The notes under the pieces were generated by a model. That model was not told where the DNA came from. It saw nothing but the letters and a program-made list of their open reading frames with translations, and searched no databases. From NCBI GenBank assembly GCA_963710605.1, contig CAVQBA010000006.1:64001-128000 (forward strand): a stretch of 64,000 bases of DNA. The letters are read 5' to 3'. Position numbers and translations under genes: made by a program. This DNA comes from an uncultured cyanobacterium (lineage in GTDB: Bacteria > Cyanobacteriota > Cyanobacteriia > Cyanobacteriales > Cyanobacteriaceae). Shown in pieces: positions 1 to 64,000 of the stretch (position 1 is the stretch's first letter; each line of letters starts with the position of its first letter).

Positions 1-2350
1 CATCTAAAGCAAATTGACAACCTTTATTTTTGAGTTGTAAAATAAATTCTTGGGCTTGATTCAAATTGCCGACAGTAAAAGTTTCGGTAATTTCAAAACA
101 AATATGGGAATAAGATACTTGGTATTGCTCAAACAAATCAAATAGTGAATGTAAAAATTCTTGATTCCCAACAGTTTTTCCTGACAAATTAACCATATAT
201 GTAGTCTCTTTTACTTTTGGATTATGACTATTTTGAGACAAAAACAAAAATAATTTTTTGATGACGAGTAAATCGATCGTATTCATTAGACTATATCTTT
301 CGGCAATCGGCACGAAAATCGCAGGAGAGACAATTCGTTGATTGGGTAAAATCATTCTTAACAAAACTTCACAACGAGGAGAAGAGTGAGAAAGATTATT
401 GCTATTACTCGGTTCTATTTTTTGATGATAAAGAACAAAATAGTCATTTTCGATCGCTTGATTAATTTGAACAATCCATTGCCTTTCTAGACGCATTTGT
501 TGTAATTGAGTATCAGTATCTCGGTGAACCCAATAACGGTTTCCTCCTGCTTGTTTAGCCGCATAACAAGCTCGATCTAAATTACTCATAATCCAAGTTT
601 TATCTATATTATCTTCATTAGGAATTTCAATAATACCGATACTGACACCGACTTTAAATATTTGTTGTTGCCAAACAAAGCTATATGCTTGAACATGATC
701 AATAATTTTTTTAGCCACTTCAACGGTTAGGCTTAAATCTGTTTGATAAATAACGATCGAAAATTCATCACCTCCGACACGGGCGATTAAACTTGATGGC
801 GGTAATTGTTGTTTAATTAAATTAGCTAAATGAAAAAGTACTTCGTCTCCTGCCGGATGCCCACAAGTATCATTAACAATTTTAAATTTATCTAAATCTA
901 GAAATAAAATTAGATTACTTTGTCTGGAGCGATTGTTTTTATTTTTGTCCTTTTCAATTAACAAAGATAATTGTTTTTCAAAATAATAACGATTATATAA
1001 ACCCGTTAAAAAATCTTTTTCTGCTCGATCACGTAAATCAGAAAATAACAATTCTAATTGATTGGACATTTGTAGAAAAGATCGACCTAAAACCTGTATT
1101 TCTTTGATTGGATGAAACGAAATTGATTGCTGTAAATCGCCTGCCGCTATTTTTTCAGTTGTTTTAGTTAATTTAGCTAATGGTTCAGAAATAATCTTTG
1201 ATTGATACAAAATGATCAACATAGAAAAGAATAAAACAATTAGACAAATCAAAATCGTGTTGTACCAATTTTCTTTTAAAATAGCCGTAAAATCTGATTT
1301 ATTGACGGCTGTAACAATTAACCAATCAATACCATATTCATCCTGATACACATTAACTTGAGCTAGATAATTATCATTTTTATCTTGATTGATAGTTAAA
1401 TTAATTTTTTCAGTATTGTTAATATCATTTAAGTCGTTATATTTTTCAATAAGTTTTGTTGTCAGACTACTAATAACAACATTTTTACTTTTGTGAGCTG
1501 AAATGAAAGTTAGTTCTTCTTTTTGAGGATTTAACCAAACTGTTACTTTATCTTCTGTTGTCGTAGCGATTAGATTACCTTTTCGATCGATAATAAAAAT
1601 TTCAGTAGAAGGTGAAAATTGAAGATTTCTTAAAAAGTTACAGATATCATCTAAAAGAACTTCTGCGGTTAAAATACCTTGTAATTTATCTTGCTGATAA
1701 ATTGGTTTGACTGCTCTAAGAGTAGCCGCTTCAACAATACTATAAGGTCTTATTTTCAGCCAAGTTTGTTTGTTTTTACTAATACTGTCTTGATACCAGA
1801 GTAACTGACGATGATCGTAATCAGGAATCGTTTTAAATTCTTCAGTAACAATTCCATTTTCATCTAAATAATATAAGCTTAAATTATCTTGAAAAGATTC
1901 CGCTAAAATATCTTTATTTTCTTTGCCAAAAATACCGAAACGATCGTGTGCAAAGGTAACAACTTCTCCTTTTTCGTTAGCATAAATAATTGTAGTTAAA
2001 TTATCGAATTGCTTTAGTTGAAATTGTGAACCAAAAAAACTTTTTAATTGATCAAAATCGTTAATATCAACTATATTAGTCTCCAAAGCAAGACTATTAA
2101 TTTCTAAAAACTTATGAGGAGTAGCTAAAAAGTCATTTAATTGATAATTTATTTGCTGTGATGATTTGTCTAACAACTGATAGACAACCTTTTCAACTTC
2201 ATCATCTCCATTTTGATAAGCAAAATAACCGACCAAAAAACAAGCACAGATTAATGTAATGACAGAAGGAAAAATAAGAATTGTCGAAATACTAAAAGAT
2301 TTATTTTTGATTTTCTTTTGGTACGATTTACGCCATAATCTAAGAATCAT
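1..2350 (-). CDS. Membrane diguanylate cyclase/phosphodiesterase (TM-Cache-like-HAMP-GGDEF-EAL), runs off the window's left edge
   Basis: Not in the ORF track. Manual translation from ATG at 2350 (MILRLWRKSYQKKIKNKSFSISTILIFPSV...) gives IARVGGDEF at ~761-787, CEVLLRM (EAL-type) at ~355-375 and GCQFALD at the edge. Confidence 0.9.
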   Translation of the reverse strand, partial: MILRLWRKSYQKKIKNKSFSISTILIFPSVITLICACFLVGYFAYQNGDDEVEKVVYQLLDKSSQQINYQLNDFLATPHKFLEINSLALETNIVDINDFDQLKSFFGSQFQLKQFDNLTTIIYANEKGEVVTFAHDRFGIFGKENKDILAESFQDNLSLYYLDENGIVTEEFKTIPDYDHRQLLWYQDSISKNKQTWLKIRPYSIVEAATLRAVKPIYQQDKLQGILTAEVLLDDICNFLRNLQFSPSTEIFIIDRKGNLIATTTEDKVTVWLNPQKEELTFISAHKSKNVVISSLTTKLIEKYNDLNDINNTEKINLTINQDKNDNYLAQVNVYQDEYGIDWLIVTAVNKSDFTAILKENWYNTILICLIVLFFSMLIILYQSKIISEPLAKLTKTTEKIAAGDLQQSISFHPIKEIQVLGRSFLQMSNQLELLFSDLRDRAEKDFLTGLYNRYYFEKQLSLLIEKDKNKNNRSRQSNLILFLDLDKFKIVNDTCGHPAGDEVLFHLANLIKQQLPPSSLIARVGGDEFSIVIYQTDLSLTVEVAKKIIDHVQAYSFVWQQQIFKVGVSIGIIEIPNEDNIDKTWIMSNLDRACYAAKQAGGNRYWVHRDTDTQLQQMRLERQWIVQINQAIENDYFVLYHQKIEPSNSNNLSHSSPRCEVLLRMILPNQRIVSPAIFVPIAERYSLMNTIDLLVIKKLFLFLSQNSHNPKVKETTYMVNLSGKTVGNQEFLHSLFDLFEQYQVSYSHICFEITETFTVGNLNQAQEFILQLKNKGCQFALD

Positions 2351-2743
2351 TACGATCGAGTTTGATCAATACAACTTTGTTTAAATCATTTTAGTCTTAA
2401 TTTCAAATATTATCGATTTAGATACCGAATAAAAAGTTTGAAACCAATTCATTCTACAACAGAGTTTTACTATTATGATGTCCGCTATTATAAAGATTTA
2501 GTAAAGTTGCTCAGTCATTATAACCTCCTGTTAAAATTATCAGATTATATTGATCTAATACTACAAAAGATTTCACAAGTGACTCGATCGCCAAGAAGTA
2601 GTAAGTAATGAGTTATACCTGTGCAGAGTAATGCAATTGCTCTTAAAGTATCACAATTATACTTTTTTTTTCGTCATAAAGACGAGGCTAAAGCTTACCT
2701 AGTTAAAAGCTGAAGTTATACTCATTACTCATTACTCATTAAT

Positions 2744-4093
2744 TTATTGCCCTGTGATTGATAACTCATCAACCCAAATACGTGGGCAAACACCGCTAGG
2801 AGTAACCTCTGCTTGATTATCTGGCTCAACATAAACGATCGATTTTAGTAAACTTAAAAAATCACCCGCTACTGTTGCCGCCTCGATACTAGTTTTTTCG
2901 CCTTTATTGATTAACCAACCATCAAAAGGTAAAGAAAAAGAACCTTGCAAAGAATTAACACCTGCGTGTAATGCTTGGACATCATCAATTAAAATGACAT
3001 TTTCAGCGGTATCTAAACTATATTCTTCACTCTTTGGTTGCTCACCACGAAAAACATGATAATAGTTAGGACCAATACTTACTTTAGCACCGATACTAGC
3101 ATTACCCGTTGGCTCGGCATTCATTTTTTTAGCTGTGACACTACTATGTAAAAAATTAGTCAAAACTCCTTTTTCGATAATCGATAAGTTTTGAGTCGGA
3201 GTGCCTTCTCCGTCAAATGTTTCCGCACTAATATTACCTGAGTGAAGGGCATTATCACTAACTGATAACAAAGGTGAAGCAATTTGTTTCCCGATCGATT
3301 CAGATGTACTCAAACTTTGTTTATCAAGTATGTTTTGAGCATTATAAAGATTACTAAATGCACCTAACAAGCTTAAAAATGCTTCAGCGGAAAAAACAAC
3401 TTTATATTTACCTGATTTGATTGGTTGATAATTCAAATGGCTAACGGTTTTTTCAACGGTTTCGCTAAAACAACCTTCTAAGTCTAATTTGTCGAGACTG
3501 TGAGCTATTTTATATGCCCCACCACTACGAGGTTTTTTGTTTTCTTGTTCGGTAGTCGCATAAAGATAAACGGAAGAATAGGTGCGTTTTTCTTCTCTGG
3601 TTGCACCTTCGCTATTAAGATAAAAACGTTCTATCTCTTGTTCTCCTAAGCCATTATAAGGTACTGAAGCGATCGCTTCGTGAGAATCTAATAATTTTTT
3701 TTCTAACTTTAATAAATGCTCAATCAAATCAGAAGCGGGTGTATTTTCTCCTAACTCGGTAGAAACTTCAGGTAAAGAAGATTTAGCCGAAGGGCTAAAA
3801 TCTGGTACATCTTCGGTTACACCAAAATAACTAGCTTCTTGAGCTGTTTTTAGAGCTAATTCTATCCCTAACTTATCAACATCAGTAGTAGAAGTTACAC
3901 CGATTTGCTCTTTTTCATTCCAGACTCTGACAATGACATTGGATTTTTGGGAAGCTTTTATCTGTTTTGGCTCTCCTTGAAATACTTGTACATTTGTTCC
4001 ATCGACTGCCGAGCCGTAAATATCAAATTTCTTGATTCCTAATTGTGTTGCTACTTCACTAGCTGTTTGAGCGATCGTCTGTACTTTTGACAT
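2744..4093 (-). CDS. pmbA: TldD/PmbA family protein (PmbA-like)
   Basis: FDGEGTPT and SFSLPFDGW motifs; no HExxH; 449 aa. Confidence 0.85.
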   Translation of the reverse strand: MSKVQTIAQTASEVATQLGIKKFDIYGSAVDGTNVQVFQGEPKQIKASQKSNVIVRVWNEKEQIGVTSTTDVDKLGIELALKTAQEASYFGVTEDVPDFSPSAKSSLPEVSTELGENTPASDLIEHLLKLEKKLLDSHEAIASVPYNGLGEQEIERFYLNSEGATREEKRTYSSVYLYATTEQENKKPRSGGAYKIAHSLDKLDLEGCFSETVEKTVSHLNYQPIKSGKYKVVFSAEAFLSLLGAFSNLYNAQNILDKQSLSTSESIGKQIASPLLSVSDNALHSGNISAETFDGEGTPTQNLSIIEKGVLTNFLHSSVTAKKMNAEPTGNASIGAKVSIGPNYYHVFRGEQPKSEEYSLDTAENVILIDDVQALHAGVNSLQGSFSLPFDGWLINKGEKTSIEAATVAGDFLSLLKSIVYVEPDNQAEVTPSGVCPRIWVDELSITGQ

Positions 4094-4394
4094 AATGTGA
4101 TAATTAACTTTTTTCCCCTATTTTGACATACTCTTCCCATTAACTGCTATTTATTCTTCGATCGTGATCAAAATCAAGAATTATTTATTAGTTATTTTTT
4201 AATTATTAGTTTAAATCTTATAATATTTGATTATTTACTATTAACTAATTATTATTTTCAATTATTAATCATCTTTAATTATTAAGATAGCTTTTTTTGC
4301 TTTTCGGCTAATAAAAGTCTAAGTTATTTAATCAATACTTTAATTAAATTGTTAGGAAATAAAACTAATAAATCTTTATTACTAATCTCATTAT

Positions 4395-4535
4395 TTAACG
4401 ATAATAACCGCTCATTCTATCAATAATAAGTTGCGATGTCTCTTCAATCTGATTATCTTCGATCGTACAATTTAACTGTTTGAAAACGTCAGTTAACATT
4501 GCACGACACTGATCAAGATAATCTATTTGGATCAT
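4395..4535 (-). pseudogene. Possible 46-aa gene remnant (MIQIDYLDQCRAMLTDVFKQLNC...DRMSGYYR)
   Basis: Short ORF with coding-like composition in an AT-rich intergenic region. From memory it resembles the N-terminus of a conserved cyanobacterial hypothetical protein; unverified. Confidence 0.3.
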
Positions 4536-4772
4536 GAATTTTTCAATAATCAAAACAGGAAATTCTTATCAACACAATAATATTAAATAGCGATACTTAT
4601 ATAATGCAAGTCTTACATAAATATAACTTTGTTCTCACTAACATTTAATTATTAAGTTTAGATTGACTATATTGATAATTTAATTTTACCTGAGTTTTGA
4701 ATGACTGGAATATAACTATTTTGTTTTGATTCAGATAAACCAGATTAAGCAAAAATTAGAAATAATCTTTAG

Positions 4773-5165
4773 TTATTCAAACAAAATCTTCTCAAAACAT
4801 TTTTCACCAGTATCTCTAAGTTCTCTTGCCGTTTTTCGATTAGTATTTATTTGCTGGGTTAGTGTTTTAAACTGTGCTGTAGTATATTTATTTCTAAATT
4901 GGGAAATAGTACATTGACAGACAGTCTTAGCTGATTGTAAAGGTAAACCCTCTTTTTTTGACTGAACCAAACATTCTTCTTCGTAATTACACCAAACAGA
5001 AGCTTGTGTAGATTTCAAACCTTGCTTGACTAAGTTTTGAATACATTGCTGTTTATTTAATAAAGCTGGCTTCGATTGGGCTAGTGTTTGCTGGGGTATC
5101 ATCGAAGAAGCTAAAGAAAATAAGGTGATGTTAACAGCGATTAAAGAAAGACGATTTTTTAGCAT
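4773..5165 (-). CDS. Secreted Cys-rich hypothetical protein
   Basis: Signal-peptide-like N-terminus ending LAQ; six Cys including a CQC motif. Confidence 0.75.
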   Translation of the reverse strand: MLKNRLSLIAVNITLFSLASSMIPQQTLAQSKPALLNKQQCIQNLVKQGLKSTQASVWCNYEEECLVQSKKEGLPLQSAKTVCQCTISQFRNKYTTAQFKTLTQQINTNRKTARELRDTGEKCFEKILFE

Positions 5166-5338
5166 AAATAAATTAGTAATAAAGATACCTAATTTTTATT
5201 ACGACGATAAGTAGAGATAAAAGTTGCCCATGATAGTAAATGATTGGCGATTAGCAATTGGCAGTTAAATAAAAAGAATTAATCATAGCAACGATCGTAT
5301 TTTGTGCTCAATAATCGATCGTTGTATCTAATTATTAA

Positions 5339-6172
5339 TTATTGATTCTCCAAACGACAATGCCCTTCTCCGACATGACCTAAAGATTTAAGATTATCCA
5401 TTAGCTTACTGTAATCTTCGCTGGATAATTGTTGCTCTAAAGTAGGCAAATCTGTTTGTAACTGATTATCATTACTAGCAATTACCGCTAAAGGCTCAAA
5501 TCCTAATGCACCAAGATTTAGTTCATCATCAGCAGGTGTTTCACTATCGCCAAAAAGATGATCGAAATGAAAAGTAGTTTCTAACTCAGCAGGTTGATTA
5601 GCTTCAATGATACCTTTTCTTTCATCACCTACAAATTCACCGCAAAGATATTCTAATTCGATCGGAAATGAGATGACAAAATCAACAGTACGATCGTCTT
5701 TAACCGCAACACCATCAAGAATAACACTAGCATTTTTCTCAGGGTCATTAACCAAACTCCAACCGATCGCATTATAATTTCCTTCAGGTGCAGATACTTC
5801 TGTCACCACAATAGGCGAAGCGTTTTCGTCACCTTCGGCTAAATCGATCGTTGTTGGTGTTTCTACTAATGCAACTGATTCAACTGCTTCAAATTCACCT
5901 TCTTCAGCATTAAAAGGAGGATTTGTCTGATAAGCAGTAACTTGATTCAAAGTGACATAAGCATGATTAAAATCTATTTGCCAACCGTCTTTACTGACAA
6001 AACCCTGACGAATAAAATCTTCTCCATTAGCAACTAACGAAAAATTGCTAGTTTCATCGTTATTATCTGAAGAGTTGGTGGTTGTTGTTTGAGGTGAATC
6101 ACTGACTCCACAAGCCGATAAAGTGAAAATTAATAAAGCACTTTTGAGTGCCAAGATAGTTGTTTTTGCCAT
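5339..6172 (-). CDS. Lipoprotein, DUF4382-like
   Basis: Lipobox LSAC; ANGEDFIRQGFVSKDGW, FHFDHLFGD and GHVGEGHC motifs. Confidence 0.8.
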   Translation of the reverse strand: MAKTTILALKSALLIFTLSACGVSDSPQTTTTNSSDNNDETSNFSLVANGEDFIRQGFVSKDGWQIDFNHAYVTLNQVTAYQTNPPFNAEEGEFEAVESVALVETPTTIDLAEGDENASPIVVTEVSAPEGNYNAIGWSLVNDPEKNASVILDGVAVKDDRTVDFVISFPIELEYLCGEFVGDERKGIIEANQPAELETTFHFDHLFGDSETPADDELNLGALGFEPLAVIASNDNQLQTDLPTLEQQLSSEDYSKLMDNLKSLGHVGEGHCRLENQ

Positions 6173-6314
6173 TTTAATTAATTACATAATGAAGCTATCA
6201 CTACATCTTCTCTTGAATGTTTTCCTTTTACAATGCCCCCCCATTGGAATTAAGTAATAAAGTTTCAAGATAAAAAGTTAAAAGTCTAAAAGTCTGTCGA
6301 TTGAAGGATACTCG

Positions 6315-6419
6315 TATAACATAGAACTATTTAATTAGGACAATAAACCACCCCTAACCCTTCCAAATAAAGGAAAGGAACTTTTTCAAAGCGTCTTAAC
6401 TTATTCTTTTACTGCTATA
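6315..6419. mobile_element. MITE-like element, family B (TATAGC...GGACA / TGTCC...GCTATA), degenerate
   Basis: Termini resemble copies at 25353-25514 and 44051-44145; internal CCCCTAACCCTTCC...GGAAAGG hairpin. Confidence 0.5.
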
Positions 6420-6519
6420 TCTCTACATTTTAAGTAATTTCTAACTCATCAATCAAACCGCTTATCTTTATTGATTAATTAACAAAAAGCATTAATGCAC
6501 TTAATTGTTTTTTATTATC

Positions 6520-6655
6520 TATAGCAATTATCGCCATTATGAAGTACAAAGAAAGCCCCCTCAATCAATTCTGGGGGAGGATATAGGATGCTTCGCTTTG
6601 ATTTGTTGGGACTTGTAAATAGCAAATGTACCTCATAATTCTGAAAAACGTTATC
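6520..6655. mobile_element. MITE-like element, family A (29-bp imperfect TIR TATAGCAATTATCGCCATTATGAAGTACA)
   Basis: Termini shared with 8205-8314, 38644-38754, 54247-54415 and 61262-61372. Confidence 0.75.
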
Positions 6656-6752
6656 TTCTACTCACGTTTGACTCATCACCATCAGGTAAAGACTGATCGG
6701 GCTATGATATTAGAATCTAGTATTTTATTTATCGATCGTTAATCTATTTTAT

Positions 6753-8078
6753 ATGAGTGTCTCGAATTATAATTCTTCGTTTTGGAATTTATTTTGGCGA
6801 AAACTAATTAGAATTATTTCTGATTTACGTTTAGCTATTATTTTACTATTAGTAATCGCCCTTTTTAGTATCAGCGGTACAGTTATCGAACAAAATCAGG
6901 GGCTTAATTATTACCAAGAAAACTATCCTGAAAACCCAGCTTTATTTGGTTTTTTAACTTGGCAAGTTTTGCTAACGATCGGATTAAATCATGTTTATAC
7001 TACTTGGTGGTATTTAAGTTTATTAGTCTTTTTTGGAGCTAGTTTAATTGCTTGTACATTTAGAAGACAATTACCCGCCTTAAAAGCCGTTAAAATTTGG
7101 AACTATTATGATAAACCAAAACAATTTAATAAGTTAGCAATTAGTGCCGAGATAGAAGCAGAATCTTTAGCTAAAATTCAGTCTAAATTAAATGTCAAAG
7201 GATATCGTGTCTATCAAAACGATCATGCTTTATATGCCCAAAAAGGTATCAGTGGCAGAATCGGACCAATTATTGTTCATATTGGCATGATTGTTATTTT
7301 ATTAGGTGCTATTTGGGGTGCTTTTACTGGTTTTTTTGCTCAAGAAATTATTCCGAGTGGAGATACATTTTCAATTAATAATTTTATTGAAGCTGGTAAA
7401 TTTACTAATCTAGAATCAGCTCAATCTTTTCAAGTAAAAGTTAATAATTTTAGAATCCAATACACAGATACAGGCTCAGTTGATCAATTTTATTCTGACT
7501 TATCAGTTATTAATGATAATGGCGAAGAATTAAAACATGAAACTATTTTTGTTAATCAACCTTTAAGATATAATGGCATTACTTTTTATCAAACTACATG
7601 GGGTATTTCGGGTATTAAAGTACAGTTAAATAATAGTCCTATTTTTAAATTACCAATGGTAGAATTAAATAGCGAAAATCAAGGACGAATTTGGGGTACA
7701 TGGATTCCTCTTAAACCTGATTTAACTGAAGGAGTTTCTTTAATTGCTAAGGATTTACAGGGAACTATGTTTCTTTATGATATGCGTGGTAATTTGGTTA
7801 AAGCCGCCCGCACTAATATGCCGATTGAAATAAATGGTATTACTTTAACTATCTTAGATTTGATTGGTTCTACTGGTTTACAAATTAAATCTGATCCCGG
7901 TGTACCGATAGTTTACACTGGTTTTGCTCTTTTAATGATTGGGGTAGTGATGAGTTATATCTCTTTCTCTGAAGTTTGGGCTTTAGAAAAAGACGATCGT
8001 TTTTTCGTCGGTGGCAAAACTAATCGAGCTCAAGTTGCTTTTGAAAAAGAATTTTTACAAATTATCGAACAACTCTAA
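6753..8078 (+). CDS. ccsB: Cytochrome c biogenesis protein Ccs1/CcsB (ResB family)
   Basis: [27 protein letters not shown] and [13 protein letters not shown] motifs. Confidence 0.95.
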
Positions 8079-8204
8079 ACCCATTTGTAGTCTCTGTTGG
8101 TTAATTTTATCTTGAATCAATACCCAGAAAACCAAGCTGTAATCTTGATCAACAGTGAACTATAAATACTCAACACAAAACAGTTAATTAAGTATTGATC
8201 ATTA

Positions 8205-8314
8205 TATAGCAATTCTCACCATTATAAAGTACAAAGCGATCCCCCGCTCATCCCCCGCGCATTCGGGGGACTTGAAAATAATAAATGTACCTCATAATTA
8301 TGGGCAACGCTATA
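8205..8314. mobile_element. MITE-like element, family A
   Basis: TATAGCAATTCTCACCATTATAAAGTACA...TGTACCTCATAATTATGGGCAACGCTATA with an internal TCCCCCG...CGGGGGA hairpin. Confidence 0.75.
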
Positions 8315-8404
8315 TCGTTGACAAATATTAAGACTAACCGACTTTTCGTTTCACAAAACTGTCAAAATGTCAAGTAAAAAACAAATATTAAAATTACCCA
8401 AATC

Positions 8405-8743
8405 ATGAGTTTTACCAATATTAATGTAGAAGAATTAGCGATCGTATTAGAAGACGAAAATCCTCAACAGCAATTAATTGATGTCAGAGAATTATCAGAA
8501 GCTCAAATTGCCTTTATTCCTCAATTCAAATTGTTACCTTTAAGTGAATCTCAACAATGGATGAATCAAATCACGACTAATTTTGATCCGCAAATAGAAA
8601 CGATCGTTTTATGTCATCATGGTATGCGATCGACTCAGATGTGTCAGTGGTTGGCAACACAAGGATTTACTCAGCTTAAAAACGTAACTGGTGGAATTGA
8701 TGCTTATTCAGTGGCTGTTGATTCATCTATACCTAGATACTAG
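8405..8743 (+). CDS. Rhodanese-like domain protein
   Basis: LIDVRE, CHHGMRS and GGIDAY motifs. Confidence 0.92.
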   Translation: MSFTNINVEELAIVLEDENPQQQLIDVRELSEAQIAFIPQFKLLPLSESQQWMNQITTNFDPQIETIVLCHHGMRSTQMCQWLATQGFTQLKNVTGGIDAYSVAVDSSIPRY

Positions 8744-9204
8744 TGTTTTAAATAATTGAAAAATAATTAGTAGTAAGTAATACATTTTTCAAAAGATAAA
8801 TAGAGATAAAATTAGTTTAAATTAATCGAAAATATAGTAATAAAAAAAACTAATACGTTTTGAAGATTAAAATTGAAAAAAACTAAGCTAATTGTTAATT
8901 TTATATTTTTGCGACGGTTAAAGCTAGATAGCAAAGGTAATCACTAATTAGTACTTTACTTTAGAGTTGATTAAAAATAGATAAAACATAAGTATTAATC
9001 AATTCAATTAACTAAAAAAAACAAGTTAAAGTATTTGTTTAAGTGTATCTTTGTAGTATTATTTACTAAAATCAAAAAATACAATTAATTAAGAGTAATC
9101 ATTTTGTTGAATATTCCTTTTTTAACCTAAAGGATTAATAGTTGATTTGCATAAATAAGCAATGATAGGATGAACAAATAATTTATAGTCAAGAGCGAAC
9201 CTTT

Positions 9205-10236
9205 ATGACAAAAGACTGGTCACACTTACTTACCCAACTTTTAGAGCAAGAATCTCTAACAGAAACACAAGCAGGAGAGTTAATGAGTGGATGGCTCAAA
9301 ACTCAAATTTCTCCAGCCCTTTCAGGGGCTATTTTGACTGCAATTCAAGCTAAAGGTGTTAGTGCAACCGAATTAGCAGGAATGGCTAAAGTGCTTAAGT
9401 CTCAATCAGTTCAATCTCAACTAACTAACTATACTATTCCTGTCATTGATACTTGCGGTACGGGTGGTGATGGTGCTTCTACTTTTAATATTTCTACTGC
9501 CGTCGCTTTTGTTGCCTCCGCTGGGGGTGTTAAAGTGGCAAAACATGGTAATCGCTCCGCTTCTAGTAAAGTTGGTTCGGCTGATGTTTTAGAATATTTA
9601 GGAGTTAAACTTAATGCGGATGAGTCAATTTACCAAAAAGCATTAGCCGAAGTAGGTATTACTTTTTTGTTCGCACCAGGATGGCATCCAGCTATGAAAG
9701 CGATCGCACCTATTCGTCAAGAATTGAAGATTAGGACTATTTTTAATCTTTTAGGGCCATTAGTCAATCCCCTTAATCCGACAGCACAAGTTATCGGTGT
9801 CTATCATCCTCGCTTAATCAAACCTATAGCCGAGGCTTTACAGTTACTTAATTGCCAAAAAGCGATCGTTGTTTATGGGCGAGAAAAACTAGATGAAGCT
9901 GGATTAGGAGATATTAGCGACATCGCCTTATTAGACAATCAAAACTTAACTATCACAACTATTAATCCTCAAGAATTAGGCTTAACAAAGGCATCGTTAT
10001 CTGAGCTAAAAGGTGGTAATGTAGCCGAAAACGCCGAAATTCTGACTAAAGTATTGCAAGGAAAAGGTACACCTGCCCAAACTGATGTAGTTGCACTTAA
10101 TTCTTCTTTAGCTTTGCAAGTAGCTGGGGTGATTCCGATGGGAGAACATCGTCAAGGAATAGAGATAAGCCAAGAAATCATTAGCAATGGTAAAGCATGG
10201 CATAAATTAAGTCAATTAGTTGACTGGTTTTGTTAA
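9205..10236 (+). CDS. trpD: Anthranilate phosphoribosyltransferase
   Basis: [17 protein letters not shown] and [18 protein letters not shown] motifs. Confidence 0.97.
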
Positions 10237-10478
10237 ATTATTTTGTTTTTTGACAAAAATTACTGAAATAAACTCCAATTAAGTTATAATCTTGCTGAGT
10301 AGAATTGACTAGGTATATCAAATCTTTATTAAACTACTCAGGGACTCATAGCAATACTTCCAAACGATCGATAACTTTTAATCATATATTATCCTATAAT
10401 TGATTAGTAAAAATTTTCTTTTGCTGGCGATTATTTCTGACTATACTAAAAACAAGTCAATATTATTAGTGACTTATT

Positions 10479-11756
10479 ATGAACGAAAACGAACTAAACC
10501 TATCCGAATTTATCAAAGTATCTAACTCTATGTCAACTAATGGCGATCGCACAAAAACTGTGATCAAAAAAGTTGCCAGCCCTCAGCAAGGAAAATTAGA
10601 ACCAGAAATGAACCCTAACCAGATTGTACCGAGTAATATAGCGAAAATAAAAGTAATTGGTGTTGGTGGTGGTGGTTGTAATGCAGTTAATCGGATGATT
10701 CAAAGTAACGTCGTCGGTATTGAATTTTGGCAAATTAATACTGATGCTCAAGCATTAGCTCAATCCATGGCGACTTACTGCTTACAAGTTGGACAAAAAC
10801 TAACTAGAGGTTTAGGTGCAGGAGGAAACCCAGCTATTGGGCAAAAAGCGGCTGAAGAATCAAGAGATGAGATAGCCAAAGCATTAGAAAATACAGATTT
10901 AGTTTTTATCACCGCCGGGATGGGTGGTGGTACAGGTACAGGTGCCGCACCTGTCGTGGCTGAAATAGCCAAAGATATGGGTTGTTTGACAGTTGGGGTT
11001 GTCACTCGTCCGTTTACTTTTGAAGGTCGCCGTCGTACCAAGCAAGCAGAAGCAGGAATTAAAGACTTAGAAAGTAAAGTCGATACTTTGATTGTTATTC
11101 CTAATAACAAGCTACTTTCAGTGATTCCGGCGGATACTCCTTTACAAGAATCATTCCGTATGGCTGATGATACCCTCAGACAAGGAGTTCAAGGTATTTC
11201 GGATATTATTACAATTCCGGGATTAGTTAACGTTGATTTTGCCGATGTTAGAGCTGTGATGGCTGATGCTGGTTCGGCTTTGATGGGAATAGGTATTAGT
11301 TCAGGTAAATCTCGGGCAAAAGAAGGTGCGATCGCCGCTATTTCTTCTCCTTTAATTGAATCTTCGATCGAAGGAGCGACTGGTGTGGTGTTAAACATTA
11401 CAGGTGGAAAAGATTTGACTTTACACGAAGTTAATACCGCCGCTGAGACAATTTACGATATAGTCGATCCAGATGCTAATATTATTTTTGGTGCAGTAGT
11501 CGATGAGTCAATGCAAGGTGAGGTAAGAGTAACAGTAATCGCCACCGGTTTTTCAGGACAAAATACGACTATTGTTCAAGAAGAAGTTAAACAAATAACG
11601 ACTCCTCGTGTTAATCCTAATCAGGTTCAACAAAATACTAATACTGTCACTCATGAGCAAAAGGTAGTTCCCCCAAAACCAGCCGAAGATGACGATTTAA
11701 CTTCAGGATTAGATATTCCAGAATTCTTGCAACGTCGTCGTTTTCCACGTAACTAA
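10479..11756 (+). CDS. ftsZ: Cell division protein FtsZ
   Basis: GMGGGTGTG tubulin signature; C-terminal [10 protein letters not shown]. Confidence 0.99.
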
Positions 11757-12062
11757 AGTATTGTTTAGCTATTAGTGATTATTGATTGAGATTGAATACC
11801 AAAATTATCACAATCAAAGGTAAAAGTTATTCTTCTTAGCCATGGTTATTGACTAGTAATGATTAATTATTAGCTAAACAAACACAAAATATAATTAGAA
11901 GGAAAATAGCCTCTAACCAACGAGAAATAGATGGTTTGACTCAATAAATTATTGTTTTTGATCAATTAGCGAAAATATTAATTGATAAATAGTTTTTATT
12001 TATTGACACTTTTAGTTAGAATTGAAGTTAAAATAATAGGTAAAATTACTGGTTAAGGTATT

Positions 12063-12323
12063 ATGACTAGTAGCAAAACGAATCAATCAGCATCCTTGTC
12101 TGAGAGGGAAATAGAAATTTTGGATTTAGTCGCCACTGGCTTAACCAATCATGACATTGCCCTCAAGCTAGAAATTAGCAAAAGAACAGTTGACAATCAT
12201 ATTAGTAATATTCTCACTAAAACTAAAACTGACAATCGTGTTGAATTAGTTCGTTGGGCATTACAATGGGGCAAAATTTGTCTTGATCAAGTCAATTGTT
12301 GTACTCTTCCTCATACTTTGTGA
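12063..12323 (+). CDS. pedR: Small LuxR-type redox-responsive regulator PedR
   Basis: Stand-alone LuxR HTH (ISKRTVDNHISNIL) with three C-terminal Cys (KICLDQVNCC). Confidence 0.85.
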   Translation: MTSSKTNQSASLSEREIEILDLVATGLTNHDIALKLEISKRTVDNHISNILTKTKTDNRVELVRWALQWGKICLDQVNCCTLPHTL

Positions 12324-12449
12324 ATCAGTTTGATTCATTTGTTGACGGGTATTTAGTAAAGCAACTATGATAAAAGGGTTATGCTTAATAATACAACAAA
12401 ATTTCCCCTCTAAAAATAACTGTAAGTAAACCTTTTTATTATCAAAGAT

Positions 12450-13526
12450 ATGACTGCAACTTTACAAATACCCACGACAAAACGTCGTGTAGTTTTTCCT
12501 TTTACGGCAATTGTGGGGCAAGAACAAATGAAACTTGCGTTACTACTTAATGTCATCGATCCTACCATTGGTGGTGTCATGATTATGGGCGATCGAGGTA
12601 CAGGTAAATCAACAACAATCAGAGCATTAGCTGATTTATTACCTGAAATTGATGTAGTCAATGGTGACTTTTACAATTCTTCTGCCGATGATTTAGAGTT
12701 GATGGGGGATGAAGTTAGAGAAAAAATTCAAAACCAAGAAGAATTAGAAATAGTTAAAAAGAAAGTACCGATGGTTGATTTGCCTTTAGGGGCGACTGAA
12801 GATCGAGTTTGTGGTACGATCGATATCGAAAAAGCCTTATCTGAAGGTATAAAAGCATTTGAACCGGGTTTGCTCGCTAAAGCGAATCGGGGTATTCTTT
12901 ATGTTGATGAAGTTAATCTTCTTGATGATCATTTAGTTGATGTTTTACTCGATTCTGCCGCTAGTGGCTGGAATACAGTTGAAAGAGAGGGTATTTCTAT
13001 TCGTCACCCTGCTCGATTTGTTTTAGTTGGTTCAGGTAATCCAGAAGAGGGTGAATTGCGTCCTCAGTTGCTCGATCGTTTCGGAATGCACGCAGAGATT
13101 AGAACAGTTAAACAGCCTGATTTAAGAGTCAAAATAGTCGAGCAAAGAGCCGATTTTGATCAAGACTCTCAATCATTTATGGCAGAGTATCAATCACAAC
13201 AAGAAGAATTACAAGAAAAACTAGTTAAAGCACAACAACTTTTACCTAAAGTAAATATTGATTACGATATTAGAGTTAAAATCTCGGAAATCTGTTCTGA
13301 ATTAGACGTAGATGGATTAAGAGGAGATATAGTTACTAATCGTGCCGCTAAAGCCATTGCCGCTATGGAAGAGCGTACTGAAGTGACTATTGATGATGTT
13401 CGTCGGGTTATGCCTTTATGTTTACGTCATCGCCTCAGAAAAGATCCCTTAGAAACGATCGATTCAGGATATAAAGTAGAAAAATCGATTAACCGTGTCT
13501 TCGGTTTAGATATAGAAGAAGAGTAA
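12450..13526 (+). CDS. chlI: Magnesium chelatase ATPase subunit I
   Basis: GDRGTGKS Walker [21 protein letters not shown]. Confidence 0.97.
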
Positions 13527-13615
13527 TTAATACCACTGCTATTTCCTCTTAGGAATCTAAATTAGGTACTTACATTAGTTAATTAGCAAAACCAAAACTA
13601 AAACCCAACAAATTA

Positions 13616-13651
13616 CCCCGCTTAAAGCCAAAGATTAAACTTTAAACGGGG
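13616..13651. terminator. Hairpin between convergent genes (candidate bidirectional terminator)
   Basis: CCCCGCTTAAAG...CTTTAAACGGGG, 11 of 12 stem pairs. Confidence 0.55.
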
Positions 13652-13791
13652 ATGATTTTTAGATGATGACTATTGAAGTTATTCTTGAGAATCAAAATTT
13701 ACTAGCTAAGCACAATTGAAAAATGATTAGCACAGAAATAATGTAATCTAATAACTAAGATAGATAAATTTATCAAATCACAAAATATTGA

Positions 13792-13974
13792 TTATTGCTG
13801 ATCTTGTTGTTCAGACTTATTTTCATCTTTTTCTTCATCTTTCTTCTGGAAACCTCCATTTCCATATCCTCTACCACGACGAGAAGAGTAACGAGATTGT
13901 TTTTTACGGAATTTTCGAGCGTAAGCTTTATTTCTTTCAGCTTTTTCTTTTTTCGGATTTGGACGCTTTGACAT
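13792..13974 (-). CDS. Small basic hypothetical protein downstream of rbp
   Basis: 60 aa, Lys/Arg-rich N-terminus and acidic tail; GAGG SD upstream of the ATG. Confidence 0.7.
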   Translation of the reverse strand: MSKRPNPKKEKAERNKAYARKFRKKQSRYSSRRGRGYGNGGFQKKDEEKDENKSEQQDQQ

Positions 13975-14116
13975 TGTTACCTCATTTATAGGACGTAATG
14001 CTTCTTGATCTTTATATTTGATTAAATCAACGAAGAAACATTATTATATCTCATCTCAAGTGTAACAGGATTTCATGTTTACACTATATCGATAATCTTA
14101 GAAACAAGAAGAGAAA

Positions 14117-14404
14117 TTATCGTAGCCGAGGATTACCACCACCACGATTAAAGTCTTTTTTCTCACGAGGTTTAGCTTTATTTACTCTTAATTCACGATT
14201 CATCCAGTCTGCACCATCAAGAGTTTCGATCGCTTTATCTTCTTCTTCTTCCGATGCCATTTCCACAAAGGCAAAACCTCTTACACGACCTGTTTCACGA
14301 TCTGTGGGAATATGTACTCTATTCACTGTTCCATATTCAGCGAATACTTCTTTTAAAGTTTCAGAAGTAACTTCATAGGGAAGATTTCCTATATAAATTG
14401 ACAT
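14117..14404 (-). CDS. rbp: RRM RNA-binding protein (Rbp family)
   Basis: MSIYIGNL (RNP2) and RGFAFVEM (RNP1); start reassigned to ATG at 14404. Confidence 0.95.
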   Translation of the reverse strand: MSIYIGNLPYEVTSETLKEVFAEYGTVNRVHIPTDRETGRVRGFAFVEMASEEEEDKAIETLDGADWMNRELRVNKAKPREKKDFNRGGGNPRLR

Positions 14405-14784
14405 GATGATTGTTTTTACGTAATTAAAATTATTTGTAGAGGGCGATAGAGATACTAGAAAACGGTCTGCGTTCCAAGTCAATAGACTTATACTTAAATA
14501 CTATCAATACTGAAAACAAACACTGCTATTAATCTTTAACTATCGACTTAATTGTAACATTGATTAGGCTACAATTACAACTCACTAATTATTATCATAT
14601 CGATAAAATGAAGAATTAATAATTAATAACTAATAAAAATAATGAGTACTTATTATACTTGTCTTCATGTGGATATCTATGTGCGTAGAAGATACACACC
14701 TGAGGAGGCTTCACTTGTGTTCGCAATTATCAATAATCAATTGCTATAGTAGATAGAGTAATCCCACGATAAGATTAAATAAGT

Positions 14785-16221
14785 ATGGATGAGTTACAGT
14801 GGCAAGAAGAAGACTGGGATAATACTATTTTAGATTTTGCCAACTTACAAGGCGAAATTAATTATCAAAAAGCACAAGAATCTTTACAAAATTTACTCAC
14901 TAATTTAGATTTAAAAGAAGAAGAGAAAACAGGGTTAGAAAAACAAATCAATCACCTCGAACAGATGTTAAATAATCTGGAAAACTCTGTAATTCAAATA
15001 GCCGCTTTTGGGATGGTAGGCAAAGGTAAATCTAGTGTTTTAAATGCTTTAATTGGTCAAGATTTGTTTATAACCGGACCATTACATGGTGTCACTCGTG
15101 AGATAGATAAAGGTAATTGGCATTTAGGTAAACATGATTTTGCTAATAGTCAATTTCCAGTTCAAAAATTAATTAAAGCCACTGAAAATGTTCAAATACA
15201 ATTACTAGATACCCCAGGGATTGATGAGATTGATGGCGAAAAATACGAAAAGTTAGCTCATGAAATTGCCCAAAATGTTGATTTAATTTTATTTGTGATA
15301 GCAGGAGATATTACACGAGTAGAATATCAAGCACTTTGCCAATTAAGAGAGGTGGGTAAACCGATGTTGTTAATCTTTAATAAAATCGATCAATATCCCA
15401 GTGCCGATCGAGAAGAAATTTATGCGACAATTAGAGACAAAAGGGTAAAAGAATTACTTTCTGCGGATGAGATTGTCATGGTAGCGGCTTCTCCTTTGAT
15501 TACTATTGCTCAAAAAGATGAAGCAGGAAAATTAAATGTGACTCGTCAACGAGGTAAACCGCAAATAGAAGATTTACAACTCAAGATTTTGCAGATTCTC
15601 CATCAAGAAGGTAAATCTTTGGTTGCTCTTAATACGATGTTATCCACAGGAAATATTAATCAAAAACTAGTTGAGCAAAAATTTATTTATCGTTTTGAAG
15701 AAGCCGAAAAAATAATTCAAAAAACAGTGATTACTAAAGCAACTGCGATCGCTTTTAATCCTGTCACGGCGATCGATTTATTTACCGGTGCAATAATCGA
15801 TATAGCGATGATTTTAAGTTTATCTCACCTGTATGGTATTCCCATGACACAATCTAGTGCGGTCAAATTATTACAAAAAATAGCCGTAAGTTTGGGTAGT
15901 CTGACAATTAGTGATATTTTAGTTACCTTTGGTTTAAGTTCGCTTAAAGGGGTATTAGGTTTAGCCACTCCTGCTACAGGTGGATTAGCTGTAGTACCTT
16001 ATTTATCTGTAGCGGTTACACAAGGATTAATCGCTGGATTTTATACTTATACGATCGCTCAAGTTACAAAAACTTATTTAGCCAATGGTGCATCATGGGG
16101 AGAAAATAGTCCTAAAGCTGTGGTAGAAAACATCATCAATTCTTTAGATGAAACTTCAATCATAAACCGTATCAAATGGGAATTAAAAGCCAAATTAGGC
16201 AAACAAATCAAGAATAGATAA
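14785..16221 (+). CDS. GTPase with DUF697 domain (Era/HSR1-like)
   Basis: GMVGKGKSS, DTPG and NKID G-motifs; hydrophobic C-terminal DUF697-like region. Confidence 0.88.
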   Translation: MDELQWQEEDWDNTILDFANLQGEINYQKAQESLQNLLTNLDLKEEEKTGLEKQINHLEQMLNNLENSVIQIAAFGMVGKGKSSVLNALIGQDLFITGPLHGVTREIDKGNWHLGKHDFANSQFPVQKLIKATENVQIQLLDTPGIDEIDGEKYEKLAHEIAQNVDLILFVIAGDITRVEYQALCQLREVGKPMLLIFNKIDQYPSADREEIYATIRDKRVKELLSADEIVMVAASPLITIAQKDEAGKLNVTRQRGKPQIEDLQLKILQILHQEGKSLVALNTMLSTGNINQKLVEQKFIYRFEEAEKIIQKTVITKATAIAFNPVTAIDLFTGAIIDIAMILSLSHLYGIPMTQSSAVKLLQKIAVSLGSLTISDILVTFGLSSLKGVLGLATPATGGLAVVPYLSVAVTQGLIAGFYTYTIAQVTKTYLANGASWGENSPKAVVENIINSLDETSIINRIKWELKAKLGKQIKNR

Positions 16222-16250
16222 TATTGATAATTGAGAGAGTGCGAGAATAA

Positions 16251-16333
16251 ATACTTTTTACTTCTTACTTCTTACTTCTTACTCCTTACTCCTTACTCCT
16301 TACTCCTTACTTCTTACTTCTTACTCATTACTT
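16251..16333. repeat. Heptamer short tandem repeat (TTACTYC)n, STRR-type
   Basis: About 11 tandem copies of TTACTTC/TTACTCC. Confidence 0.9.
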
Positions 16334-16449
16334 TGCGACTCCTAAGTATTTTTCTGTAGTCGTGATTCAATTTAATGACGCAAATTGTTAAGATAGTTAC
16401 ACAGACAAACAACAAACATTTAGAATAAGAATATATATATTCAAAAACT

Positions 16450-16686
16450 ATGTCTTTAGCATTAACAGACGGTAACGTCGAAACAGTATTGGACGAATTA
16501 CGTCCTTATTTGATGGCAGACGGCGGTAATGTCGAACTTGTCGAAATTGAGGGACCTACAGTCAAGTTAAGATTACAGGGTGCTTGTGGCTCTTGCCCTA
16601 GTTCGGCAATGACTTTAAAAATGGGTATTGAACGTCGTTTAAGAGAGAAAATCCCCGAAATTTCTGAAGTAGAACAAGTATTTTAG
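16450..16686 (+). CDS. nfuA: NifU/Nfu Fe-S scaffold protein
   Basis: [14 protein letters not shown] and GACGSCPSS motifs. Confidence 0.93.
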
Positions 16687-16747
16687 AAACTTGATGATTG
16701 ATAATTGATAATTGATAGTTAATTTTTGTCAATTATCAATTTATTGA

Positions 16748-17266
16748 TTAAACTTTGGCTTCTAGAGATTTTAAATACTCAGTATTCACTCCCGATTCAC
16801 GAACTAGAGCTATTTTACCTGTACGAGCAATTTCTTTGACACCGAATTTAGTTAACATTGAGATAATTGCAACCATTTTACCGGGGTCACCTACCACTTC
16901 AAAGGTGAGACTATTATCAGACATATCGACCACTCTAGCACGGAAAATTTGAGCTATTTGTAGGGCTTCGTTACGATTATGGGTATCTGTACTAACTTTA
17001 ATTAACATCAATTCTCTTTCAACGCAAGGTGTCTTGGTGACATCTGTTACCTTCAGAACATTGACTAATTTATTTAGTTGTTTGGTTAGTTGCTCGATCG
17101 TATTTTCATCACCGGGTACAACCATTGTAATGCGGGAAATACCGTAAGTTTCGGCAGGTCCTACAGCTAGACTTTCAATATTAAAACCTCTACGGGCAAA
17201 TAAACCCGCTATTCTAGTCAGAACTCCTGCTTCGTCTTCTACTAGTACGCAAATAGTATGCTTCAT
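16748..17266 (-). CDS. ilvN: Acetolactate synthase small (regulatory) subunit
   Basis: [26 protein letters not shown] domain. Confidence 0.96.
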
Positions 17267-17821
17267 TGATTGATATTTAAAGATTCGATTAGTAAATAAA
17301 ATTAACAGACTAAGGCTAATTTTTGGGTTGTCTTCTGCTATTGATTTAGCAATTAATTAAGCCCTTTATCTTAGCAAAATCTCTCCTATATCGCTACCAT
17401 TATGATTATTATTTAACGATCGATATTCTACTCACCTAATTATATTCTGGTTAGTAACTGTTCTCTAAATTAATCTCGACAATAATTGATAAATGTAAAA
17501 CAAATTTGCTTGATCTTGATTAAAACCATAAACTAAAATTTTGACTCGACAATTTGGGACAAAATAATAGTACAATCAAAAGATAATTTCACGTTATAAT
17601 ATCGTTACTGTTGTGTAGATTGAAAAGATATAAAAATTAATATACTTAAGTATTTTTACGCCGTAATAATTCAGTAAAATACAGTAAGTATAAAAGCAAA
17701 TATTACCTATATTTAAATAATAATTAAATAATCATCAACTAGTTATTTACAACTAAGGCAAATTTGACCGATAAAAGCACGATTAGTAAACAAAACAAGT
17801 TAAGAGAATCTAAAAAAAGCC

Positions 17822-19861
17822 ATGACTCAAACACCCATCTCTTCTTTTGATAATAAACAAGAAAAATTAAAAACGGCTCTTGTCAGTCCCGATTATTTTA
17901 ACCCCTTTGGTAACAAGTTAATTCAATCAGGATATATTGATAAAGAACAATTAAAAAATGCTTTAGTAAAAGTTCGCAATACCAACAAATCATTGGTAAA
18001 CGTTTTAGAAGAGATGACCAATAAAGCGTTATCTCCAGAATTGTTGAGGCAATATAAACAACATCATCTTTTTGAATTAAAAATATTATATGGTGTAGAT
18101 TCAGTCGATCCTGATACAGAAGAAATTCTTTCTGAGCAGATGGTTGATTTGATTGAATCAGTTATTGGTAGTCAGATTTGTGTCCGTCATAAGTTATTAC
18201 CTTTAAGGCGTTTAGAAACTGAACCACCGACGATCGTGATTGCAATGGTAAATCCAGATGATTTACAAGCATTAGATGACGTTAAAAGAAGATTACGCTC
18301 TAAAGGATTAGGAATTAGTCGAATTGTAATTACAGAAGAAGATTACAAAAGACTTTTAGATGAATTTTATGCTAACGAAAAACAAAGACAAAAAAGACAA
18401 GAAGAATTAAACGCTAAAAAAGAATCCGAAAGATTAGGTGATGTTAGCGATTTAGTTGATGACTTAGGAGAGCAAGGTTTAGATGAGGCGGCTGATGAAG
18501 GTGGAGATTTAGCTTCTACTGATGATGCGAATCAAGCTCCTATCATTAAATTAGTTAATAAAATTTTAATTAAAGCTTTACAAGAGCAAGCATCAGATAT
18601 TCATATTGAACCACAAGAAGAATTATTACGAGTTCGTTTACGTAAAGATGGTGTTTTAAAACAATACTTTACTTTACCTAAACACATTATTCCTGCGGTA
18701 GTAGCTCGTTTTAAAATTATGGGTGAATTAGACATTGCTGAGCGTCGTGTCCCTCAAGATGGCAAAATCCGAAGAGTATTCCAAGGACGAAATGTTGACT
18801 TTAGAATGAATACTCTTCCTAGTCGTTATGGGGAAAAAGTAGTCTTAAGGATTTTAGATAACTCAGCTACTCAATTAGGTTTAGATTTTCTAATTTCTGA
18901 TCCTGAAACATTAACTAAAGTTAGAGATGTTGCTAGTCGTTCTTTTGGTTTGATTTTAGTAACTGGCCCTACTGGATCGGGTAAATCCACGACATTATAT
19001 TCTGTATTAGCAGAAAGAAACGATCCAGAAGTTAATATCTCAACAGCCGAAGATCCGATCGAATATGCCTTACCCGGGATTACTCAGGTACAGGTAATTC
19101 GAGAAAAAGGAATGAATTTCGCTTCAATTTTAAGAGCATTTTTACGTCAAGATCCTGATATTATTCTGGTAGGGGAAACAAGAGACTCAGAAACAGCTAA
19201 AACAGCGATCGAAGCCGCTTTGACTGGTCACTTAGTCTTAACAACTCTTCATACTAACGATGCGGCAGGAGCGATCGCCCGTTTAGACGAAATGGGAGTT
19301 GAACCATTTATGATCTCAGGTGCATTACTAGGTGTATTAGCCCAACGTTTGATGCGTAAAGTCTGTAGCGAATGTAAAGAAGCTTATAACCCAACTAAAG
19401 AAGAATTAGCCCGTTTTGGCATGAGTTCGGCTAACGAAGATTCTATCACTTTTTATCGAGCAAAAACTTTGGATAAAAAACAATTAAAACAAGCCGAAGC
19501 TGATGGTACATTATGTTCTAAATGCGGTGGCGGTGGTTATAAAGGACGTATTGGGGTGTATGAATTTATGGTGATGAGTGAAAGACTCGAAAAACTAATC
19601 AACCAAGGTGCAACTACCGACATGATTAAAGAAGCCGCCGTTGATGAAGGGATGATTACGATACTTGCCTATAGTTTAAACTTAGTACGTGAAGGACATA
19701 CAACTTTAGAAGAAGTAGAAAGAGTAACCTTTACCGACTCTGGCTTAGAATCTGAACTTAAAGCTAAACGTAAAACATCTTTAACTTGCGAAAACTGCGA
19801 GGCTGAATTAAAACAAGATTGGTTAGATTGCCCTTATTGTTTGACACCTCGTTTTGCCTAA
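17822..19861 (+). CDS. pilB: Type IV pilus assembly ATPase PilB with C-terminal Zn ribbon
   Basis: GPTGSGKS; LRQDPDIILVGE; terminal CENC...CPYC typical of cyanobacterial PilB1. Confidence 0.96.
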   Translation: MTQTPISSFDNKQEKLKTALVSPDYFNPFGNKLIQSGYIDKEQLKNALVKVRNTNKSLVNVLEEMTNKALSPELLRQYKQHHLFELKILYGVDSVDPDTEEILSEQMVDLIESVIGSQICVRHKLLPLRRLETEPPTIVIAMVNPDDLQALDDVKRRLRSKGLGISRIVITEEDYKRLLDEFYANEKQRQKRQEELNAKKESERLGDVSDLVDDLGEQGLDEAADEGGDLASTDDANQAPIIKLVNKILIKALQEQASDIHIEPQEELLRVRLRKDGVLKQYFTLPKHIIPAVVARFKIMGELDIAERRVPQDGKIRRVFQGRNVDFRMNTLPSRYGEKVVLRILDNSATQLGLDFLISDPETLTKVRDVASRSFGLILVTGPTGSGKSTTLYSVLAERNDPEVNISTAEDPIEYALPGITQVQVIREKGMNFASILRAFLRQDPDIILVGETRDSETAKTAIEAALTGHLVLTTLHTNDAAGAIARLDEMGVEPFMISGALLGVLAQRLMRKVCSECKEAYNPTKEELARFGMSSANEDSITFYRAKTLDKKQLKQAEADGTLCSKCGGGGYKGRIGVYEFMVMSERLEKLINQGATTDMIKEAAVDEGMITILAYSLNLVREGHTTLEEVERVTFTDSGLESELKAKRKTSLTCENCEAELKQDWLDCPYCLTPRFA

Positions 19862-20000
19862 AAAGATAGAGATATATAGTATAGGTAACCGAAAAATTCG
19901 CACTATCACTATATTATTGATTCAAACTATAGATATTATCCTCATAGCTTAATCAGATTGAGCTATATTTAAACCAATTATTTAACCAAAAGGAAAAAAC

Positions 20001-21128
20001 ATGATGGATATAATGATCGAAGATTTGATGGAGCAACTAGTAGAATTAGGTGGCTCTGATATGCACATTCAAGCTGGCGCACCTGTTTATTTCCGTATTA
20101 GTGGTAAATTAACCCCTATTAATGACGAACTTCTTAGCCCTCAAGAATGTCAAAAGTTAATCTTTAGTATGCTAAATAATACTCAAAGAAAAACCTTAGA
20201 ACAAGAATGGGAACTAGATTGCTCTTATGGGGTGAAAGGTTTAGCTCGTTTTCGGGTTAATGTTTATAAAGAAAGAGGTTGTTACGCCGCTTGTTTGCGA
20301 GCATTATCCTCAAAAATACCTAACTTTGATCAATTAGGATTACCTGATATTATCAAAGATATGAGCGATCGTCCTCGTGGTTTAATTTTAGTGACAGGGC
20401 AAACAGGCTCAGGTAAAACAACAACCTTAGCGGCGATGTTAGATTTAATTAATCGAACTCGTGCAGAACATATCTTAACAGTTGAAGATCCGATCGAATA
20501 CGTCTTTAACAACGTCAATAGCCTTTTTCATCAACGTCAAAAGGGAGAAGATACCAGAAGTTTTGCGAATGCCCTGCGAGCCGCTTTAAGAGAAGATCCT
20601 GATATCATACTAGTAGGTGAGATGCGAGATTTAGAAACGATTTCTCTAGCTATTAGTGCCGCTGAGACAGGACACTTAGTTTTTGGGACACTTCATACTA
20701 GTTCAGCCGCTGGTACAATCGATCGGATTATTGATGTTTTTCCTGCCGCCGAGCAAGCTCAAATCAGAGCCATGCTTTCTAACTCATTATTAGCCGTGTT
20801 TGCTCAATGTTTACCGAAAAAACAAAACCCCAAACCCGGTGAATTTGGTCGAGCCTTAGCTCAAGAATTAATGATTATTACCCCAGCAATCGCTAACTTG
20901 ATTAGAGAAGCCAAAGCACCACAAATTTATTCGGCTATCCAAACAGGAGGAAAGCTGGGAATGCAAACAATGGAACAAGCTTTATCTAACCACGTAAAAA
21001 CGGGTACAATCTCCTTGGAAGAAGCATTAGCTAAAAGTGGTAAGCCAGAAGAGCTTAAACGCTTACTTGGTGGTTCGCTTGATGCTAGTAAAGGTAACAA
21101 CATGGTAGGACAAAAAAAACGTCGTTAA
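20001..21128 (+). CDS. pilT: Type IV pilus retraction ATPase PilT
   Basis: GQTGSGKT; ALREDPDIILVGEMRD; AIANLIRE. Confidence 0.97.
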   Translation: MMDIMIEDLMEQLVELGGSDMHIQAGAPVYFRISGKLTPINDELLSPQECQKLIFSMLNNTQRKTLEQEWELDCSYGVKGLARFRVNVYKERGCYAACLRALSSKIPNFDQLGLPDIIKDMSDRPRGLILVTGQTGSGKTTTLAAMLDLINRTRAEHILTVEDPIEYVFNNVNSLFHQRQKGEDTRSFANALRAALREDPDIILVGEMRDLETISLAISAAETGHLVFGTLHTSSAAGTIDRIIDVFPAAEQAQIRAMLSNSLLAVFAQCLPKKQNPKPGEFGRALAQELMIITPAIANLIREAKAPQIYSAIQTGGKLGMQTMEQALSNHVKTGTISLEEALAKSGKPEELKRLLGGSLDASKGNNMVGQKKRR

Positions 21129-21273
21129 GATTAATTGATTATTAATTTTGAGGAAGCTGTTTTCTTTTCTATAGTTTTGACTAAACCGTAGGTAGATAAG
21201 TTTCCTTAGATTTAATTATTAATTACAAATTATAAATTATAAATTATTAATTATGTAAAGAGGTATCACAACT

Positions 21274-22488
21274 ATGGCTACTTATATCGTTCAAGTTAAA
21301 GATAAAGCAGGAAACCTATTTCAAGAAAGAGTGGTTGCCGATTCTCAAGACGAAGCTAGAAGAATTTTACAAAAAAGATTTCCCGCAGTCGGTAAAATTA
21401 AAAAAGCAGGAGTTGACTTTGATTTAGCTAGTATTGAAGCGGCTTTAAGTAATGTTGGTGTAAAAGATAAAGCTATTTTCTCTCGTCAGTTTGCTGTTTT
21501 GGTTAATGCTGGGGTAGCAATTGTTCGCTCTTTGGGAGTATTAGCTGAGCAATCAGGAAATCCTAAATTTAAAAAAGCTCTAACTATCATCAGTGAAGAT
21601 GTTCAACAAGGAACAAATTTGTCTGAAGCGATGGCGAAACATCCTGATTGTTTTGATCAATTATATGTAAGTATGGTTCAAGCAGGAGAAACAGGTGGTG
21701 TACTCGATGAGGTTATGAATCGTCTTGCTAAACTATTAGAAGATGTTGCTCGTTTACAAAACCAAATCAAATCAGCAATGGCTTACCCTGTTACCGTCGG
21801 CATTTTTGCGGTACTTGCTTTTTTGGGGATGACCATTTTTCTTATACCTGTATTTGGAGATATTTTTACTCAGTTAGGAGCGGAATTACCTCTTTTAACC
21901 CAAACAATGCTTACTTTGAGCGATTTTCTCCGAAGCCCAAAAATAATTTTTCCGATCGTTGTCTTTATTGGTATTGTAATTGGTTTTCGTACATATTATA
22001 AAACACCGATGGGCAGGTTACAGATTGATCAAGTTTTATTGAAAATGCCTATCTTTGGTGATTTAAACGAAAAAAGTGCTGTAGCTCGTTTTTGTCGAGT
22101 CTTCGGTACACTGACTCGTTCTGGTGTACCCATCTTACAATGTTTGGAGATTGTGCAAGATACTATTCCTAATAAAGTAATTGCTAACGCCGTAGGTGGT
22201 GCTAAAGATGCAATTCTAGAAGGTGGTATGCTCAGTGTAGCGATCGGTAGTAAAAATGTATTTCCGCCAATGGCAGTACAAATGATGATGATTGGGGAAG
22301 AAACAGGGGAATTAGATGCAATGATGATGAAAGTTGCTGACTTTTACGAAGATGAAGTAGAACAAGCTGTAAAAGCTTTAACCAGTGTAATCGAACCGTT
22401 AATGATGGTTGGGATTGCGGGAATGGTTGGTACTATTTTGTTATCAATGTATTTACCAATGTTCTCTATTTTCGATCAGTTAGGTTAA
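21274..22488 (+). CDS. pilC: Type IV pilus platform protein PilC (GspF family)
   Basis: AGETGGVLDEV and GEETGELD motifs; operon with pilB/pilT. Confidence 0.96.
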   Translation: MATYIVQVKDKAGNLFQERVVADSQDEARRILQKRFPAVGKIKKAGVDFDLASIEAALSNVGVKDKAIFSRQFAVLVNAGVAIVRSLGVLAEQSGNPKFKKALTIISEDVQQGTNLSEAMAKHPDCFDQLYVSMVQAGETGGVLDEVMNRLAKLLEDVARLQNQIKSAMAYPVTVGIFAVLAFLGMTIFLIPVFGDIFTQLGAELPLLTQTMLTLSDFLRSPKIIFPIVVFIGIVIGFRTYYKTPMGRLQIDQVLLKMPIFGDLNEKSAVARFCRVFGTLTRSGVPILQCLEIVQDTIPNKVIANAVGGAKDAILEGGMLSVAIGSKNVFPPMAVQMMMIGEETGELDAMMMKVADFYEDEVEQAVKALTSVIEPLMMVGIAGMVGTILLSMYLPMFSIFDQLG

Positions 22489-22757
22489 TAATCAACAATT
22501 TTTCAGTACGAGAATTGACAATTAATAATAGTTTAGTAAGTAGCTAACCTAAATAAAAGAACGTTTGTAGTTACCCCTAATGGTGTCTAAAAAGCTATTA
22601 AGATAAGGGCAATAGCCCTAACTCTAATATTTTTGACGTTTAATTAATTGGGGCTAGTTAATCTTCACTGACTATTATTAATGTCTTGTTTTAATTGACT
22701 AAAGTTATCACTACAAGTTTTTATACCTCAACTATCAATTATTAAATATCATCGATC

Positions 22758-23348
22758 GTGTCTATCAAAAAATCTGATTACGAAAATGTTTTAGCCGATT
22801 ATACTAACAGAGTCTCAGTTGCATCTTTATTAAAAGAGCATCGTGAATACATGGAGATGATTCCTAGTATGAGAAGAGTAAAAGATAGTATCGTCACAAT
22901 ACCTCTACCTTTAGCAAAAATTCGTTCTGTACGATCGACTTTAAATCAATCGACAAATATTCTGCCGAATCAAGAACAAATAACTTCTATCCCTTGTGAT
23001 ATAGCTATATTAATGTGTGATCCTGAATGGAAGATCAAAATAGGAGTTGAGATTTTGATTTTTATTCATCGCCCTGAAGAAGACTTTTCCGATTTACTCA
23101 AACGTTGGCGACAATCACAAATATATTTACATCAACCATACGAATGGATAATGCCCACAAACGAACAACATATGTTTAGCGACATTGCTGAGCAAATTTT
23201 ACCCCTTTTTATTATTTTTCCTCAAACCCCCGATCGAATTAAAAAAGGTTTAAATGGTACTGGTTTACCTTATATCGAATACATTAATCAATCAGCAGAT
23301 AATAACGATCGTATTTTAGAAGAAGAAGAATCTGCGACTACTAATTAA
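22758..23348 (+). CDS. Conserved cyanobacterial hypothetical protein
   Basis: 196-aa ORF with a conserved-looking LMCDPEWKIKIGVEILIFIHRP motif. Confidence 0.75.
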   Translation: MSIKKSDYENVLADYTNRVSVASLLKEHREYMEMIPSMRRVKDSIVTIPLPLAKIRSVRSTLNQSTNILPNQEQITSIPCDIAILMCDPEWKIKIGVEILIFIHRPEEDFSDLLKRWRQSQIYLHQPYEWIMPTNEQHMFSDIAEQILPLFIIFPQTPDRIKKGLNGTGLPYIEYINQSADNNDRILEEEESATTN

Positions 23349-23509
23349 TTATATCGATCGATTGATCGTCTCTTGTCATGCAACGTCTTTGTTTGGGAAT
23401 TATACCCTCGATTTTTAAGCTCAGGAGCAAACCACAGCCAAACACTAATTTAAGATATAATTAATGCTTGACAATTGATAAGAATATTTAATTAACACAA
23501 AGAAAATTT

Positions 23510-25084
23510 ATGTTTTGGGCGGATAAAATAGCACAGAAATCTCAACAAGAAGAATTAGTTAACGATTCTAAAACCCCTTCAGGAAGAGTACACGTAGGTT
23601 CGGTTAGGGGCGTAATTATTCATGATGTTTTATATCGTGCCTTGAAAAGACTAGACAAACCTGTCAAATTTACTTATGGTGTTGATGATTACGATGCCCT
23701 TGATAATGTACCTCACTATTTAGATCAAGAAAAATTTACTCCTTATTTGGGTCAACCTCTTTGTAATGTACCTTCTCCCGATGAAAGTGCTTCTGATTAT
23801 GCTAAATACTTTATGGGTGAGTTTTTAGAAGTATTTGAATATTTGGGTGTCAAACCAGAAATTTATTACCTCAGAGATTTATATCGTGAAGGTAAACTAA
23901 ATAGTTATATCGATAAATTTTTACAACACGCTCAAGATATAAAAGACGTATATAAAAAAGTTAGTAACTCCGATCGAGCTGACAACTGGTATCCGTTTCA
24001 AGTTATTTGCCCGAATTGTGGCAAAATCGCTACTACTGAAGTTACTGATTATAATGGTGAAGAAGTTTTTTTCACTTGTAAAGAAGATGCCACCGATTAT
24101 GTCAAAGGATGTGGGCATCAAGGTTGGATTTCTCCTTTTGATGGTAACGGTAAACTACCTTGGAAAGTGGAATGGGTAGCTAAATGGGATTTAGTCGGTG
24201 TCACCATGGAGATGGCAGGAAAAGATCATTCTCAAAAAGGAGGCTCAAGAGATGTCGCTAATGGTATCTGTAGCAAAGTATTACACCAAAAACCACCTTT
24301 TCATTCTCCTTATGAATTTATCTTAGTTAATGGTACTAAAATGAGTTCGTCTAAAGGAGTCGGCTCAAGTGCTAAAGATATGGCACAGTTGTTACCTCCT
24401 GAGTTATTACGTTTTCTTATGTTACGTACACAACCACGTACGGTAATTAATTTTTCTCCTGATTATGAAACTATTACACGTCTATTCCGAGATTATGATA
24501 GTTTGATCGAAAAATATGCTGAATATAAAGCTGAAGATAAAGATATAGAATCAGATAAAAATTTGTTAGCTTTGCTTTATGCTCAAACAGATGGCGAAAT
24601 AGTTTCACATAATCCTGTTGAGTTGACTACCATCATTTCTTTATTACAAATACCTCATTTAGATTTAAAAGAGGAAATCATTAAACGATCGACTGTAGAA
24701 TTAACTGATTATGATTGGCAAAAAGTAGATGAAAGAATTACTGTTGCCCAAAAATGGTTAGATGATTATGCTGATGAAGAAGAAAAACTAGTTATTTATT
24801 TTGATGAAATTCCTGATACTGTATCGTTATTAACTGATGAGCAAAAACAGTATTTAAGTAAGCTTAAAGAAGTTTTATCAAATGTACCAAGGTGGGATGG
24901 TGAACCTTTACAAACAGCTTTATTTGATGCTCTAAAAGCGTTAGATATGAAACCTAATATTGCGTTTCCTGCTGTTTATTATAGTTTCTTAGGTAAAGAT
25001 AAAGGTCCTAAAGCAGGTTATATATTCTCTTATTTAGATAAAGATTTTGTTTTTAAACGTATTGATGATGCGATTAATAGCTAA
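23510..25084 (+). CDS. lysS: Lysine--tRNA ligase, class I (LysRS1)
   Basis: SKTPSGRVHVGS (HIGH-like), KMSSSKG, CPNCGK, GKLPWKVEW and GKDH motifs; GPKAG in the anticodon domain. Confidence 0.93.
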   Translation: MFWADKIAQKSQQEELVNDSKTPSGRVHVGSVRGVIIHDVLYRALKRLDKPVKFTYGVDDYDALDNVPHYLDQEKFTPYLGQPLCNVPSPDESASDYAKYFMGEFLEVFEYLGVKPEIYYLRDLYREGKLNSYIDKFLQHAQDIKDVYKKVSNSDRADNWYPFQVICPNCGKIATTEVTDYNGEEVFFTCKEDATDYVKGCGHQGWISPFDGNGKLPWKVEWVAKWDLVGVTMEMAGKDHSQKGGSRDVANGICSKVLHQKPPFHSPYEFILVNGTKMSSSKGVGSSAKDMAQLLPPELLRFLMLRTQPRTVINFSPDYETITRLFRDYDSLIEKYAEYKAEDKDIESDKNLLALLYAQTDGEIVSHNPVELTTIISLLQIPHLDLKEEIIKRSTVELTDYDWQKVDERITVAQKWLDDYADEEEKLVIYFDEIPDTVSLLTDEQKQYLSKLKEVLSNVPRWDGEPLQTALFDALKALDMKPNIAFPAVYYSFLGKDKGPKAGYIFSYLDKDFVFKRIDDAINS

Positions 25085-25135
25085 TAATTGAGAATATCTG
25101 AATTATTGATTGTGTAAAAGTTATAAAGATATAAA

Positions 25136-25162
25136 AGGGACGTTGTTATGTAACGTCTCTAC
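25136..25162. repeat. GTAG-family REP-like palindrome after lysS
   Basis: AGGGACGTTGTTATGTAACGTCTCTAC, related to GTAGAGACGTAGCATTGCTACG at 31670. Confidence 0.6.
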
Positions 25163-25352
25163 TTTTTTATGACAACAAATATTCCACAGCTTTAAAAGAT
25201 ATTATTCTTACTTTTAAAGTAATATATTAATCACTTTCAAAATGAAAATAGATAGATTCAATTTTGCTCCTTACTTATAAAGGTAAAAGTCTAGATAAAA
25301 TATTTTATTCTCAAAAGTATATTTAAAAAATATTAATAAAACGATCGGTAAC

Positions 25353-25514
25353 TATAGCAGTAAACTAGTTAATTACGACAAATATTGTGAATCAAAAATT
25401 TTGATTGAAAATCCATATTTCTCTGTATTTCTCTGTATTTCTCTGCGCTCTCTGCGTTCTCTGCGGTTGTATAATTACTCAATAAATGTCCTAATCAAAT
25501 CGTTTTTTGCTATA
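25353..25514. mobile_element. MITE-like element, family B, with internal (TCTCTGYR) tandem repeats
   Basis: TATAGCAGTAAACTAGTTAATTACGACA...TGTCCTAATCAAATCGTTTTTTGCTATA termini. Confidence 0.6.
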
Positions 25515-25579
25515 CAATTAAGTTTTACAATCAAAATTTGAAAATTAATAAAACACGATCGATTAATCAACTAAAAATA

Positions 25580-26071
25580 ATGAAAAAATCACCATTAAAA
25601 TCTAAAAACAAACTTTTCAATCAATCTAAATTGTTAACAATATTTTTAACTAGTTGGGGATTTAATCTGATTAATCTTAATTTAATTGAAGCCAAACCAG
25701 TAACATATGACTTTACAATTAATGTAGTTGAAGGCTCACTAAAAGGAAATACTTACAACGGTTTTTTTTCTTATGATGATGAAGAATTAACAGGAAAAGA
25801 AACCGAAACAATCAACGCCGAAAATGGTTTAAAAGTCTGTATGAACTTTTTTGATCAAATTCATAACGAAACCAAAGATGTTGATTATCCTCAATATCCT
25901 GTTTTAATATTTAATCAAGGTAAACCCGAAACATTAGATTTTTGGATGGAATCACCTAAACGTAGTATTTGGTGGAATCGTAATGGCTGGAATGTGGAAA
26001 TCACTCCAAGAGAAAATCAAACTCAAGTAACTAATTGCGATTGTTTAAAGCCATTGACAATGGATAATTAA
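25580..26071 (+). CDS. Hypothetical secreted protein (resembles the N-terminal domain of cyanobacterial PEP-CTERM proteins, no sorting motif)
   Basis: Signal-like region then VTYDFTINV..GSLKGNTYNGFFSYDD; probable ATG at 25580. Confidence 0.6.
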   Translation: MKKSPLKSKNKLFNQSKLLTIFLTSWGFNLINLNLIEAKPVTYDFTINVVEGSLKGNTYNGFFSYDDEELTGKETETINAENGLKVCMNFFDQIHNETKDVDYPQYPVLIFNQGKPETLDFWMESPKRSIWWNRNGWNVEITPRENQTQVTNCDCLKPLTMDN

Positions 26072-26453
26072 TCAAAGTATCAAAGTATAGTAAAGGACAA
26101 AGTTAAATAGACAAAGGCAAAGGATTCAAAGGAATTGATATAGACTTCATAATACTAATAATCACTAGATCAAATTATAACTATTAACTAAAGAGGTTTT
26201 TAATTAATGTTTTTTAAAAAATATAATTAGAACTCTTTTTTTTGTTTTTAACTATTATTATTTATATTTTTTGTATTTATAAAAATAAATAGCTTGTGTC
26301 TTAAAACTTAGTTGACACTAGATATAGTGGAAAGAAAATATGTACTGCAAAAACTAAAAAAAACGGTAGAAATAATCGAAACAAAAGATGTATAATAAAA
26401 AACCTTGAGCTAAACAAGAAATTACAGTTTTGTCAAAAAATAGATAAAGTACG

Positions 26454-27368
26454 ATGATCAAGTATCAAAAAAATAAAGAAAATAAAAGTAAGTATTATGC
26501 GGTCGCTTTACTTTATACAAATGGAGAAGAAAATCCAGAAGAATTATTTTGGGAAAACATCAGTCAACCATATAAATCAATATTAGAAGAATGTTATGAT
26601 TGTGCTGAAATAGGTAAATATCAAAAATTAGAACAAATTACTAATAATATTAAATATCAGCGTTTAAGCTATATCAAACTAGGTATATTACTTTATCAAA
26701 CTAGATACTATAAATTGTATAAAAAAAAGTATTATAGCTTTACAACTTATTGTAGAAAAGAACTTCATTATCATAAATGGAGAGTAAATCAAGTAATAGA
26801 ATCAGCACAAGTTGCAATTAAACTTATCAAAGCAGATTTCGATATAATTCCTCAAAATGAAACCCAAGCTCGAATTTTAACCAAATTAAATGAAGTAGAA
26901 TTAATTAGTAAATGGCAAGAAGTATTAGATACTTATGAGCCACATGATATAACAGCTAAAAGAATAAAAAAAGTAGTTTTTGGAGAGAAACAAATAACTA
27001 AAGGAACAATAAAATTACCAATTAATCTTATTACTAAAATAGAAAATAAATCATGGGAAATAGGTATCTCTTCCGCTGATTTGATTAGTAAAATAATTGA
27101 GGGAGAATTATTAATTAATAGTGATGGAAGTATAGAAAATCATTTAGTTGAAACAGAAGAAATAACTCATAATCCTTCAACAGAAGTATTAGAAAGATGG
27201 GAAAAAGATTTGGATAAACTAGTTTTATCTGATAGAAATAAAATAGATGATTTTGCTGAAGATTTAGCTGAAGAAGTAAAAAATACAGTAACAGATTTTC
27301 AAGAAGTGATTAAAAAACGTTTTATTAAGTCGTTTTTAGAACCTTTATTCAGCTTAGAAAATATCTAA
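26454..27368 (+). CDS. Hypothetical protein, very AT-rich, mobile-element-like
   Basis: 304-aa ORF with a YYSFTTYC...IPQNETQARIL motif; no CGATCG site seen. Confidence 0.7.
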   Translation: MIKYQKNKENKSKYYAVALLYTNGEENPEELFWENISQPYKSILEECYDCAEIGKYQKLEQITNNIKYQRLSYIKLGILLYQTRYYKLYKKKYYSFTTYCRKELHYHKWRVNQVIESAQVAIKLIKADFDIIPQNETQARILTKLNEVELISKWQEVLDTYEPHDITAKRIKKVVFGEKQITKGTIKLPINLITKIENKSWEIGISSADLISKIIEGELLINSDGSIENHLVETEEITHNPSTEVLERWEKDLDKLVLSDRNKIDDFAEDLAEEVKNTVTDFQEVIKKRFIKSFLEPLFSLENI

Positions 27369-27509
27369 AGTAGTGGACAGTAAAGAGTGAACAGATAATA
27401 ATTAGTCATCAATACTTTTTACGAATTACTTAATTTTCAATAATAAACTATTTATATCTTTAATTCTCCCCGAATAATTGCGGACAGTGCAAGAATTCAT
27501 CTCCATTCC

Positions 27510-29981
27510 CTATTTCCTAACGTATTTTGTCATTGCTTGTTTAATATCGTCACATTTAATCGGTTTAGCCACAAAGTCATTCATTCCCATTTGTAAACAA
27601 TTATCCTTATCTTGAGATAAAGCAGAAGCTGTCATAGCAACAATCCATGGTTGATTAACTTTTTCAGTTAATTTTCTTATTTGTTGTGTAGCTGAAAAAC
27701 CATCAAGTATAGGCATTTGTATATCCATAAAGATAAGCGGATAATTTTCACAATCAAACATTAAAACTGCTTCTTTTCCATTTTGAGCAACATCTACATT
27801 CTGATAACCTAGTGTTTGTAAAATTAGTAATGCTACTTGTTGATTAATTTTATTATCTTCAACTAACAATATTTTCAAATTATTGATTGATATTTTTTTA
27901 TTCTCAAAGTTATTCAATGAAGAATTACTGAGAGATTGAGAAAATAAATCATTAAAAGCTAAACATAATTGTTTGTATTGGATAGGTTTAGTGATGAAAG
28001 TGACTGGAGAAGATGTCGTTTTGGTTAATTTATTTTTGTGTTCTATACTTAGAGGTGTTAAATAAATTAAAGGTATTTCAGGAAAATATTGTTGGATATT
28101 TTGTTTGAGTTGTATTTGCTTAATTAGGGTTAAAGGATAATCAAGAATAATTACATCGATTGAAGCAAAATTAATGTTATAATAAGAATTAGAATCTTGA
28201 CATATCTGGGTCATTAAACCTAAATGCTCACAATACAAACTTAGCATTTCGATCATACTTTGAGATTCAAAAATAATTAATACTTTTTTATTCTTAAAGT
28301 TCACTTGAGGGCAACATTGACTTGCAATGGTTGTTAGGTTTTGTATTTGATACTCTAAAGGTAGAGTAACCTTAAATTGAGAACCTCGATTGATTTTACT
28401 TGTAACAGTAATTTCTCCCCCCATCAACTCAGTTAGTTTTTTACTAATAGTCAATCCTAACCCAGTGCCTCCGTATTGACGAGTGGTAGAAGCATTAACT
28501 TGAGAAAAAGCATCAAAAATATGCTTCAAACGACTACTAGGCATCCCAATACCTGTATCTTCAACAAACAAACAAACCTCAACTATATTTTCATCTACAA
28601 TCTCAATTTTTTGAGTAACAACTATTTCTCCTCTTTCAGTAAACTTAATTGCATTACTAACTAAATTAAGAATCACTTGTTTAATTCGATTAATATCTCC
28701 CACTAACAGATAATTATCTTGGGGGTAACAAACATAAATAAGATTTAAACCTTTTTTTTCAGCTTGTAATCCGACTACATTAATTACTGATTCGATATTT
28801 TCATTAAGATTAAAAGCAATTGATTCTAACTCTATTTTTTGTGATTCTATTTTGGATAAATCTAAAATATCATTGATAATCGTGAGTAGAGTATTACTAC
28901 TTTGATTAATAATAGATAATAAATTTTTTTGCTCTTGATTGAGGTTAGTTTGAGCTAATAATTCAGCCACACCAATAATACCATTCATCGGAGTTCTAAT
29001 TTCATGACTCATCGAAGCGAGAAAATCGCTTTTGGCTTTACTCGCCGTTTGTGCTTTTTCTTGGGCTTTTTTTAAGGCTAGATTACTCTTTTTTTCTTGC
29101 TCAAGAAGTCTAGCTTGACTAATGGCTATCGCTAATTGCTGGGCAACACTTTCGAGTAAATTTATTTCTGAGGTTGTCCAATTTCTAAATCGATCGCATT
29201 GATGTAAGCATATTAAACCATTTACTTGATTTTTATAGTAAGTACGGACACATAAAATTGATTTTAATTGTATTTGTTCACAAAAATCAATTAATGATTC
29301 TAACAAAGGTTCTTGATAAATATCGTTAGTAGCGATCGCTTTTTCACTTTCTTTAATAGCAAAGAAATAAGAATCACTAGCTGATAAATGCGTATCAACT
29401 CCTAACAGAGGAATAAAATCACCATTAATTGCTTCTGCTGTCATCTGAAAACAAGCTGATTGCTCACGATTATAAGTAAAAATTTGACAACGATTAACTC
29501 GAAAATGATTAATCAAAATTTGTACGGCTTGAGCAAATAACGTCTCGATATCAAGGTTTTGCCGAATATTTTGGGTAATTTTTTTGAGAATAATTTCTTG
29601 CTTTAATTTCTCTTCAATATGAGAAACTTTTTTAATTAATTTATATTTGTTTTGTACTTTTTGATACCGACAAATAATTACTTTTTTGTTGATTCGTTCT
29701 AATTTAACTTTAAATGGCAAACTTAAGTTATTTTTTGTGTTTACTAAAACTTCGTTTTCCCATAAACCTTCTTTTTTACAAACCGAAACACCTTTTTCCA
29801 GTAATTTTTGTGAAGATGCTTGATGATGCTCTAACCACGAATTATTTAATAATTCATTTTTTGCATAACCTAATAATTGCAAATATTGCTGATTAACAAA
29901 TATATATTTAGTTTCTTCAATGATAACTATTGCTTCATCTAGATAATTAATAGCTATATTTTTGGATTTATCTAAGATCAT
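27510..29981 (-). CDS. Hybrid sensor histidine kinase (PAS-GAF-HisKA-HATPase-REC-REC)
   Basis: MSHEIRTPMNG H-box; NLVSNAIKFT; DTGIG; GGTGLGL; MDIQMP receiver. Confidence 0.95.
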   Translation of the reverse strand: MILDKSKNIAINYLDEAIVIIEETKYIFVNQQYLQLLGYAKNELLNNSWLEHHQASSQKLLEKGVSVCKKEGLWENEVLVNTKNNLSLPFKVKLERINKKVIICRYQKVQNKYKLIKKVSHIEEKLKQEIILKKITQNIRQNLDIETLFAQAVQILINHFRVNRCQIFTYNREQSACFQMTAEAINGDFIPLLGVDTHLSASDSYFFAIKESEKAIATNDIYQEPLLESLIDFCEQIQLKSILCVRTYYKNQVNGLICLHQCDRFRNWTTSEINLLESVAQQLAIAISQARLLEQEKKSNLALKKAQEKAQTASKAKSDFLASMSHEIRTPMNGIIGVAELLAQTNLNQEQKNLLSIINQSSNTLLTIINDILDLSKIESQKIELESIAFNLNENIESVINVVGLQAEKKGLNLIYVCYPQDNYLLVGDINRIKQVILNLVSNAIKFTERGEIVVTQKIEIVDENIVEVCLFVEDTGIGMPSSRLKHIFDAFSQVNASTTRQYGGTGLGLTISKKLTELMGGEITVTSKINRGSQFKVTLPLEYQIQNLTTIASQCCPQVNFKNKKVLIIFESQSMIEMLSLYCEHLGLMTQICQDSNSYYNINFASIDVIILDYPLTLIKQIQLKQNIQQYFPEIPLIYLTPLSIEHKNKLTKTTSSPVTFITKPIQYKQLCLAFNDLFSQSLSNSSLNNFENKKISINNLKILLVEDNKINQQVALLILQTLGYQNVDVAQNGKEAVLMFDCENYPLIFMDIQMPILDGFSATQQIRKLTEKVNQPWIVAMTASALSQDKDNCLQMGMNDFVAKPIKCDDIKQAMTKYVRK

Positions 29982-30816
29982 TTCTTAAACATAAGTAATA
30001 TTCTGTTATTGATTTTCATTATAAATCACAAACATCTTAGCCGCTATACTTTTACTAAACTTAATATTAAAATTATTTACTATTATATTTTTTAATTTTT
30101 TAGCCAATAATACATTATCTGTAATTAGAATATAAGCTAATATATCTCGAACTTATTAATAAAATAGCTTGGGTTTAAAACATAACGATGGCTAGTAAAA
30201 TAAAAGCAAAGCTATTGATCTCATAGATTAATTATTTTTGAGTAAAAGTAACAGCTCAAAAATACGCCTATCGTAATCTAAAACTCAAATAAATATTTAC
30301 TGTCAGAAACATTATAAGAGAATAAAATAATATTGATATTTATCATAGATAACTAAAACAGTAAAAATACAATTAAAAAATACTTGATTATAAATGTAAA
30401 TTATCTAAAGAAAGTGATTTGGAGCTAAAAATAGTATAGATTGCCTATAAACTAATCTAGTTTTAACTAGGATGATTTTTAATTTTTAATTAGTATCTAA
30501 ATACAATTTGAGGAAATAATTGGTAAAATTTAAGTAAATATTTCGATCGATAAAGATATTAAAACAACGTGATTATTTAAATGTATAGTTTGTATTATTC
30601 AGTGACCAAAGTTTAAATAAAGCTTTTTTTGGTAGATTGATTAAATAATTTAATCTATACCTACAGAACGATAGACAGTATGTCACAACCAAGAGATAAT
30701 ATAGTATTCACAACAACTGCTTAGATACAGATTTAGCTAAAAAAACTTCTGACAAATTTAGTGAAACTGTCTGTGTCATTACTACCAATTATTTTCATTA
30801 ACATACATATATATCA

Positions 30817-33769
30817 ATGTCGGCTAAAATTACTATTCGTGGTGCTAGACAGCATAACCTTAAAAATATCGATTTAGATTTACCTCGCAACCAATTAATT
30901 GTCTTTACAGGTGTTTCAGGATCTGGTAAATCATCCCTTGCTTTTGATACAATATTTGCAGAGGGGCAGCGTCGTTATGTAGAGTCTTTAAGTGCTTATG
31001 CTCGTCAATTTTTAGGGCAGTTAGATAAACCTGATGTTGATAGTATTGAAGGATTATCCCCCGCAATTTCGATCGATCAAAAATCAACTTCCAATAATCC
31101 TCGCTCTACAGTAGGTACGGTAACAGAAATTTACGATTATCTACGTTTACTTTATGGTAGGGCAGGCGAGCCTTTTTGTCCTAAATGCGGTCAATCGATC
31201 GCTCCTCAAACTATCGACGAAATGTGCGATCGTATTGTTAGTTTACCTGAAAAAAGCAAAATACATTTACTCGCTCCTGTGATTAGAGGTAAAAAAGGTA
31301 ATCATAGTCAACTACTCTCAGGATTAAGAAGTCAAGGTTTTGCCAGAGTTAAAGTTAATGGTGAAATTAGGGAATTAGCCGATAACATCGAGTTACAACC
31401 GCAACAAAAACACGATATTAGTGTAGTAGTCGATCGTTTGATTGTTAAACCAAAAATTCAAGAAAGACTTTCAGATTCGCTTTCTACCTGTCTTAAAATA
31501 GCCGATGGGATAGCGATCGTCGAGGTTTTAGATAGCCCCCCTAGCCAAGAAACCACCCCTAGTCACTCCTTGCAAGGAGAAGATACCACCCCTAGCCCCT
31601 CTTTGCAAGTAAACAAAACCACCCCTAGCCCCTCCTTTCAAGGAGGGGGAGAAGAAAAAGCCCCCCTTTGTAGAGACGTAGCATTGCTACGCCGTGGGGG
31701 TTGGGGGGATCAAATTGTCTTCTCAGAAAACTTTGCTTGTCCGACTCATGGGGCGGTAATAGAAGAGTTATCTCCTCGTTTGTTTTCTTTTAATTCTCCT
31801 TATGGTGCTTGTTCTAATTGTCACGGTTTGGGTACTTTGAAGCGATTTTCTCCTGATTTAGTTATACCAGATCCATCCGCTTCTGTCAGAAGTGCGATCG
31901 CACCTTGGCAATATAAAGATAATGACTATTATATGTCGTTACTTGAATATACCGCCGATGAATACAAATATAACCTAAGTGATAGTTGGGATAGTCTTAG
32001 TGAAAAACAACAACAGATTGTTTTGTATGGAGATAAAGAAATTCAAAATATTCAATATGGTTATTATCGAGGAGTTATTCCCATGTTGGAGAAAACTTAT
32101 CGAGAAACTAACTCTGAGATTATTAAACAAAAATTAGAGCAATATATCGAGCATCAAACCTGTGGCGTATGTGAAGGTAAACGGCTTAAACCCGAAACTC
32201 TTTCCGTCAGATTAGGGCAATACAATATTAATCATTTAACTAGCGTTTCGATTGATGAATGTTTAGAGAAAATAAATCAGATTGAATTGACACCCAGACA
32301 AGCACAAATTGGTGAGTTGGCTTTAAAAGAAATCAGAGAGCGATTACAATTTTTACTTGATGTTGGTTTAAACTACCTTACTCTCGATCGAACTGCCATG
32401 ACTTTATCTGGTGGTGAAGCACAACGTATTCGTTTAGCTACTCAAATTGGTTCAGGATTAACGGGAGTATTGTATGTTTTAGATGAGCCTAGTATCGGTT
32501 TACATCAACGAGATAACGATCGTTTACTAGAAACCTTAAAAAAATTACGAGATCTCGACAATACTTTGATTATTGTAGAACATGATGAGGATACCATCAA
32601 GTTTGCTGATTATATCGTTGATATTGGCCCGTAAAGCAGGTGTACATGGTGGCGAGATTGTCTGTAAGGGGAATTTACAAAAACTACTCAAATCAAGAAA
32701 GTCTCTCACAGGTGCTTATTTATCAGGACGTAAAAAAATTGAAATTCCTGAAACTAGAAGAGAAGGTAATGGTAAATTTTTAACCCTAAAAGACTGTCAT
32801 CGCAACAATTTAAGACATCTTGACGTAGATATACCTTTAGGTAAATTTGTGAGTGTAACAGGGGTTTCTGGTTCGGGTAAATCGACTTTAATTAATGAAC
32901 TACTATACCCTGCCTTGCAACATCATCTTAGTCGTAAAGTACCTTTTCCTAAAGAGTTAGGTAGTTTTGAAGGGATAGAAGCGATCGATAAAGCCATTGT
33001 AATTGATCAATCTCCCATCGGACGTACACCTCGATCGAATCCTGCCACTTATACAGGGGTATTTGATGTAATTCGGGATATGTTCACTAAGACAATAGAA
33101 GCAAAAGCTCGTGGTTATAAAGCAGGGCGTTTTTCTTTTAACGTCAAAGGAGGTAGATGTGAGGCTTGTAGTGGGCAAGGGGTAAATGTTATCTCGATGA
33201 ATTTTTTACCTGATGTCTATGTCCAATGTGATATTTGTAAAGGAGCAAGATATAACAGAGAGACACTACAGGTTAAGTATAAAGGACATTCGATCGCTGA
33301 TGTGTTGGATATGACGATCGAAGAAGCGTTAGTGGTATTTGAAAATATACCCCGTGCGGTGAATCGTTTACAAACTTTAGTTGATGTGGGTCTATCTTAT
33401 ATCAAGTTAGGACAATCTGCACCAACTCTTTCTGGTGGTGAAGCACAAAGGGTTAAGTTAGCCACCGAGTTATCTCGTCGGGCAACAGGTAAAACAATTT
33501 ATTTGATTGATGAGCCAACTACAGGTTTATCTTTTTATGATGTACATCATCTACTTAATGTATTACAAAGATTAGCAGATAAGGGTAATTCGATCGTGGT
33601 AATTGAGCATAATTTAGATGTAATTAAATGTGCCGATTGGATTATCGATTTAGGTTTAGAAGGTGGTGATAAAGGAGGAGAAATTATAGCAATGGGTACA
33701 CCTGAAGAGATTGCTAAGTCGAAGAAATCTTATTTGGCAAAGTATCTGAAGCCCTTGTTAAAGAAATAA
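30817..33769 (+). CDS. uvrA: Excinuclease ABC subunit A, split by a +1 frameshift at ~32631 and carrying an in-frame repeat insert
   Basis: Two GVSGSGKS Walker A and two LSGGEAQR motifs across ORFs 30817-32634 and 32582-33769; the expected DIGPKAGVHGG is broken at GGCCCGTAAAG. Confidence 0.95.
31534..31711 (+). repeat. In-frame repeat-derived insert in uvrA: 3 x 33-bp unit plus nested REP elements
   Basis: ACCACCCCTAG... units at 31552, 31585 and 31618; CCCCCCTTT[GTAGAGACGTAGCATTGCTACGCCGT]GGGGGTTGGGGGGAT. Confidence 0.85.
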
Positions 33770-33817
33770 TTTCTCTTTTTATAAATAAAATATTTGTTAA
33801 ATCAGTCATCAGCCAAA

Positions 33818-34075
33818 ATGTATGAACTTCAATATAGTAAAACTGCGATTAAAAAATTACGAAAAATACCCAAAAACTTGGTTAAAAGTATTCAACGCAA
33901 ATTAACGGAAATTGCTGAAAATCCTTATGAAAATCATCCTAACGCAAAAAAGCTAGTTGGTAGAAGAGGTTATAGGCTCAGAGTCGGTGATTGGAGAGTT
34001 ATTTACGAAATAGATAACGATAAAATTGTTATTCTAGTATTGACAATCGATACTAGAGGAGATGTTTATAAATGA
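33818..34075 (+). CDS. relE: RelE/ParE family toxin
   Basis: GYRLRVGDWRVIYEI...RGDVYK motif; ATGA overlap with the downstream antitoxin. Confidence 0.9.
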   Translation: MYELQYSKTAIKKLRKIPKNLVKSIQRKLTEIAENPYENHPNAKKLVGRRGYRLRVGDWRVIYEIDNDKIVILVLTIDTRGDVYK

Positions 34076-34431
34076 ACACGGAAATTATTAATAAAAATGG
34101 TAAAAATTATGCTGTTATTCCCTACGAAATTTATCAACAACTAATTGAAGATGCAGAAAGTTTGGCTGATATTCAAGCCTATGATGAAGTAAAAGAAAGA
34201 AAAGAAGAGAATTTTCCGAGTTATATAGTCGATTGAATTTTTATTAATCAAGAAAATTCGATTAAAGTTTATCGAGAATATCGTAGTTTAACTCAATTGG
34301 AGTTAGTGAATAAAGCTAATATTAGTTTTGAAAAGTTACAACAAATTGAGAGTAATATTGACTTAGCTGATAAAGATGATTTAGAAACGATAATTAAAGT
34401 CTTAAATGTTGATTTAGATATGATTGGCTAA
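34072..34431 (+). pseudogene. XRE/HTH antitoxin with an in-frame TGA at 34234-34236
   Basis: MNTEIINKNGKNYAVIPYEIYQQLIEDAESLADIQAYD...SYIVD*IFINQENSIKVYREYRSLTQLEL...LNVDLDMIG; same frame either side of the stop. Confidence 0.85.
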
Positions 34432-34537
34432 CTGTAATTCGTGGTGAGATTTCAATTAAGTCTTTTCAACGGGCAGGAAATCGATCGAATTCTTGATTAA
34501 TAAACCAAAACCAAATATGAGTATCGAGAATAATCAT
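34432..34537 (-). pseudogene. Truncated VapC/PIN toxin N-terminus
   Basis: MIILDTHIWFWFINQEFDRFPAR*KDLIE...; ATGA overlap with the upstream antitoxin; the rest of the gene is absent. Confidence 0.8.
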
Positions 34538-34755
34538 TTTAGACATTCCCACTCATCTTCATCTACAATAGGACTTACTATATCTCCAATCGTTTTTCCT
34601 TTACCTGCAATATTTTGAGGTGGTATTCGAGGTGTTGGAGAAATAGGTGATTCTTCAACAATAGTAATTATGACACGGGCAGAATCTATCTTTGGTTTAT
34701 CATTAAGCCATTTGACTTGACCATTTTCATATATGGCTTCATAGCTTTTCAACAT
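34534..34755 (-). CDS. Small antitoxin-like protein (DUF104/AF2212-like N-terminus)
   Basis: MLKSYEAIYENGQVKWL; C-terminal GDIVSPIVDEDEW; directly upstream of the PIN remnant. Confidence 0.75.
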   Translation of the reverse strand: MLKSYEAIYENGQVKWLNDKPKIDSARVIITIVEESPISPTPRIPPQNIAGKGKTIGDIVSPIVDEDEWECLK

Positions 34756-34809
34756 AATTACACACGATCGATATTATTATATTCATTATACTTCCAGCAA
34801 CATTTTAGC

Positions 34810-35258
34810 GACATTCAAGCCTATGATGAAGTAAAAGAAAGAAAAGAAGATAGTTTTGTTAGTTATATAGTCGATTGAATTTTTATTAATCAAGAAAATC
34901 CGATTAAAGTTTATCGAGAATATCGTAATTTAACTCAGTTAGAGTTAGTGAATAAGGCTAATATTAGTCTTAAAAAGTTAGAACAAATTGAGAGTAATAT
35001 TGACTTAGCTGATAAAGATGATTTAGAAACGATTGTTAAAGTCTTAAATATTGATTTAGATATGATTGGCTAACTGTAATTCGTGGTGAGATTTCAATTA
35101 AGTCTTTCCAACGGGCAGGAAATCGATCGAATTCTTGATTAATAAACCAAAACCAAATATGAGTGTCAAGAATAATCATTTCAAACATTCCCAATTATCT
35201 TCATCAATAATTGGATTTACTATATCTCCTAAAGTTTTACCTTTACCTGCAATATTTT
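34810..35258. repeat. ~450-bp diverged direct duplicate of 34168-34616
   Basis: Constant 642-bp offset; covers the antitoxin C-half, the vapC remnant and the 3' end of the second antitoxin. Confidence 0.92.
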
Positions 35259-35489
35259 CTTTCAGGCGGTATTCGACGTGATTGAGAAAGACAAGACTTT
35301 ATGGCATTTTGGTTATATATATTGACAACGATCAAACTTTTATTGTTAAATTAATTTTGATCAAAATAACCTCTCTATCTAGTTATCATTTAGTAACAAG
35401 TATCTCAAAATCAAATCAACAAATTTTATAATCATCATTAATGTAAGAACTCATTTTTGAGACTTAAATTAATCATCAAAATTATTACC

Positions 35490-36879
35490 ATGAGTATTCA
35501 CAATATAAAACGCTTTTCAATATATGGACTTTTTGGGATCAATGATGTTCATATTCCTTTTAATGAAAATATTAAAATTTTAATAGGAGAAAATGGTTTA
35601 GGAAAAACTCAAGTATTAAATATTTTTTACTATACTTTAATAACAAATTTTTCTAAACTAAGTGAATTTTCTTTTGAAAAAATAGAACTTATACTATATC
35701 CTAATAACAAATTAATAACAATTAGTAAAAAAGAATGTCAAGAATATGTAGAAAATTATTATGAAGATCTTACTCTTAAAAAACTTGTTACTTTAATAGG
35801 ATTTGAGGCAACTGAAAAATTAATAAAAAAAGTACGTTACCGCAGTATTATTGAAACTAGACATTTTATCAAAAATAATCCACAATATAATCAAATTAAT
35901 CAAATAGCTCCAGTAGAATATATATTTAATTTACTACGAGAAGAAAGTAGTATAAATAAGCAACAAATAAAAAAAACACAGCATTTTATTTCAAATGATT
36001 TTGCCAATAAGGTTAGTGAAATTAAACAAAATTTTCCAGAAAATACGATTTTATACTTTCCGACATTTAGAAGAGTGGAAGAAGATTTATATAATTTAGG
36101 ATACGATGACGAAGACTTTTTTATTAACACAAAAGATATTCGTTTAATTAATTTCGGAATGGATGATGTGCAAAAACGTTTTGATGCTATTGAGAAAAAA
36201 ATAGATTTACTTTTGAAAGAAGGATTTAGCCAAATTACTAGTGAAATTTTAAGTAAATTAGTAAAGGGTTTTGGAGAAACAAATAAAAATATATTAGATG
36301 GAATCAGTGAAGCTGATATTGATATTATTTTGGCGAGAGTTGGAAATCAAATTCCCGAAACAGATAAATCAAGAATTAGAGATATTGTTTTTAACAAAAA
36401 AATTTCTGACGCAGATAACTCCTTGTTTTATTTTATTCAAATTTTGATAAATATATATGAAAAACAAAAAGAGTTAGATAGTTTGATTAATAGATTTCAA
36501 GAAGTATGTAATGAATATTTAATCGGAAAACAAGTGTCTTATGATGAAAGTAATATCAAAATATATATAGAATCTGATAATAGCAACGAACTTTTAACTT
36601 TAAATCAATTATCATCAGGAGAAAAACAAATTATTTCTATTTTTTCTACTATTTATCTTTCTGAAGAAAATGATAAATTTATTGTTTTATTTGATGAGCC
36701 AGAATTATCGTTATCTATGACTTGGCAAAAAAAATTATTACCTGATATAGTTAATTCAGGAAAATGTGATATTTCTTTTAGCTGTAACTCATTCACCCTT
36801 TATTTTTGATAATGAGTTAGATAAATATGCTATTGGTTTAAATGAATATGTTCAACCTTCAAAACTTGTATTATCTTAA
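35490..36879 (+). CDS. ariA: ABC/AAA_15-type ATPase, PARIS AriA-like (+1 frameshift at ~36771)
   Basis: GENGLGKT Walker A; YFPTFR; LSSGEKQ signature; FDEPELSL Walker B; the H-loop VTHSPFIF appears in the shifted frame ending at TAA 36879. Confidence 0.8.
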
Positions 36880-36882
36880 TAA

Positions 36883-37796
36883 ATGTCATATCTAGACGAA
36901 CTAAGAAAAGGTAGAAGTAAAGCTCAAGTTGCCTATCAAGATTTCATACTTCATACAAGAGCAAATAAAGATGGTTTGTTTTGTTTTTTTGAAGGTAAAG
37001 ATAACGTTTATTATATACCCAGAATAAAAAGATTTACTAACAAATATCATTCTATTCATTGTGGTGGAAGAGAGAAAGTTTTAAAGGTATATGAATTGAT
37101 TAATCATCATCGAGAATACGATAAATATAAGAAAGCATTTTTGATCGATCGAGATTTTAATTCTCCTTTATCACCTCCCAATCCAGATATTTTTGAAACA
37201 CCTTGTTATTCTATCGAAAATTTTTATGTTTCTGTTAATGTTTTTCAAGAAATTATTAAAAATTACTTTTATTTATCAGAAATTAGTCAAGAATTTGAAA
37301 TTTGCCTTCAATTATTCAAAGAAAGACAAAAAGAATTTCATCAAGCTGTTATTTTATTTAACGCTTGGTATGCGTGCTTGATAGATAAAAAAAAGAAACA
37401 GGATTACAAACGGGTGTTAATTTATGCGATAAATTACCGAAAGGATTTGTTGAGTTTAAATTAGAGAAAATAACTCAAAAATATAATATTGAAACGATAA
37501 ACAATCAATTTACTAACGCATTAGAAATTTCAGAAGATATTCTGCAAGAAAAAATTAATAAATTTACATCTTGCGAGCAAAGTAAAGTCTTTAGAGGTAA
37601 ATATGAAATGGAATTTATGTTAAAAATTATTGAGTTGATTTTACAAGATTCTTTAAAAAACAAGAAATATATAAAATGTAAAATAAAATCTCTATTTGCT
37701 GATAAAATAAGTAATGAACAAGCGTTAACTATTTTTTCGGATTGTGCTGAAACACCTAAAGTTCTTGAAGAGTATTTAACTACGATTATAAAATAG
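36883..37796 (+). CDS. ariB: DUF4435/TOPRIM-like nuclease, PARIS AriB-like (frameshift in the A-run 37387-37394)
   Basis: FFEGKD, CGGREKV, IDRDF (DxD) and YSIEN motifs; FRGKYEMEF after the frameshift; starts 3 nt after the ATPase. Confidence 0.78.
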
Positions 37797-38001
37797 TTGT
37801 CTAGAACTTAAGTTTAAGATAATTGTATCAATCTGTTCATTTCTATACTAGTGAATATTTTTACTTAATTTTGAATACGTTTAAGAAGAATTTGATCGTA
37901 ATAAATAGATAAATTAACACAATAAAACCTATTATTGATTACATGATTATATAATCGTTTTTGTTATTATAAAATTGAGATAATTGCTATAAAAAAATAA
38001 C

Positions 38002-38283
38002 GTGATTAAATCTTTTAAAAATAAAGAAACAGAGAAAATCTTTAATCGAAAGCGATCGTCCAAATTACCATCAGATATACAACAAATAGCCTTACGTAAG
38101 TTAAGAATAATTAACAGAGTACAAAATCTTCAAGAGTTAAAAATACCTCCTGCTAACCGTTTAGAAAAACTAAAAGGAGAAAGATTCGGTCAATATAGTA
38201 TTAGAATAAACAATCAATGGAGAATCTGTTTTGAATGGCAAGATGATAATGCCTTTAATGTCGAAATAGTAGATTATCACTAA
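38002..38283 (+). CDS. higB: HigB (RelE-like, killer) toxin
   Basis: PPANRLEKLKG..QYSIRINNQWRICF..VEIVDYH. Confidence 0.93.
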   Translation: MIKSFKNKETEKIFNRKRSSKLPSDIQQIALRKLRIINRVQNLQELKIPPANRLEKLKGERFGQYSIRINNQWRICFEWQDDNAFNVEIVDYH

Positions 38284-38289
38284 AAAATT

Positions 38290-38583
38290 ATGACATCAGA
38301 AAAATTACAACCAATTCACCCAGGAGAAATTCTTTTAGAAGAGTTTTTAAAACCTTTACAAATAAGTACCGAAAATCTCGCTCAAGAATTAAAAGTTTCT
38401 CCAGAAATTATTCATAATATAATTGAGAAAAAACAATCTATTACTGCTGATATTGCTTTGCGTTTAGCCCGTTACTTTCAAATTTCACCACAATTTTGGC
38501 TGGGTTTACAAATTGATTATGATTTAGATTTCGCCGAAGATAATTTTGGAAAACAAATTGAGCAAGAAGTTATGGCATTATAA
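38290..38583 (+). CDS. higA: HigA antitoxin (XRE HTH)
   Basis: PIHPGEILLEEFL and ALRLARYF..FWLGLQ motifs. Confidence 0.93.
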   Translation: MTSEKLQPIHPGEILLEEFLKPLQISTENLAQELKVSPEIIHNIIEKKQSITADIALRLARYFQISPQFWLGLQIDYDLDFAEDNFGKQIEQEVMAL

Positions 38584-38643
38584 TTAGACATTTTGATAAT
38601 CAATATTTTGTTTTGTTTCCGTAAAAATTAAGTAATAAAGTGA

Positions 38644-38754
38644 TATAGCGTTTCCCATACTTGTGAAGTACAGTTAGCGATTCGACAAGTCCCCCTTTGG
38701 CAAGGGGGATTTAGGGGGATTTATATGTACCTCGTAATGGTGATAATTGCTATA
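38644..38754. mobile_element. MITE-like element, family A (inverted orientation)
   Basis: The right end is nearly the reverse complement of the 6520/8205 left end; internal CCCCCTTTGGCAAGGGGGATTTAGGGGGAT. Confidence 0.75.
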
Positions 38755-38823
38755 TTACGATCGTTAAAGTCTTAAATCTTGATTTAGAGATGATTCTATT
38801 ACAGTTATATATCTGATGGTTAA

Positions 38824-38891
38824 TCATTGTTATCGAGCATAATTTAGATGTAATAAAGTGTGCTTATAGGATTATTAATTTGAGTTTAGAA
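38824..38891 (+). repeat. Degenerate copy of the uvrA 3' region
   Basis: 38831-38891 matches 33601-33661 at 50 of 61 positions by manual alignment ([11 protein letters not shown]). Confidence 0.85.
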
Positions 38892-40053
38892 TGAAAAAAA
38901 AGAAAGCAACTAAAGATTATTTTCCTTTCAAAAGTATAATATGTCTCCATACAATTATCGACTACAGTGTTGGAAGTAGTTATAGTTCTTCTCAGTGGAA
39001 AGAATATAGAGAAAAAAGCCAAAGTTTTCATTTCCCTTCGATTTTTCACCCTGCTTATTTTGGTATATCTAATCATAATCACAGATTAGTTTGTTATTGG
39101 GATTTAGGTTATAAAACCTCATGGATTAATACTCGGTATTTGTGTTCATCGGAATGGGAACAAGCTTTTGAATTAAATCAAGCTCATGATTTTGGACTTA
39201 TAAAAGAAGGAAAAATAGGTGTTTTTAACTATCAAGATAGTTTTTTGGAAATTAAATATTGAGACTGAGGTATATCATCAAGAAGGATATTTAGGAAGTT
39301 GTGGTAAGAATATTATTTGTCCTTATGAATTTACTATTGTATCTGTTTTTGAATGACAAGAAGAAGATTGGGAAAATCTAGCTAATATTGATACTCGTCA
39401 ATTTATTGTTTGGAATAGTGAAACTAATTTTAAATATTTTAAATACGAATATTATCGAAATCCTGTATTTGATGAAGCAAATCCTTTATATAAATTAAGC
39501 AATCATCCATCTTGTTTTGTTTTTACTCCTGATGCTCAATTTTTAGTTGTTTGCTATGAATGTAGAAATGATGATTCTTATCAATCAATTATTGATAAAT
39601 CTCTTATACAAATTTGGCAGATAGAATCGGGTGAATTAGTAAAAACGATCGATAATCTTCCTTTATTAACGATCGATTCTTTAGCAATTAACGAAAACGA
39701 AGAAATCATCGCTTCAGGTGTTAGAGAAGATAAAGTCTGCGTTTGGAATCTTGCCCATGACTCTATTATTAAAAGTTTTGAGAGTGTCTCCCCTACTCTT
39801 TTAACATCAGACGGAAGAGTTTTAATTTACTGTAATCAAGAGAATGAAATTGTCGTGTGGGATTTAGAAAAAAGACGATGAATTACGAAGATTAAAAGGT
39901 CATACATCCACAATTATATATTTAAAGATGAGTAACGTTCGGCAAAGCCGCACCTTCGGTGAGCGAGATTTTATAGTTAGTTATAGTATCGATACGGAAA
40001 TTAGAATTTGGGGTTTGTCGAAAAATAAGAGACGAAAGAGAAAAAAGAAATAG
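38891..40053 (+). pseudogene. WD40-repeat protein pseudogene
   Basis: Fragments FVFTPDAQFLV, IQIWQIESGELVKTI, VCVWNL, IVVWDLE, LKGHTS and IRIWG, interrupted by several stops and frameshifts. Confidence 0.75.
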
Positions 40054-40148
40054 TTGAATATTTTTGATTGAAGATATCAAAGACAAATAGATAAAACTAG
40101 ATAAAAGTTAGGTAGTCAGATTGATATTATTGAGCTACAATATAGTTG

Positions 40149-40164
40149 GTTGTCGATCGACAAC
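40149..40164. promoter_or_regulatory. Perfect 16-bp palindrome (candidate operator) just downstream of a sigma70-like promoter
   Basis: GTTGTCGATCGACAAC; TACAAT at 40136-40141 and TAGTCA at 40113-40118 (17-bp spacer). Confidence 0.6.
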
Positions 40165-40184
40165 TCGTACTTTAACGGTATTTT

Positions 40185-40433
40185 ATGGCAGAAAAACATC
40201 CTAAGAAGGAAATTCGTGAGGCGATTGATTATGCACAAAAACATGATTGGACGATCGAAAAATCAAACTCTCATGCACATATTTGGGGAAAGATGCTTTG
40301 TAAATATAATGATTCCTCTTGTAGATGTGGAAAGCATTGTATAACAAGTATTTCTTCTACTCCTCCTAATCCGTCAAATCATGCAAGAAAACTGAAAAGG
40401 ATTGTGAGAAACTGTACACATTTTGACTCATAA
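40185..40433 (+). CDS. Small Cys/His-rich protein, HicA-like putative toxin
   Basis: HPKKEIREAIDYAQKHDWTIEKSNSHAHIWG..C..CRCG..C..STP.NP.NH; basic, 82 aa. Confidence 0.7.
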   Translation: MAEKHPKKEIREAIDYAQKHDWTIEKSNSHAHIWGKMLCKYNDSSCRCGKHCITSISSTPPNPSNHARKLKRIVRNCTHFDS

Positions 40434-40547
40434 AGTCACTTAAAACAGTATAAGTTCATTTGTCAAATAGAGTGGATTAATTTCCGCTCTTTTAATAAAA
40501 ATTATTTTCTTGATGTACAAATAAATTAAATTATCAAGATATCAATT

Positions 40548-41072
40548 ATGAAAGAATACGATTTCGCTTTAAATTTCAAATTTTCTAACCCAGAAATAAA
40601 TCCAGAAATTTATTTAGATGCACTTTACGAAGCGGGTTTAAGTGATGCTGTATTTGGTATCGGAGAAAAAGGTGGTATATCTGTTGATATTATCCGAGAA
40701 TCTGAATCTGCATATGATGCTATTTATAGTGCAATTGAACAAGTAAAATCAGTTATTCCTGATGCCAATTTAACTCATGTATCTCCTGATATAGTTGGAG
40801 TAAGAGATTTAGCAGAAATATTTGAATGTACTAGACAAAATATTCAAAAATTTGTCTCAAAAAGAGATTTTCCTGAACCATTATATAAAAATTCTCAAGC
40901 TATTTGGTATTTAAGAACTGTTTTAAGATGGTTTACTCAAAACTCTGACAAAAAAATAAATCAAGAAATGATAGATGTAGCTGAATTAGCTAGAGAAATT
41001 AATTTATCTTTAGAAAAAAAATTATCAAATCCCGAATTATCCGATTCAGCAGAACAATTAGTTATAATTTAA
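40548..41072 (+). CDS. Putative antitoxin/DNA-binding protein (HicB-like N-domain plus AlpA-like HTH)
   Basis: Acidic N-domain (RESESAYDAIYSAIEQV) followed by DIVGVRDLAEIFECTRQNIQK..FPEP..W (HTH). Confidence 0.7.
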   Translation: MKEYDFALNFKFSNPEINPEIYLDALYEAGLSDAVFGIGEKGGISVDIIRESESAYDAIYSAIEQVKSVIPDANLTHVSPDIVGVRDLAEIFECTRQNIQKFVSKRDFPEPLYKNSQAIWYLRTVLRWFTQNSDKKINQEMIDVAELAREINLSLEKKLSNPELSDSAEQLVII

Positions 41073-41372
41073 TTTTTAATTGAAGCAATAGATTTATATT
41101 TACAATCTGATAAAAAGTATAATCTGTTAAGAAAGTATTTGAACAATTTATTCAAATAGTCAATTAATTTACTGTTCGTACAACCAATTTATTGGATGAC
41201 AGGATATTCAAAATCGAATAATTATCGAATCGTAAAAATAGGTGACTTTTATCAAATAATTTAGATAATTTTACCGTTCACCAACTTATTAACGATCGAA
41301 AAAAATCTTGTAAATCAATCAATCTTGTCAAATCTTGATACTAACATGAAAAAATAAAATAACAATACTAAC

Positions 41373-43885
41373 TTATAAAGTCTGTTGACGAATAATAAAA
41401 TTTTGCACCTTATCTCGATATATTTGTAAATGATTTTCTGCCCATTCACGACTATCACTATTGGCATAGATATGTACTAATGGTTCTCCGGCATCGGGTA
41501 AAATTGAAATCCAGTTATCAGTATGATTTTCGTTTATTTTAACGCCGTCGATTAATTCTAAATTTTCAGGTGATTCAGTTTCTACCATATGTCTCATCAA
41601 AGCCCCTTTCACCTTCCATGGGCAACGTACAGAAAATGATTTGTAGTAAACAAGAGGTAATTCGCTTCTGACTTGTGCTAATGTTCGCTCTTGAATAGTA
41701 AGCATTTCAATCAATTTAGCGATCGTAAACATGGCATCAAATCCCGGATGTAGTTGCGGAAAGATAAAGCCCATATTGCCACTACCACCTAAAACAACAT
41801 TAGGATTATTTTGGGTTGCTTCCATCAAAGCCGTTGGATTAACTTTAGTTCGAATCACGTTACCATCATGACGACGGGCAATTTGTTCAACAGCAGAGGA
41901 AGTATCAATCGGTACAACTACAGTCAATCGAGGATAAGCTGTTAAGATAGTATTCACCATCAAAGCCGTTAATTCTTGCCCTCTGATATTAATACCAGAT
42001 TCATCAACTAAAACGAGTAACTCACCATTAGCGGATACTTGTACACCAAAACTAGCATTAAGTGCTTCAACTACTTGCCCTAACTGAGACAATAAATCTT
42101 CTTTTTCAATATTAGAAATCGCTCGTTGTCGCAGACTAGCATTTAACACCACCGCATCACAATCAAATTTAGCGAGTAACTGAGGTAAAATTGCACCTGA
42201 AACTGAATAAACATAGTCGATAACAATTTTACTGTTACTATTACGCACAGCTTCTAAATTGATCAGAGTTTCAAATGTTTTACTATAAGCATCTACTACT
42301 TGAGCAGGATAAGCCATATCGCCAATATCCACTCCTTGCACTCTTCTTAAATCTTCTTTGAAATAAGCACCTTCGATTTTTTTCTCTTTGGCTTTAGAAA
42401 TATTAATCCCGTTACGATCGAAAAATTCAATTAACATATAATCATGTCGATCGGGATGAAGCCGAACATGAATACCACCAGCGACACCTAAAGTGGGTGT
42501 CATCGTACGAGAGATAGGAATGGCAGTTGCTTGCAAATTTTGAATTTCGATACCCACAGACATCAAACCAGCGATGATAGAACGACTAACCATTCGTGAT
42601 ACCGTTCTTTGATCTCTAGATACAACTACGCTACTACCGATTTTGATAGTTGAACCATAAGCCGCCCCTAATTTTACGGCAAATTCAGGAGTTATATCAA
42701 TATTAGCTAACCCCGTCACGCCCCTTTGTCCAAAAAGGTTACGATAGGCGATATTCCCCCAAATCAGGTTGATATTAAGAGTTGCACCAGATTCAATTTG
42801 TTTACTGGCAAACTTTTACGCCGATATTAATTTGAGCTTCTTCACCAATGTTACATAATCGCCGAATGACTGCCCCTTCTAAAATATGCGATCGACAATC
42901 GACTCTACTACCACGGGCGATAATACAAGCAGAAAGAGATGTTTCTTCACCAACAATTGCACCATTCCAAATAATTGGACGAGAAAGTTCGGCATCATTG
43001 CCAACAGTTACATTATCACCAATAATTGTCCCACTGAGAATTTTTGCTCTTGCACCGATACGACAGCCATCACCGATAAAAACAGGGCTTTCAACGATCG
43101 CACTAGGATCGATATATGTGTTCTCACCAATCCAAATACCAGGTTGAGTTTCTTTTGAGGTAAATTCTAACTCGACTTTTTTTTCTAATGCGTCGTAATG
43201 AGCTTCACGATAAGTATCTAAATGACCAACATCACACCAATAGCCATCAGCTACATAACCATACATCGGTTCTCCTAATTCGAGTAATAAAGGAAATAAA
43301 TCGTTGGAGAAATCAGATTCTTCGTTTTCAGGTAAATATTTTAAAACTTCAGGCTCAAGGATATAAATACCTGTATTGACTGTATCGGAAAAAATTTCAC
43401 TAGTGGAGGGTTTTTCTAAAAATCTTTGAATTTGATTTTCTTTATTGGTAATGACAACGCCAAATTCGAATCGGGTTTGGTACTCTTTTAAGAATTAAAG
43501 TAGCAGTCGCTTTTTTTTCTCGGTGAAAATCGATCGCTTCTTGTAAATTAAAATCAGTAATACTATCACCGCTAATAACGATAAAAGTATCATCTAAAAC
43601 TTCTTCAATATTTTTTACACATCCTGCCGTACCCAAAGGTTGCTCTTCTTCTACCGCATAAGTAAGATTCACACCAAAATCACTACCGTCATGAAAATAG
43701 TTGCGCATCACATCGGGTAAATAATGTACCGTAGCGATCACCTCAGTAATACCGTATTTTCTCAGTAAATTGATGATATGTTCGGCAATAGGTCGGTTTA
43801 AAACAGGTACCATTGGCTTGGGTAAGTCACAAGTCAAAGGGCGTAATCTTGTCCCCGAACCTCCAGCCATTAAAACAGCACGCAT
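41373..43885 (-). CDS. Mannose-1-phosphate guanylyltransferase / phosphomannomutase fusion, split by two frameshifts (~43470, ~42808)
   Basis: MAGGSGTRLRPLT..PKP, FLEKP, YWCDVG, hexapeptide repeats and a PGM/PMM domain, spread over three consecutive ORFs. Confidence 0.9.
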
Positions 43886-44050
43886 AAAACCTCCTATAAA
43901 AGCAACTTATTTATCTATCAATGTAAACTATTTCTTAAATATCTTCTGTAGATATTGATTTTTCTTAACGTCCGTCTAGCAATGAACAATGGACAATTGA
44001 CAATTGACAATTACCAATAAAATATAGTAAAAACACAATCGTGTTGAATA

Positions 44051-44145
44051 TATAGCAGAAAACTTCTGTAGTTAGGACACAACTTAAAAGAGAAACGATG
44101 ATACTCGATCGGAATTTTATCTTTGTCCGCAAGTCCATTGCTATA
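44051..44145. mobile_element. MITE-like element, family B
   Basis: TATAGCAGAAAACTTCTGTAGTTAGGACA...TGTCCGCAAGTCCATTGCTATA. Confidence 0.55.
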
Positions 44146-44230
44146 CCATCAATAAATACCGTAGGGGCTGAATACTATTCAACCCACATACAATTTGTAA
44201 ACTGTAGCAAAGAGACTTTAAACACACACT

Positions 44231-44284
44231 CCTTACTCCTTACTCCTTACTCCTTACTCCTTACTCCTTACTCATTACTCCTTA
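44231..44284. repeat. Heptamer tandem repeat (TTACTCC)n
   Basis: About 7 copies just past the purB stop. Confidence 0.9.
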
Positions 44285-45581
44285 TCAAATACCTAATTTT
44301 TGAAAAACCACATCCAAATTTTGTAAATGTTCTTTAGGATCAAAACAAGTATTAATTTCGAGTTCTGATAATAACTCTTTTACTTGCTCATTTTCTTCAA
44401 TTAGTTTACGGAAATTGCCATTAGTTGTATTCCATGCTTGATGGGCGCAACCTTGCACTACACTATAAGCTTCTTCCCGACTCATACCTTTACCGACTAA
44501 AGCCAATAATACTTTTTGACTAAATATTACTCCACCATAGACATTCATGTTTCTTTCCATATTGTCTGGATAAACCAACAGATTTTGCACCAAATTAGTG
44601 GTTTCTTTCAGCATAAAATGAATCAAAATGCAAGTATCAGGTAAGATAACTCTTTCGACTGAACTATGAGAAATATCTCTTTCGTGCCACAAAGCGACGT
44701 TTTCTAAAGCGGCGACGGCGTTACCTCTAATAATTCTCGCCATACCCGTAATTCTTTCACTACGAATGGGGTTACGTTTATGGGGCATTGCTGATGAGCC
44801 TTTTTGTTTTTTCAGAGAAATATTCTTCTACTTCTAAAACATCGGTACGTTGCATATTACGCACTTCAACCGCAAATCTTTCTAAGGAGGCGGCGAGTAA
44901 AGCTAATTGTTGCACAAATTCTGCGTGACGATCGCGCGATATTACTTGAGTGGATGCTGTATCTGGTTCTAATCCTAATTTAGAACAAGCGATCAATTCT
45001 ACACGAGGATCAATATTAGCATAAGTACCGACAGCCCCAGAAATTTGCCCGACTGCTATATCTTTACGTAAACGAACTAATCGCTTACGATTACGACGCA
45101 TTTCTGCTAACCAACCTGCTAACTTAAAACCGAAGGTAATTGGTTCTGCATGAATACCATGCGATCGTCCTACCATGATAGTATAACGGTGTTTTTGGGC
45201 TTGATGACGAATAGCTTGAATTGTTTCTTCTACACATTCAAGGATCAAATTTAAACTAGCTACCATCTGTAAAGCAAGGGCTGTATCTAGCATATCAGAG
45301 CTAGTCATGCCTAAATGAATATAACGACCTGCATCTCCTACATATTCATTGACGTTAGTTAAAAAAGCAATTACATCGTGGCGAACTTCTGCTTCTATTT
45401 CTAAAACCCGATTAACGTCAAAATCAGCTTTAGCTTTAATTTCTTCTACTGCTTCGGTGGGAATTTTGCCTAATTCTGCCTGTGCTTCACATACAGCTAT
45501 TTCTACTTCTAACCATGTTTTTAAACGATATTCATCTGTCCAAATCGAACCCATTGCGGGTAAAGTGTAGCGTTCTATCAC
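44285..45581 (-). CDS. purB: Adenylosuccinate lyase, split by a frameshift at ~44810
   Basis: RHDVIAF, GRSHGIHAEP and (KG)SSAMPHKRNP signatures across two ORFs. Confidence 0.95.
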
Positions 45582-45840
45582 GGCAACTTTTCTTCTTAAT
45601 CTTTCAAATACAACCTTTCTATCTTATCAGCACTTAGTCAGAAGAATTGAGAATTAAGGCAAAAGGATGAAGGAAGAGAAATAATTAAATTGCGACTTTT
45701 TTACTTTCAATTTTTAACTGTTCTCTAATCATCAATCGTTAATCACTATAATAGTTATAGCTCTAATGAGTTTGAATCTTACCTCAATCAACCATCTGTT
45801 TGATTATTAATTACTAATTACTAATTATTAATTAGCCCTC

Positions 45841-48800
45841 ATGCCATTTAATTCCTTAATTCGATCGATTTCTCAATCTCCTTTAACCACCAGTTTAATT
45901 GATAAATTAAATACCGCATCTACTCTACGTTTGCAAGGTGCTTCTCGTTTAGCTAAAGGTATCGTTACTTCTGCGATAACTCAAAAACAAAACAAAAATC
46001 TTCTTATTGTTTGTGCAACTTTAGAAGAAGCCGCTCGTTGGATGGCTCAAATTGAGCTAATGGGTTGGAAAGGGCGTTATTTTTATCCGACCTCCGAAGC
46101 AAGTCCGTATGAGTCTTTCGATCGTGAATCCGAGATGATTTGGGGGCAATTGCAGACTTTATCAAGTTTGGTCAATCGAGATGATGATTCCCAAAATTTA
46201 GTCATCGTAACCACCGAAAAAGCTCTCCAACCTCATTTACCGCCACCATCAGTATTAGCCGAATATTGTCTTAATCTGGTTAAAGGGATGACTTTTGAAA
46301 GTAAGCAAATAGACATTACCTTAGCCAAGATGGGTTATGAAAGAGTCAATTTAGTTGAAACAGAAGGGCAATGGAGTAAACGAGGAGATTTGATTGATAT
46401 TTTTCCTGTCTCTGCTGAGTTACCGATACGTTTGGAGTGGTTTGGGGATGAGTTAGAAAACATCCGTGAATTTGATCCAGCAACTCAACGTAGTTTAGAA
46501 AAGATTGAAGAGTTTCGTCTGACACCGACAAATTACCAGACTATTATCGGGCAGAATATACCCAGCCTAGAAACGATTAAACCATATTTATCCGCTTCTG
46601 AGCAAGAACAATTAAATGAAGAAATTTATCCCGAAGGATTAAGTCGTTTTTTGGGTTTTGCTTTTGACGATCGAGTTGCTTCAATTATTGATTATCTTCC
46701 TAGTAACACTATAGTAGCAATCGATGAATTAAATCAATGTTTAGCTCATGGTCATATTTGGCTTGAACAAGCACAAGAAAAATGGCAGTTAATTAATGAG
46801 TTAAAAGCAGGTGAAAATGTTGAGCCTTTAATTAAAATTCACCGAGATTTTAGTGAAAGTTTAAACTTAATTAAATTCCCGCAAATTTATCTAGATGAAA
46901 TAGCTTATGAAGATGATGAAAATAATCAACCAAGTTTAGATATTTCCACTCGTCCATTACCAGTTTCTCCTCATCAATTTGCTAAAATAGGCGAATTATT
47001 AAGAGGTAAAAAAGAAGTCTCAGAAACAATCAATTTAAGTAAGTATAATAGTTGGTTAATTTCTGCTCAACCTTCTCGCTCTGTTGCTTTATTACAAGAA
47101 CATGATTGCCCTGCTCAATTTATCCCTAATCCGCTTGATTTTGGCATAATTGAAAAAATGCACAGACAACATACAGCGGTTGCTTTAAAGTATTCAGGAC
47201 AAGCAGAATTAGAAGGATTTATTTTACCGACATTTAGAATAGTTGTTGTTACCGATAAAGAATTTTTTGGACAACATAATTTAGCTACCCCAAGTTATAT
47301 CAGAAAACGTCGTCGAGCGGCATCTAAGCAAGTTGATTTAAACAAGTTAAGACCAAAAGATTTTATTGTTCATAAGTATCATGGAATTGGACAATTTTTA
47401 GAATTAGAAACTTATCAAAGCCGAGAATATTTAGTGATTAAATATGCCGATGGAACTTTAAAAGTTCCCGCTGACAGTTTAGACTTAGTCAGCCGTTATC
47501 GACAGACAGGAGAAAAACCCCCTAGTCTTAATAAAATGTCGAGTAAACAATGGCAGGGAGTTAAAAATAAAGTCAAAAAATCGATTAAAAAATTAGCGGT
47601 AGATTTAGTCAAATTATATGCTAAAAGAAGTGAACTAACAGGTTATGCTTATCCTGAAGATTCTCCTTGGCAAAGGGAATTAGAAGATTCATTTCCTTAT
47701 CAAGCAACACCTGATCAATTAAAAGCGGTTAAAGATGTAAAAATAGATTTAGAAAGCGATCGACCAATGGATAGATTAGTCTGTGGCGATGTTGGTTTTG
47801 GTAAAACAGAAGTAGCAATTAGAAGTATTTTTAAAGTAGTTACTACAGGTAATAAACAAGTTGCTTTTTTAGCCCCCACTACTATTTTATCCCAGCAACA
47901 TTATCATACTTTAACCGAAAGATTTGCTCCTTATCCTATTAATATTGGTTTACTTAATCGCTTCCGTACCAAGTCAGAAGTTAAGGAAATAAAACAAAAA
48001 TTAGCAACAGGAGAATTAGATGTTGTCGTCGGTACTCATCTACTTTTAGGGGATACTGTAAAATACAGAGATTTAGGTTTATTAGTAATAGATGAAGAGC
48101 AAAGATTTGGCGTTAATCATAAAGAAAAAATAAAAGAAGCAAAAACTTCAGTGGATGTCTTAACCCTCAGTGCAACCCCAATTCCTCGTACTCTTTATAT
48201 GTCTATTTCTGGGGTGAGAGAAATGAGTTTGATTACCACACCCCCACCAAGTCGTCGCCCGATTAAAACCCATATTTCTCCATTTAAAAAAGCGGCAATT
48301 CGCACTGCTATTCGTAATGAATTAGATCGAGGCGGACAAGTTTTTTACGTGGTTGCTCGGATTGAAAGAATAGACAAAGTATTGGTAATGCTCAAAGAAA
48401 TGATACCGAGTTTGAGAATTGCGATCGCACACGGACAAATGGGTGAAGGGGAATTAGAGTCAACGATGCTTGGTTTTAATAATGGCGATGCGGATTTACT
48501 TATCTGTACGACAATTATTGAGTCGGGTTTGGATATACCGAGGGTGAATACAATTATTATTGAATCAGCTCATCGTTTTGGTTTATCACAATTGTATCAA
48601 CTGCGGGGACGAGTAGGTCGATCGGGTATTCAAGCCCATGCTTGGTTGTTTTATTCTAATAAGCAAGCTTTGTCTGATATTGCTCGTAAAAGACTCAGGG
48701 CGTTACAGGAGTTTTCTCAATTAGGCTCAGGTTATCAGTTAGCAATGCGAGATATGGAAATTAGAGGAGTAGGTAGCCTCTTAGGAGCTCAACAGTCGGG

Positions 48801-49344
48801 GCAAATGGAAGCGATCGGTTTTGAAATGTACACCCAGTTGTTAAAAGAAGCAATTAATGAAATACAAGGGCAAGAGATACCGCAGGTAGAGGATACGCAA
48901 CTAGACTTAAGACTGACTGCGTTTATACCTAATAGTTATATTAATGACTTAGAACAAAAAATGGATGCTTATCGAGATGTGGCTACAGTCACTTCTAACA
49001 AACAAATAAAACAAATTAAAGCTGATTGGCAAGACAGATATGGTGATATTCCTTCTCCTGTGGAACAATTATTACAACTAGCTCAGTTAAAATTGAAAGC
49101 TAAATCGATCGGTTTTTCTCGGATTAAACCAGAAGGTAAAAAGAATATTGTTTTAGAAACACCAATGTTAGAGCCAGCTTGGGAGTTATTAGCCGATAAA
49201 TTACCTAAACATATTAGTAGTCGTTTTATGTATGGCGAGAAGAAAGTGATTGCTAAAGGTTTGGGGATGATGAAACCTTCATTGCAGTTAGAAACGCTTA
49301 ATAATTGGTTTGATTATCTTACCGAAGTAGAAAAAGAAGGGTAG
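45841..49344 (+). CDS. mfd: Transcription-repair coupling factor
   Basis: [24 protein letters not shown] motifs and TRCF domain. Confidence 0.98.
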
Positions 49345-49764
49345 CAATGAACAATAAACAGTTAAGCATTATTCTCTTACCCCACCACATATTGATTTTA
49401 AGAACGACAATAGACCATTTTAGAGGTATTTCAACTATTTTTATTTACCAAAAACTGATACTTTCAAGCGATCGAAATTATCAAAAATATCAGCGATTAG
49501 AAAATAATCATTACCTAAATTCAAGGAAAATCGATAATTAATCCAATATAGTCATTGATCTCGCGTTAATGACAAAATAGAAATCGAAATAGATTGAAGT
49601 TATATTTAAGTATGGTTTTGAGAGTTTAGAAATAGATCCATCGCCTCTGAATATGATTTAATTATTATTGTGTGGTGGGGTAAGCCATTATTCTCAACTC
49701 TCCATTCTCAAACTTACTTATTTTATAATGAACAATATAATCGCTATTACAAATAAGAAAAAGT

Positions 49765-49998
49765 ATGAAAATAGCAACTATAGACATTAATCAAGCCTTG
49801 CCTCAGATACATAAATTATTAGAAAATGCTTCAAATGGAGAAGAAATTATTATTACTAAAAATAACCAACCAATGGTTAAAATAAGTTCGATCGAACTTA
49901 TCAATCAACGTCCATCTTTATTTGGTATTGATAAAAATATTATTGATATTACAGATGATTTTGATGAACCTTTAGAGGATTTTAATGATTATATATAA
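49765..49998 (+). CDS. Phd/YefM-type antitoxin (DUF2281-like tail)
   Basis: GEEIIITKNNQPMVKI and DDFDEPLEDF; TAATG overlap with the PIN gene. Confidence 0.88.
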   Translation: MKIATIDINQALPQIHKLLENASNGEEIIITKNNQPMVKISSIELINQRPSLFGIDKNIIDITDDFDEPLEDFNDYI

Positions 49999-50387
49999 TG
50001 AAGTTACTTTTAGATACTCACAGTTTAATTTGGTTTTTTAGTGGTAATTCCAAACTTAGTGAAACAGCAAGAATGTTAATGGAAGACATTAATCATCAAA
50101 AACTGATTAGCTTAGTTAGTGTTTGGGAAATGGCAATTAAACAAAGTAAAGGTAAATTAAGTTTATCTTTACCAGTGGAAGATTATATTAACCAAAAAGC
50201 TGAATTAGAAGATTATGAAATAATACCTATAAATCTAAACCATTTAGGTCTTGTTTCTACATTACCTTTCTATCACAACGATCCTTTTGATAGGCTGTTA
50301 ATCGCTCAATCAGTAGTAGAAAATATTCCTATCATAACTAAAGATAACGCTTTTTCTGCTTATAATATTCAAATAATTTGGAATTAA
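49998..50387 (+). CDS. vapC: VapC/PIN toxin
   Basis: LLLDTH, SVWEMAIK and HNDPFDRLLIAQ motifs. Confidence 0.92.
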   Translation: MKLLLDTHSLIWFFSGNSKLSETARMLMEDINHQKLISLVSVWEMAIKQSKGKLSLSLPVEDYINQKAELEDYEIIPINLNHLGLVSTLPFYHNDPFDRLLIAQSVVENIPIITKDNAFSAYNIQIIWN

Positions 50388-50496
50388 TACGAGTAATTGT
50401 TGTCTGTAGATTAATTAAAATTAAAAGAAAAATAGATCGTTTTTTATTTAAAAAAACAAGTTTTTAGTAATTAAAAATGGCTGATTATCACTGATT

Positions 50497-51432
50497 TTAT
50501 TTGAGCCAATTCATTAAGTCATCGATCGAATTAAAATCTAAAAGTGCCTCCCCCAAATCTTCTAATTGAGATAGAGGCAAATTTCTGACTTTGTTTTCGT
50601 ATTGCGACGGTAAATCTTTTACTTTTCTTTTGAGAAGACGTATAACTAATTCTATTTCCTGTTGCATACCTTGTTGCATACCTTGTTGCATACCTTGTTG
50701 CATACCTTCAAGGCGACTTTCTGCTAGTTTTTTTTCGTAAATAGGTGATAATTTCATAATTAATTCCTCATCTTCTTGGGTTAGTTTTTGCGAATCTTGT
50801 TTTTTTGCTTCTAACATCGTATAAAGATTTGATATTAATTCTAATACATTCTCTCGATGAGGATGAGCTTCGGGCAATTGTTTTAATTCATCAATCGCAT
50901 TTTCTTGTACTTTTCCTTTGCCTAATATTCTCAGCCACAATGTGTCTTTATTTTTGGGTAACTGATGAATAACTATTATTCCTGTATCTAATGCTGATGG
51001 TAATTGATAAATACCTGCTAAATCTTCTTCTTTTTGTTTAGCCTCAAATGAATTCAAAATATTTTGTGATAATGTTGGGGTTAAAATCCACAATTTCACT
51101 TCCTGATTTTCGCTCTTTTTATCTGAAGTATTTTTTCTTTTTGCTCTCTTGATTTCTCTTTTTACTTCAATCAATTTACCGATACACTCATTAATTTCTT
51201 CTGTAGAAACATGATTGCGATAGACTTCAAATAAGCAAATTGTTTGCAAAAATTTACTTAGCCATCCGACTATATTTTCAACATTAGTAGGTAAAGTTTT
51301 TGTCGGTTCAAAAAAAACATCTATCTCTTTAATCTGACTTCTGATTTTTTTCCCTTCTTGAGGTATTCCGTAATCGGAAATTAATTCAGGAATATATTGT
51401 TTGACAAACTCATCATGAGGAAATTGACTCAT
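50497..51432 (-). CDS. Rpn/YhgA-like PD-(D/E)xK nuclease with DUF4351 C-terminus
   Basis: HDEFVK, EIDVFF and TLWLRILGKGKVQ motifs; (GMQQ)4 repeat; LEDLGEALLDF. Confidence 0.85.
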   Translation of the reverse strand: MSQFPHDEFVKQYIPELISDYGIPQEGKKIRSQIKEIDVFFEPTKTLPTNVENIVGWLSKFLQTICLFEVYRNHVSTEEINECIGKLIEVKREIKRAKRKNTSDKKSENQEVKLWILTPTLSQNILNSFEAKQKEEDLAGIYQLPSALDTGIIVIHQLPKNKDTLWLRILGKGKVQENAIDELKQLPEAHPHRENVLELISNLYTMLEAKKQDSQKLTQEDEELIMKLSPIYEKKLAESRLEGMQQGMQQGMQQGMQQEIELVIRLLKRKVKDLPSQYENKVRNLPLSQLEDLGEALLDFNSIDDLMNWLK

Positions 51433-51694
51433 TTTTTCTTCTTTAAGGGCGATCGTATTACGAACAAAGATATTATACTGGATAATATACGATCGTTTTA
51501 TTCGATAAAATTCACTTTGATAACTAATTTACGAAGAGATAATTTACAGTATCAAAATTAGGTTATTCTTGAGTTTTTTTAAGTTGGTTGTTAGGTTTCT
51601 TTCTTTATTTTGTCTCGTTTATATATCGATCTTTTTTAAACTTCAAATTTTTATGACGAAATTGGTTCTTTTAATAGATGACAACAATACTAGT

Positions 51695-52126
51695 TCATCT
51701 CCCTTCTCCATCTCCATATTGAGGTCCAATAATCAAAGTACCATCAGGCATCCAAGTATGACAAATCAAGTTTCGCAATCCGCAAATGTGTTCGACAGGA
51801 ATCCTAGCTTTATAAAAACTAGCATTAGCCAAAATTGCACACTCGAAGGCATTTAATATAGCTCCATTGAAAGAAGCACAACAAGCATTCATATGAGTTA
51901 AAACACTGCCGCTAAAATCGGCATCATGTAATTTAGCCCAACTTAAGTTGACATGATGCAAATTGGCATCTCTGATAATCGCATTAGACAAATTGGTATT
52001 AGCTAAAAAAGCCCCAGATAAATTAGCCTCAGATAGATTAGCTTCAGACAAATCAGCCCTAGATAGATTAGCCCCAGATAAATTAATATTTTGTAAGTTA
52101 ATACCTCGAAGATCGATTCGTTCACC
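51695..52126 (-). pseudogene. Pentapeptide-repeat protein, 5'-truncated
   Basis: A(N/D)LxxA repeats extend upstream of the called start (GERIDLRGINLQNINLSGANLSRADL) to an in-frame TGA with no ATG. Confidence 0.65.
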
Positions 52127-52264
52127 TCAAACCAACATTGTTATCACCTATAAAATAACAGACTTACCTATCCAAATAGAATAAGTTAGACAATTGTCAG
52201 CTATCAATTATTCGCTATTTTGTGTCATAATCTATAGATACTGTGTATTTAAGAACTAGAGCTT

Positions 52265-53398
52265 GTGGTAACGACCAATATTCATCAATCCCCAACTAAT
52301 TATCAGACTAAGTCTGGCTGGAAAGGCTTAATAGAAGAGTATAAACATTATTTACCCGTTACAGACGCTACACCGATTATCACTCTACGTGAGGGCAACA
52401 CGCCTCTAATTCCTGTACCTTCTATTTCCAAGATGATTGGTCGTAATATTAAAGTCTATGCCAAATATGATGGCTTGAACCCTACAGGCTCGTTTAAAGA
52501 TAGGGGTATGACTATGGCTATTTCTAAAGCCAAAGAAGAAGGAGCGAAAGCTGTTATTTGTGCTAGTACTGGGAATACTTCCGCCGCCGCCGCCGCTTAT
52601 GCAACCAGAGCGGGAATGAAGGCTTTTGTGATGATTCCTGATGGTTATGTAGCTTTAGGCAAACTTGGACAAGCTCTAATTTATGGTGCAGAGATACTAG
52701 CGATCGAAGGTAATTTTGATGATGCACTTACCATAGTTAGACAAATAGCCGAAAGTTATCCCGTTACTTTAGTTAACTCAGTCAATCCTTATCGTTTGGA
52801 AGGACAAAAAACAGCGGCTTTTGAAATTGTTGATACCCTTGGTGATGTACCCGATTGGTTAGCGATTCCTGTTGGTAATGCTGGTAATATTACTGCTTAC
52901 TGGATGGGTTTTTGTCAGTATCATAGCGATAAAAAATGTACTCGACTTCCTCGGATGATGGGATTTCAAGCTTCTGGTGCCGCACCTTTTATTAACGGTC
53001 ATAAAGTTGATAATCCTGAAACGATTGCTACTGCTATTCGGATTGGTAATCCTGCTAACTGGGATAAAGCGATCGCCGTTCAAGAGGCTTCTCAAGGTGA
53101 ATTTAATGCAGTTACTGATCAAGAAATTTTAGAGGCTTATAAAATTTTAGGTAGAGAAGAAGGTATTTTTTGCGAACCTGCAAGTGCGGCATCTGTAGCT
53201 GGTATTTTAAAACACAAAGATAAAATTCCTGAAAATGGTACTGTTGTCTGCGTCTTAACAGGTAATGGTCTAAAAGATCCAGATACTGCTATTAATACGA
53301 ATGCTAATGGTATTAAAGGTGGTATTAAAGCTGATTTACATGAAGTAGCAAAAATTATGGGATTTAGTATTAGTAAGAATTCATTGTATTTTCTTTGA
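52265..53398 (+). CDS. thrC: Threonine synthase
   Basis: [10 protein letters not shown] (PLP Lys), CASTGNTS and LTGNGLKD motifs. Confidence 0.96.
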
Positions 53399-53648
53399 TT
53401 AATTGTCGGGTTTTATTGCATAAACCTTAATCTGCTAATTCTCAATTTTATGGCTAGACATCTGGAAATAATTATCCGTTGTAGTTTAATTTATTACACG
53501 GTATTTTTTGCCTTGTCTTTAGCAAGGTTTTCGTCTTATCTATTAGCCTGTAATCATAATTAATTACTGAGTTTTCTATAATTAAGGTAATGCAGGTTAT
53601 ACTAATAGGAATTAGTTTCTGCTTTGCTGTTTTTAATAATGCCCTAAC

Positions 53649-54242
53649 ATGACTAGAGATTCACGTCTGACACCACCACCACCACAACCACCTTCAGCAT
53701 CATTACCTGCCACAATTCAGAAAGTTTCCCGAAGTTTACAACGTTGGGGATTTTGGAGTTTTTGGTCACAATTAGTCTTAGGAGTTATTTCAACTGTTAC
53801 TTTACTTTTTGCTACTCCTGCTTTATTTGAAGCCCAAGAAAGTCTTCAAGGTGTTCAATTTGGAATTTTTTCAGCTTTTATTAGTATAACTTTATTGATT
53901 ATTGCGATCGTTATCTCTTTTCGTTATAGCAAAATTGGTCGCAAAATTCAAAATAGAGATCCTGTAATGCGTCCGAAAAAGTCGGATACTTTTAAATTAA
54001 TTAGAACAGGGATTATTCTGAATCTAGTCGGGATGTTGTTTTCAGTATTGGGTGCTGAAGCACTAGTTGGTATAGCATTAGCAAAACTATTAACTTTATC
54101 TCCTCAATTGATCGGTTCAAATCCTCAGCAATATGTTAATTCTCTCGATTTATTAATTATTCAAGCTAACACAAACACGATCGCCGCTCATTTTGCTGGT
54201 TTAGTAACTAGCTTGATTTTATATAACAATATCAACAATTAA
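53649..54242 (+). CDS. DUF3611 family membrane protein (Tic21-like)
   Basis: SFWSQLVLGVIS and QANTNTIAAHF motifs; four TM segments. Confidence 0.85.
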   Translation: MTRDSRLTPPPPQPPSASLPATIQKVSRSLQRWGFWSFWSQLVLGVISTVTLLFATPALFEAQESLQGVQFGIFSAFISITLLIIAIVISFRYSKIGRKIQNRDPVMRPKKSDTFKLIRTGIILNLVGMLFSVLGAEALVGIALAKLLTLSPQLIGSNPQQYVNSLDLLIIQANTNTIAAHFAGLVTSLILYNNINN

Positions 54243-54246
54243 AAAA

Positions 54247-54415
54247 TATATTGGTTTCCGCATTAATGAGGTACAGTTTATATTTGCAAGTCCCCTAGAA
54301 ACAAAAGCGAAGCATCCTTAAATTTCCCCCTTACAAAGGGGAGGGGCTGTCACCTGAATTGATTTCAGGTGCTTGTAAGCCCCGTGGGAAGGGGGATGGG
54401 GATTTAGGGGGATTG
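54247..54415. mobile_element. Partial family-A MITE with nested hairpins
   Basis: Left TIR ...ATGAGGTACA; interior is the reverse complement of ~6575-6616; nested GGGGCT..CACCTGAATTGATTTCAGGTG..AGCCCC. Confidence 0.6.
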
Positions 54416-54431
54416 CTATTTATTAATTATC

Positions 54432-55696
54432 TTAGAATATCCGCTGACAATCGCCAAATTGACTTTCGATCGATTCAACAGGTGTCAGTGGTTGTAATTG
54501 CCAATGAGTTTGCAAATTCTGCAATAAAATATCTTGATTTCTTCTCATGGTAGGAAGACCATTACCATAGTTAATAATGGCAAAATAAACTTTTTCTCTC
54601 TCGACGGTAGGAATCACTCCAGATAAAGCACTGACTACCGCTAAAGACCCTGTTTTACCTGCAATACCAATAGGGATATTACGCTCTTCAAATGTACCCC
54701 TAGTATCAACACCAGCTACAGGAAACAAATCACCTAAATTAATATTACTATCAGCTAACATATGTCTAATGCCATAAACATCGAACTCGCCGCACGAGGA
54801 GAAATACGATTATTAACTCCTAAACCCGAACCATTAATTAATAAAACTTCCTCGGTTGGTACATTAGCGACTTTGGCGGCGATCGCACCTACTTTTTCAC
54901 CTCCGCCGATTTGTTGGGCTAAAGATTCGGCAATATAGTTATTACTATAAACATTCATCAAACGGAGGATTTCTTTGAGGGTTAGAGATTGATGAGTCAG
55001 TAATAATCGGTTATTGTTAGGTAATTCAGTTAGAGTTTTAACGTTACCTAATATTGTTACTTGTGGGCGAGGTATAGTTGGTTTAATAGTTTGATATTGT
55101 TTTTCGATCGTACTTGTCCATTGTTTCGAGTTAAGGGCTTGTTTAAACAATTTAGCTGATTGAATAGCACCTGTTTTATAATTCATTTGCCAATTACCAA
55201 TAACAACTAAATCACCTGTTATTTTTTGAATACCCAGTTTTTCAAGGTGATTACCAACTGAAATAGCTTCCTCCCAAACAAATAAAGGATCACCTTCTGC
55301 GAGTATAATTAAATCACCATCAACTACACCTTCGGTAACTTCTGCGGTGGCGTAAAATTTAGTATCAAAGCGATGATTTAACTCCCATGTTTGTAATGAA
55401 GCGATGGTAGTAGCAACTTTAGTCAGTGAAGCCGCAGGAGCGGGTATTTTACCTCGATTATCAGCCAGAGTTGCCCATTCAGATTGGATATAAATACCTT
55501 GCTGACTAGTAGCAAAACCTCGTCTAGCCAGATTGGCTAAATAACGATCGACTATTTGTTCGACTTCAATATCGGTATCGGTATTCACTTGAAAAATAGA
55601 AGCCTCATGCCAAGGTATGGTTTGTATAGGGGTGAAATCATCAGCAGAGGCAGAAGCAGAAAAAAAAGATAAAGCAAGTAAACCAAAAGTAAGCAT
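54432..55696 (-). CDS. dacB: D-alanyl-D-alanine carboxypeptidase (peptidase S13), frameshift at ~54764
   Basis: ASLTK (SxxK), SNN, NGSGL and KTGS motifs across two ORFs. Confidence 0.9.
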
Positions 55697-55817
55697 AGAG
55701 GAGTAAAGATTGACAATGAACAATTATTTATTATCCATTATCAATTATCAAATATCAAATAATTTAACTGACATTACCTACTTTTTTTTTAGTAATTAGA
55801 TACTAAAACTTTTTTTA

Positions 55818-55977
55818 CTCCCCTCTCCTCGCAGGAGCGGTCAGACCCCGCTCAGATGCGGCAAGTCGCAAGCGGTGGAAGCCCGCGTCGGCGACAGACG
55901 CAAGGGAACGTCCACCAAGACGGGAATGCTCACCAAGACGGGAACGCTGACCAAGACAGAGGGGTTGGGGGTGAGGT
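55818..55977. repeat. GC-rich composite: REP-like CCCCTCTCC..GGAGAGGGG element split by a 120-bp insert with 3 x 18-bp repeats
   Basis: GGGAAYG(N3)ACCAAGAC units at 55904, 55922 and 55940. Confidence 0.75.
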
Positions 55978-56035
55978 AAAATCAAGATGAAGCTGGTACT
56001 TTTTTTCATCAAAATGTCCTAAAACCTAACATCAA

Positions 56036-57061
56036 TTATTTAATCTGATTGATTGCTTGGTTTACTCTGCTAATAACATTATCAGGTAACGGAATATAAC
56101 CTAAACTGGCACTGTATTTTTGACCACCAGATTTACTTACAGCCCATCTTAAAACTTTTTTTAAGGCATCAGCAGTTTTAGGGTCACTATAATTTTTGTA
56201 AGCCAAAATCCAAGTATAGGTTACAATTGGGTAAGAACCTGTACCAACTGGATCTTCGATAAAAGCTCTAAGATTAGATGGTAATTTAACTTGAGATAAA
56301 GTAGTAGTAGCACTTTGAAGTGAAGGCTTAACATATTTACCAGCTTTGTTTTGTAAAGCGGCAGTTTTCAAATTGTTTCTAGTCGCATAACCATATTCTA
56401 CATAACCGATCGCACCATCGGTTTGTTTGATAGTTGCGGTAACACCTTCATTACCTTTAGCACCAATACCAGTTTTCCATTGTACAGTTTTAGCTGAACC
56501 GACTTGACTTGTCCATGTGTTACTGATTTTAGAAAGGTGTTTGGTAAATACAGCAGTTGTACCACTACCATCAGAGCGATGAACTATTCTAACTGGTTTG
56601 GATTTGGATGAGCCTAATTGATTCCAATTAGTAATTTTCCCTAAAAATACATCAACTAATTGTTGACGAGAAAGTCTGAGGTTTGCTACATCACTATTAT
56701 TATAAGCAATAACGATCGCTCCTGCGGTTACAGGTAAAAGTACTGTACCTTTAGAAACTCTACTCATATCCTCATCTTTCATGGCTACGTCACTAGCACC
56801 AAAATCAACCGTACCAGCTATAAACTGCTTAACGCCAGAGCCACTACCAATAGATTGATAGTTTACTTGAACGTCTTTATTAATTTTGTTATATTCAACA
56901 AACCAACGTTGGTATAGAGGAGCAGGAAAACTAGCCCCTGCACCATTAATTCTAGTAGCGGCAAGTACAGGCTTATTAATTATTTGACTTGCAATTACAC
57001 CACCAGACAAACCAACTAAACCATATAAAAAATCTCTTCTTTTAAGACGAAAGTCGTTCAT
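56036..57061 (-). CDS. pstS: Phosphate ABC transporter substrate-binding protein (Tat-like signal)
   Basis: GAGASFPAPLY, GSGSG and RSDGSGTT motifs; RRDFL N-terminus. Confidence 0.96.
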   Translation of the reverse strand: MNDFRLKRRDFLYGLVGLSGGVIASQIINKPVLAATRINGAGASFPAPLYQRWFVEYNKINKDVQVNYQSIGSGSGVKQFIAGTVDFGASDVAMKDEDMSRVSKGTVLLPVTAGAIVIAYNNSDVANLRLSRQQLVDVFLGKITNWNQLGSSKSKPVRIVHRSDGSGTTAVFTKHLSKISNTWTSQVGSAKTVQWKTGIGAKGNEGVTATIKQTDGAIGYVEYGYATRNNLKTAALQNKAGKYVKPSLQSATTTLSQVKLPSNLRAFIEDPVGTGSYPIVTYTWILAYKNYSDPKTADALKKVLRWAVSKSGGQKYSASLGYIPLPDNVISRVNQAINQIK

Positions 57062-57217
57062 TTTTCTGTATTAATCTCAAATAAAATATTGGTGGTTTGA
57101 ATCGATAAATATTACTTTACTTATAAATTTATTGATAACTTTATTTAGTTATTTATTAATAACAAACAAAATATTTTTTTCAAACTACGATCATTTTATA
57201 TTTCCCCCGTAATTAAA

Positions 57218-57269
57218 GGGTTAAGCCTTGATTAAAATACAGTTAAACCTAATTTATTTTTAGGTTAAT
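57218..57269 (-). promoter_or_regulatory. Pho box (SphR site) upstream of pstS: five YTTAAYYW-like repeats at 11-bp period
   Basis: Minus strand ATTAACCT-AATAAATT-TTTAACTG-TTTAATCA-CTTAACCC, 3-nt spacers; TAAAAT -10 about 19 bp downstream (57193-57198). Confidence 0.8.
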
Positions 57270-57299
57270 AAGCAATTTTTTGCTTTTCTTAATTAATTA

Positions 57300-57887
57300 T
57301 TAATTATCAATTATTACTTGTCCTTGTCGTAAAATATTCCATTGATTATTTTTCCATTTGATGACAGTAGAAGCGACATTGGAATTATTACTATTTTCAA
57401 TATCTAAAACATAAACAGTAGGAAAGATACGATCGATTTCTAGCATTTTAGTTAATGCTGTTTGTCCAGATAGATTAGCACTAGTAGTAGCTAAAGCACC
57501 TGTTTGTTTTAATATTTGTTGAGCGATCGCATTTTGGGGAACACGAACGCCAATACTATCGGGGTTCAGAGGATTCATTGTTCTAGGTATAATTGGTGAA
57601 GCTGGTAAAACCATCGTTAAAGCACCCGGTAAGTGTTTGTTTGCCATCTGTTGCCATAGTTTCAATTCTTCGGTTGTACCCTCAACGTATTGCCAAATAT
57701 CTTCAATCTCACCCACCATCAAAATTAAGGGTTTCTCATAACTACGTTGCTTCAACTCAAAGATAGATTCGCTTTGGACAGGTTGTACAGCTAAAGCTGG
57801 AAGTGTATCAGTCGGAAAACTAACGACATTACCCTCGATCGCTTTTTTGATTAAAACATCACTAGAAACTAAAGTCATTTTCGACAA
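57300..57887 (-). CDS. tsaC: L-threonylcarbamoyladenylate synthase (Sua5/YrdC)
   Basis: FPTDT, KQRSYEKPL, TSANLSG and LRQG motifs. Confidence 0.92.
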   Translation of the reverse strand: MSKMTLVSSDVLIKKAIEGNVVSFPTDTLPALAVQPVQSESIFELKQRSYEKPLILMVGEIEDIWQYVEGTTEELKLWQQMANKHLPGALTMVLPASPIIPRTMNPLNPDSIGVRVPQNAIAQQILKQTGALATTSANLSGQTALTKMLEIDRIFPTVYVLDIENSNNSNVASTVIKWKNNQWNILRQGQVIIDN

Positions 57888-58502
57888 CGTAAAAAGTAAA
57901 AAACAAATAGTAATCAGGATATCTAATTATTCATAATTAATTATCTGGTGATACTAATAAATAGAACTAAAAAAGCCTACCTTCACATAATATAGTAACC
58001 TTTTCTTTTAGAGCAGAGCAACGAACATCCCACACCAAAACAATTGTTCTTTTGTGGAGTTTACGGTGTTAGGCTTTTACCCGAAGAAGCTAAATATATA
58101 TCATAGACGATCGCTGTTATAGCAGTACAGATAAATAAATTAGTTAATTTAGTTGATTTAGCCAAAATGTTTAGATTCACAGAAAAACTTATTTTGAGAA
58201 TAAACAATTGAGAATAGATAGGGGAAAATTAATATTTTTGATTTTTAATAATTGCATTTATCGTTAATCTGTTCTTAAACCTTAATCAGTCACAGAGCAA
58301 TTATAATTAGGGTGACGATTTTTAAAACAAAACTGTATATAACTAAGAGATATCTCTTTTTATTTTGCTAAATAAGCTTAAAATATTAATCTTAATTTAT
58401 TCAAATTATAGTTTTGACAAAATGTTTAAATTTAAAGCGTCTTTTTAACTATTAAGCAATTTCTTTTGCAATCAATTTTATTATCTAAATAAATTAAAAA
58501 TA

Positions 58503-59312
58503 ATGAATAATCCCTCTTCTCTTGAATTTACCGACAAAGTAGTATTAAGAGCAGAAAACGTTGACGTCTATTATGGTGCTCACAAGGCTGTCGCTGGTGT
58601 TAATTTAGAAATTCCTCGTAATAATGCGATCGCTTTTATTGGTCCTTCTGGGTGCGGTAAAAGTACTATGTTACGTTGCTTTAATCGTATGAATGATTTG
58701 ATTACTAGTGCGAGAATTGAAGGTAAAATCAAGTTTAATGGTCGAGATATTTATGCGAAAAATGTTGACCCTGTAAGTGTTAGAAGCACTATCGGGATGG
58801 TATTTCAAAAACCTAATCCCTTTCCTAAATCAATTTATGAAAATATTGCTTGGGGTGCTAAAATAAACGGTTATAAAGGAAACATGGATGATTTAGTCGA
58901 AGACTCTTTACGCAAAGCGGCTTTATGGGAAGAAGTAAAAGATAAATTGCGTCAAAGCGGTTTAGCTATCTCTGGTGGACAACAACAACGTTTATGTATC
59001 GCTCGTACGATCGCATTACAACCTCAAGTTATTTTGATGGATGAGCCTTGTTCTGCATTAGATCCAATTTCGACTTTAAAAGTAGAAGAATCAATTCATG
59101 ATCTTAAGAAAAATTTTACGATCGTCATTGTAACTCACAATATGCAACAAGCTTCTAGGGTATCTGATTATACTGCTTTTTTTAATGCTAAAAGCGTTGA
59201 AGGCGGTAGTGGTAAGTTAGGTTATTTAGTTGAATACAGTGAAACAGAAAATATTTTTCAAAATCCAACTGAGCACGCTACTCAAGAGTATGTTAGTGGG
59301 CGGTTTGGATAG
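58503..59312 (+). CDS. pstB: Phosphate ABC transporter ATP-binding protein
   Basis: [20 protein letters not shown] and YVSGRFG motifs. Confidence 0.96.
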
Positions 59313-59483
59313 GTTAAATAATTGACAGTTGACAGTTGACAATTAGTTTAAATTCAGAGAATAAATGTCAGCCAACAAATTTATCAAGAATAATTAATAA
59401 TTTAGAAGTTAAGTTTTTCTCGTTGCTGTTTCTATACTTGGATTAAACTAGATATAGATTTTTTTGTCGTTTAAGTTTAATTT

Positions 59484-60359
59484 ATGGATTTATTACGCTC
59501 ATTACCGATCGGGTTATATTTAGAAAAACCTCTAACTTGGTTACACAAATTAGATTCAAGAGTTAAATTAGCTTGGTTGATGAGTTTAATCTTGTCTCCA
59601 TTATTAGCTAATCCTTATTGGCGTATCTTTTTAGTTGCATTTTTAATCTTGATTACGGTATTGGCTTTAATTCCGTGGCGAGTACAAAAAAGACAAACTA
59701 GTTGGTTATTGTTTTTTACTTGTGTAATTTTTATTCTTACTTGTTTTGCCCCTGATGGCATGAATGTAACTTATCAGCCTCGATTGCCTAGTAGCGAAAT
59801 CACGATCGATTCTCCTAATAGTTATAGTTATATACTTTATACATTAGGCAATTTTACCGTTACTAGACGCTCTTTAGATTTAGCTATTAAAATTAGTACT
59901 TTAATTTTTACTTTAATTTATAGTAGTAATCTTTATTTATTAACCACCGCCCCAGAGCAAATAACAGCGGGAATTGAAAATTTATTATCACCTTTAAAAA
60001 GATTCAATTTACCAATTACTGAAATTGTTTTAACTTTAACTTTATCCTTAAGATTTATTCCATTAGTATTAGAAGAAATCCAAAATTTAATTCGCTCAAT
60101 TCGTACTAGAGCAATTAATTGGAAAAAATTAGGTATTAAAAGAGGTGTCCAAATTTGGTTGATTGTAGCCGAAAGACTGCTCGAAAATATCTTATTAAGA
60201 GCCGAGCAAATATCGATCGCTATGGAAGTTAGAGGTTTTACTACTCCTGATGAACATCAAGTTCAATGGCATCAACTTAAAATTAGAAAAAAAGATATAC
60301 TAGCTTTAATTATTTTATTTATATTTTGGGGAATGAGATTAACGATCGGGCGAGAATGA
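59484..60359 (+). CDS. ecfT: ECF transporter T component (CbiQ/Ycf92 family)
   Basis: LHKLDSRVKL, LRFIPLVLEE and AMEVRGF motifs. Confidence 0.88.
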   Translation: MDLLRSLPIGLYLEKPLTWLHKLDSRVKLAWLMSLILSPLLANPYWRIFLVAFLILITVLALIPWRVQKRQTSWLLFFTCVIFILTCFAPDGMNVTYQPRLPSSEITIDSPNSYSYILYTLGNFTVTRRSLDLAIKISTLIFTLIYSSNLYLLTTAPEQITAGIENLLSPLKRFNLPITEIVLTLTLSLRFIPLVLEEIQNLIRSIRTRAINWKKLGIKRGVQIWLIVAERLLENILLRAEQISIAMEVRGFTTPDEHQVQWHQLKIRKKDILALIILFIFWGMRLTIGRE

Positions 60360-60370
60360 GAAGATTGAAC

Positions 60371-61201
60371 TTATAAATAAACCAAATCTTCAGGTAATTC
60401 AGATAGCTTAAAAAAGTTATCCTTTTGAATAATAATATCTCTAAATAATTTTTTATTTTTACTAGGTAAAATAAGTACTTTTTCTGATTTGACTACAGAT
60501 TCACGAAAATTTTCTAAGTTTTTACTGGTTTCTAAATAACTAACTAAACGCCGAAATAACTTAGGTAAAACAACCACTGTTTTATCTTCAGCAAACAAAT
60601 CCCAAACATCAAAACCTTTATTAGTTAAGTCAAATTCCCATAATCCTTGATTATTTTTACGAGCAGAATTAACAGCTTGAGTCATTTTAATTCTTAGAGT
60701 TGGAGCAATTCCTCGGTAATAAGTAGGATAAGATTCTCCATATAATAGACTTTGATAATTAACTGAATTAAAAAATATATCTAGAGGTAAAAAGAAATTA
60801 CTCCCGTCTGGTTGATCAATTTTTCCTTTAAAAATAAAACCTAAAGGGCGACCATGTTGATCCGTTTTTTTAGCAACAATAAAACCCTCTGTATTATCAT
60901 TAGCCGAAGAAACCACATTTTGAGCTTCATTCCATTTAACCTCGGTAATATCTAAAGATTTCAAAAGAAAATCAGCCGCACTAATCGCCCATTTCATACT
61001 TTGTTGGCAATCACGAAAATGTGTTTCTAAACTATCTATACCAATCAAACGAATTTGGACATGAGCGTTTTCGTTTAAAACCGGAGGCAAACCTTTAATC
61101 TTATTCCAGTTTTCGGGGTTATTAGCTTTAAAGCGAATTGAGTCACCATCAGGTGAATAGCCAACAGCGTGAAATGTTCCTTTAATCAGAGTAAAAGACA
61201 T
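60371..61201 (-). CDS. Thermonuclease (SNase)-like protein
   Basis: PDGDSIRF, IRLIGIDSLETH, DQHGR and ARKNNQGLW motifs; probable ATG at 61201. Confidence 0.75.
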   Translation of the reverse strand: MSFTLIKGTFHAVGYSPDGDSIRFKANNPENWNKIKGLPPVLNENAHVQIRLIGIDSLETHFRDCQQSMKWAISAADFLLKSLDITEVKWNEAQNVVSSANDNTEGFIVAKKTDQHGRPLGFIFKGKIDQPDGSNFFLPLDIFFNSVNYQSLLYGESYPTYYRGIAPTLRIKMTQAVNSARKNNQGLWEFDLTNKGFDVWDLFAEDKTVVVLPKLFRRLVSYLETSKNLENFRESVVKSEKVLILPSKNKKLFRDIIIQKDNFFKLSELPEDLVYL

Positions 61202-61261
61202 TGGTACGACTTTTAACCTCCATAAATAATAATTGACCAAGACTAATAAAAATACGATCGA

Positions 61262-61372
61262 TATAATAGTTTTTCGATTGAGGAAGTACAGTTTTATCTC
61301 TCTAAATCTTCTTCTATTTGTAAGAAGACTTTAATTGAAGCGATGTACCTAACAATTATTAAAAACGCTATA
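61262..61372. mobile_element. Degenerate family-A MITE
   Basis: ...GAAGTACA left end and TGTACCTAACAATTATTAAAAACGCTATA right end. Confidence 0.55.
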
Positions 61373-61585
61373 ATTTCTTAATTTTTGATCGTCTTTATTC
61401 TCTACTATAACAGTTGACAATCATTATCAGTAATTATCTTAAAACTTGATTTTTTTAGATTTAAATATAAAAGTACGATCGTTTGTACCTACATTAACTA
61501 TTTGTTGCTAATTTTCTTAATTTTATAGTCCTATACAAACAACAATGAGACAATTTTTTACATTTACTCTTGGTTTAATTTATCT

Positions 61586-62194
61586 CTAGCTCAAATAAAT
61601 AGTAACTATATCCGTCGGTAAATAATTAATTAATCGAGAATGGGCTTGGGTATAATATGCTCTTACTTCAGATAAAGTTATATTTTGTTCCTGCTGATTA
61701 AGATATTCTAATATTTTCTCTTCTTCCCACTGAAAATTATCTTGAGTCATTATCACAATTCTTTCTAAAGGATATAGTTGTTTTAGAGATTTTTCTAAAA
61801 AGTATTGTAACGGTAAGTAGCGTAAATTTTTTTGCGGTAATTGGTTAACTAAATTAGTTTTCTCACTGACAATTTGTTTTTGAGCGAAGAATTCTTCTAC
61901 TAATGAATTGATAACTACTTGCACATTGTATTGTGAAGCACGAATATTAACTAAAAATAGATCGAAAATATAAAACCACAACTTATCATAATAAGTATAA
62001 ATTAGTTTTTTATATTTAGGTTTAGCTTGCAACACATTTGCTAAGCGATAATGACGAAAAAAGATAGCTAATAAGTATCGACACTTATAAGGCTCATTTT
62101 CCCACTTTTTCCCAATTTGAAAATCATCCAAGGAATTTAACGGTATTATTAGCTCATGATTTATTTCGGGAAATAGCTCAATTTGATTATTCAT
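61586..62194 (-). CDS. Degenerate ECF sigma-factor-like protein
   Basis: YLLAIFFRH region-2-like segment; LKQLYPLERIVIMTQDNFQW region-4-like segment. Confidence 0.6.
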   Translation of the reverse strand: MNNQIELFPEINHELIIPLNSLDDFQIGKKWENEPYKCRYLLAIFFRHYRLANVLQAKPKYKKLIYTYYDKLWFYIFDLFLVNIRASQYNVQVVINSLVEEFFAQKQIVSEKTNLVNQLPQKNLRYLPLQYFLEKSLKQLYPLERIVIMTQDNFQWEEEKILEYLNQQEQNITLSEVRAYYTQAHSRLINYLPTDIVTIYLS

Positions 62195-62356
62195 ATATCA
62201 CATTGCATAATAGTAAATGGAGAAAATAAGGATTATAACAATTAATAATTGATGATAGCTAAGTGTTGAATGCGGAATACAAAAATGCTAAATGCACCAA
62301 TTAGTTAGAATATCATTATGATTGAATATATAGATAAAAATAAAATTTAAACTGGT

Positions 62357-62923
62357 ATGATTACAAACCTTAGTGTTGCTATTTTTGGAGCATTTTTACC
62401 TGAATTAACCGATAGTTTATTTTCCACGCAAGGCATCATGGTAATGTTATTGATGGCTTATGGTGGTGCAATGTGGATGTTTTTGAGTAGCGCACCGAAG
62501 GTTTATACGGTGATGGTGTCTGATGTTAATATTGCTAGACAGTTTTACGAGGAAATATTAAGTTTACCGATCGCTGAAGTTCCTTTACAATATTATTACG
62601 ATTACGAACAAAGTATGGGTGCGGCTAGTTTTGATCCAATTTACAATATGGGTTCTACTTTTAGCACATCTTCGGTTAAACCTCAATCGGGTTTATGGTA
62701 TCAATTAAAAAAGAATACCCAATTACATATTATTAGTGGTGCAAGCTTAGGTACAAAAAACTGTCAACGTCACGTGAGTTTCGATCGAGAATGTCTTGAT
62801 GCTTTATTATTAAGGGTGCAGTCACGCCGTTTGAAATACAAAATTCGTCGAGAAAGCCCTCTTAATTTCCTCGTCAAAGATTATGACAATCGAGTAATTG
62901 AAATGTCTGAGGCAAGCAACTAG
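62357..62923 (+). CDS. Glyoxalase/VOC-like membrane-anchored protein
   Basis: STQGIMVMLL, ARQFYE, GLWYQLKKNTQLH and RVIE motifs. Confidence 0.8.
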   Translation: MITNLSVAIFGAFLPELTDSLFSTQGIMVMLLMAYGGAMWMFLSSAPKVYTVMVSDVNIARQFYEEILSLPIAEVPLQYYYDYEQSMGAASFDPIYNMGSTFSTSSVKPQSGLWYQLKKNTQLHIISGASLGTKNCQRHVSFDRECLDALLLRVQSRRLKYKIRRESPLNFLVKDYDNRVIEMSEASN

Positions 62924-63078
62924 AAGAATTGAGATGAATTGCGAATTGAAGCAGTCATCGGGAATTGAGAATTGAGAATGGAGAATTGAAATTAATAATT
63001 GATAATTGACAATGAATGAATTCGGAAGTCAGAATTAGGAATTCGTAGTTAGGAAGGCAAGAGTGAATAATTAACTCC

Positions 63079-63210
63079 TTACTCATTACTCATTACTCAT
63101 TACTCATTACTCATTACTCATTACTCATTACTCATTACTCATTACTCATTACTCATTACTCATTACTCATTACTCGTTACTCTTTACTCGTTACTCATTA
63201 CTTCTTACTT
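63079..63210. repeat. Heptamer tandem repeat (TTACTCA)n, STRR-type
   Basis: About 18 copies immediately upstream of ldpA; a short array of the same unit lies at 2719-2741. Confidence 0.95.
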
Positions 63211-63217
63211 GTGTTTA

Positions 63218-64000
63218 ATGTCTGAATTTTCTTCTCCTCTTGATTCTTTAGTGCGGGGTAATTGGTTTAAATTGATTTGTGGTGCGAGTTATCAACATTT
63301 ACCTTCAATACGTAATTTGGCTTTAGTCTATACTTTAGCAGGTGCTGATTGTCTTGATTTAGCCGCCGATAAAGCTGTGGTTTATACTGCCTTAGAAGGA
63401 ATTAATGTCGCTGGCAAAATTTAGAGATAAAGCGATCGAGTTAGGGTATAATCCTCATCCTACTCCTTTACTTATGATAAGTATAAATGATGGAGAAGAT
63501 CCTCATTTTCGCAAAGCTAAGTTTAACCCGACTGAATGTTTAACTGATTGTCATCGCCCTTGTCAAACTATTTGCCCTGTAGATGCGATCGCTTTTCCTG
63601 CTCTTAATCAAGGAGTAATCGAAGAATTGTGTTACGGATGCGGACGATGTTTGCCTGTTTGCCCGATCGATATTATTGAAACCGAATCAAAAATCATTAG
63701 CGTTTCAGAAGTTTTACAATGGTTAGATATTTTACCGATAAGTGCGATCGAAATCCACACTCAGCAGGGACATTTCGATCGTTTTAAGCAGGTTTGGCAG
63801 ACTATTAAACCACAACTACCTAAACTGAAATTGATAGCCATCAGTTGCCCTTATACACCGACTGTGACTGAATATTTAACTCAAATTTATCAACATATTG
63901 ATTCTGATATTAAAGATGTTAACTTGATTTGGCAAACAGACGGACGACCAATGAGTGGTGATATTGGTAGCGGTACAACTCATCTTACAATTAAATACGC
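63218..64000 (+). CDS. ldpA: Circadian input Fe-S protein LdpA (frameshift at ~63420; runs off the right edge)
   Basis: WFKLICGAS; after the shift DGEDPHFRKA, CLTDCHRPCQTICP, CYGCGRCLPVCP and QTDGRPMSGDIG. Confidence 0.92.

Follow-up and report, generated by a model that had tools for sequence, protein, structure and literature searches.

A conserved gene pair with a predicted palindromic operator in a cyanobacterial genome: a candidate type II toxin-antitoxin-like family

Results

A two-gene unit in a small toxin-antitoxin and defence island

Two open reading frames on the forward strand, A and B, lie behind a perfect palindrome in the window (the whole 64-kb stretch of DNA that was analysed). 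The unit and its neighbours comprise:

40113-40141, forward strand: candidate promoter TAGTCA-17-TACAAT, 9/12 consensus matches
40149-40164, no strand: predicted operator, 16-bp palindrome GTTGTCGATCGACAAC, the local version of TTGTC-N4-GACAA
40157-40184, forward strand: alternative promoter TCGACA-16-TATTTT, 9/12 consensus matches, at a position homologous to the family's TTGACA-17-TAnnnT
40185-40433, forward strand: gene A, 82 aa, computed pI 9.40 (basic), putative toxin/effector (PDC-M06A)
40459-40499, forward strand: RNA hairpin in the A-B spacer followed by a U-rich stretch, called from folding energy against shuffles
40548-41072, forward strand: gene B, 174 aa, computed pI 4.58 (acidic), putative antitoxin/autorepressor (PDC-M06B)
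33794-34075: ParE, neighbour in the window
35457-37464: AriA/AriB-like pair, neighbour in the window
38002-38583: HigB/HigA, neighbour in the window

A sequence-only reading had described an 82-aa basic protein carrying S29-H30-A31-H32 and five cysteines, followed by a 174-aa acidic protein, and both open reading frames are as described, the cysteines of A being C39, C46, C48, C52 and C77. The toxin-antitoxin (TA) and defence-gene setting proposed in that reading is borne out by the adjoining ParE, AriA/AriB-like and HigB/HigA genes, with housekeeping genes downstream; the A/B pair is a further member of a small TA/defence island, and the local biology is not unusual.

The spacer between A and B, at 114 nt, is unusually long compared with relatives, where the gap is -14 to +29 nt at loci in which A reads through to its usual end. 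Its minimum free energy is -21.2 kcal/mol (z -3.70), with one of 200 shuffles equally good, and despite this stable hairpin a terminator scan found no intrinsic terminator between A and B. The hairpin may serve for attenuation or for RNA processing, and it cannot be common to those homologues in which the A-B gap is short.

The pair is conserved across variable contexts and matches a catalogue entry

Both proteins match PADLOC models over their full length: A matches PDC-M06A with E 2.8e-33 (six M06A models match), and residues 1-171 of the 174 residues of B match PDC-M06B with E 3e-52. PDC-M06 (Payne et al., bioRxiv 10.1101/2024.01.29.577857) is therefore the same family as A/B. The preprint gives PDC-M06 as one of 145 PDC systems that are untested computational phage defence candidates, and its main text does not mention M06 (10.1101/2024.01.29.577857). 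The pair thus has an existing entry, but a candidate entry rather than a characterised family. A literature search found no paper on PDC-M06 in any spelling tried, which agrees with the earlier statement that no experimental characterisation was known; searches for HicA with zinc or cysteine, HicA-like with AlpA, and SSU5 with toxin-antitoxin returned nothing on the A/B family.

We examined 80 B-anchored loci drawn from the 297 genomic relatives of B among 185,579 species genomes; loci were fetched with the B query and ranked by B score. The two genes, read from the beginning as a module, do travel together elsewhere: of the 80 loci, which come from Cyanobacteriota, Pseudomonadota and one anammox planctomycete, 68 have an A homologue directly 5' of B and in the same orientation. 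A k-mer search with A returned 2 proteins only, and the A family was recovered through the loci together with an exhaustive search of representatives, which gave 801 representative clusters (50% identity) at E<=1e-3. An A-B fusion protein of 261 aa also exists; one of its two cluster members was seen on 1 contig and the other on 7. The ORFs closest to the pair on either side, 142 in all, form a heterogeneous set, most being housekeeping genes or without assignment, and include no conserved third gene, while TIR, Eco57I-type methylase, Uma2 and NADAR proteins are neighbours at some loci. A/B is a conserved co-directional pair, the putative toxin gene first, in variable contexts.

The A ORF passes a strict intactness test in 55 of the 80 loci. 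At 13 loci A is truncated, frameshifted, duplicated or ambiguous, some of these frameshifts perhaps being assembly errors since many loci are contigs of metagenome-assembled genomes, and 12 loci have no A match at E<=1e-3, four of them retaining short A remnants. A is decayed or missing beside an intact B at up to 24 of 79 assessable loci in this B-biased sample, and wherever one gene of a B-anchored locus is damaged it is A; because loci were fetched and ranked by B, A-only loci are invisible and this asymmetry is biased.

A predicted operator overlaps the family promoter

The perfect palindrome GTTGTCGATCGACAAC proposed in the sequence-only reading is real, and 20 nt separate it from the start codon (ATG) of A. 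The window contains a single copy of its 14-nt core; allowing up to two mismatches yields 2 matches where 0.32 would be expected, a number reached in 4 of 100 shuffles. TTGTC-N4-GACAA, which that reading suggested looking for upstream of homologues, is indeed kept there: of 67 assessable loci, 55 carry the motif within 150 nt 5' of A. Across the 749,867 nt of loci there are 68 matches against 0.45 expected, and all 68 are located at A/B units, orphan B genes included; where A is gone, the motif stands directly 5' of B (L013, L041, L060, L069 and L071). In 44 loci the right half-site reads TTGACA, the -35 hexamer, with TAnnnT 16-18 nt beyond it in 41. This conserved operator at the pair's own promoter gives indirect support for DNA binding by B, and its conservation from cyanobacteria to proteobacteria while doubling as the -35 box would make a clean model of autoregulation.

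The promoter at the present locus is less clear. The sigma70-like promoter proposed upstream of the palindrome (40113-40141) is at chance level and so counts as weak, the region 39900-41400 holding 10 promoter-like sites against 9.5 expected; transcripts from it would begin near the palindrome's left edge. The -10 element of the alternative promoter (40157-40184), which is the family-type arrangement, abuts the ATG of A, so this promoter may be unused here. Together with the 114-nt spacer, this means that expression at the present locus may differ from that of the family.

Methylation-sensitive operator binding had also been suggested from the GATC at the centre of the palindrome. As a family feature this fails: a GATC centre occurs in 0 of 60 homologous operator sites and is unique to the present locus. 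CGATCG occurs 139 times in the window against 5.2 expected, and a genome-wide CGATCG excess accounts for the GATC centre. Orphan methyltransferases for GATC and CGATCG are present in cyanobacteria (PMC4390886), and a methylation-sensitive operator is possible at this single locus.

Protein A combines a small alpha-beta fold with a conserved Cys/His cluster

Protein A has no Pfam or NCBIfam match even at E<=10, and the best hit of a PDB profile search, a thioredoxin reductase at E 0.12, is spurious. Its AlphaFold2 (AF2) model has a mean pLDDT of 84.2 and the topology alpha-beta-beta-beta-alpha (helix 8-19, strands 23-26, 33-38 and 53-57, helix 63-76). Foldseek against the PDB gave a best E of 0.48, with double-stranded RNA-binding domains (dsRBDs) at E 0.84-3 among the matches listed; against BFVD the top match, unnamed, reached E 8.1e-4 with TM 0.67/0.75. 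Neither these PDB comparisons nor Pfam, NCBIfam or the PDB profile search gave a significant match of A to any enzyme.

All five cysteines noted earlier are present in A, but in an alignment of 56 sequences C48 is not conserved, while the other four (C39, C46, C52, C77) are invariant along with H32 and W34. Over 150 diverse representatives, H32 is conserved in 135, C39 in 144, C52 in 131 and C77 in 130, making the last three near-universal. In the model C39, C46 and C52 form a knuckle between strands 2 and 3, and C77 follows helix 2; H32 immediately precedes strand 2, where most homologues carry Gly-Gly-Ser-His. Metal binding by A is plausible from this pattern of residues. The dsRBD of fission-yeast Dicer has a zinc-binding motif embedded in the dsRBD fold (PMC3199388) and offers a precedent, by analogy only, for zinc in such a fold; unlike A, it is eukaryotic, part of a large protein and without a toxin role, and no homology between it and A was detected.

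Protein B is a two-domain protein predicted to bind A

Protein B likewise has no Pfam or NCBIfam match at E<=10, the HicB Pfam family included, and a search of the ESM Atlas returned its own family alone. The model (pLDDT 94.0) shows an N-domain (1-80), a winged helix-turn-helix (HTH; about 85-132) and a helical tail (139-173). Because this tail follows the HTH, the domain previously placed at the C-terminus is in fact central. The N-domain is ferredoxin-like (beta-alpha-beta-beta-alpha-beta), and residues 1-80 match ACT, PII, EF-1beta and acylphosphatase domains in the PDB, with a best Foldseek E of 8.9e-3. The helices at 85-132 weakly resemble winged HTHs in a PDB profile search (gpNu1, E 0.25 and 0.49; an AlpA-family protein, E 1.6), and B is named in source annotations as an AlpA-like regulator or excisionase.

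A prediction of the A-B complex scored 0.84, compared with 0.01 for the best of three controls. Of 157 solved complexes 116 reached the mark used for this score, as did 2 of 215 mismatched pairs; because the alignments were our own, these figures apply here only approximately. At least 94% of contacts recur between runs, and the partner pLDDT is 80 or more. The modelled interface involves residues 3-49 and 86-90 of B and residues 30-33, 36, 48-57, 59-62, 65-66 and 68-76 of A, so that the N-domain of B contacts A and B is placed over the conserved His face of A. The prediction supports direct binding of A by B.

Homologous units on phage-plasmids and plasmids

A homologues are found on 291 plasmids, and the cassette is also present in the genome of the Salmonella phage-plasmid SSU5, where SSU5_055 and SSU5_054 form a homologous two-gene unit in the same order and on the same strand (SSU5_055 with A, BLASTP E 1e-16, 32% identity; SSU5_054 with B, tblastn E 2e-8). 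In SSU5 and the plasmid homologues an upstream palindrome overlaps a TTGAC-type -35 element; the E. coli plasmid operator differs in that its half-sites are in the opposite order (GTTGACA-N2-TGTCAAC). These homologues of A also differ in having His in place of some knuckle Cys: in a pairwise alignment the SSU5 protein has His opposite C48 and C52, and the E. coli plasmid protein has two His in the knuckle stretch. Annotation of the SSU5 and E. coli plasmid genes goes no further than hypothetical protein and excisionase/transcriptional regulator.

In SSU5 and in one SSU5-like plasmid of E. coli, the pair occupies the same site, between replication genes. Such a fixed site fits a core regulatory role equally well as an addiction role.

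Discussion

Our best reading is that A/B represents a new, computationally catalogued type II TA-like family in which A is a putative toxin, and we consider it somewhat probable that the two genes form an autoregulated, self-contained cassette of type II toxin-antitoxin character, toxin gene first. Gene order, co-occurrence, operator conservation, fold topology and the predicted binding form the observed and computed basis of the model. From these we infer how the unit might work, from DNA binding by B and metal binding by A to RNase activity, toxicity and the trigger. B would act as a dimeric winged-HTH repressor on TTGTC-N4-GACAA within the pair's promoter and, as the right half-site is the -35 hexamer TTGACA in most relatives, would shut off both genes. 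Its ferredoxin-like N-domain would clamp A by extending the beta-sheet, covering the face that bears the conserved His32 and Asn65-His66 and so keeping A inactive. A is pictured as a small basic protein of dsRBD/HicA topology stapled by its Cys/His cluster (C39, C46, C52, C77), which most likely would bind Zn. Loss of B, whether by proteolysis, by host transcription shut-off in phage infection or by loss of the plasmid or phage-plasmid, would free A, which then most likely would cleave or bind RNA and cause growth arrest.

It is possible, though we lean against it, that the cassette is devoted to phage defence by abortive infection, with A freed by a phage cue, a reading that overlaps the TA model and is not exclusive of it. 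The PDC-M06 models matched by both proteins point this way. PDC systems were selected on the strength of some members found inside BREX, DISARM or type I RM loci, but the 145 systems are candidates by the preprint's own account (10.1101/2024.01.29.577857). Similarly, the AriA/AriB-like pair, HigBA and ParE beside the pair in the window, and the TIR, Eco57I-type methylase, Uma2 or NADAR neighbours at some other loci, must be set against 142 nearest flanking ORFs that are mostly housekeeping or unassigned. The presence of the unit in phage SSU5 and on 291 plasmids points at least equally to the maintenance of mobile elements.

More doubtful is a non-toxic switch in which B represses and carries an N-terminal sensor domain and A is a small Zn-binding anti- or co-repressor; the pair would control lysogeny or maintenance in phage-plasmids and survive as a remnant in chromosomes. 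The weak resemblance of the HTH of B to AlpA and to the lambda gpNu1 winged HTH (E 0.25-1.6) and the AlpA-like regulator or excisionase annotations would suit such a regulator, yet the operator is found only at the cassette's own promoter (68/68 matches, 750 kb), so no regulated target is visible, and there is no conserved third gene. The shared site between replication genes in SSU5 and one E. coli plasmid would also suit a switch, whereas the chromosomal copies sit in unrelated contexts, like selfish TA cassettes. That A lacks a significant enzyme match and that B often persists alone with its operator are consistent with a regulatory role; against this, the strongest conservation of A lies in the His/Asn residues under the modelled B, which would resemble a masked active site.

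The reading with which the work began, that A and B are true but divergent members of HicA/HicB, we now regard as improbable. HicAB systems share much with the pair: the toxin gene leads; the toxin is basic and small (50-100 aa), of alpha1-beta1-beta2-beta3-alpha2 topology, with a conserved His where beta2 begins; the antitoxin joins an N-terminal neutralising domain to a DNA-binding domain; and the antitoxin represses from a palindromic operator at its own promoter, a role that is putative for B (PMC12297915, PMC11594946). The catalytic His of HicA sits at the start of strand 2 (PMC12297915), and A shares this positional feature, its conserved His being preceded by a Gly. What survives of the HicA-like assignment of A is the AF2 topology, with Gly-Gly-Ser-His at the start of strand 2; none of the sequence tests bore it out, and there is no significant PDB fold match. 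HicA_toxin (PF07927) gave no Pfam match to A at E<=10. The ESM Atlas provided one lead, a neighbour cluster auto-named HicA family toxin (score 0.91, rank 3), and two BFVD proteins annotated as HicA-like match A at TM 0.51-0.61 but with E 0.14-0.15, while no HicA chain is among the matches listed by Foldseek against the PDB for A, and no HicB chain among those listed for B. None of the favourable matches is significant.

Two routes by which A might have been bridged to HicA were discarded. Through relatives, 3 of 150 A representatives match HicA_toxin (best E 0.047), fewer than the 7 that match a chance family, RuBisCO_small. By hhalign, the A family alignment (A2) against a true HicA alignment (A4) gave a probability of 0.36% and E 0.17 over 17 columns, this short alignment superimposing the G-S-H of A on that of HicA; a second alignment (A3) against A4 gave 0.40% over 7 columns of unaligned tail and is meaningless. 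The HicA alignment is narrow (25 sequences, 24 of them at least 62% identical to the query), and a broader HicA profile might do better.

The differences from HicAB extend to both proteins. HicB is defined by a partial RNase H fold (PMC12297915), whereas the putative neutralising domain of B is ferredoxin-like (ACT/PII-like) and B has no HicB Pfam match, which removes the HicB identity given to it earlier; its putative DNA-binding domain is an AlpA/MerR-like winged HTH with a helical tail. A term search of a 2024 HicAB review found neither "cysteine" nor "zinc" (PMC11594946). Neither by sequence, by profile nor by PDB fold does A match HicA significantly, and it carries a conserved Cys/His knuckle between beta2 and beta3 that is tied to the Cys after alpha2. 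Least credible of all is that A is a nuclease or nucleic-acid-binding protein of another kind, stabilised by Zn, such as a beta-beta-alpha-metal (His-Me/HNH-like) DNA nuclease, to whose motif layout its His before a beta-hairpin, Asn-His at the start of the following helix and flanking Cys can be likened, since A has no Pfam or NCBIfam HNH match at E<=10, no HNH protein is among the matches listed by Foldseek against the PDB and BFVD, and its His/Cys order differs from the usual Cys-pair/His/Asn/Cys-pair.

For the type II TA-like cassette that we prefer, a more far-reaching version can be put forward, though we think it rather unlikely to hold in full: A would found a separate large branch of dsRBD-fold toxins with an integral and possibly regulatory (metal- or redox-gated) Cys/His cluster, B would define a new antitoxin class built of a ferredoxin-like clamp and a winged HTH, and the cassette would be an addiction or abortive-infection module of SSU5-group phage-plasmids circulating in Enterobacteriaceae. 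Given the same site in SSU5 and one SSU5-like plasmid of E. coli, the cassette may help to account for the maintenance of these large low-copy elements. Should A prove toxic and be neutralised by B, the pair would add a widespread and so far uncharacterised family to the type II TA systems, with a metal-stapled toxin that is HicA-like in shape only and an antitoxin architecture not previously described.

The A/B cassette and its neighbourhood

Gene A, a putative toxin gene, and its partner B, a putative antitoxin or repressor gene, follow a perfect palindrome, and the ORF pair and palindrome are present in the sequence as the sequence-only reading had stated. The features of the region are as follows.

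33794-34075: ParE-family toxin ORF (Pfam, 1.2e-14), directly after uvrA fragments
35457-36809 and 36883-37464: AriA/AriB-like pair
38002-38583: HigB/HigA, toxin-antitoxin (TA) genes of the island
38879-40053: decayed WD40-repeat gene, immediately 5′ of the cassette
40113-40141: candidate promoter TAGTCA-17-TACAAT, score 9/12
40149-40164: perfect palindrome GTTGTCGATCGACAAC, 20 nt 5′ of the ATG of A
40157-40184: candidate promoter TCGACA-16-TATTTT, score 9/12
40185-40433, + strand: ORF A, 82 aa, computed pI 9.40
40548-41072, + strand: ORF B, 174 aa, computed pI 4.58

Translation of ORF A gives S29-H30-A31-H32 and cysteines at positions 39, 46, 48, 52 and 77. The proposed setting in a TA/defence island is borne out by the ParE, AriA/AriB-like and HigB/HigA genes near the cassette. 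The AAA_15 ATPase of the 35457-37464 pair matches AriA (2.3e-25) and its DUF4435 protein matches AriB (8.3e-35); the two proteins resemble a PARIS-like defence pair. WD40/beta-propeller remnants in the decayed gene lie in three stop-to-stop frames of different phases, below gathering scores, and phosphomannomutase-type housekeeping genes lie 3′ of the cassette. UvrA-like domains are divided between two overlapping ORFs (30817-32634 and 32582-33769), which could mean that uvrA is frameshifted, a pseudogene or wrongly sequenced.

A and B form an autonomous cassette

Scanning one genome per species with an alignment of B (44 sequences) yielded 297 B relatives, and the loci around the best 80 of these were analysed. 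Cyanobacteria are in the majority, accompanied by beta-, gamma- and alphaproteobacteria and one Candidatus Anammoxibacter MAG. The two genes co-occur elsewhere: tblastn with A places an A homologue directly 5′ of B, in the same orientation, in 68 of the 80 B-anchored loci. Of the 80 loci, 55 pass a strict test for an intact A (start codon, N-terminal motif, His/Cys core and no more than 100 aa), and in 13 A is truncated, frameshifted, duplicated or ambiguous (L003, L005, L016, L025, L029, L035, L040, L055, L056, L059, L061, L072 and L075). A was not matched by tblastn at E≤1e-3 in the remaining 12, one of which (L039) ends at a contig edge and four of which (L007, L052, L060, L071) retain short A remnants. 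Decay of A next to an intact B is the pattern predicted for a toxin-antitoxin pair, observed here in a biased sample, as the loci were retrieved and ranked via B and many are MAG contigs.

In Geminocystis sp. CENA526, a second copy (L007, 5929-6519; protein P0042, 206 aa) keeps the opening ~30 codons of A, joined in frame to B, which looks like a deletion removing the body of A, and the A of the other copy (L003) has no in-frame start codon. At L059 (5629-5997), the Cys-knuckle/strand-3 segment is tandemly duplicated within A, which is 122 aa long. Full-length A and B also occur naturally joined by a linker in one 261-aa protein (P0077/P0333), whose cluster at 90% identity comprises two members, present on 1 and 7 contigs, from sources that include NCBI, JGI, Logan and ENA.

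Among the 142 nearest flanking ORFs scanned, no recurrent partner gene was found, and thus the A/B pair is an autonomous cassette. The flanking ORFs include housekeeping genes and other TA genes (three PIN-domain ORFs, one PIN_4-PhoH, MazF, Phd and TacA), together with Uma2, TIR, Eco57I-type methylase, resolvase, transposase and ParA ORFs.

Searches of Pfam and NCBIfam gave no match to either protein at a threshold as loose as E≤10. Both match the PADLOC-DB phage defence candidate PDC-M06, A through model M06A (2.8e-33) and B over its full length through M06B (3e-52). The source preprint describes 145 PDC systems, selected for "guilt by embedding" within loci of BREX, DISARM or type I RM, and presents all of them as untested candidates (10.1101/2024.01.29.577857); M06 is not mentioned in its main text, and a literature search for PDC-M06 by name found no publication. 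The family is already catalogued yet uncharacterised.

The cassette on plasmids and phage SSU5

B (tblastn) matches 204 plasmid records and phage SSU5. The SSU5 homologue of B is preceded by SSU5_055, which encodes a 78-aa protein homologous to A (BLASTP E 1e-16, 32% identity); as a query this protein matched 291 plasmids, each match spanning 80% of it or more (Enterobacter 81, Escherichia 80, Yersinia 63, Citrobacter 20, and others), and the window's A matched 18 plasmids or megaplasmids of cyanobacteria, Ralstonia and Rhodobacterales. The pairs of Salmonella phage SSU5 (L081, 2212-3079) and E. coli plasmid pXH988_2 (L083, 1998-2846) share a position between the DNA polymerase gene and the SSB/exonuclease genes, are annotated only as hypothetical or AlpA-like regulator, and have upstream palindromes that overlap a TTGAC-type -35 element. 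On plasmid pAQ7 of Picosynechococcus sp. PCC 7002 (L082, 2238-3010), B is intact (169 aa) and A is cut to 52 aa, a remnant missing from the plasmid gene table. The carrier of this copy is a model cyanobacterium.

The predicted operator travels with B

Conservation of TTGTC-N4-GACAA upstream of homologues, predicted by the sequence-only reading, strongly holds: 55 of 67 assessable loci (those with an A match and 100 nt or more of sequence upstream) carry the motif no further than 150 nt upstream of A, and several of the other 12 have one-mismatch versions. Across the 749,867 nt of the loci it occurs 68 times against 0.45 expected, and all 68 matches are positioned at A/B units. In the window, the 14-nt core of the palindrome occurs once, with 2 matches against 0.32 expected when up to two mismatches are allowed. 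In loci without A, the motif stands upstream of B itself, at 73 nt (L013), 76 nt (L041), 105 nt (L069), 141 nt (L060) and 150 nt (L071); thus the operator travels with B.

The claim of a sigma70-like promoter is weak: the two relevant sites each score 9/12, and the 10 promoter-like sites in 39900-41400 are at chance level (9.5 expected). Across loci, the right half-site of the operator is TTGACA in 44 and is followed 16-18 nt downstream by TAnnnT in 41, so that the predicted operator serves as -35 box in a canonical promoter. Mostly, the -10 element is only a few nt upstream of the start codon, which suggests short-leader or leaderless transcripts. Where A reaches its usual end, -14 to +29 nt separate its stop from the start of B. 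The window's spacer measures 114 nt and contains a stable hairpin (z -3.70), and the family-type -10 element directly abuts the ATG of A, so the transcript layout here may differ from that of the family; a hicA-hicB spacer of 174 bp is a precedent for such length (PMC11594946). Two operators ~47 nt apart in five Chamaesiphon-type or related loci (L040, L045, L050, L053, L062) suggest a subgroup in which two B dimers bind cooperatively.

The CGATCG core of the window's operator had been read as a methylation target that could make binding methylation-sensitive. Among 60 sites upstream of A the central four bases are ACTT (29), AGTT (10), ATTT (4), AATT (4) and others, and GATC at none. The window (32.7% G+C) contains 139 CGATCG against 5.2 expected, 14 GCGATCGC against 0.2, and 244 GATC against 196. 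This excess is the hyper-abundant palindrome of HIP1 type, a known bias of cyanobacteria (PMC4390886, PMC5861425), in a very AT-rich genome. The operator core is best explained by this genome-wide bias, and selection for methylation control was set aside.

The model of A has the dsRBD/HicA topology

In an alignment of 56 A sequences (the window's A, P0002 and 54 translations from the loci), H32, W34, C39, C46, C52 and C77 are invariant and H5, N65-H66 and S-T-P 58-60 nearly so; the five cysteines noted at the outset are present, but C48 is not invariant. An exhaustive profile search extended the relatives to 801 representative clusters at E≤1e-3 (340 at E≤1e-10).

Residues of A kept in the best 150 representatives
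C39: 144
H32: 135
C52: 131
C77: 130 (0 substitutions, 20 gaps)
H66: 110
C46: 96
C48: 63

Homologues with swapped residues bear on the role of the cluster: in a pairwise alignment, C48 and C52 of the window's A align with His in the SSU5 protein, and the E. coli plasmid protein carries two His in the same stretch. These Cys/His swaps favour metal ligation over disulfides.

The AF2 model of A (pLDDT 84.2, pTM 0.72) comprises helix 8-19, strands 23-26, 33-38 and 53-57, and helix 63-76, the same alpha-beta-beta-beta-alpha order as in dsRBD/HicA proteins, with the Cys knuckle (39-52) inserted between strands 2 and 3. H32 stands at the start of strand 2, the position described for the HicA catalytic His (PMC12297915). 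Foldseek against viral models gave an unnamed protein as top match (E 8.1e-4, TM 0.67/0.75) and two proteins annotated HicA-like (TM 0.51-0.61, E 0.14-0.15), and a neighbouring ESM Atlas cluster carries the automatic name HicA family toxin (score 0.91). In our reading of the model, A resembles HicA in shape and His placement.

Topology and His position thus agree with the claim of a HicA-like toxin, but no significant sequence, profile or PDB-fold match does. Pfam HicA_toxin matched 3 of 150 relatives (best E 0.047, noise level), a PDB profile search found nothing, and Foldseek against PDB reached E 0.48 at best, its listed matches including dsRBDs (E 0.84-3) but not a HicA chain. A true HicA alignment (25 sequences) was seeded from a Pfam-confirmed HicA-type gene that lies a few kb from the cassette in L003 (9522-9752; HicA_toxin 1.1e-9); hhalign against it gave a probability of 0.36%, over 17 columns that place G-S-H upon G-S-H. 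A is not assignable to the HicA family. Another HicA-type gene lies a few kb from the cassette in L049 (7924-8178; 8.8e-5, 23 bits, below the 27-bit cut-off), and this gene and that of L003 were the reference in comparing A with HicA.

B is predicted to cover the conserved face of A

The AF2 model of B (pLDDT 94.0) has a beta-alpha-beta-beta-alpha-beta N-domain (1-80), helices with a short strand (85-132) and a long helical hairpin (139-173). The earlier identification of B as HicB is rejected, as the model has no partial RNase H fold; Foldseek against PDB listed only ACT, PII, EF-1beta and acylphosphatase-type domains (best E 8.9e-3), HicB being absent among the matches listed. Residues 82-155 aligned weakly with the winged HTH of lambda gpNu1 (E 0.25 and 0.49, PDB profile search) and with an AlpA-family protein (E 1.6). 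The putative HTH is central in the model, with the hairpin after it, and not C-terminal as had been proposed.

Complex prediction supports A-B binding, with a score of 0.84 against 0.01 for the best of three controls. Of 157 solved complexes, 116 attain the mark used for this score, as do 2 of 215 mismatched pairs; these counts are only rough here because our own alignments were used. The runs share at least 94% of contacts, with partner pLDDT at least 80. PDB searches found no related complex, so the prediction is unlikely to be recall of a solved homologue. The predicted interface comprises B residues 3-49 and 86-90 and A residues 30-33, 36, 48-57, 59-62, 65-66 and 68-76, with B strand 35-39 paired with A strand 53-55; in this arrangement B would cover H32 and N65-H66 of A.

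Proposed mechanism

Operator conservation, co-occurrence, gene architecture, fold topology and the predicted interface are what the analysis shows. We infer that B, probably dimeric, would bind DNA at the palindrome and repress the promoter of the pair, and that its N-domain would mask A on its conserved His face. Loss of B, the putative trigger, would free A, whose toxicity would then stop growth. The freed protein would most likely be an RNase or an RNA-binding protein that owes its stability to a Cys/His metal site.
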